The notes: a model not told the origin generated them from the sequence alone. A stretch of DNA of 32,000 nucleotides from Nitrosopumilus sp. K4 (GCF_018128925.1 NZ_CP067007.1:598164-630163), one strand, 5' to 3'. Positions 1 through 32,000 are shown, counted from the first letter of the stretch. Numbers and translations: made by a program.

Positions 1-2000
1 AACAAAGAGGAATTACAATTTATCAGGCAAACGTTACCTTGCTCTTTTCTCAAAAAGGCAAGGAATACGTAATTAACATGATTGATACTCCTGGACACGT
101 AGACTTTAGTGGAAGGGTAATTCGAAGCCTCAGGGCAATTGACGGTGCAGTAGTTGTATGTGATGCAGTTGAAGGCATCATGACTCAGACAGAAACTGTG
201 ACTAGAATGGCACTTGAAGAACGAGTAAGGCCTGTCTTGTTTATCAACAAAGTAGACAGACTCATCAAAGAGCTTCGACTGACACCTGAAAAAATGCAAC
301 AGCAACTAGCCGAAGTTGTATCTAACTTTAACCAATTAGTTGAGACCTATGCTGAACCAGAATACAAAGACAAATGGAAGGTATCCATCCAAGACGCAAG
401 CGTTACATTTGGTTCTGCAAAAGACAGATGGGCAATCAACGTTGATATCATGAAAGAGAGAGGAATCACATTCAAAGATGTTATTGATGCTTATACCAAT
501 GAAAAAGTTAACGACCTTGTAGAAAAGGCACCTCTTGCAGATGCCGTTTTGGGCATGGTTGTAAAACACCATCCAGCTCCACAAGATGCAGTCAAGTACA
601 GAATTCCTCAAATCTGGAAGGGTGACTTGGAGTCTGATGTCGGAAAAGCTCTTCTTGCATGTAAAGACGATGGTCCAACAATCATGATGATTGTAAACAT
701 GGTTTTAGATCCTGCAGCTGGTCCAGTTGCAATTGGTAGGTTGTTCTCTGGAACAATCAAAGACGGTCAGACAATTAACATAATTGATTCTAAACGAGAA
801 GGAAGAGTTCAATCTGTGAACTTTTTCATGGGAAACCAAAGAGAACAAGTCGGAGAACTTGGAGCAGGTAACATCCCTGCACTTTTGGGACTGACTGAAG
901 CAAGAGCAGGTAACACACTATCTTCTGTAAAAGACATTCCGATGTTTGAGGGAGTAAAGTATGTCTCAGAACCTGTTGTGCAAATTGCAATTGAACCAAA
1001 ACATCCTAAAGATTTACCTAAACTAGTTGAGGTGCTCAAACAACTAACAATTGAAGACCCAAACCTTATTGTAAAAATTGATGAGGAAAGCGGAGAAACA
1101 ATTGTAGCTGGAATGGGTGTATTGCACCTTGATGTTGCAACGCACCGTATTCAGGATGCTAAAGTTGAGATTGTAACCTCAGAGCCCTTGATTAACTATA
1201 GAGAAACTGTCAAGGGTGGATGTGAACCAATCATGTCAAAATCTCCAAACAGACACAACAAGATTTTCATGAAAGTAGAGCCATTGGAGCCAAAAATCGC
1301 TAACATGCTTAGAACTGGTGAAATCAGTGATATGAAAGACAAGAAAGTAGTTTCAGACTTGCTAAAAGAGTCTGGCTGGGATACTGATACAATTAAGAGA
1401 GTCATGAGATTTGATTCCCGTGGAAATGTTTTGATTAACGGTACAAAAGGTGTTCAGTTTGTTCAAGAATCTACTGATTCAATCAACTCTGGATTTGATG
1501 AAGTGATGAGAGAAGGTCCATTGTGTAAAGAACAGGTGAGGGACTGTAAATTCACATTCACTCACTTTGTACCTCACGAGGATACTGCCCACAGAGGTTT
1601 GTCCCAACTAGGTCCTGCATCACGTAGAGCATGTACTGGTGCAATGCTTACTGCTGGCTGTACTGTGTTGGAGCCAACACTGGCAATTGAAGTTCGTGTT
1701 CCTACTGACTTGGTAGGAAACGTTGCAACTGTTCTTTCTGGTAAACGTGGTAAAGTTTTGGACATGTCTCAAAAAGGCGCATCCAGTATTGTCACTGGCG
1801 AGATTCCAGCTTCTGAAACATTTACGCTATCTGAGGAGATGAGAGGCCAAACTGCAGGTCGTGCAACGTGGAATACATCATTTAAGGCATGGACTGAAGT
1901 TCCAAAATCCATGTTGGCAACTGCTGTTGCTGACATTAGAAAGAGAAAAGGACTGGCACCAGAACCACCAGGTGCAAACGAATTCATCGATAAAGAGTAA
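1..2000 (+). CDS. fusA: Archaeal translation elongation factor 2 (aEF-2), 5'-truncated by the window edge
   Basis: The reading frame is open from base 3 (QRGITIYQANVTL precedes the track's TTG at 39). GTPase motifs DTPGHVDF and NKVDR are present, plus the diphthamide-loop region HEDTAHRG. Stop TAA at 1998-2000. Confidence 0.95.
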   Translation, partial: QRGITIYQANVTLLFSQKGKEYVINMIDTPGHVDFSGRVIRSLRAIDGAVVVCDAVEGIMTQTETVTRMALEERVRPVLFINKVDRLIKELRLTPEKMQQQLAEVVSNFNQLVETYAEPEYKDKWKVSIQDASVTFGSAKDRWAINVDIMKERGITFKDVIDAYTNEKVNDLVEKAPLADAVLGMVVKHHPAPQDAVKYRIPQIWKGDLESDVGKALLACKDDGPTIMMIVNMVLDPAAGPVAIGRLFSGTIKDGQTINIIDSKREGRVQSVNFFMGNQREQVGELGAGNIPALLGLTEARAGNTLSSVKDIPMFEGVKYVSEPVVQIAIEPKHPKDLPKLVEVLKQLTIEDPNLIVKIDEESGETIVAGMGVLHLDVATHRIQDAKVEIVTSEPLINYRETVKGGCEPIMSKSPNRHNKIFMKVEPLEPKIANMLRTGEISDMKDKKVVSDLLKESGWDTDTIKRVMRFDSRGNVLINGTKGVQFVQESTDSINSGFDEVMREGPLCKEQVRDCKFTFTHFVPHEDTAHRGLSQLGPASRRACTGAMLTAGCTVLEPTLAIEVRVPTDLVGNVATVLSGKRGKVLDMSQKGASSIVTGEIPASETFTLSEEMRGQTAGRATWNTSFKAWTEVPKSMLATAVADIRKRKGLAPEPPGANEFIDKE

Positions 2001-2107
2001 AAAGGCAAAGCCCCCCTTTTGTGCGTGAAAAGTTTGTTATGACCTAAACTATAGCGTAGGATTGTTTGTAGGAGAATTGTTATAACGAAAGTATGAATTT
2101 GTGAAAT

Positions 2108-2551
2108 ATGGAAGTAATAGAAATTGTTGGAGTTGTTTCTGCACTTGGAGTGATAGGTGCATTGGTATTTAATGGAATAACAAACTTACGTGATAAAAAA
2201 AGTAGACACTATGAGATATTCCAAGATTTGATGAAAGAATACACTCAGATTCAAGAAGTCATTCCAGATATTGTTAAGATTGCATCATTAGATCGGGCAG
2301 AATTAAAAAAACAACCTGAGACTTTACAAAACAAGGTTCGAATGTATCGATGGAAATTTGTACAATTCCATGAAAAAATTGCCCATCTTGCATTAACTGG
2401 AATCATCCCAAAAGAAATTACACAATTTTTTAATGAAACTTTTCCTGATGCTATAAAACATATTGAATTGAGTCCAAATCCAGAATACATTAAAGAACTT
2501 TCACCCAATTTGTTCAATTGGTGCGAACAAGAAAAAATTAAGACTAAATGA
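2108..2551 (+). CDS. Hypothetical membrane-anchored protein, translationally coupled to cas1
   Basis: 147-aa ORF with an N-terminal hydrophobic helix (IVGVVSALGVIGALVF) followed by a helical soluble part. Its TGA stop overlaps the cas1 ATG (ATGA at 2548-2551). A TATA-like TTATAA lies at 2080-2085. Confidence 0.6.
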   Translation: MEVIEIVGVVSALGVIGALVFNGITNLRDKKSRHYEIFQDLMKEYTQIQEVIPDIVKIASLDRAELKKQPETLQNKVRMYRWKFVQFHEKIAHLALTGIIPKEITQFFNETFPDAIKHIELSPNPEYIKELSPNLFNWCEQEKIKTK

Positions 2552-3543
2552 CATTAAAGGGTCAAAAAAATCATTACAATGTAAAATTCCTCAAGGGTTA
2601 TGGTCATTCAATCTCTATCAAAAATTCCAAAATCATCCTAAAAGATAATCATGACCCGTTTTCTGAGCCTGAAATTGAATCATGGCCTGTTAAAAATATG
2701 CCATATGAGAAAATAGTGATGCAGGGTAAGGGATACATCTCCACTGAAGCATTATCGCAATTATCTGAGAATAATCGAAATGTCATTCTACTTGACAATC
2801 AAGGAAAACCAATAACATTCTGTAATGGCATGATGGATTCACTTACTGCAACAAAATACAGAATGGCACAATATGATACATTCAGAGATGAATCAAAGTG
2901 TCAGTATTTGCGACAGCAAATCATACAAGCCAAGAAAGAGTCTCAACTAAAACTACTCAAGTTGATTGGTAGTGACATAACTGAATTGCCTGATACAGAA
3001 CATCTTTCAGCCAAAGTCTATTGGTCGGAATTTTCTAAATTTATTCCTGAAAAATATGGATTTTCATCTAGAAATCAATCCCAAATTAGAAACTCCAAAA
3101 ACAATGCAACTGATATCATCAACGCCTTGCTAAACTATGGATATTCTGTCTTGGCAGGGGAGATTTCAAAATTTGTTTGCGGGTTTGGTCTTGACCCATA
3201 TTTTGGATTCATGCATCGTTCGCATACTGGATTTCAGCCGTTGGTGTATGATTTGATAGAGCCGTTTAGGTGGCTGGTCGATTATACCGTCTATGAGATT
3301 GCAAGGGATTCAAATTCCAGAAAACAAATCAAACTCAAAGAATATAGTTATACAAAAGACGGAACTGTTGTTTTGGAATATTCTTTGATCAAAAGATTTT
3401 TGGAGGTGCTAGAGAGACAGTTTGCAAAGGAAAGAAAGTATGATTTCAGGCACGGAAAGAAGACAAAAGATGGTTTGAAGTCAGTTCAAGAAATTACGGT
3501 TGCTAAGATTTTGGTTCAGGATCTTGTTGAGTTTTGTCTCTAG
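2548..3543 (+). CDS. cas1: Cas1-family integrase (solo Cas1 / casposase-like)
   Basis: 331 aa. Cas1 signature blocks seen by eye: NALLNYGYSVL, GLDPYFGFMH (catalytic His), LVYDLIEPFRWLVD (acidic catalytic residues), and TEHLSAKVYW (candidate catalytic Glu). The N-terminal domain has KIVMQGKGYISTEALSQLSENNRNVILLD. No cas2, cas4 or CRISPR array is adjacent. Confidence 0.85.
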   Translation: MTLKGQKNHYNVKFLKGYGHSISIKNSKIILKDNHDPFSEPEIESWPVKNMPYEKIVMQGKGYISTEALSQLSENNRNVILLDNQGKPITFCNGMMDSLTATKYRMAQYDTFRDESKCQYLRQQIIQAKKESQLKLLKLIGSDITELPDTEHLSAKVYWSEFSKFIPEKYGFSSRNQSQIRNSKNNATDIINALLNYGYSVLAGEISKFVCGFGLDPYFGFMHRSHTGFQPLVYDLIEPFRWLVDYTVYEIARDSNSRKQIKLKEYSYTKDGTVVLEYSLIKRFLEVLERQFAKERKYDFRHGKKTKDGLKSVQEITVAKILVQDLVEFCL

Positions 3544-4255
3544 TATCGTTCGATTTCTCTTTTTTTGATTGCTGTTCTTCCTTTCTTTCTCTATCTAATT
3601 TTTGAATACTTGTTTCACCACTTCCAAATTTCTCTCTAAATTCCATGGCATCTTCATATAGTTTTTGAAAATACAATTTGAAAATTGTTGCATCGCGTTC
3701 TTTAGAAAGTTGATTTTTTAATTCCTCTAACACTATCCAACTATTTACAACAGCTCCTGCATATGCCGTAAAGAAAACATCTTTTGGAATATACCCGCCA
3801 AATCTAGCAGGCTTTTTAGTTTTTAAATCTAATTTTCTATAAATCAAAATTCCAATTTCATCCCAATCATTCATTATTTTTTCTCCTTTTTCTCGAAACT
3901 CTTCTTCATGTATTATTTTCTCTGGAATGTAATTACTCCATCGTTCTATAACATATTTTCTATATGATCTATTGTCTTTAGAATTTAGCAATTCGTGAAG
4001 ATGCAACAATGCATTAAATTCTAGATTCTTTCTTTGATAGTGCCAAGTAATTCCTCCTACGGTAATAGCAATAATCGCTGATGCAATTCCAACAATTGTT
4101 TCAGAAGCAATTGGTGGCTTTGATTTCTCAACTACAGGTTCCTCAACTACAGGTTCCTCAACTACAGGTTCCTCAACTACAGGTTCCTCAACTACAGGTT
4201 CTGCAAAGACGGGAACAATAAACAATGATAAAAAAATTATCCAAAAGAATTTCAC
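3503..4255 (-). CDS. Hypothetical type-I membrane protein with (EPVVE)x5 repeat
   Basis: 250 aa. Signal-like N-terminus MKFFWIIFLSLFIVPVFA, five EPVVE repeats, TM helix IVGIASAIIAITVGGITW, then a helical domain and a K/E-rich tail. Its 3' end overlaps the cas1 3' end by 41 nt (convergent). Confidence 0.6.
   Translation of the reverse strand: MKFFWIIFLSLFIVPVFAEPVVEEPVVEEPVVEEPVVEEPVVEKSKPPIASETIVGIASAIIAITVGGITWHYQRKNLEFNALLHLHELLNSKDNRSYRKYVIERWSNYIPEKIIHEEEFREKGEKIMNDWDEIGILIYRKLDLKTKKPARFGGYIPKDVFFTAYAGAVVNSWIVLEELKNQLSKERDATIFKLYFQKLYEDAMEFREKFGSGETSIQKLDRERKEEQQSKKEKSNDTRDKTQQDPEPKS
4127..4201. repeat. Perfect tandem repeat, 5 x 15 bp (CTCAACTACAGGTTC), coding for EPVVE on the minus strand
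   Basis: Five nucleotide-identical units read directly at 4127-4141, 4142-4156, 4157-4171, 4172-4186 and 4187-4201. Confidence 0.95.
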
Positions 4256-4442
4256 AAGATCACTATGAAATGTATGAACTTAAGCATATTGAAATTAAAA
4301 ATAAAAAATGTGGAATTAAATATCCACTTAGTTGTTGTCTCTGTCTCCGCCAGAGGGTTTTCTATGGTTTTTACTTGGCCATCCTCCGCCTTTGCTTTTT
4401 CCTATAACGATTCACCTCCATGTTTTTCACACACAATATGCA

Positions 4443-5012
4443 ATGAAGAAGTACTTATATGATAATCATAGAATACCTAGAATAATGGTAGATTATAGAG
4501 CTGATTTATTACTAAATATCCAAAAAAATATACGGAAATCATATACAAGATTATATGAGCAATATCCAATTTATGGGATTTTCAATAAATCCACACAAAA
4601 GAAATTGCTACAAAATATAGAACATGACCAAGAAAAGTATGGTTCACAATCTTGGAGTAATCTCAGAAAATCAGTTCACAGAAGCTTAATTGACATCTCA
4701 TTGTTTTGCAATATTGCAAGCTCTGATCAATTAGAAAAAACAATGTTTGGTTATGCAGAAGTTCCAGAATTAAACTCAACAAATTCCTCAAACAAACATC
4801 TTTTACCATATATCATATCTTCGATATTGAATCCAAAACAATATCAAAAAACAGACATTTGGAAAATGGATTTATCAAATAGAATTTTGTCTGAAGTTTT
4901 CGAGTTTTATAGAGAATCAAACATTGTAAAATCCAAAGCATACCTTAGATTACTGGAAGAAGTCGAAGATTTCCTAAAGTTAGAATTAGAGAGTCGTTAT
5001 AGAAACAGATAA
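4443..5012 (+). CDS. Hypothetical protein (island cargo)
   Basis: The track ORF 4332-5012 begins with TTG and a Pro/Leu-rich unlikely extension. The first ATG at 4443 (MKKYLYDNHRIPR...) gives a 189-aa protein. No recognisable motif. Confidence 0.5.
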   Translation: MKKYLYDNHRIPRIMVDYRADLLLNIQKNIRKSYTRLYEQYPIYGIFNKSTQKKLLQNIEHDQEKYGSQSWSNLRKSVHRSLIDISLFCNIASSDQLEKTMFGYAEVPELNSTNSSNKHLLPYIISSILNPKQYQKTDIWKMDLSNRILSEVFEFYRESNIVKSKAYLRLLEEVEDFLKLELESRYRNR

Positions 5013-5021
5013 TTAGATTTT

Positions 5022-5732
5022 TTATTTTGTTACATACTTTTCTAATTTCTTGACAATTTTTTTTACGTCATTTTCTGATAGGATGTCTTTTTTCTTTTCA
5101 ATCCAAGGCAATATAGTAACCAAGTCTTTTACTGCAACAAACCGATATGCAGGATCATACTTCATGTTGCCCTGTATAGTTAACAGTACTGCTGAAACAT
5201 TTGGATTTTCCATTCCAAACCACTCTTTGAGTGAAATCCACATAATACGTCCTGCTCTGTTTACTTGTTCATGTGGTTCTAGTCCTCCATTCGCTCTATT
5301 TTTGAAGATATAAGTATCTGACCAATTTTTGACTTCAATTACTTGAATGCCTTTCTGAGATACTATAACAAAGTCCATCTGTGCAGATTTGAGACTGCGT
5401 TTACCATTGTATGTAACATGATGAGGTAGTTCTAGATTAATCCCGCATAAAATATTGTACTGATCATCTAGTCTAGATAGTGTGTTCAGAACACGAATCT
5501 CACCTTTTGTGCCTGAATGAAGTGGTGTGTTTATGTGTTTTTCAATTTTATTTATTTGTCGTTTTTTGCGCCATCTTGAGAATTTGTTTCTGATTCCCTT
5601 GTCTTTTATTGAGTCAAATTGGTCTTGAAACTCTTGTTGTACTCTATCAATATCCTTAATTGATTTGACTTCATTTGGTAATTTGTCAAGGAATCTCTTT
5701 TCAGTGTCTGCACGACCGTAAACTATGGCCAA
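5022..5732 (-). CDS. NERD-domain (PD-(D/E)xK-like) nuclease-related protein
   Basis: 236 aa. The pattern GTKGEIRVLNTLSRL...YNILCGINLELP...AQMDFVIVSQKGIQVIEVKNWSD matches the NERD layout (GxxGE ... D-f-v-v ... ExK). Confidence 0.6.
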   Translation of the reverse strand: MAIVYGRADTEKRFLDKLPNEVKSIKDIDRVQQEFQDQFDSIKDKGIRNKFSRWRKKRQINKIEKHINTPLHSGTKGEIRVLNTLSRLDDQYNILCGINLELPHHVTYNGKRSLKSAQMDFVIVSQKGIQVIEVKNWSDTYIFKNRANGGLEPHEQVNRAGRIMWISLKEWFGMENPNVSAVLLTIQGNMKYDPAYRFVAVKDLVTILPWIEKKKDILSENDVKKIVKKLEKYVTK

Positions 5733-5828
5733 TGATAATAATTTTTGAGAGCGAAAATAAAGGATGTGGTAGTTTCATTTGAACAAAATATCACAAAATG
5801 CTTATTTTCATATAAAATTAAGAATAAC

Positions 5829-6044
5829 ATGGACATTCCACGTAGGCCTGAAACACATGTGCCCATAGATGATTCATGGAAGTTAGGAGATGATGGAATT
5901 GATGAAGACGGTCATTATGATGAGACTCGCGACCGAACCTTTCTAAAACGACTAAAACGAGAATATCCTGAAGCTTACAAAGAACTAGTGAAGATTCTAA
6001 GAAAAAACAACCCAGATTACGAATCTGATGAAAAACAAATGTAG
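5829..6044 (+). CDS. Hypothetical small acidic protein
   Basis: The track ORF 5745-6044 starts at TTG. The first ATG at 5829 (MDIPRRPETHV...) gives 71 aa. It is followed by a strong hairpin plus T-run. Confidence 0.45.
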   Translation: MDIPRRPETHVPIDDSWKLGDDGIDEDGHYDETRDRTFLKRLKREYPEAYKELVKILRKNNPDYESDEKQM

Positions 6045-6050
6045 TATTTT

Positions 6051-6097
6051 GCTACCTTTTGTTACACATACCATTTTGTAACAAAATGTAGCTTTTT
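6051..6097. terminator. Near-perfect 16-bp-stem hairpin followed by T5, between convergent genes
   Basis: GCTACCTTTTGTTACA (6051-6066) pairs with TGTAACAAAATGTAGC (6077-6092) at 15 of 16 positions. The loop is 10 nt and TTTTT follows at 6093-6097. Confidence 0.55.
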
Positions 6098-6181
6098 CTC
6101 AGGCACAAAAAAGCTTCAGATATCAAATGGAATTTTTATGATCTTACAAATTTGAGAAATATACTCTGCAAAATTCTAAAA

Positions 6182-6436
6182 TCACTCTTCAATAACACAA
6201 TAAGCTAAGTTAGATGTGTGATTCTTGTCCTTGGCAATGCTTTCCATCATGAGGTTTTTCAGATATTTGAAATGCTCCTCTTGACATGCTTTTGAGCAAA
6301 ACTTTTCAGATAAATCCTGTAATTCTATACCGCATCTGATGCATACTTGGGCCATTACTCTCTCAAAATAGCCTTCCCTGAAAAAGTAAAAGATCTTTGT
6401 ATGAATATTTTGATCTGAAGATGTGAATTTTTTCAA
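6182..6436 (-). CDS. Small FCS/TRASH-like zinc-finger protein
   Basis: 84-aa ORF; an alternative start at Met28 (6355) gives 57 aa. Cys motif CIRCG-x11-FCSKAC (C-x2-C ... FCS-x2-C). Confidence 0.5.
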   Translation of the reverse strand: MKKFTSSDQNIHTKIFYFFREGYFERVMAQVCIRCGIELQDLSEKFCSKACQEEHFKYLKNLMMESIAKDKNHTSNLAYCVIEE

Positions 6437-6551
6437 ACCTTGAAAATTGCCTGAATTCTGGTTCTCAGGTTTACTTTTCTAATCATGTTTGCCAACAATA
6501 TTGCCTTTGAATTTTTAATAATCAACTCAGTAACACAAGGTCGACCTAAAA

Positions 6552-7121
6552 ATGATGAGTCAACTTGAGCCTGGACTAGAACCAATTGAGCGTGAAAGAA
6601 TTCTCCTTGAGAGTATCAAAGAAAACCCTGATTTGCACCACAATGCGTTGCTGAAGACCATCGTACCGAAATACATGGCCAAAAACACATTTGAGAAAAC
6701 TCGTGACTCTTTGCTGGAAAAAGGCGTAATTGCTGTACTGATGAAAGGCAATATGAAATTCTATGTTCCTGTATCAAACTATGAGGCAAAAGCGCAACAG
6801 CATTTTGAGAAAATCACCCATGATTCCTTTCATGACCTAAAAATCTCCGTTAAGCGATTGGTTACTGACTATTCTCACAAGGATGTGGATGAAAAAATTA
6901 ATCTTGCAAATTCAATACTTGGGCATTTACTGCAAACTGATACTGGATTCACCCTTTTGGATTCTATTAAAAACCCAAAAAAAACATTGTACATAGATGA
7001 ACACTTGGAGATCCAACATTTGATTTTTGAAGTAATTGAAATTATCCACAAAGACAAAGATTTTGAAAGCATCTATCCTACGATTCTTAGCTGCATGGGC
7101 AAATTCCTTCCCAAAGCCTAG
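6552..7121 (+). CDS. Putative winged-helix DNA-binding protein
   Basis: 189 aa. The N-terminal ~75 aa (ILLESIKENPDLHHNALLKTIVP...TRDSLLEKGVIAVLMKGNMKFYV) look like a wHTH, and the C-terminus is helical. Architecture resembles the ORF at 15927-16535. Confidence 0.45.
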   Translation: MMSQLEPGLEPIERERILLESIKENPDLHHNALLKTIVPKYMAKNTFEKTRDSLLEKGVIAVLMKGNMKFYVPVSNYEAKAQQHFEKITHDSFHDLKISVKRLVTDYSHKDVDEKINLANSILGHLLQTDTGFTLLDSIKNPKKTLYIDEHLEIQHLIFEVIEIIHKDKDFESIYPTILSCMGKFLPKA

Positions 7122-7173
7122 TATACTTTTCTGATCTAGTTTTTTATTCAAGTGAATTTTACAAGCTGTTGAA

Positions 7174-7401
7174 ATGGGTCTGTTATACACAAAATTTTAT
7201 TTGGATTTTGACCCTGAGGACTGGAAACAGGTTTCAACAAATCCAATAATATTTGAAGCCTTAGATGACAATGTCATTTTGGATATTGATGACACCTCTC
7301 AGAATAATTACAAATTAAAATTCAAAAAAGGTGGAAAGTTACAAATGTTCAGAGTGGTTGGAAAATTCCGACTGACTTGGAACGATGATGATGTTCTGTA
7401 A
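7174..7401 (+). CDS. Hypothetical protein
   Basis: 75-aa ORF with an ATG start, non-overlapping, in the island. No motif recognised. Confidence 0.35.
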   Translation: MGLLYTKFYLDFDPEDWKQVSTNPIIFEALDDNVILDIDDTSQNNYKLKFKKGGKLQMFRVVGKFRLTWNDDDVL

Positions 7402-7442
7402 TTCCTGAAAAAATTATAACGGGTTGTTGTTTTCAAGATATC

Positions 7443-7673
7443 ATGTCCTTGACTGAGGAAATACAACAAATTCGATCAGATTTTGAAAACACAGAATCTG
7501 AAAAAATTCTAAAAATTGTTGATGAAATACGAAGTCATTTCAAAAGTGATTTGACAAAAGATTATCTTCAAGGCAAGATAAAATCAATCTCTGAAGTGAC
7601 AGACGAGGCTGAAAAAAAGAAACTTTGCAAGACATTGTTACCCTATTTTGACTGGTATATTCAGGGCCTCTAA
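7443..7673 (+). CDS. Hypothetical helical protein
   Basis: 76-aa ORF with an ATG start. Its stop overlaps the convergent ORF 7670-8092 by 4 nt. Confidence 0.35.
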   Translation: MSLTEEIQQIRSDFENTESEKILKIVDEIRSHFKSDLTKDYLQGKIKSISEVTDEAEKKKLCKTLLPYFDWYIQGL

Positions 7674-8092
7674 TCTGAAAACTGGTTGATTCTTTCCTGA
7701 GCGTTTTTTATTATTGGTATGTCTTTTCTTGCAGTATCTAGTTGCACCAACTGTACAAAATATTCGTGCCCCGTATCCTGTGCTTTTTTGATATCTGATT
7801 CATAACACATTAGTGCTTTTTGAAAAAATGGAATGTCTTCAATTAGCTGATTAATTGGACTGTTATCGGATAAACAATCTTTGATTTTTTGTATTGCCTC
7901 GTCGATTTTTGGAACTGTTTTCATTGCTTCTTGATTCAAAACGGATGCAAACATTGCTGCAGAATCTTTCAGTTCGGGACTTTTTCCAATAGTTCTTAGT
8001 CTTTTTTTATAATGGTTAAGTGATTTTAGGATGATTTCATACCCTCCTTCATCCTTGAAAAAAATACCTCCTACCCAAGTTTTATCTGACAT
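7670..8092 (-). CDS. Hypothetical protein
   Basis: 140-aa ORF with an ATG start and no competing ORF. No motif recognised. Confidence 0.5.
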   Translation of the reverse strand: MSDKTWVGGIFFKDEGGYEIILKSLNHYKKRLRTIGKSPELKDSAAMFASVLNQEAMKTVPKIDEAIQKIKDCLSDNSPINQLIEDIPFFQKALMCYESDIKKAQDTGHEYFVQLVQLDTARKDIPIIKNAQERINQFSD

Positions 8093-8189
8093 TTTTCTTA
8101 TTCTGTTTTTACGTTATAATAATTTCATGTTTTTGGCACTAGTATAATTTCTACTTTCTTCTAATATACTATTGTTGTATAATGAGATT

Positions 8190-8381
8190 ATGAACATGAC
8201 AAATGAATTTGGAATGAAACACTTATTGGCTCAGTGTCCAAATTGCCAAAGTGATTCTCTTTATTGTGGAAAAATACCTACCTCTATTCGAGATATGGCA
8301 AACAAAGAAGTGTTGTTCTGCAAAAAATGCAAGTTTGTCGTACCTGTAGATGAATTCAAAAAAATCCTTTCTTGTAGGTGA
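8190..8381 (+). CDS. Small zinc-ribbon protein
   Basis: CPNCQ ... CKKCKF (two CxxC pairs). The track start at 8172 is TTG; the first ATG is at 8190. Confidence 0.45.
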   Translation: MNMTNEFGMKHLLAQCPNCQSDSLYCGKIPTSIRDMANKEVLFCKKCKFVVPVDEFKKILSCR

Positions 8382-8385
8382 TTCC

Positions 8386-8622
8386 TTATCTTAGGTCTGC
8401 ATCAAAACTCTCTTGTATTGCTGGCTGATTTCTGTTGATCAAATATAGCAGTATTCCTGCCATGAGTACGCCGATTCCCATTAGACCGATAAATGTGCCT
8501 GCATGTTTAATTGATCTAATGGATGAATCCAAATCCGGTCCACTTTGAATCGAATAAAACAGGATCAATCCTAAAACTACCATGACGCTGCCTGAAAGAA
8601 TTATTGCAGTGCCACTTTTCAT
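8386..8622 (-). CDS. Small membrane protein (2 predicted TM helices)
   Basis: 78 aa with two hydrophobic stretches (AIILSGSVMVVLGLILFY and FIGLMGIGVLMAGILLYL). Confidence 0.5.
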   Translation of the reverse strand: MKSGTAIILSGSVMVVLGLILFYSIQSGPDLDSSIRSIKHAGTFIGLMGIGVLMAGILLYLINRNQPAIQESFDADLR

Positions 8623-8835
8623 GATTTGATGGCTAAATACTGATTAATAAATTCCAATTTCTCAGTTAATCTGATTAAATTTATGATAAAGTAAAAATTT
8701 TTCAAAAGTTTTTTTAAATTTGCAATAATCTGTGTCTGGTTTTTGCACTTTTTGTGTATGTTTCTAAAACATAATTTAATTTGAAACCCAATGATTCCCT
8801 CTCAAAAATCAAAGACTAGATTAAACAATAAGCAG

Positions 8836-9480
8836 TTATTCTTGAATCTTCGTTCCCACTGAAACATACAAAAATCCTCCCCAACCTTCACGATAAGAAG
8901 TCTTTTCAAAATACCTCTCAATAGATTTCCATGCAGTTCCTTTGAGATATTCCTCATCTGCATCAAATGGTTTTGTAAAAAATACAATTAACGGTGCAAA
9001 AATCTTTGCAGGCCCTTGTGACATTTTAAAATCCATAATAACAAATTTTTTGTTAGGCTTTAGTGCATCATATCCTTGTTTGATTATTTTGTCATATTGG
9101 GAAGAATATTGCAGTGCGCCTGTTGTATAAATTCCATCTAGTTCTTGTGGAAATCGATATTCGGCAAAATCGCTTTCAACCAATTCGACATTCTTCCATC
9201 CGTTTTCATCTCGTCGTTTTCTTGCCTGATCAAGCATTTTATCAGTAATGTCAACCCCAATCAGTTTTCCCTCGGTTCCAATTTTGTCTAAAACCCGAGA
9301 AAAATTCAAACCAGTACCGCATCCAAGCTCAACTACAGTATCGCCTTTTGACAGATCTAGTGAGTTAACTGCAATGTCTCGATATTTTCCTATTTTAATT
9401 CCCAACAAGCGATAGAGTTTTACTGCAAAGTCGTAGTTGTCGGCATATTTTCTATATGCCTCAACTACTCGATTAGACAT
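8836..9480 (-). CDS. Class I SAM-dependent methyltransferase
   Basis: 214 aa. Motif I VVELGCGTGLN, then the acidic loop IGVDITDKML. Confidence 0.8.
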   Translation of the reverse strand: MSNRVVEAYRKYADNYDFAVKLYRLLGIKIGKYRDIAVNSLDLSKGDTVVELGCGTGLNFSRVLDKIGTEGKLIGVDITDKMLDQARKRRDENGWKNVELVESDFAEYRFPQELDGIYTTGALQYSSQYDKIIKQGYDALKPNKKFVIMDFKMSQGPAKIFAPLIVFFTKPFDADEEYLKGTAWKSIERYFEKTSYREGWGGFLYVSVGTKIQE

Positions 9481-9717
9481 AATTCCGTTACGTGAACTTT
9501 ATTCAAAAATATGAAAGATAGTTTTCAACACTGATTTTTACTTTGAAATAGATTTGTTCTGCATGAATCACATCAAAATATGGTTAAAATGTGAAAAGTA
9601 CCATGTACTAACTGTTGAATTGAGCCTGATTGAATCAATTTTTTAGTACATTTTTGGAAAATTAACTAAAGTTGTTTTTTTATACTTAGGTAAACTTATT
9701 GCAAATAAATAATCACG

Positions 9718-11277
9718 ATGATGAACATGGCACAATTAACACTTTCAGAAACAATTCAAAAAGTAGAGGCGATGATAGATTCTGGACAAGGTGATTCAGG
9801 ACGCCTATATCATATTTTGGAATTCCTAAAACACAACAAGACCCTTTATCATTCAGATCAAATGTATCTTGAAAAAAAATTACAAGCAGGAATTGTCTTA
9901 AAAGAAGAAACACAATATGTGCCAAAAGATATTCTTGAAAAAATCCAATTTTTAATAGATTCTGGACAAGGCGATGCCGGAAGACTGCAACATATCTATG
10001 ACATGTTGGCAAACAACAAGACCCTTTATCATTCAGATCAAAAATATCTGGAAAGCAAATTAGATTCTCTAGGTAATCTACCCATGCCCTCTACTGAAAA
10101 CATTCCATCTGAAAGTATGCAAACAAGCACAAATGCAAAACAAGAATTCCTTGAAGAGTCAAAACTACATGAAAAACCTACCTCTGAAAAACCTACACCT
10201 GCAACACCGCAAAGAGAAGCCAAAATTGAACATACTGAAAAATTAAGAGGAACTATGCCCAAGGGGTGGACTCCTCCTGAAAATTCTGCAGATTTGCATG
10301 GGATCTATGAAGAGATAAAAACTGAAGAACAAAAACTTGAAAGCCAGAAAAAAATCTATGATGAAATAAGTTTACAACGCTCAAAGCTATCTCAACTAAT
10401 TTTGAACAGGCAGGATTATGAAAAACAAGTTAAACTTGAGCAAGCTAAACTTGAATCTCAAATAAAAGAAGAACGAGAAAAAATTGCCAATCAAACTCAT
10501 CTTTCTGAAGAAATTTTAATTCAGAAAAAAGAATTAGATAATATCAAATCTGAAAGAGATAAGGTTCTGAAAAAAATTCATTCTGAAAAAACAAAACTTG
10601 CCAAAGACCTAGAACAGCAAAAAAGACAATTAGTTAACGCGCAGCTTGAACAAGAAGAAATTGAAAAACAGATAGCACAGGAACAAACACTTCTTGCAAA
10701 AATGACAACTGAGCAGAAAAATAGACTCTTAAAACAGGCACAAATAGCGCACGAAATTAAACAAAAACAAGATGAACTAGAAAAAGCCAAAAAAGAATAT
10801 GAGGAAATCGTTTCTGCTGTTTCTCAAGAAAAAGAAAAACTAGCCGAAGCTGAAAAATTAAAAAAATCCATCAAATCCCAAGAGGCTGATCTGATTAGTA
10901 CTAAAGAAGAACGTCTTAAACTAATTACCCTGATTGCCAAAGAAAAAGAGAACATTTCTAAAAAAACCCAAGAAGAAAAAGAAAAACTTCAATCTCAAAA
11001 CAAATTACGTAAACAGCTTGAAAAAGAAGAAAAAGAATATGAAAAACTAAAACAAAAAAGAAAGAAAATTGAAGAACAAATTAAACTAAAAAACAAAAAG
11101 CTAAAAGAAAAACAAGCTAAACTAAAAAAAGAGATATCAGAAAAAGACACTGCACTAAAGTCACTCTCTTCAAAGAAAACAACAAATGCTAAAACAATTA
11201 AGTCTAAAACAAAAGCTAAAGCAACAAATGCTAAAACAAAATCTAAGGCGACAAAAAATAAAGATGAGGCCTCTTAG
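9718..11277 (+). CDS. Coiled-coil protein with duplicated N-terminal motif and basic tail
   Basis: 519 aa. Two copies of IDSGQGD(S/A)GRLxHI...NKTLYHSDQxYLExKL, about 300 aa of K/E/Q-rich heptad-like sequence, and a Lys/Thr/Ala-rich basic C-terminus. Confidence 0.75.
   Translation: MMNMAQLTLSETIQKVEAMIDSGQGDSGRLYHILEFLKHNKTLYHSDQMYLEKKLQAGIVLKEETQYVPKDILEKIQFLIDSGQGDAGRLQHIYDMLANNKTLYHSDQKYLESKLDSLGNLPMPSTENIPSESMQTSTNAKQEFLEESKLHEKPTSEKPTPATPQREAKIEHTEKLRGTMPKGWTPPENSADLHGIYEEIKTEEQKLESQKKIYDEISLQRSKLSQLILNRQDYEKQVKLEQAKLESQIKEEREKIANQTHLSEEILIQKKELDNIKSERDKVLKKIHSEKTKLAKDLEQQKRQLVNAQLEQEEIEKQIAQEQTLLAKMTTEQKNRLLKQAQIAHEIKQKQDELEKAKKEYEEIVSAVSQEKEKLAEAEKLKKSIKSQEADLISTKEERLKLITLIAKEKENISKKTQEEKEKLQSQNKLRKQLEKEEKEYEKLKQKRKKIEEQIKLKNKKLKEKQAKLKKEISEKDTALKSLSSKKTTNAKTIKSKTKAKATNAKTKSKATKNKDEAS
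9775..10060 (+). repeat. Intragenic duplication (about 105 bp unit, 180 bp period)
   Basis: ATAGATTCTGGACAAGG occurs at 9775 and 9955. A 30-nt exact match ACAACAAGACCCTTTATCATTCAGATCAAA occurs at 9833-9862 and 10013-10042. Confidence 0.9.
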
Positions 11278-11894
11278 TCGCTTATCTTGATTGTTATTTC
11301 CTCTCCGTTTCCTATTGGACTGGTAATTGTATTTACTTTTTGATGGTTTTTCAAATAGTTTGAAAACTTTTTCATCTCCTCTCGATATTTTTCTGGATAC
11401 AGCATGTTGTCTGTAACGATAACTCCTTGGTTTTTGATCATGGGAAACGCCAGTTCAAAATACTTGACTACATTTTCTTTGTCTGCATCAATGAACACAA
11501 AATCAAAGAATTTTTGAAATTCCTGCTTTTTAGAATATTCTTCTAAAATCTCAATTGCATTTCCTTGGTTGATTTTTATGATCTCTGAAACTCCTGCTTT
11601 TTTGAAATTCTCTTCTGCTCTTTTGATCTTTTTTGGATTTTTTTCAATTGTGAATATTTGCCCCTTGTTTTCTTTGATTGCATCTGCAAACCATATTGTG
11701 GAATATCCTGTCGACATTCCGATTTCTAGGACATTTTGGGCATTTTTTATTCGTAAAATCATGTTTAGCAGCTCGCCAGTTTCCTTTGTTATGGCCAGCA
11801 TTCTCTCTTCTGGCAGAACATCAACCTTCCTTATTTTTTCAAGTATGGAGCGTTCCTCTAATTCCTCTAGAACTTTAACAATTGTGTCGTCCAA
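11274..11894 (-). CDS. O-methyltransferase family 3 (caffeoyl-CoA OMT-like), SAM-dependent
   Basis: 206 aa. VLEIGMSTGYSTIWFA (motif I) and FDFVFIDADKENV are typical of family 3 OMTs. The stop overlaps the upstream convergent gene by 4 nt. Confidence 0.85.
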   Translation of the reverse strand: MDDTIVKVLEELEERSILEKIRKVDVLPEERMLAITKETGELLNMILRIKNAQNVLEIGMSTGYSTIWFADAIKENKGQIFTIEKNPKKIKRAEENFKKAGVSEIIKINQGNAIEILEEYSKKQEFQKFFDFVFIDADKENVVKYFELAFPMIKNQGVIVTDNMLYPEKYREEMKKFSNYLKNHQKVNTITSPIGNGEEITIKISD

Positions 11895-11942
11895 TGTTTA
11901 TCCCTTGTTTTGAAATAAATTAATCCTACCTAATTAAGAAAT

Positions 11943-14333
11943 ATGAGATTTTTTCTTTTTTTGTTGATTTTTGGAATCGTATTATTTATGCCTCAAAACG
12001 TATTTGCTTTAGAACTAGATGCAGTTGCGGAAAAAGAAGTGTTTGGGCCAAATGACTGGCTCAAAGTTTTTGTTAAACTTGACAAGTATTCTGGCGGTAA
12101 GATTAATTGGAATGTCACAAAACCTGACGGTGCCATGTTAAATGGCTTTTTTGAAAACATTCAGGCCTCCAAAGTAACACACACTATAAGCAGAAATGCA
12201 TTTGACAACCAGTTTGGAACCTGGACCTTTGACTATTCTTACAAAAATGCTACAAAACAAGTCAATGTTGAAGTTGACCCCTTGACTGTTACAGTGACTG
12301 CTGATAAAACAACTTATTTGCCTGGTGATGTTGCAACCATTCGATTCTCTACAAATTATTATAATCCAAATGCAGCAAATGCACAATTTCTTTCCATGCA
12401 TATTGTCGATGAGAATGGAAGGCCTGCTAAACTGATTGATGATATCGAACTCAAGGTCTCTCAACCAGTTATACTTCAACAATTTTCTGTTGCTGACTTG
12501 GTTAAATACAATCCATTTGGAAAGTATCGTGCTGTTGTAAACTACTATAATCTTCAAGCTGATGTTCCATTTGAAGTAACAGATTACAGTTCTAAAACTT
12601 CGATATTTTTAGGAACAGACAAGTCGCTTTATGATCCTGGAAACTCAGTTGAACTCAACATTGTAATTCCAAAATTGACTGATAGTTCTGGAACCCTTTC
12701 TGTTACCTTCCCCTCTGGAAAAATAATGACCAAAGTAATCCCGATTGATTCTTCTTTGACTAGATTCTTTCTAGATGGCGTCACTAATTCTGAGATCGGT
12801 ACATTCAAGTATGAATTTGAATATGCGGGAAGTTATTTTTCTGGAACCTTTGATGTTTTGTCCGAATCCCTTGATGAGCCTGTTTCAAAAGAACTTGAAA
12901 TTGAATTGCTCTTAGACAAATCCCAGTATAGGCCCGGGGAAACAATCCAAGCCAAAGTATCCACAAGTAAATTAGTTGAAAAACAGATTACGTATTGGTT
13001 TGAGGATTCTTTGGGAAATAAAAGTGGCCAGTTTTCCTTTTCTAACCCTTCCGTAGGCACATTTACAATCTCCCATATCTTGTCAATTAATTCTCAGGAA
13101 GGGCCTTGGAAAATGTATGTAAAATATGGCGATGTCCAAACATTTGCAGTTTTCTTTATCTCTGGCACACCTGTATCTCCCTCTGAAAAAATTTCACCAG
13201 AACATCAACTTGGACCTGAGTTATTACTGACTATTGATAGTCGCATAACTGATTTTTCAAAAGTAATTGATTTGTCTATCTCTCACGGTGATGAATTATT
13301 TGTATTAGATTCTGGTAATTCTAAAATCAAATCATTTGACAATGTTGGAAATCTAAAAAAAATCTGGGGTAGTGTAGGGACTGGCGATGGACAATTACGT
13401 AACCCTTCTGCTATTTTTGCCGAAGATAGTTTTATTCATGTAGCTGATACGGGTAATTCTAGAATTGTAACCTTTGACCATGATGGGAATTTTATCCGAA
13501 ACTGGGGGAATTCTGGAATTGCACACCAATCCTTAAAAAATCCAAGTGACATAACCCTTGATTCCTCGGGAAACTTTTTTGTTTCTGATAATAATCAAAA
13601 TAAAATTTTAGAATTTAATTCAAATGGTACCTATGTGAAAACCATTGAATCTATTCTGACTGCATCCGCAAAATTCTCCTCAATCCAATCAATATCTTCT
13701 GATGGAAGCAATGATCTGTATTTACTGTCCTCAGATGATAGCAGAATTTTACAATACAAAAATACAGGCGTTTTCATTAAATCCTTTGCAAGTGAAGGAC
13801 AAAATGACAAACAACTACAGAATCCTTCGTCGTTAACACTTGACAAAAACGACTACCTCTATGTGTCTGATACGGGAAACTACAGAATAATCGTATTTGA
13901 TGCAAATGGTAATTTTATTGCAAAATGGGGTAGTTTTGGAAATGGCCCTGGTCAATTTGCCCGTATTGCAGGACTAGATGTTGATTCTAAAGGAAATGTG
14001 TGGGTGGTTGACTCTCAGATTAACAGGATTCAAAAATTTGCCTCGATTTTTGGTAAAAGCTCAATTGAAATTCCTGATTGGATACGCAATAACGCAAAAT
14101 GGTGGAATGAAAACAAGATATCTGATGAAGAATTTGCATCCGGAATCGAATTTATGATTCGAGAAAAGATAATTGTGATTCCTGAATTAGAACATGCTCC
14201 TACTTTACAAGAAACAAAAATTCCAAAATGGATAAAAAATTCTGCAAATTGGTGGGCTGATGGATTAGTATCCGATCAAGAATTTGCAAACTCCATTGAA
14301 TATCTAGTAAATTCTGGAATTATTCGAGTATGA
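11943..14333 (+). CDS. Secreted NHL-repeat beta-propeller protein with Ig-like N-terminal region
   Basis: 796 aa. Signal peptide MRFFLFLLIFGIVLFMPQNVFA. At least five NHL-type repeats (e.g. GQLRNPSAIFAEDSFIHVADTGNSRIVTFDHDGNF and GQFARIAGLDVDSKGNVWVVDSQINRIQKF). Two C-terminal copies of IPxWIxNxAxWW...SDxEFAxxIEYL..GII. Confidence 0.85.
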   Translation: MRFFLFLLIFGIVLFMPQNVFALELDAVAEKEVFGPNDWLKVFVKLDKYSGGKINWNVTKPDGAMLNGFFENIQASKVTHTISRNAFDNQFGTWTFDYSYKNATKQVNVEVDPLTVTVTADKTTYLPGDVATIRFSTNYYNPNAANAQFLSMHIVDENGRPAKLIDDIELKVSQPVILQQFSVADLVKYNPFGKYRAVVNYYNLQADVPFEVTDYSSKTSIFLGTDKSLYDPGNSVELNIVIPKLTDSSGTLSVTFPSGKIMTKVIPIDSSLTRFFLDGVTNSEIGTFKYEFEYAGSYFSGTFDVLSESLDEPVSKELEIELLLDKSQYRPGETIQAKVSTSKLVEKQITYWFEDSLGNKSGQFSFSNPSVGTFTISHILSINSQEGPWKMYVKYGDVQTFAVFFISGTPVSPSEKISPEHQLGPELLLTIDSRITDFSKVIDLSISHGDELFVLDSGNSKIKSFDNVGNLKKIWGSVGTGDGQLRNPSAIFAEDSFIHVADTGNSRIVTFDHDGNFIRNWGNSGIAHQSLKNPSDITLDSSGNFFVSDNNQNKILEFNSNGTYVKTIESILTASAKFSSIQSISSDGSNDLYLLSSDDSRILQYKNTGVFIKSFASEGQNDKQLQNPSSLTLDKNDYLYVSDTGNYRIIVFDANGNFIAKWGSFGNGPGQFARIAGLDVDSKGNVWVVDSQINRIQKFASIFGKSSIEIPDWIRNNAKWWNENKISDEEFASGIEFMIREKIIVIPELEHAPTLQETKIPKWIKNSANWWADGLVSDQEFANSIEYLVNSGIIRV

Positions 14334-14373
14334 AATTTCAATAGAATATATTTAGTTAAATTTGCCTTACACT

Positions 14374-14754
14374 ATGGCAGGAAAAACCAAAGTCGACCTA
14401 TTGAAATTGGTTCAACAGATGATTAATTTGGATCCAAAGATGAGATTTGCTGCAATAATTGATCCTAAAGGAAATATCCGTGAAGCCATAATGAAAGCCG
14501 GAAAAACCAATCTAAAATCTCAAAAAGAAGAAGAACACTTCTGCAAACAAGTAGCACAACGACGTGCAATGAGAAAAGAATTTGACAAATCTCTTGGAAA
14601 AGTTCGTTATGTTCATGTTGAAAGAGAAAAAGTATCTCAAATGGTCATATATACAAAAAGAAACATTGTATATTTTACAATGGAGCCTGAAATGCCAATT
14701 GATAATAAACTTCGAATAATTACTCGAATTAAGAAAATCACATCTGAAATTTAA
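14374..14754 (+). CDS. Hypothetical protein (possibly Roadblock/LC7-like fold)
   Basis: The track ORF starts with TTG at 14362; ATG at 14374 (MAGKTKV...). The pattern AAIIDPKGNIREAI ... MVIYTKRNIVYFTMEP is loosely Roadblock-like. This is a weak call. Confidence 0.5.
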   Translation: MAGKTKVDLLKLVQQMINLDPKMRFAAIIDPKGNIREAIMKAGKTNLKSQKEEEHFCKQVAQRRAMRKEFDKSLGKVRYVHVEREKVSQMVIYTKRNIVYFTMEPEMPIDNKLRIITRIKKITSEI

Positions 14755-14798
14755 TCTGTCTTGATTTGGCAATAAAAAAATACATTGCAGATTCTAAG

Positions 14799-15137
14799 AT
14801 GTTTGAGTATGACAAGCATTATCGCAACTGTATGCAAAACAACATGCCATTCATTAAAGCTAAAACAAATCCTCTAAATGGCCACTATCACGTTCAAATT
14901 GACTTGATGCCTTGTGGTCGTGTTTTCACAGAAGAAGGAAAACAAAATCTGAAAAAACTATTTGAGAGTGAACTGGAGTTGCTAAAACCAAAAACTAACT
15001 CAAAACCCTTGCCTGATTATTCTGTTGAACAGGAACTGTCCTGGATAGACGAAGTGCTTCCTGAACGTTTAGATGGTTTTTGTGAAACTCTTTATCAGTT
15101 TTCTGAGAAATTTACTGTTCAAAAATCTAAAATCTGA
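14799..15137 (+). CDS. Hypothetical protein
   Basis: The track ORF begins with TTG at 14766; the first ATG is at 14799 (MFEYDKHYRN...). No motif recognised. Confidence 0.45.
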   Translation: MFEYDKHYRNCMQNNMPFIKAKTNPLNGHYHVQIDLMPCGRVFTEEGKQNLKKLFESELELLKPKTNSKPLPDYSVEQELSWIDEVLPERLDGFCETLYQFSEKFTVQKSKI

Positions 15138-15333
15138 TTAAATTCTTGATGATTTTATCGATAACTGTGACTTCTTCTTTTCTCTCTTTTATCGTATTTT
15201 CATTCCATTTTTTTGCAAATTCGGACTGATTATCTAGTTTTTCTAATTCTTGAATGTATTTTACAAGATAGTTTTTGTAATCTTGAAGCATGTCTAGGTG
15301 GTTATTGTGGTTTTTTTCGCTTGGCTTACTCAT
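15127..15333 (-). CDS. Small helical/coiled-coil protein
   Basis: 68 aa. Its start overlaps the stop of the upstream ORF 15326-15550 by 8 nt, an operon-like arrangement. Confidence 0.4.
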   Translation of the reverse strand: MSKPSEKNHNNHLDMLQDYKNYLVKYIQELEKLDNQSEFAKKWNENTIKERKEEVTVIDKIIKNLIRF

Positions 15334-15550
15334 CCCTCAACTCCTTTATTTTATCTGGAAACATGTTTTCAATCCGCTCTTTATCTAAATTCATTGCCTT
15401 GATTCTTTCTTTTAGATGATTTTTTATCGTTTCTTCCGCCTCTGATTCAATCTCTCTTTGATTATCTTTGATTATTTTTGAAAGTGACTTGTAATAGACA
15501 AGATGTTTTTCAAATGACTCTTCTGATGTATCTTCTCTTCTATCATCCAT
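15326..15550 (-). CDS. Small acidic helical protein
   Basis: 74 aa, E/K-rich, first gene of a two-gene minus-strand pair. Confidence 0.4.
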   Translation of the reverse strand: MDDRREDTSEESFEKHLVYYKSLSKIIKDNQREIESEAEETIKNHLKERIKAMNLDKERIENMFPDKIKELRDE

Positions 15551-15630
15551 AATATGTAAAATCTTTTTTTGAACATAAGAGTTATTGTATTAAAATAATG
15601 AACTAAATATTGGAGTTTTGTAACCATTGC

Positions 15631-15924
15631 ATGAAAAATGTTTTGATTGATCAAAACTGCAAGTGGTTAGCAAGTGAAGACAGCAAATATTTACTTAAAG
15701 ATTACGCTGAAATTTTTGTTGTTGGTGAACACCTTAAACAACGCGAGTACGATGAAAATCTTGCAACATTTTGCATGAATAACTCTTGTGAATTACTGAC
15801 AGCTGATAACCGAGCATATGTTCATTTTTTCTCTGATGAGCGAATCAAAAATATCCAAATCTCTGAATTTGTTTATGAACACAAGGCTGATAGGCCGATA
15901 TATCTTGTAAAAATCATCGAGTGA
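15631..15924 (+). CDS. Hypothetical protein, possibly a small PIN-like (DUF5615/Mut7-C-like) domain
   Basis: ATG at 15631 (MKNVLIDQN...); the track start at 15610 is TTG. The layout vLiDqN ... DENLATFCMNNSCELLTADN resembles minimal PIN-like toxins. This is recognition by eye only. Confidence 0.4.
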   Translation: MKNVLIDQNCKWLASEDSKYLLKDYAEIFVVGEHLKQREYDENLATFCMNNSCELLTADNRAYVHFFSDERIKNIQISEFVYEHKADRPIYLVKIIE

Positions 15925-15926
15925 TT

Positions 15927-16535
15927 TCAGTTGACGTTTTCGGAGTTTATTTGGGTGATTCTGATATTTGCAATTACCTCATTGAGAAATTCATCTTCTG
16001 ATTGCTGTGTGACAAATTGCATTATTTTTTCCCAATAATCGTCGATTTTCCTATTTATCTGTGAAAACATCTTGTCTTTTTTAAAAGACGGATAATAGGA
16101 TAAAAATTTCATTATGCTTTCTATTGACTGCACAATATGGATAAAATGAATAATTGATCTTACTCTTTGATGGAAACTCATTTTCATTTGTTGTGTGCTC
16201 TCATCAAACATTTGAAGCTCTGATAGCGAAATCTCTAATTCTTTATGCAAATTTTTTAATTGATTATTTACGGACTCAGAAATATTGATCAACTCGTATT
16301 CAATGTGGGACTTGCTGTGAATCTTTTTTTCGACTTCTCCTGATTCTACTAGTGAGCTTATTTCTCTGTAAATCATCTTTTCATTACCTACCTTTTTGAG
16401 AACTCTTTTCATTAGGTCTGTTGCTCTAATCTTACCATTTTCGTTTAAAACTCGCATGATCTCTGTTCTGATTATCTTTGAATCATCTTCCATATTTTTC
16501 AATGACCTCTTTTTCTCCAATTTCATTAATTTCAC
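15927..16535 (-). CDS. Putative winged-helix transcription regulator
   Basis: 202 aa; the likely true start is Met15 at 16493. The N-terminus IIRTEIMRVLNENGKIRATDLMKRV...IYREISSLVESGEVEKK is wHTH-like, and the C-terminus is helical. Confidence 0.55.
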   Translation of the reverse strand: MKLMKLEKKRSLKNMEDDSKIIRTEIMRVLNENGKIRATDLMKRVLKKVGNEKMIYREISSLVESGEVEKKIHSKSHIEYELINISESVNNQLKNLHKELEISLSELQMFDESTQQMKMSFHQRVRSIIHFIHIVQSIESIMKFLSYYPSFKKDKMFSQINRKIDDYWEKIMQFVTQQSEDEFLNEVIANIRITQINSENVN

Positions 16536-16716
16536 TTATCAGTTTATCCAGAATTACCATGCCTGTTTTGAGTCTCTCTTTATTCGTATTTTTATTGTCT
16601 AATTTCCCCTTCATGATCATCTTCTCATTGTTGAGAAAGTTGTATAATGTGACTTCTTTTCCCATCTGCAAATCCAAAAAGAACTTTACATAGTCTTTTT
16701 CTGTTGCAATTCCCAT
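16483..16716 (-). CDS. Hypothetical protein upstream of the wHTH gene
   Basis: 77-aa ORF with an ATG start. It overlaps the next gene by 11-53 nt depending on which start that gene uses. Confidence 0.4.
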   Translation of the reverse strand: MGIATEKDYVKFFLDLQMGKEVTLYNFLNNEKMIMKGKLDNKNTNKERLKTGMVILDKLISEINEIGEKEVIEKYGR

Positions 16717-16808
16717 GTTTCTTTACTTTGTTGCTAGTATTTGATTTATCAGGAATTTGACGATTTTTTCATTACTATTTTTAAATAAACTTGATTACTT
16801 TACTAAGC

Positions 16809-16988
16809 ATGGTTGAGATATGGGTTTTGCACACAGCATTCATGGCTGTGTTTTTTGGCCTTCCTCTTGCAATGGGATTATTTCAGTACAAAAAATGGAG
16901 ACAAAACAATGATGATTCATTGTTGAGAAAAATCAAGAAGGATCTTGGAATGAACTTCTAAGTTTATTTAGAAATCATGTATTATGAT
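16809..16988 (+). CDS. Possible small membrane protein (59 aa, below the track cutoff)
   Basis: My own translation: MVEIWVLHTAFMAVFFGLPLAMGLFQYKKWRQNNDDSFVEKNQEGSWNELLSLFRNHVL. One TM helix followed by KKWR. It overlaps the next ORF start by 12 nt. Confidence 0.3.
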
Positions 16989-17243
16989 TGTGTGGATTCA
17001 TGTGATAGAAGAGTTAGGGCATACAAAAACGGTAAAACATTTGATCAGTGTCGGGATATTGCTGAATCTATGAATCCTGATTTTAAAAAACAAATTGAGA
17101 AAAATGGCAAGGTGTTATGGTCTGAAATACTTGAGCAAGTAGATCATGATGAATTAATTTACAAATTAACCCTAAAATTCCTACGTAGAGACGGTTATGA
17201 TATAGGAAATCACAAAATACCTGAAGTTAAAAAATTCAACTAG
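16977..17243 (+). CDS. Hypothetical protein
   Basis: 88-aa ORF with an ATG start. No motif recognised. Confidence 0.4.
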   Translation: MYYDCVDSCDRRVRAYKNGKTFDQCRDIAESMNPDFKKQIEKNGKVLWSEILEQVDHDELIYKLTLKFLRRDGYDIGNHKIPEVKKFN

Positions 17244-18063
17244 GGTTTATTTTACAACTTCCATCTGCATTTCTTAATTTTTTAGCCATGATAAATGGTG
17301 TTGCAAGAAGTATTGGTATGGATATTGCGATGAATAATGTCTGTAGTTGAACCAGTGTGCTGGCCAGTGCGATTCCGCTTGCAGTGCCTATGAAGATTGA
17401 CAAAAATGTTCCTGCACATGTTGGACATGCAATAAACAGACCTGTGGCTGCCCCTACTGAACTCATTCCTCTGCCTCCTCTTGAAATTGTATATGCACTA
17501 ACTGCGATTGCTGCATTTAGTCCAACAAGATATGATACCACTACCTGTAACATCAGGTTTATTGGAATGATTTGCAGCCCTACGTGTTCTGTTAGGTATA
17601 CGATAATCTTTGGCATGTATCCTGGAGCGTCACAACAAGGAGAGATGAATCCTGATGGGATTTCTGCCCCGTAATGTTCTACAAAATTTACTTCAGGCTG
17701 ATACACCAAAGTGCCAGATGCCAGTGAGAAAAATACCCCGTATACCACAAACGTTACAAGAAAAACCCTTCGTGACTTTGCGTTCCAGGTTGTTATTGCA
17801 ATTATTGTAAACAAGTCCTTTTTGTTTTGTTCTATCTTGTGTTTGTGAAACAGGTAAACTCCATAAGCTATTGCCCCTATGCCTGCCAGCATAATTATAT
17901 AAAATCCATTGGCTAATCGTAATATGGAATCCATTGCATCAGGCGTTAACAGTTCTGGATCCTGATACCTAGAGTACATCATGAATAGTATTGCAATGGA
18001 CACAAATCCTAGAATGATTAGTTTTTTACCGTTTTGACCTTTTTTTGTTATTTGGTCAGTCAT
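17236..18063 (-). CDS. Polytopic membrane protein with conserved Cys motifs
   Basis: 275 aa with about 6 hydrophobic helices and the Cys clusters SPCCDAPGY and ACPTCAGTF. Family not recognised. Confidence 0.65.
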   Translation of the reverse strand: MTDQITKKGQNGKKLIILGFVSIAILFMMYSRYQDPELLTPDAMDSILRLANGFYIIMLAGIGAIAYGVYLFHKHKIEQNKKDLFTIIAITTWNAKSRRVFLVTFVVYGVFFSLASGTLVYQPEVNFVEHYGAEIPSGFISPCCDAPGYMPKIIVYLTEHVGLQIIPINLMLQVVVSYLVGLNAAIAVSAYTISRGGRGMSSVGAATGLFIACPTCAGTFLSIFIGTASGIALASTLVQLQTLFIAISIPILLATPFIMAKKLRNADGSCKINPS

Positions 18064-18115
18064 GAATCTGGTTTATTTCAGATAGATTAAATTCTATTCT
18101 TATTTTGAACCTGTG

Positions 18116-19930
18116 TCAACTCAATTTAGGAATGAAAATGTACAAAATTGCAATGATCTCCAGTCTTCCAAATATCATTAGAAAACTAAGGACTACTTTT
18201 GTTGCTGGATCAGTATCGATGTCAATCACACCTGCAGATAGTCCTCCTGTTGTAATCACCCCAACTGATTCAAAAAATGCGTTTTCATAAGATACATCTT
18301 CTAAGATTGATAGGTGGACTGCAGTTATTGATGCGATGATTGGAAATAACATTACCACGATTAATGTTGATGTGATCTCTTTTCTTGTATGTGGTTGCAA
18401 CTTTGCCCTTTTTACTTTGTTGATGAAATTTCTGATGTCACGTAGTTGCATTAATCTAAAGATCTTGATTCCTCCCGCAGTTGAAAATCCACATCCTCCA
18501 ATAAACATCAAAATAATCAATATTGTGTGAGCTGCTGAATTCAATCCTCCTAAACTCTCTTCTTGTAGTCCTGCAGTTGTACTAGCTGAAATCGAATAAA
18601 ATGAACTTTGTAAAGGATCTAATCCACTAAGCCACATGAACAGTAACGTTGCACTAGTCAAAATTGCAAAGTATGTTAGAACTTCTTTTCCTAATTTTGG
18701 GGCAAGGAATTTCTTTCTGACAAATGCATAGTGGAAAGTAAATGGCAATGCACCCAAAATCATTCCGGCCATTAGGATGACTTGTTCTTGCCATATCAAA
18801 TCCTCTAGGATTGTTGAAGTAGGAAGAAACCCTCCTGTCGCTAAAGTGCTCATGGCCAATGCAAAATTATCTATTAGATTTCTTTCCCCGAAGAAAAACA
18901 GCAAAAATGCCACAATCACAATGTAGACTGAAAAGATAATCGTGATTGTTCCAAATAACTCTCTCATGTGAAGCGTCCTTCCAGAGATAAATCCACGCAT
19001 TGATTGAAGTTTTGACTCTGGATAGAATGCTGTAATTACCAAATAGATGAAACTCATTCCTCCTACCAGTTGTGTGAAACTTCGAAAGAATGTGAAACTT
19101 TGAGGTAGGTCTTCTGGCGTATCAAACAATGAAATCCCTCCTGTTGTAAAGCCTGCAGCACTTGAAAAAAATGCATTTGCAAACGCCTCAGGAGTAGTAG
19201 AATCTGCTGGCAATACGTAAAGATATGGAACTGTTCCAAACAATGAAAGCAAAAACAGACTCGAAAATACTAGAATCGATGCTTGTTGTAAATTCAGACT
19301 AGCTTTTTCACCATAAGAATTTAGAAAAAATCCTGTGACCAATAATAAAACGGTAGTAAGGTAAATCCCTGTTGCAACAACTGTTTCTTCTAATATTGTT
19401 GACAGTATTGCTGGCACAAGTAAAAGAACCCCTGCAAATTGCAATACGAACCCTAGATTTCCCAAAACAGCTTTTACAGGCGGACTGAGAAGTCTTGACG
19501 GAGTAGCTGTGGCATCCCTGATGGCATCTGCAATTGCACCTTGAAAAATCATCCCAATAACTTCGTTTTTTTTGGAAAGGACTGGTAACTTTCTAATGCT
19601 GTTGTCTCTCATTTTGTGAAGAGCTTCTTGCAAAGTTGCCTTTTCACCAATTGTGATTAAAGGAGTACTCATAATGTCTTTTAGAGTGGTTGCCTCCGCA
19701 TACACTGTAACATCACTGACTTTGCTGAGGATGTCCTCATCTGTCACAATTCCAACTGGGTTCTTTTCATTGTCTGTTACAATGATGTCGTCTGTCTGGT
19801 AATGTTGAAGCATTCTTGCAGCTTCTCTTGTCAGTGTATTTTGATCTAGTACCAGTGGATCGCTATCCATGTATGTCGTGACAGACTTTGTCAAAACATA
19901 CGACACTGATCGTTCTGGATTTGTAGACAT
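18116..19930 (-). CDS. trkH: Trk/Ktr-family cation (K+) transporter with N-terminal CBS pair
   Basis: 604 aa. The N-terminal ~140 aa have two CBS-like units (VTDNEKNPVGIVTDEDIL and VLSKKNEVIGMIFQGAIADAI). Four pore-loop glycine motifs are present: TTGGISLF, ATGGFLPT, STAGGIKIFR and TTGGLSAG. Confidence 0.85.
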   Translation of the reverse strand: MSTNPERSVSYVLTKSVTTYMDSDPLVLDQNTLTREAARMLQHYQTDDIIVTDNEKNPVGIVTDEDILSKVSDVTVYAEATTLKDIMSTPLITIGEKATLQEALHKMRDNSIRKLPVLSKKNEVIGMIFQGAIADAIRDATATPSRLLSPPVKAVLGNLGFVLQFAGVLLLVPAILSTILEETVVATGIYLTTVLLLVTGFFLNSYGEKASLNLQQASILVFSSLFLLSLFGTVPYLYVLPADSTTPEAFANAFFSSAAGFTTGGISLFDTPEDLPQSFTFFRSFTQLVGGMSFIYLVITAFYPESKLQSMRGFISGRTLHMRELFGTITIIFSVYIVIVAFLLFFFGERNLIDNFALAMSTLATGGFLPTSTILEDLIWQEQVILMAGMILGALPFTFHYAFVRKKFLAPKLGKEVLTYFAILTSATLLFMWLSGLDPLQSSFYSISASTTAGLQEESLGGLNSAAHTILIILMFIGGCGFSTAGGIKIFRLMQLRDIRNFINKVKRAKLQPHTRKEITSTLIVVMLFPIIASITAVHLSILEDVSYENAFFESVGVITTGGLSAGVIDIDTDPATKVVLSFLMIFGRLEIIAILYIFIPKLS

Positions 19931-20069
19931 TAAGCTATCCTTTATTGCGGATTTTAAATAATTTCGGGTTACGCACTAGTGCAAACATTATAAAAAAATT
20001 AACACAACTTTAACCAAATTTCTTTAGTATCTTTATAAGCCCTAAATTACTACTTTATGCGTAGAAATT

Positions 20070-20495
20070 ATGGAAATTGATCAAGAACAAGAACCTGATT
20101 ACGAGTCAGTAAAGATCGATTATGTGGGGTTTGTAGATCCGTATGCAGTCGAAGGGATGGTTGTTCTAAAGTCTGCAGATGGCAAGGAATTTCATATGAG
20201 GGCCTTTTCTGGCGAAGTTGCCAGACACATTTCCAGTTTTAGTGAAAGTTCTGCAGATTCTGTTCCTTCTATTTACAAGATGATCGAGGAAATTTGCGAG
20301 GAAAATGAACTAGTGCTAGTCAAGGTCAAAATCTATGAGAGTGGCGAGGTTTTACGTGCAAATCTGTATTTTACAGGGAAAAAAGACATGGTTTTGAGAA
20401 ATTACCGAGCTTCAGATGCAATGGCGTTGGGCGCCTTTTACAACATTCCTATTTTGGTTAGAAAGAATCTGCTCAAAGAAAGCATGGAAGCATAA
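20070..20495 (+). CDS. Bifunctional nuclease (BFN/DUF151) domain protein
   Basis: 141 aa. SGEVARHI, VPSIYKMI and NYRASDAMALGAFYNIPILVRKNLL match the DUF151 layout (G.EA..I / RP.TyDl / RPSDAiALA...PI.V). Confidence 0.7.
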   Translation: MEIDQEQEPDYESVKIDYVGFVDPYAVEGMVVLKSADGKEFHMRAFSGEVARHISSFSESSADSVPSIYKMIEEICEENELVLVKVKIYESGEVLRANLYFTGKKDMVLRNYRASDAMALGAFYNIPILVRKNLLKESMEA

Positions 20496-20533
20496 TCCGA
20501 ATGGTTTTATTCGTAGTATCTTTGTGAGATTGT

Positions 20534-20746
20534 ATGAACGAACAAGAACAACTGATGGATAATCTGCTAAATGTGGATCTTGAAATCATTGATACCGTAA
20601 GAGAACTGCAACATGAAAACTGGGAATCTGGATCATTAAAACAGCAGGTTGGAGAATTACTCAAAGTTCGAGATGATATGGTTGAAAAATTAATGTCATC
20701 TAATGGCCATGAACATCAATGCGATTGTGGACATGACCATCAATAA
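20534..20746 (+). CDS. Small helical protein with His/Cys-rich C-terminus
   Basis: 70 aa ending in NGHEHQCDCGHDHQ, a probable metal-binding tail. Confidence 0.45.
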   Translation: MNEQEQLMDNLLNVDLEIIDTVRELQHENWESGSLKQQVGELLKVRDDMVEKLMSSNGHEHQCDCGHDHQ

Positions 20747-20749
20747 TTT

Positions 20750-20962
20750 CTAATCGCTGATTTGTCTATCCAATTCTTCAAAAAAATCCTCGGGAAACAT
20801 TTTTCTTATTTTCTCAATTTCTACTTTGTATTTTTCCAAAAGTTCTCTATTTTTTTGTGAATCCTGTTGGTTTGATATTTCTGATTCTAACTCTGTAATT
20901 TTTTTTAAAAGAGTCTTATACATGATTGCATATTCTGGAAATTTTTTTGGCAGCTTCCCCAT
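20750..20962 (-). CDS. Hypothetical small helical protein
   Basis: 70-aa ORF with an ATG start. The overlapping plus-strand ORF 20826-21062 looks like a low-complexity shadow. Confidence 0.4.
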   Translation of the reverse strand: MGKLPKKFPEYAIMYKTLLKKITELESEISNQQDSQKNRELLEKYKVEIEKIRKMFPEDFFEELDRQISD

Positions 20963-20997
20963 GAATAGATTAAATATTTGCCATGATAATATGATTT

Positions 20998-21390
20998 ATG
21001 AAGATAGCTATTTTTCTAGTATTTTTTTTGGCAGGTATTGGACCTGCATTTGCAGAGTCTGACGTTGTGGCTAGTATATCTGACTCTGATTCAACTTTGT
21101 ATGTTGACAGACAAATCATGATCACTGCAGATGTAAAAAATGGCCAAGATGTTGTACAACCCTTTGCTTATTTGACTCAGGTAAAAAATGACGAACAGGT
21201 TGTGATTTCTTTGTCTTGGTTGACTGGCTCTTTATCTCCTAGGCAATCTTTTTCACCCGCACAGTCTTGGACTCCTACAGAACCTGGGACATATACTATT
21301 GAGGTATTTGTTTGGGAAAGTATTGACAATCCCGAAGCGTTATCCTCTCCACTATCCATGACAGTTACTGTAGTACATGAAACTGCATAA
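20998..21390 (+). CDS. Secreted protein (Ig-like/beta-sandwich suspected)
   Basis: 130 aa. Signal peptide MKIAIFLVFFLAGIGPAFA, and a beta-rich mature part ending in TYTIEVFVWES. Confidence 0.6.
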   Translation: MKIAIFLVFFLAGIGPAFAESDVVASISDSDSTLYVDRQIMITADVKNGQDVVQPFAYLTQVKNDEQVVISLSWLTGSLSPRQSFSPAQSWTPTEPGTYTIEVFVWESIDNPEALSSPLSMTVTVVHETA

Positions 21391-21553
21391 TGGTTTGAAA
21401 ATTTATTTTTGCTTCATAATTCGGCAAACTCATCATGTTTCAGATATAGCTATTGATTAATCATCAGCAATTTTTTGTCTGATTTATGTGATATATTGAT
21501 TTTACAATCTTTTGCCAAGTAATCTATTTTCCCCAGTGGTTTGTAGTTATGGT

Positions 21554-21796
21554 ATGGCAAAAATTGAGAAGTTATACCAAAATGTTGCAATGCAAGTTAT
21601 TCGAAGGTGCCATGGTAGTATTCAGCTAAAAAAGCGTGGAAATGTTATTGAAGTTTATGATGTGAAGCGACATTTTTGGAGCAAAGGACTGGCAGGGCTG
21701 ATAATCAAAGAAGAGTGCAAACTTGCCAACCTAAAGGATTGGGAAATAGCACGCGTCAGGGCATTTATCATTGATGAATTAAAATCTAATAAGTGA
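21554..21796 (+). CDS. Hypothetical protein
   Basis: The track ORF starts with TTG at 21512; the first ATG is at 21554 (MAKIEKLYQ...). No motif recognised. Confidence 0.4.
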   Translation: MAKIEKLYQNVAMQVIRRCHGSIQLKKRGNVIEVYDVKRHFWSKGLAGLIIKEECKLANLKDWEIARVRAFIIDELKSNK

Positions 21797-22124
21797 CTTT
21801 TCTGATCAAATGTGGTTCTTTTAGCATAATCTGATTGTCTCTTACGCCCTCGAGTTCTACTTGTTTGAGATTTTGGTTTGTTATTACAATCAATGCCTCA
21901 CATCTAGAACAAAAGATGGTTTTTCCATCTGATCTTCTCTCATACACGACCTCTTTTTCTAGTCTGTCCTCTTTTTGGCAAGTTGGACATAGTTTTGGTT
22001 CTTTTTCTGCCAGTATGATTTCACGAATGAAGATATTTCTTGGCATGTTCATCAGTTCAAAATCTAACAATAAAGAGTTTGTATTGTTGTTAATTGGCAT
22101 CAGCAATTCCATTTTGAATGTCAA
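21786..22124 (-). CDS. Zinc-ribbon protein
   Basis: 112 aa with CPTCQ-x22-CSRCE (two CxxC pairs). Confidence 0.5.
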   Translation of the reverse strand: MTFKMELLMPINNNTNSLLLDFELMNMPRNIFIREIILAEKEPKLCPTCQKEDRLEKEVVYERRSDGKTIFCSRCEALIVITNQNLKQVELEGVRDNQIMLKEPHLIRKVTY

Positions 22125-22227
22125 ACCGTTTAATCATTCAAAATTAGAACGAATGGTATTCAGTATATTCCCAATCTAACCAATTAACAAATTCTATTGC
22201 TGTGAATTAATAAAATATGTTTTTTGA

Positions 22228-23319
22228 TCAAGTGACGATTTCGTCTAGTCTGCCTTCTTCTTCTGCACGTCTAATCTCCATGGCTATTCTTCTTCCCACT
22301 CCAAATGTTTGACCATACTGGTATTTTGTATATGGGCTAGTGGTGGCAACAATTGGGTTTCCTGGAACCCTTAAAGAGACATCATACACTACTAATTCTA
22401 AATCTTTTGTGATTACGCTTTGAAGTGAAAATGGACCTATGATTCCAGGTGCATATTCTTTTTTAACAGCTGCAACGAACTTGTCGCCCATTTTGAAGAC
22501 TTTTTCCAAAAGAGATTCTCTGATGCTTGCAGGAGTGTGTCCTACCTCGATATTTTGCAAGTCAATATCAATATCTAATTGCTGTCTTGCTGGAAGCGCA
22601 TTGTAATCATGAACATTGGTTTGTAATCTTCTTTCTATTCCTATGAAATCCACATGATCTGAAATTGGAGTGTGAAAGAAGTTGAAATTCATGTATGTTC
22701 CAATTGCAAGTTCTTCTATGCTTGCTTTTTCAAGGTCTTTTCTGGCAATGAGGCCTTGTTTGATTTTAGCTTCTGCTTTTTCTTTATAGTCTTTGTATGA
22801 TGAAACTGTGAAAAATGCCCTCTCTAATGGCCTATTTTTTTCTTGAACTTTAACAATGCATGGTTTATTGATACTTTTTGGATCTTTGAATAATTTTGGA
22901 TATTTTATTCTGGCTTTTTCAAGAAGATAATATTGATTACGCTTTGCAGTTCTTTCTTCGGCTTGGAAAAGTTTTCTATTGCCAAATATTGGAACCTTAA
23001 ATGAATTCTCAAGTGCCTTGTATCCTAGATAGACTGTAAGTGATCTGTGTGGAACAACAATCGTATCTGAATCTCGGAGTTGTTTTTGTACTTTGGCCGA
23101 TGCCAGGTCTTTGAATTTGTTTAATACTACAATTTCATCAGCGATTCTTCCAAATCTCTGATATGGACCTTCTCTACCTTTCTGACAAAACACTGCAGTC
23201 TGAAAGTTTTCTTCTTTTGCACCGTCCATCACTTCAAGTGCTGAGTGGCTTCCTAGAACACCTATGCGCACATCAGTGTAATTGCCAACAATTTTTTTGA
23301 TTTCAGAATGTTTTATCAC
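22228..23319 (-). CDS. purP: 5-formaminoimidazole-4-carboxamide ribonucleotide (FAICAR) synthetase, archaeal PurP
   Basis: 363 aa. IGVLGSHSALEVMDGAKEE, VVPHRSLTVYLG, VPIFGNRKL, IRESLLEKVFKMGDKFV and GIIGPFSLQS closely follow the PurP (ATP-grasp) pattern as remembered from methanogen PurP. Confidence 0.85.
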   Translation of the reverse strand: MIKHSEIKKIVGNYTDVRIGVLGSHSALEVMDGAKEENFQTAVFCQKGREGPYQRFGRIADEIVVLNKFKDLASAKVQKQLRDSDTIVVPHRSLTVYLGYKALENSFKVPIFGNRKLFQAEERTAKRNQYYLLEKARIKYPKLFKDPKSINKPCIVKVQEKNRPLERAFFTVSSYKDYKEKAEAKIKQGLIARKDLEKASIEELAIGTYMNFNFFHTPISDHVDFIGIERRLQTNVHDYNALPARQQLDIDIDLQNIEVGHTPASIRESLLEKVFKMGDKFVAAVKKEYAPGIIGPFSLQSVITKDLELVVYDVSLRVPGNPIVATTSPYTKYQYGQTFGVGRRIAMEIRRAEEEGRLDEIVT

Positions 23320-23440
23320 ACAATGGCTAGAAATTAGGATCTAATATAGCTAATTTTCAAAAAACTGGATCGCCATTAATCCAAAGATTTTTCTCAAAAG
23401 GATTCCGATTATGTATGTGCTGTATTATTTTGAACTGCAG

Positions 23441-23557
23441 ATGGCTGGAGTTATTTTGTTGACTGCAATGGCAGTTGGCGGATTTACATTGTGGTTGAAA
23501 AGAAGAAAAGAACGTCAGGATATTGAGAAAGCACAAAATGATGAATCTGGAATCTAA
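23441..23557 (+). CDS. Possible small single-TM protein (38 aa; 48 aa from ATG 23411)
   Basis: My own translation: MAGVILLTAMAVGGFTLWLKRRKERQDIEKAQNDESGI. A TM helix plus a positive-inside KRRK. Not in the track because it is under 60 aa. Confidence 0.3.
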   Translation: MAGVILLTAMAVGGFTLWLKRRKERQDIEKAQNDESGI

Positions 23558-23618
23558 CTGGTGCCAAAACTGATTTTTTTGTCCAATAGATAAAATACTA
23601 TGAAATTTCATAATCTCT

Positions 23619-24176
23619 ATGCGACTAATCATTGGAATTACTGGAAGCACTGGTGTCTTATACGGAATACGAATGCTTGAGGTCTTAAAGAAACTTGGCA
23701 TTGAAACGCATCTTGTGATGTCTGAATGGGCAGAAAAATGCATTGGGATGGAAACTGACTATGATCTTGACAGTGTGAAATCTCTTGCAACAAGCGTCTC
23801 TGATGAAAAAAATATGGCATCTAGTATTTCAAGTGGAACTCATAAAATTGATGGTATGGTTGTTGCTCCCTGTAGCATGAAGACTCTTTCAGCAATTGCC
23901 AATGGTTATGATGACACTCTAGTTGCCAGAGCAGCTGGCGTCACAATAAAAGAATCAAGAAAATTAATTTTGATGGTGCGTGAAACTCCTCTGTCTGCGA
24001 TTCATCTTGAAAATATGTTGAAACTTTCTAGACTTGGTGTGGTGATATTGCCTCCTGTTACAGAGTTTTACACAAAACCAAAAACCATTGACGATATAGT
24101 AAACCATGGAGTGGGAAAATGTCTTGATCAGTTTGATTTGGAGCACAATTTATACCCGCGATGGGGTTCTTCCTAA
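23619..24176 (+). CDS. ubiX: Flavin prenyltransferase UbiX
   Basis: 185 aa. MRLIIGITGSTGVLYG, VAPCSMKTLSAIANG and LILMVRETPL are typical of UbiX/Pad1. Confidence 0.9.
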   Translation: MRLIIGITGSTGVLYGIRMLEVLKKLGIETHLVMSEWAEKCIGMETDYDLDSVKSLATSVSDEKNMASSISSGTHKIDGMVVAPCSMKTLSAIANGYDDTLVARAAGVTIKESRKLILMVRETPLSAIHLENMLKLSRLGVVILPPVTEFYTKPKTIDDIVNHGVGKCLDQFDLEHNLYPRWGSS

Positions 24177-24179
24177 TCA

Positions 24180-24608
24180 TTGCCAAAGTTTAGTTTTGAA
24201 AAGTTTCTAAATTCTCAACAAAACAAAGTCTTTGATATTGCAACTGATTTTAAGAATTATCAAACAAACTTTCCAAACACCTTTCCTTCTGTGAGGGTGT
24301 TATCTACAAGAAATAATGTATCTGTGGTTGAAGAACATATGATGCTTGGAGAAAAAGAACTTGTCATGATGACCAAGCATGTGGTTAACAAACCAGACAC
24401 TCATGACATTTTTGTAATTGGTGGTGATGCAAAGGGAACTCATATTTTAGAAACCTTTGAGGCGTTTGAAAATGGCACAAAAATGAAGATTTTAGTTGAT
24501 TTTAAACTAAAAGGAACTATGAAAATTTCAAACTTGCTGAATAAGAAAACAATTGAAAATGACTATTCTAAGATTGTAGATGAGTTTGTCAGAGTAGTGG
24601 AAATCTAA
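24180..24608 (+). CDS. SRPBCC (START/cyclase-dehydrase-like) family protein
   Basis: 142 aa with a TTG start. Size and the pattern (VFDIATDFKNYQTNFPN...) are consistent with the SRPBCC fold. Moderate call. Confidence 0.5.
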   Translation: MPKFSFEKFLNSQQNKVFDIATDFKNYQTNFPNTFPSVRVLSTRNNVSVVEEHMMLGEKELVMMTKHVVNKPDTHDIFVIGGDAKGTHILETFEAFENGTKMKILVDFKLKGTMKISNLLNKKTIENDYSKIVDEFVRVVEI

Positions 24609-24811
24609 TCTGATTTTGCTTCTTTATCCTTAAAGTCTTTGAGCTCTTTTTCCCCTTCTATTTTTCCTTTCTCGAACTCTCCTTTTGCTTTTCCAAATGT
24701 CTTTGCTAGCTCTGGAATCTTTTTGGCACCAAAAATGAACACTACTGCAATAATTATGATAAATATCCATTCTTGCCCTGCGATGAAATTTGCAATGTTA
24801 ATTCCAAACAT
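24605..24811 (-). CDS. tatA: Twin-arginine translocase subunit TatA/E
   Basis: 68 aa. A TM helix followed by the amphipathic FGAKKIPELAKTFGKAKGEFEKG. Confidence 0.85.
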   Translation of the reverse strand: MFGINIANFIAGQEWIFIIIIAVVFIFGAKKIPELAKTFGKAKGEFEKGKIEGEKELKDFKDKEAKSD

Positions 24812-24838
24812 TATGTTCTCTATTTGCTGATTTTAGAT

Positions 24839-25630
24839 TTAAGTGTTCAACTTTTTGCGCTCTTTACGCTCTATAATGATCATGCCTGCTACATACAGTG
24901 CAATCATGGGACCTCCGATAAACCACATTGTAACTCCGCTACCGTCAGGAGTTATGACTGCCCCAAAAATTACAATTGCAATTATCGCGTACCTGATGTT
25001 TTTTCTCCAAAAATCTGAATCTACCATCCCTGATGCTGAAATGGCATACATCACAAGTGGAAGCTGAAATGACAAACCAAATGCCAGCAGAAATTGTAGT
25101 ACAAACGTTACAAAATCTACGACATTTAGAAAAGTGACCAGTCCTGCAGATTCACCATACCTGTAAAGAAATTCCAAAATGTATGGAATTACAAGATTAT
25201 ATGAAAATACACATCCTGCAATGAATAGTCCTAATGCGGGAATTGATATTGTTCTGCTAACGTTGACTTCGTTTTCTTTTAATGCTGGCTTGATAAAGCC
25301 TACACCTTCTTTTATGATCATTGGCATACCTACGACAATCCCAACAAGTGCTGCAATGTATACTTGGGAAAAGAATGCTTGTCCTGGCGCCGTTTGAATT
25401 AACTGTACATCTTCTGGTACTAAATTGGCTTTCATATGGTTTGTAATTTGTGCTGCAATGTTGTTCAGTGGTTCAGGGGTTGGATAATACAGCTGTATTC
25501 CATTAAACTCAACTGTTTCGGCATGAAATGTTAAAAGAAATACTGTAACAATGCCGATTACTAAAACAACTCGTAAAATTCTCTTTCGTAATTCATCAAG
25601 GTGTAAGTTGATTTCTTGAATCTCTGACAT
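24839..25630 (-). CDS. tatC: Twin-arginine translocase subunit TatC
   Basis: 263 aa. HLDELRKRILRVV at the N-terminus and six hydrophobic helices, immediately upstream of tatA. Confidence 0.9.
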   Translation of the reverse strand: MSEIQEINLHLDELRKRILRVVLVIGIVTVFLLTFHAETVEFNGIQLYYPTPEPLNNIAAQITNHMKANLVPEDVQLIQTAPGQAFFSQVYIAALVGIVVGMPMIIKEGVGFIKPALKENEVNVSRTISIPALGLFIAGCVFSYNLVIPYILEFLYRYGESAGLVTFLNVVDFVTFVLQFLLAFGLSFQLPLVMYAISASGMVDSDFWRKNIRYAIIAIVIFGAVITPDGSGVTMWFIGGPMIALYVAGMIIIERKERKKLNT

Positions 25631-25659
25631 CTGGGATCTATTACCCTAAACTACCTTAT

Positions 25660-26124
25660 CTATTTGCCGGGAATTGGCAACAATTTTGCTTCAGGCAAAC
25701 CTGCATCCTTTAACTCTTCCAGAGTTAAGTCTTGGAACTCCAATGAGATTATTGCTTTTGTATTGAATTTTTGTTCCATATTTTTTGCTAAATCTACCAA
25801 GTCTTTTGGGGAGTAGATTTCTTTTGAATCTTTGAGAAATACCCTCTCACCTTTTTCCATCTCTTTTCCCCCATATCTGTCGTGGAGGAATTTTGTAATT
25901 GCTGGGAGTTCACTTCGTGGGATGTTGTTGTGATAATATGTGATGCCCTTTACAGATTCATAATCGTATGCAGTCCCGTTTCTGTACATGAAAACGCCGA
26001 TGAACATTGCTTCAGATTCTGGTTCTCTGACACATTTAATTTCCCAATTTAGTAACTTTTTTTCATCATAGGAAAACTTCTCCATCTCATCAGGCGTTAT
26101 TTTCCAATACCTTGATCTTGCCAA
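25660..26124 (-). CDS. Hypothetical protein
   Basis: 154-aa ORF with an ATG start, 29 nt upstream of tatC on the same strand. No motif recognised. Confidence 0.55.
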   Translation of the reverse strand: MARSRYWKITPDEMEKFSYDEKKLLNWEIKCVREPESEAMFIGVFMYRNGTAYDYESVKGITYYHNNIPRSELPAITKFLHDRYGGKEMEKGERVFLKDSKEIYSPKDLVDLAKNMEQKFNTKAIISLEFQDLTLEELKDAGLPEAKLLPIPGK

Positions 26125-26214
26125 TGATTAACTTCAGATTGAATGTGATATAAATTCCAATGTTTGATATTTTGTGCTTTCCTTTTATACACAAAGTGTT
26201 CTTAGGTCATTAAC

Positions 26215-26370
26215 ATGGGTAGTAGAATCACAATTGTACTTGATGATGAGAATTCAGAAAGACTGAGAACCATTCAAGCAAAAATGATAAAAACATCTGC
26301 AAAATCTGTTAGTTTTTCACATGTTTTGAATCTGGTTGTTACAGAAGGTCTCAAAAAATTCAAAGTATAA
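26215..26370 (+). CDS. Ribbon-helix-helix (CopG/Arc-like) DNA-binding protein, 51 aa
   Basis: My own translation: MGSRITIVLDDENSERLRTIQAKMIKTSAKSVSFSHVLNLVVTEGLKKFKV. It shows a beta-strand, helix, helix layout. A TATA-like TTTTATAC lies about 30 nt upstream. Below the track cutoff. Confidence 0.5.
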   Translation: MGSRITIVLDDENSERLRTIQAKMIKTSAKSVSFSHVLNLVVTEGLKKFKV

Positions 26371-26396
26371 AACAATAATCTACAAAATCTGTATCG

Positions 26397-26789
26397 TTGA
26401 TTTCTAGTGAAAACCCACTTTATCCGATTGACATTGATGATTATCCAAAACTTTTTGATTATGTTTTAACTGCTGAAGGATTGAAATTCTATCAGAATCT
26501 TAGACGACAATACGTTTTGGGAAAAGATCTCACACTTGATGATTATAACAAATTGAGGTTGTTATGTGTCTATTATGCAACTGCAAATAGAAATGTTCAA
26601 GAGGTTTCTTTTTGGCAAGATCTTTGTGTAACATTGGATGGGAAGGGAATCTATGAAAAAAACATGTTTCAATCAAAGGAAGATTTGATAAACAAATCTC
26701 TGATTATTAAAAATCCCTCTTACCAATCAGGATTGTATAGAAATTATACTGAATATGTGAAAAATAATTTCAAGACTGGAGATGATTAG
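26397..26789 (+). CDS. Hypothetical protein downstream of the RHH gene
   Basis: 130-aa ORF with a TTG start, 26 nt after the RHH stop. No motif recognised. Confidence 0.45.
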   Translation: MISSENPLYPIDIDDYPKLFDYVLTAEGLKFYQNLRRQYVLGKDLTLDDYNKLRLLCVYYATANRNVQEVSFWQDLCVTLDGKGIYEKNMFQSKEDLINKSLIIKNPSYQSGLYRNYTEYVKNNFKTGDD

Positions 26790-26931
26790 GATAACCGATT
26801 CTGGGCGATATGGAATTTACAACAATACAGTCCTCAGAACCGGATTATCTAGCATGTATTTCGTTTTAAGTATAAAAGCACAATACATGTCGGAAGATAG
26901 ATTAACCTCATTTTGAATTTCAAAATTATTC

Positions 26932-27192
26932 ATGACTACATATGATGTACATGTGACAATAGAAAACAAACCTGGAATAAGTGATCCTGAAGGTGACACA
27001 ATTCTAAATGATCTTGTCCTGAAAGGAACTCATTCAACAATATCAAAAATCAAAACCGCAAAAATGCTAAAATTTACAATTAAAGAAAAAGACAAAAAAA
27101 CTGCACAGAAAAAAATTCAAGATATTTGTGATGAACTGCGAATTTACAATCCCATGGTAAGCAAAGTCACAATTGATGTTTTTAATGTCTAG
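26932..27192 (+). CDS. purS: Phosphoribosylformylglycinamidine synthase subunit PurS
   Basis: 86 aa. The KPGISDPEGDTILNDL motif, with location in the purQLF cluster. Confidence 0.9.
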   Translation: MTTYDVHVTIENKPGISDPEGDTILNDLVLKGTHSTISKIKTAKMLKFTIKEKDKKTAQKKIQDICDELRIYNPMVSKVTIDVFNV

Positions 27193-27653
27193 TCCTCAGT
27201 TTCTATGTTCTTTATTGTTCCGTTGATTAACAACTTACTTCGAAGAAAACTGGTAAGATCCGTCTGAGTGATTACTCCGGCCAAGTTTTCATTTTCTAAA
27301 ACAAGCAGTCTTCTTATGTTGTTGTTTAACATCTTCTGGACTGCATCTTCAATTGTATCCTCTGGCTTTACCCATCTGAAATTCTTTGACATTATGCTCT
27401 CTAGCAAAATCTCTGATGCTCTCTTGTCTTCTGCTGCTATCTTCCTTACAATGTCTCTTTCTGAAACAATTCCTGTTGGCAACCCCTCTTTTACAATTAC
27501 TAGAAAACTGATCTCTTTTTCTTTTAGCATCTTTGAGGCATCAAGTGCATTTTTGTTGTGCTCTATTGTAATGACATTTTTCTCCATAATGTCACGTACA
27601 TGCCCCATGGCGATCATAATATTTTTAGACATAAAATTTTTTGGTAGATTCAA
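27189..27653 (-). CDS. CBS-pair domain protein
   Basis: 154 aa with two CBS units (VRDIMEKNVITIE...GIVSERDIVRKI and IMSKNFRWVKP...GVITQTDL). Confidence 0.85.
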   Translation of the reverse strand: MNLPKNFMSKNIMIAMGHVRDIMEKNVITIEHNKNALDASKMLKEKEISFLVIVKEGLPTGIVSERDIVRKIAAEDKRASEILLESIMSKNFRWVKPEDTIEDAVQKMLNNNIRRLLVLENENLAGVITQTDLTSFLRSKLLINGTIKNIETED

Positions 27654-27682
27654 ATTAAATATCTCATAGTGTAAATCTAATT

Positions 27683-28363
27683 GTGAAGGTTGGAGTCATT
27701 GTTTTTCCAGGCAGTAATTGTGATCGAGACATGTATCATGTCTTGACTGATGTATTTCATTTTGACGCACAATATTTTTGGCATGAAAAGGGACTTCCAA
27801 AAAATATTGATGCTGTGATTTTGCCTGGTGGTTTTTCTTATGGGGATAGACTTAGGGCAGGAGTGATTGCAGCCCATAGCCCTGTAATTGAAGATGTGAA
27901 AAAGTTGGCAAACAAGGGAATTCCTATCTTGGGTGTTTGCAACGGATTTCAAATTCTTGTCGAGGCTGGCCTCTTGCCTGGTGTTTTACTCAAAAATACC
28001 TCTCTTAATTTTATGTGTGAATGGACAAATTTGGTGGTGGAGAATAACAAAACCCCGTTTACCAATCAATTAAAACTTGGCCAAAAGATTCCTATCCCAA
28101 TTGCAAACGGAGAGGGTAGATACTATGTCGATGAATCCACTTTGGAACAACTAAAGAAAAAAAATCAAATTGTTTTTAGATACACAGATGCAGTAAATGG
28201 TTCATCGTATAATATTGCAGGAGTTTGCAATGAAGACTTTAACGTAGTTGGGATGATGCCACATCCAGAACGTGCTGTAGAGTCTGAAATTAATCCTATT
28301 GACAATAAACCGTCTTCATTGATTTTCAAATCTCTTCTAAGTACAATTGGTGTGAAGAATTGA
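27683..28363 (+). CDS. purQ: Phosphoribosylformylglycinamidine synthase, glutaminase subunit PurQ
   Basis: 226 aa with a GTG start. FPGSNCDRD, LPGGFSYGD, GVCNGFQIL (catalytic Cys) and MMPHPERA. Confidence 0.95.
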   Translation: MKVGVIVFPGSNCDRDMYHVLTDVFHFDAQYFWHEKGLPKNIDAVILPGGFSYGDRLRAGVIAAHSPVIEDVKKLANKGIPILGVCNGFQILVEAGLLPGVLLKNTSLNFMCEWTNLVVENNKTPFTNQLKLGQKIPIPIANGEGRYYVDESTLEQLKKKNQIVFRYTDAVNGSSYNIAGVCNEDFNVVGMMPHPERAVESEINPIDNKPSSLIFKSLLSTIGVKN

Positions 28364-30525
28364 GCTTAGAGCCACAAGAACTAGAAGAACTAACCTCCAA
28401 GATTGGAAGAAAACCAACGTCCACTGAAGTGCAAATTGTTGCAGCAGAGTGGTCTGAGCATTGTTCTTACAAATCTTCAAAGAAGCATCTCAAAATGCTT
28501 CCAATGAAAGGCCCGTTGGTAATTTCTGAAAAAGGATATGATTCTGGAGTCTTAGATGTTGGTGATGGTTATGTTGTTACTGCACACATTGAAAGCCATA
28601 ACCATCCATCTGCAGTTGAACCTTATGGCGGTGCCGCAACAGGAGTTGGCGGTGTCATCCGTGATATTTTATCAGCTGGAACTAGACCGATTGCAATTTT
28701 TGATGGATTGAGATTTGGTGATATTGAAAAAGACCAACAAGCAAGATGGTTATTCAAAAATGCCGTTACTGGAATTGCAGACTATGGGAATTGTTTAGGT
28801 ATTCCTACAATTGGGGGAGAAGTTGAGTTTGACAAATGCTACACAAACTATGCCTTGGTAGATGTTGCATCTGTTGGATTTGGAAAAAAAGAAAATTTGA
28901 TTAAAAATCATGCAAAGAAAGGAGACCTAGTAGTGTTGCTTGGGGGCTCTACTGGCAGAGATGGTATAGGTGGTTCTCAATTTGCATCTGATTCTTTAGA
29001 GTCTGAAGACCGCTCTGCTGTCCAAATCCCTGACCCATTTATTGAAAAACTAATCATCGAGGCAATTTTAGAAGCAAGAAATCAAAACCTCATCAACGCA
29101 ATGAAAGATCTTGGCGGTGGAGGCCTGTCTTGTGCTGTATCTGAAACAGCCGATGCTCTTGAAATTGGAATCGAGATGGATGTTGAACGAGTTCACACCA
29201 GGGAATCTGGAATGCACCAAGATGAAATCATGGTTTCTGAATCTCAAGAAAGAATGTTGATTATTACAAACAAGGCAAAACTAAAAAAATTAGAAGACAT
29301 CTGCAAAAAGTTTCGTATTGCCTGCTCTGTAATAGGCCACGTTACATCTGATAACATGATGCATGTGAAGAAAGGCAAAAAAACATGTGCAAATCTTCCT
29401 ACCGATGTTGTTGCAAATGCAACACTGTTGAGCAGACCTTCCAAAAAACCTGCATATCTTGATACTATTCAAAACGAAAAGAAACTCAAACCAATATCTG
29501 ATTACTCCAAAACGATGATGAAGTTCTTGGCATCTCCTAACATTGCCAGTAAAATTTGGGTGTATGGACAATATGATCATGAAGTGGGGATTAGAACTGT
29601 AGTTAAACCTGGCAATGATGCCTCTGTACTAAGATTAGATAATGGCAAATTTCTTTCTGTAAAAATTGATGGTAACCCTAAACATTGCTACATTGACCCA
29701 AGAGAAGGTGCAATTGGATGTTTTGAGGAGGCTTGCAGAAATGTTGTGTGCACTGGAGCAAAACCAATTGGTATGCTGGACCATCTTCAATTTGGAAATC
29801 CCGAAGACCCTGAAATCTTTTGGACCTTTTTAGAATCTCTTAAGGGTTTGACTGACTTTGCAAAGTACTTCAAAATACCTTGTGTTGGTGGAAAAGTTAG
29901 TTTGTACAACGAAACTCCTGTTGGCCCGATTAAACCCACACCTTTGATAGGAGTACTTGGATTGATTGATAAAAAACCTCAGATGCCTCAGCAAATTACC
30001 AAAGATGATGTTTTGCTAATCATTGGCAATACCAAAGATGAGATGGGAGGCTCTGAATACTTTGAATACATCCACAAGTTTATTGGAGGAAAATGCCCTG
30101 TCGTTGATTTTGCCGAATCCAAAAAAAACATGACTGCTGTTCTTGATGTCATCAAAAAAAATCTTGCAAAAAATATCCATGACTGCTCAAAGGGAGGCAT
30201 TGCTGTTGCAGTATCTGAATTATCCATGACCAATCAAATCGGATGTACTGTTTCATTACAAAAGGTACCTGGCACAAAATTATCTGAAGATAGACTGTTG
30301 TTTTCTGAAAGCCATTCCAGATATCTTTTGGTTGTCAAAAAAGATAATGTCAAAAAAGTTGAAGAAACTCTAAAGAAAAACAAGGTGTCCTACAGTAAAA
30401 TAGGAAAATTTGGTGGCGATCAAATCAGCTTTGTAAATGGCTCAAAGAAGATCATTGATCTAAGAGTTGATAAGGCACGTAAAGTCTGGTTAAGATCGTT
30501 AGAGGAGTTGGTTTTACATGCCTAA
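28360..30525 (+). CDS. purL: Phosphoribosylformylglycinamidine synthase subunit PurL
   Basis: 721 aa. WSEHCSYKSS, ESHNHPSAVEPYGGAATGVGGVIRDI and two AIR-synthase-like halves. It overlaps purQ by 4 nt. Confidence 0.95.
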   Translation: MSLEPQELEELTSKIGRKPTSTEVQIVAAEWSEHCSYKSSKKHLKMLPMKGPLVISEKGYDSGVLDVGDGYVVTAHIESHNHPSAVEPYGGAATGVGGVIRDILSAGTRPIAIFDGLRFGDIEKDQQARWLFKNAVTGIADYGNCLGIPTIGGEVEFDKCYTNYALVDVASVGFGKKENLIKNHAKKGDLVVLLGGSTGRDGIGGSQFASDSLESEDRSAVQIPDPFIEKLIIEAILEARNQNLINAMKDLGGGGLSCAVSETADALEIGIEMDVERVHTRESGMHQDEIMVSESQERMLIITNKAKLKKLEDICKKFRIACSVIGHVTSDNMMHVKKGKKTCANLPTDVVANATLLSRPSKKPAYLDTIQNEKKLKPISDYSKTMMKFLASPNIASKIWVYGQYDHEVGIRTVVKPGNDASVLRLDNGKFLSVKIDGNPKHCYIDPREGAIGCFEEACRNVVCTGAKPIGMLDHLQFGNPEDPEIFWTFLESLKGLTDFAKYFKIPCVGGKVSLYNETPVGPIKPTPLIGVLGLIDKKPQMPQQITKDDVLLIIGNTKDEMGGSEYFEYIHKFIGGKCPVVDFAESKKNMTAVLDVIKKNLAKNIHDCSKGGIAVAVSELSMTNQIGCTVSLQKVPGTKLSEDRLLFSESHSRYLLVVKKDNVKKVEETLKKNKVSYSKIGKFGGDQISFVNGSKKIIDLRVDKARKVWLRSLEELVLHA

Positions 30526-31957
30526 AGTCAAAGAAAATTGTGGTGTAATTGGAATCTACAGCTTGTCTGGGACAAATGTTATTCCTATGGCAATTGATGC
30601 ACTTCGTGCATTGCAGCACCGAGGACAAGAAGCTTGGGGTCTTGCAATTCCAAACAAAGAACCGCTTAAACGTTTAGGATTAGTCACTGCCTCTTCGTCT
30701 GAATTCAAAAAAATTGCAGAAGAATATGCGTCTCCTTGTGTTATTGGACATGTTCGATATTCTACGATAGGACGTAGTTCATTAGACAATGCCCAGCCTC
30801 TCAAAGTCAAAGACTTGTGTGTTGCCCATAACGGCACCATCGCAAATGTTCAGGAATTATCTAATCTGGTTGGTGGATGTTCTTTTACTCCACAAAACGC
30901 AAGTGATACTTTGGTTGCAGCACAACGTTTGGTTAATCTGATTTCTGAGAATGGTCAGATGGGAAAGGCGCTATCTGTTCTAAAAAATGAAATGATAGGC
31001 TCATACTGCTTTACGTTTATCTCTGATGATCATTCTGTTTATGCTGCCCGTGATCCAAAAGGATTCAGGCCAATGGTTCTAGGACACAAAGAGTCTGATG
31101 ATACATACATTGTTGCATCTGAATCATCTGCATTATCCTCTACTGGTGCAAAACTTCAGCGCAATGTAACTCCTGGAGAATTAATTAGAATGAGTAAAGA
31201 TGGAATTGAAACAGAAAAATTTTCTGATGACAATTCTCGTGCCCACTGTTCATTTGAATTTACTTACTTTGCTCATCCCTCAAGTAACATGGAGGGAACT
31301 AACATCTATGTTGCAAGAAAAAACATTGGAAAATATCTTGCAAAGAAATTCCCACTAAAAGATGCTGATTTGGTAATCCCGGTTCCAGATTCTGCACGTC
31401 CTGCCGCATTAGGTTATGCACAGGAGCTTGGTGTTTCATTTGATGAAGGATTGCTAAAGGATCGTTATAGTAAGAAAGGGCCACTGCGAAGTTTTATTGA
31501 ACCTCATCAAACTGATAGGGTTGAAATTAACCGCTGGATTATCCCTATTAAAGAAATCATTCAAGACAAACATGTTGTTGTAATTGATGACAGTCTAGTA
31601 CGGGGCACGAGCTCAAAAGCTATTATCAAGGCATTAAGACGAGCAGGTGCAAGAAAAATCAGCATGGTGATTACCTACCCTCCGATAAAGTTTCCTTGCT
31701 ATGCTGGTATTGACTTTCCCTCTCAGGAAGAACTTGCAACATATTCGGATGGAAAGGATCTTTCTGATGAAGAACTTACAGACATGGTTAGAAAAAGCAT
31801 TGGAGCTGACTTTTTGGGATATAATGACGCTGAAAACCTTGCAACTGCGGTTGGAATTCCTAAAGACTCTATGTGCTTTACATGCTCTTCAGGAAATTAT
31901 GAATCACTTGGAATTACTCCTGAATTTAAGACCCGTGAAGAAATGAAAGGTGAATGA
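30518..31957 (+). CDS. purF: Amidophosphoribosyltransferase PurF
   Basis: 479 aa. Ntn-type CGVIGIY after a short propeptide, GHVRYST, the PRTase motif VVVIDDSLVRGTS, and C-terminal Cys residues. It overlaps purL by 8 nt. Confidence 0.95.
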   Translation: MPKVKENCGVIGIYSLSGTNVIPMAIDALRALQHRGQEAWGLAIPNKEPLKRLGLVTASSSEFKKIAEEYASPCVIGHVRYSTIGRSSLDNAQPLKVKDLCVAHNGTIANVQELSNLVGGCSFTPQNASDTLVAAQRLVNLISENGQMGKALSVLKNEMIGSYCFTFISDDHSVYAARDPKGFRPMVLGHKESDDTYIVASESSALSSTGAKLQRNVTPGELIRMSKDGIETEKFSDDNSRAHCSFEFTYFAHPSSNMEGTNIYVARKNIGKYLAKKFPLKDADLVIPVPDSARPAALGYAQELGVSFDEGLLKDRYSKKGPLRSFIEPHQTDRVEINRWIIPIKEIIQDKHVVVIDDSLVRGTSSKAIIKALRRAGARKISMVITYPPIKFPCYAGIDFPSQEELATYSDGKDLSDEELTDMVRKSIGADFLGYNDAENLATAVGIPKDSMCFTCSSGNYESLGITPEFKTREEMKGE

Positions 31958-32000
31958 CTTGGAAACTGCTTATGTTTTAGTAAAAAGTGAAATCGCCCAT
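31950..32000 (+). CDS. Possible 5' end of a downstream gene (cut by the window edge)
   Basis: The frame is open from GTG 31950 / TTG 31959 to the window end (MNDLETAYVLVKSEIAH...). The AYVLVK start is reminiscent of small Lrp/AsnC-type ligand-domain proteins. Only 17 codons are visible. Confidence 0.25.
   Translation, partial: MNDLETAYVLVKSEIAH

Follow-up and report, generated by a model that had tools for sequence, protein, structure and literature searches.

The window analysed here, a 32-kb stretch of the Nitrosopumilus sp. K4 genome, opens with the 3' part of the aEF-2 gene (positions 39-2000, + strand; TIGR00490, E 6e-222), the host target gene, whose 3' end is the usual, though not universal, target of family-1 casposons and which the K4 insertion fits. 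Within its last codons lies the left copy of the casposase target, or target-site duplication (TSD), ATCGATAAAGAGT (1986-1998, + strand), identical at 12 of 13 positions to ATTGATAAAGAGT, the 13-bp TSD that experiments defined for the N. koreensis casposon (PMC8464041), and keeping the positions reported as critical in the same work (A1, A11, T13 and the ATAA at 5-8). As read from the sequence, the aEF-2 stop codon TAA (1998-2000) consists of the final target base and the first two bases of the casposon repeat, so that a left terminal inverted repeat (TIR) of the K4 type, AAAAAGGCAAAGCCCCCCT... (1999-2068, + strand), starts at the second base of the stop codon and is followed by a subterminal region up to 2107. 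The first 19 nt of this repeat are identical to both termini of a complete metagenomic casposon (L090), and 1999-2107 matches the left end of that element at 87 of 113 positions. Position 1986-1998 is the only target copy with at most one mismatch on the + strand of the window; the 32 kb hold no second TSD copy, and matches with up to three mismatches elsewhere stay at chance level (29 seen, 34 expected). No inverted partner of the left end longer than 13 nt and no right TIR occur anywhere in the 32 kb, nor is there a run of five or more G in bases 1-12000.

The first gene behind the repeat corresponds to casposon 'gene 1' and encodes a 147-aa protein (2108-2551, + strand) with 29 homologous cluster representatives, some of them at the equivalent position between aEF-2 or the TIR and cas1 in other aEF-2-inserted elements (L161 and L159/L160). 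The protein has an all-helical fold and a hydrophobic N-terminal segment that is probably a membrane anchor; its AF2 model (pLDDT 84) matched no PDB fold at E<=0.001. Family-1 casposons typically carry a gene for a small membrane protein in this place, after the left TIR and ahead of cas1 (AR1, AR2, NF5 and L090). The stop of the 147-aa gene overlaps the start of cas1 (2548-3543, + strand), which encodes an intact family-1 casposase, a Cas1 without C-terminal HTH (PF01867, E 1e-43; TIGR00287, 135 bits against a cut-off of 71.7). At 331 aa it ends where its relatives turn variable; identity is 84% to the AR1 casposase (P0004) and 85% to P0002. The family-1 casposase of Ca. N. koreensis AR1 has been characterised biochemically and in vitro integrates mini-casposons and even non-TIR DNA (PMC8464041); residues D110, R113, K117, K184, Y197 and Y234 are kept in K4, whose casposase may still be catalytically competent. 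Among solved structures 6opm is the nearest; PMC8464041 cites it as the casposase of M. mazei.

A 250-aa cargo gene (3503-4255, - strand) converges on cas1 and shares some sequence with the 3' end of that gene; a convergent gene in such a position, overlapping or directly abutting, is also present in AR1, AR2 and NF5. Its product is homologous to that of a 197-aa gene of NitAR2-C1 (blastp E 6e-9). It is hydrophobic at the N-terminus and again in a second stretch and has five PVVEE repeats (the gene carries a 15-nt tandem repeat at 4127-4201), which suggests a secreted or membrane protein. In divergent-promoter position follows a conserved 21-nt casposon intergenic motif, TGTATGAACTTAAGCATATTG (4271-4291, + strand), the core of which is common to AR1 (2 copies), AR2, NF5, L018 (2 copies), L086, L088, L093, L012, L073 and L157. 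The next cargo gene (4443-5012, + strand, in an ORF open from 4332) carries the annotation of a 175-aa hypothetical protein, NsoK4_03505, and has no assigned function; its AF2 model is unusable (pLDDT 42). Homologues of it are 66-70% identical (P0242-P0244), one lies about 320 nt downstream of this 21-nt motif in L157, and a 28%-identical one belongs to the L097 casposon, with cas1 on one side of it and the pre-PolB genes on the other. An apparently intact NERD-domain nuclease gene of 236 aa (5022-5732, - strand; PF08378, E 7e-12) shares 48% identity along its whole length with the NERD gene of the TIR-bounded casposon L090, and a NERD nuclease has been reported in casposon NitNF5-C1 (PMC6563490). 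Two small K4-specific ORFs occupy 5745-6436: one of 99 aa (5745-6044, + strand), for which no homologue was found among 158 loci, and a zinc-ribbon-like one of 84 aa (6182-6436, - strand), with Pfam matches below threshold and only weak matches (E about 1e-4) in the aEF-2-adjacent islands of L029 and L072. The DNA carrying these small ORFs (5745-6511) may be casposon cargo or other inserted DNA.

The right junction (6505-6512) shows neither TIR nor TSD, and native homology to the intergenic region between aEF-2 and o189 resumes there directly. In blastn, window positions 6512-6600 align to positions 10643-10731 of L007, about 43 nt beyond the aEF-2 stop of this empty site, and more than 30 other loci align from window position 6512 or 6538 onward. 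Behind the junction lies a conserved host block (6552-8622) with ORFs of 189, 75, 76, 140, 69 and 78 aa, homologues of which follow aEF-2 in the same order in 34-45 of 80 species-level loci (15 for the 69-aa gene) and which is also found outside the AR2 and NF5 casposons. The o189 block stands only 89-320 nt behind aEF-2 in at least 10 genomes, with no TIR sequence at these empty sites; L007, L045 and L055, where the host block begins just 89-129 nt past the aEF-2 match, are therefore empty sites. The stretch from aEF-2 to the host block often contains an island, and the content of these islands varies.

Much of what the first-pass annotation had seen was borne out, namely aEF-2 ahead of the island, a full-length Cas1 in its first operon, and a casposase at the reported aEF-2 target; its extent for the island, about 6.7 kb up to 8622, was an overestimate by about 2.2 kb. 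Because 6512-8622 is the host block and native homology resumes at 6512, the K4-specific DNA comprises only about 1999-6511. These 4.5 kb are casposon-derived: the gene ahead of cas1, three cargo genes, NERD among them, and the 21-nt motif are found again in other family-1 casposons. Nor do housekeeping genes resume at 8836, as had been proposed: the 214-aa methyltransferase gene at 8836-9480 is itself K4-specific, the two host genes flanking it being about 330 nt apart in L007 and no counterpart lying between them in other loci. The description as an island of ORFans is only partly true, as homologues of four of its ORFs occur in other casposons or in casposon-like fragments.

We found no PolB in the window: tblastn of the AR1 casposon PolB over the full 32 kb gave a best E of 1.3, and no ORF in 2001-9700 exceeds 331 aa, both in agreement with the initial reading of the locus. 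The three or four conserved small genes directly upstream of PolB that are a feature of family-1 casposons are likewise absent; AR1 o77, o63, o86 and o88, with homologues in at least 10 other casposon loci, had no window match at E<0.8 (tblastn). Among the neighbouring ORFs no cas2 or any other Cas family besides Cas1 was found (Pfam, NCBIfam, PADLOC), the only tandem repeats in the 32 kb are coding ones, with no CRISPR-like array, as had been noted before, and there were no Rfam matches. The K4 element thus has the casposase-clade Cas1 and the aEF-2 insertion of a complete autonomous family-1 casposon and lacks, within the window, its PolB, pre-PolB genes, right TIR and right TSD. Of MITE-like non-autonomous elements it shows neither the two ends nor the multiple copies, having one end and no second copy of its gene set among 158 related loci.

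In an NJ tree, the K4 Cas1 is sister to that of L018, which has PolB, and is nested among PolB-bearing casposons; of its close relatives in the surrounding clade, all whose sequence extends 3.5 kb or more past cas1 have PolB. The aEF-2 site often holds decayed casposons: casposon footprints occur in 9 of 64 related loci (genomes) and an intact element in one of the 64. The decay takes several forms, with truncated Cas1 in L025, L026 and L037, PolB fragments in L012, L029, L031, L050 and L066, a solo TIR in L011 and a TIR without either gene in L073, and in L116 there is another intact Cas1 of the K4 casposase family with no PolB within 10 kb. With three truncated Cas1 against five PolB fragments, Cas1 is not preferentially retained. 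For family 2, decayed casposons and solo TIRs have already been described (PMC4046053; PMC4779613).

We therefore consider it very probable that this locus represents a family-1 casposon's left arm, an immobilised remnant left after deletion of the right arm. This is the only one of three earlier proposals, a deletion remnant, that the evidence supports. Since an intact Cas1 was kept while the polymerase and the right end were lost, K4 has a stranded remnant rather than a novel type of element; it is a known kind of casposon with an intact Cas1 integrase. The suggestion that PolB fragments would mark a merely decayed known casposon is too narrow, given that K4 is decayed and no such fragments are left. 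In a first step, the casposase would have catalysed integration at the 13-bp target in the last aEF-2 codons, the insertion site and near-identical target being those used by the AR1 casposase in vitro. A later deletion would then have taken the right arm with the conserved small genes, the protein-primed PolB and any right-hand cargo, together with the right TIR, the second copy of the target and some 40 nt of native spacer. The part that survives (about 1999-6511) consists of the left repeat, the intact casposase gene and the membrane-protein gene coupled to it, the intergenic motif and cargo of variable kind. Having a single end and lacking a polymerase, the element can no longer be excised, copied or re-inserted as a unit, and is therefore immobilised. 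That a complete element once stood at the K4 site and was lost by deletion is parsimonious, because the K4 Cas1 nests among those of PolB-bearing casposons. No intact progenitor was found at this site in a closely related genome, and we therefore infer the deletion rather than observe it.

The NERD gene lies on the opposite strand relative to cas1 in K4 as compared with L090, so that one simple deletion of an L090-like element cannot give the K4 order; the K4 order would require either a differently arranged cargo or recombination between inverted copies in tandem. This leads us to consider a variant of the deletion scenario, not exclusive of it, in which two oppositely oriented tandem casposons were joined by a deletion fusing the cas1 arm of one to the NERD arm of the other. 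Besides the NERD inversion, it draws on the tandem and head-to-head casposons present at the aEF-2 site (L087/L092 and L018), on the reported NF5 tandem pair (PMC6563490) and on a K4-type TIR remnant directly behind the AR1 casposon. However, no internal TIR or TSD remnant separates the K4 arms, and cargo order varies widely among casposons anyway, so we regard this variant as rather unlikely.

We give little credence to domestication, in which Cas1, perhaps with the 147-aa protein, would have been kept by selection after immobilisation because it serves the host, for instance by capturing DNA site-specifically at aEF-2. The intact, translationally coupled cas1 and upstream partner, the intact target beside the TIR, the variable islands often found between aEF-2 and the host block, and the likewise PolB-less L116 with its intact Cas1 are all in keeping with it. 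Pairwise dN/dS of Cas1 is not elevated either (0.03-0.11, like other casposases, median 0.084), but dS is saturated (>1.6), which makes this selection test weak and uninformative; together with the intactness of all retained genes, these values are equally compatible with a recent deletion and with retention by selection. Against domestication, cas1 decays elsewhere as readily as PolB, the K4 arrangement occurs in no other genome, and TSD-like repeats inside the K4 island are not above chance (29 matches against 34 expected). The idea of a Cas1 recruited together with a membrane partner, as first proposed, loses its main argument because a pre-cas1 membrane-protein gene is standard in family-1 casposons. 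It is still less probable that the stranded casposase is active and has been retained by inserting foreign or cellular DNA beside its single repeat at aEF-2. If this were true, K4 would be a present-day counterpart of the 'immobilised casposon with solo TIR' that has been hypothesised as an intermediate toward CRISPR adaptation, and ongoing insertion would help explain the hypervariable Nitrosopumilus islands between aEF-2 and the host block.

A non-autonomous, PolB-less casposon that is still mobile, using its own casposase and a polymerase supplied in trans by another casposon or the host, would be consistent with the intact Cas1, left TIR and target, and with the in vitro acceptance of mini-casposons and non-TIR DNA by the AR1 enzyme (PMC8464041). 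Such mobilisation in trans, another of the initial proposals, needs two ends; with the right TIR and second TSD absent from the 32 kb it is therefore unsupported, and the right junction lies directly in native intergenic DNA. The gene set has no second copy in 158 related loci, and a non-exhaustive search shows no K4 protein among the best 120 homologues of the casposon PolB, thus giving no sign of a helper. Given the missing right end, this explanation is close to refuted, and neither a trans-mobilised element nor a domesticated Cas1 is supported. Lastly, a CRISPR-associated Cas1 with cas2 and an array outside the window, as the database annotation 'CRISPR-associated endonuclease Cas1' and the passing of the generic Cas1 model might imply, is effectively refuted by the 84% identity to a biochemically studied casposase, by the fact that no subtype-specific CRISPR Cas1 model reached its cut-off, by the nearest structure being cited as a casposase (PMC8464041), and by the casposon TIR/TSD context with no cas2 or array within 30 kb.

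The stranded left arm of K4 can be set beside three known systems. The family-2 remnants of Methanosarcina mazei, Methanococcoides burtonii and Methanolobus psychrophilus are similarly immobilised at their canonical target after loss of ends or core genes (PMC4779613, PMC4046053), and there, as at the aEF-2 site, remnants outnumber intact elements; they differ from K4 in family, host and target and consist of solo TIRs or fragmented genes. Among described cases we found no remnant that combines an intact casposase with complete loss of PolB. NitAR1-C1, the family-1 casposon of Ca. Nitrosopumilus koreensis AR1 (Krupovic et al. 2014, PMC4046053), shares with K4 a Nitrosopumilus host, insertion at the 3' end of aEF-2 with cas1 on the aEF-2 side, the 13-bp target (12/13), Cas1 (84%), the small membrane-protein gene upstream of cas1, the convergent gene over the cas1 3' end and the 21-nt intergenic motif. 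K4 is without its conserved small genes, 594-aa protein-primed PolB, right TIR and right TSD, and the two are unlike in cargo genes and in TIR type (AAAAAGGCAAAGCCCCCC in K4, AAAAATAGAATCCCCCC in NitAR1-C1). The complete K4-type family-1 casposon L090, 11.2 kb on metagenome contig Ga0209992_10004246, has a 72-nt TIR (90% complementary), a 13-bp TSD at both ends, Cas1, PolB, the pre-PolB genes and NERD. Unlike K4 it is complete, stands in the opposite orientation to aEF-2 and carries NERD and cas1 on one strand, but it shares with K4 the aEF-2 insertion, the identical 19-nt TIR terminus, Cas1 (79%) and NERD (48%).

In Nitrosopumilus sp. K4 (K4), whose genome is apparently a single contig of 1.65 Mb (1,645,909 bp), the 331-aa ORF at 2548-3543 lies downstream of the aEF-2 gene (39-2000; TIGR00490, E 6e-222), and its product is the same, residue for residue, as the protein annotated there as Cas1. 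The protein is matched by Pfam Cas_Cas1 (E 1e-43) and scores 135 bits with the general Cas1 model of NCBIfam, for which the cut-off is 71.7; none of the CRISPR-subtype-specific NCBIfam Cas1 models reaches its cut-off. It shares 84% identity with P0004, the Cas1 of Ca. N. koreensis AR1 and a family-1 casposase with an integration chemistry established in vitro (PMC8464041), and 84-85% with the Cas1s of other Nitrosopumilaceae casposons. All invariant positions in an alignment of ten sequences are kept, the conserved residues including D110, R113, K117, K184, Y197 and Y234, which are important in the casposase (PMC8464041), and the C-terminus falls exactly where those of its relatives turn variable. 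The nearest solved structure is 6opm, cited as the M. mazei casposase in the same paper. No Cas2 or other Cas family was found among the neighbouring ORFs, and neither a CRISPR-like array nor any Rfam family in the 32-kb window. K4 Cas1 is a casposase and not a CRISPR adaptation enzyme. The first-pass annotation had reported a Cas1 unaccompanied by family-B DNA polymerase (PolB), Cas2 or array in the window, and this part of its observation holds, given the Pfam and NCBIfam matches, the negative scans and a longest ORF of 331 aa in 2001-9700; the limits it set for the island do not.

For the AR1 casposon NitAR1-C1, the published target-site duplication (TSD) is ATTGATAAAGAGT, with a T-rich leader in front of it (PMC8464041). 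The K4 target copy is ATCGATAAAGAGT (1986-1998), which keeps A1, A11 and T13 together with the ATAA 'ruler'; directly 3' of it lies AAAAAGGCAAAGCCCCCCT, a 19-mer that supplies the last two bases of the aEF-2 stop codon with its own first two. The same 19 nt form both termini of L090, a complete metagenomic casposon of 11.2 kb (Ga0209992_10004246) with terminal inverted repeats (TIRs) of 72 nt at 90% complementarity and a 13-bp TSD, ATCGACAAAGAAT, present at both ends; between 1999-2107 and the L090 left end, 87/113 positions are identical. Unoccupied sites have an ordinary AT-rich spacer past the stop codon, free of TIR-like sequence. Because the target and an L090-identical terminus are present in K4, and this terminus is absent from empty sites, the left boundary is a genuine casposon end at the canonical target. 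The TIR type of the K4 casposon occurs in metagenomes too. Two TIR sequence types, AAAAATAGAA-CCCCC and AAAAAGG[CG]AAAGCCCCCC, lie directly past the aEF-2 stop codon in 13/77 loci (L005-L084).

A K4-type TIR with subterminal sequence (AAAAAGGCAGTCCCCCC...) also lies directly past the right TSD of NitAR1-C1 in AR1 (locus L002, 17561-17670), where it is identical to window 1999-2107 at 80/124 positions and is not followed by any casposon genes. NitAR1-C1 seems to have inserted later at the site of this older solo TIR, which could explain the initial reading of the AR1 TSD as 22 bp. A mini-element ending in minus-strand GGGCTTTGCCTTTTT, 1.5 kb past this solo TIR, was considered and rejected, as the match is only 15 nt, has GGG in place of GGGGGG and is not followed by a TSD. 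L090 itself contains an internal 39-nt partial TIR copy (10020-10058), 92% complementary to the left TIR and placed directly after the NERD gene, with a 376-aa gene and the true right TIR following; this suggests a history of nested or tandem insertion.

The right boundary was sought by mapping the K4 proteins onto the aEF-2 loci of 80 species-level genomes. The ORFs at 6552-8622 (189, 75, 76, 140, 69 and 78 aa) have counterparts behind aEF-2 in other genomes, with their order unchanged, and so have the 519-aa and 206-aa genes after the 78-aa gene; homologues of the 189-, 75-, 76-, 140- and 78-aa genes occur in 34-45 of the 80 loci, and of the 69-aa gene in 15. This host block begins 89-129 nt past the aEF-2 match in L007, L045 and L055, and 237-314 nt past it in L042, L047, L048, L053, L056, L058 and L059, all of which are empty sites. 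At the nucleotide level, K4 is homologous to them again from 6512, a point that in L007 falls some 43 nt beyond the aEF-2 stop codon. In N. sediminis (AR2) and N. adriaticus (NF5), too, the host block is not part of the casposons. Because the genes at 6552-8622 are conserved in relatives and homology resumes at 6512, the K4-specific DNA comprises about 1999-6511, or 4.5 kb. The island had been drawn to 8697, a limit that takes in some 2.1 kb of ancestral host genes, and housekeeping genes had been thought to resume at 8836, where the methyltransferase gene (8836-9480) is itself K4-specific. This minus-strand gene encodes a 214-aa SAM-dependent, Methyltransf_31/UbiE-like enzyme. Its neighbours, the host genes of 78 aa and 519 aa, are separated by about 330 nt in L007, and other Nitrosopumilus loci have no counterpart of it in this interval; it represents a second strain-specific insertion, independent of the first. 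Across species (L005-L084) aEF-2 and the host block are separated by 44 nt at the least and about 9 kb at the most, and several multi-kb islands with no recognisable casposon gene or TIR occur, for example, in L016, L023, L034, L040, L061 and L063.

The first conserved host gene past aEF-2, the 189-aa gene (o189, 6552-7121), shows weak winged-helix/Penicillinase_R similarity. Just upstream of it, empty sites carry the palindrome GACCTA-N7-TAGGT, of which K4 has only the right half (6520-6551). Paralogues of o189 are found inside casposons, at 13174-13788 in NitAR1-C1 (L002; 46% identical across the 61 N-terminal residues) and at 6599-7066 in L109, which suggests that genes have been exchanged between the target neighbourhood and the elements. 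Deletion through recombination between host o189 and a casposon-borne paralogue was rejected, since the junction (6512) precedes o189 and all known paralogues are encoded on the other strand.

The canonical gene order, read from AR1, AR2, NF5, L018, L087, L090, L092, L095, L107, L109 and L117, is left TIR, small membrane-protein gene, cas1, convergent gene and variable genes, followed by three or four conserved small genes, a protein-primed PolB of about 594 aa (PF03175), cargo and right TIR. K4 keeps the first part of this order, and all its retained element genes are intact. The 147-aa gene (2108-2551), with a hydrophobic N-terminal segment, overlaps the cas1 start with its stop; its family is small, with 29 cluster representatives, homologues lie between aEF-2/TIR and cas1 in L159, L160 and L161, and its AF2 model (pLDDT 84) matched no fold in the PDB at E<=0.001. 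The convergent 250-aa gene (3503-4255) is homologous to a NitAR2-C1 gene (E 6e-9). Five perfect 15-nt tandem repeats (4127-4201) encode PVVEE x5 near the N-terminus of its product, just after the hydrophobic segment, and the perfect identity of the copies suggests a recent expansion. The cargo gene at 4443-5012 has homologues 66-70% identical, one of them downstream of the same 21-nt motif in L157, and a distant homologue inside the L097 casposon; its AF2 model (175/189 aa) has a pLDDT of 42, too low for use. The NERD nuclease gene (5022-5732) is 48% identical to that of TIR-bounded L090, and a NERD nuclease has been reported for NitNF5-C1 (PMC6563490). The two small ORFs at 5745-6436 have no convincing relatives, and PHROGs and PADLOC scans of the island ORFs gave only weak NERD-related matches.

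The 21-nt motif TGTATGAACTTAAGCATATTG (4271-4291; core A[AC]TTAAGCATATTG, with the palindrome CTTAAG) is conserved among otherwise divergent family-1 casposons and casposon remnants. It is common to K4, AR1, AR2, NF5 and further loci, with positions at 11678 and 12020 in L002, 12062 in L004, 12606 in L156, 16866 and 17265 in L018, 3320 in L086, 2131 in L088, 1829 in L093, 19882 in L012, 13410 in L073 and 712 in L157. It is intergenic in the loci with gene calls (K4, AR1, AR2 and NF5), lies about 0.4-2.3 kb past cas1 in loci that also hold that gene, and could be an operator or promoter of the element. We found no published description of it.

The right arm is missing. Neither PolB nor the conserved small genes preceding it left a remnant in the window (tblastn, best E 1.3 for PolB), and pattern matching, repeat finding and blastn-short with the 125-nt left end detected no right TIR in the 32 kb, where no inverted match to these 125 nt exceeds 13 nt; the first 12 kb contain no run of five or more G. 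There is no second TSD, matches with <=3 mismatches numbering 29 vs 34 expected by chance. Neighbour joining of 46 Cas1 sequences placed K4 as the sister of the PolB-carrying L018; PolB is present in every member of the surrounding clade with at least 3.5 kb beyond cas1, and all 'no PolB' labels in it come from contigs ending too early. Because close relatives with enough sequence all carry PolB, its absence from K4 is most parsimoniously a loss and not a primary absence. A complete L090-like element would have inserted at aEF-2 and then lost its right arm; we infer this deletion, having found no near-identical genome with an intact progenitor. The NERD gene stands on opposite strands relative to cas1 in K4 and L090, so a single deletion of an L090-like element does not yield the K4 order, and another cargo layout or a fusion of two tandem inverted copies must be assumed; tandem inverted casposon pairs exist in L087/L092, L018 and NF5. 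Pairwise dN/dS (NG86) of K4 cas1 is 0.03-0.11, against a median of 0.084 among other casposases, with dS saturated (>1.6), so these values do not separate recent deletion from retention by selection.

Among 64 species-level loci with >=3 kb downstream of aEF-2, one holds an intact casposon and nine hold footprints: a TIR terminus with truncated cas1 (L025, L037), PolB fragments (L012, L029, L031, L050, L066), a bare TIR (L011), and TIR plus motif with neither core gene (L073). The aEF-2 3' end in Nitrosopumilus is a hot spot at which footprints outnumber intact elements by about 9:1 in this set. In a metagenome scan, many contigs carried just the first 20-200 codons of cas1. An intact Cas1 of the same family, 67% identical, lies at 10001-11071 of the metagenome contig L116 (CXWL01000936.1), with a 19-aa insertion common to P0120, no PolB in the 10 kb to its left or right and no adjacent aEF-2; it is possibly a second PolB-less case in a different context.

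On these sequence grounds, the K4 locus is best understood as a right-truncated, immobilised family-1 casposon. Among the readings offered by the first-pass annotation, the deletion remnant is the one that the left TIR and target, the empty sites, the missing right arm and the PolB-bearing relatives support. Recruitment of Cas1 to a new function with its membrane partner seems very improbable to us: casposase, target and one repeat are all intact, and the AR1 enzyme integrates non-TIR DNA in vitro (PMC8464041), but casposons ordinarily carry a membrane-protein gene, which removes the main argument for recruitment, and decay at the aEF-2 site has shortened cas1 and PolB about equally often. A non-autonomous element mobilised in trans would need two ends and is contradicted by the lack of the right one and of a second copy of the gene set in 158 related loci, and no K4 protein appears among the best 120 of 1025 L090 PolB homologues as a helper.

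Taken alone, the truncated K4 casposon is another decaying mobile element, and we found nothing relevant in the literature on this strain. If a culture exists, the locus offers a natural test of family-1 casposase activity after immobilisation, which is relevant to the casposon-to-CRISPR scenario, and the 21-nt motif and the two TIR types may help in annotating casposon remnants. For family 2, decayed casposons and solo TIRs have already been described (PMC4046053, PMC4779613); K4 represents a decay stage of a family-1 casposon, with integrase, one repeat and target intact and the polymerase gone.
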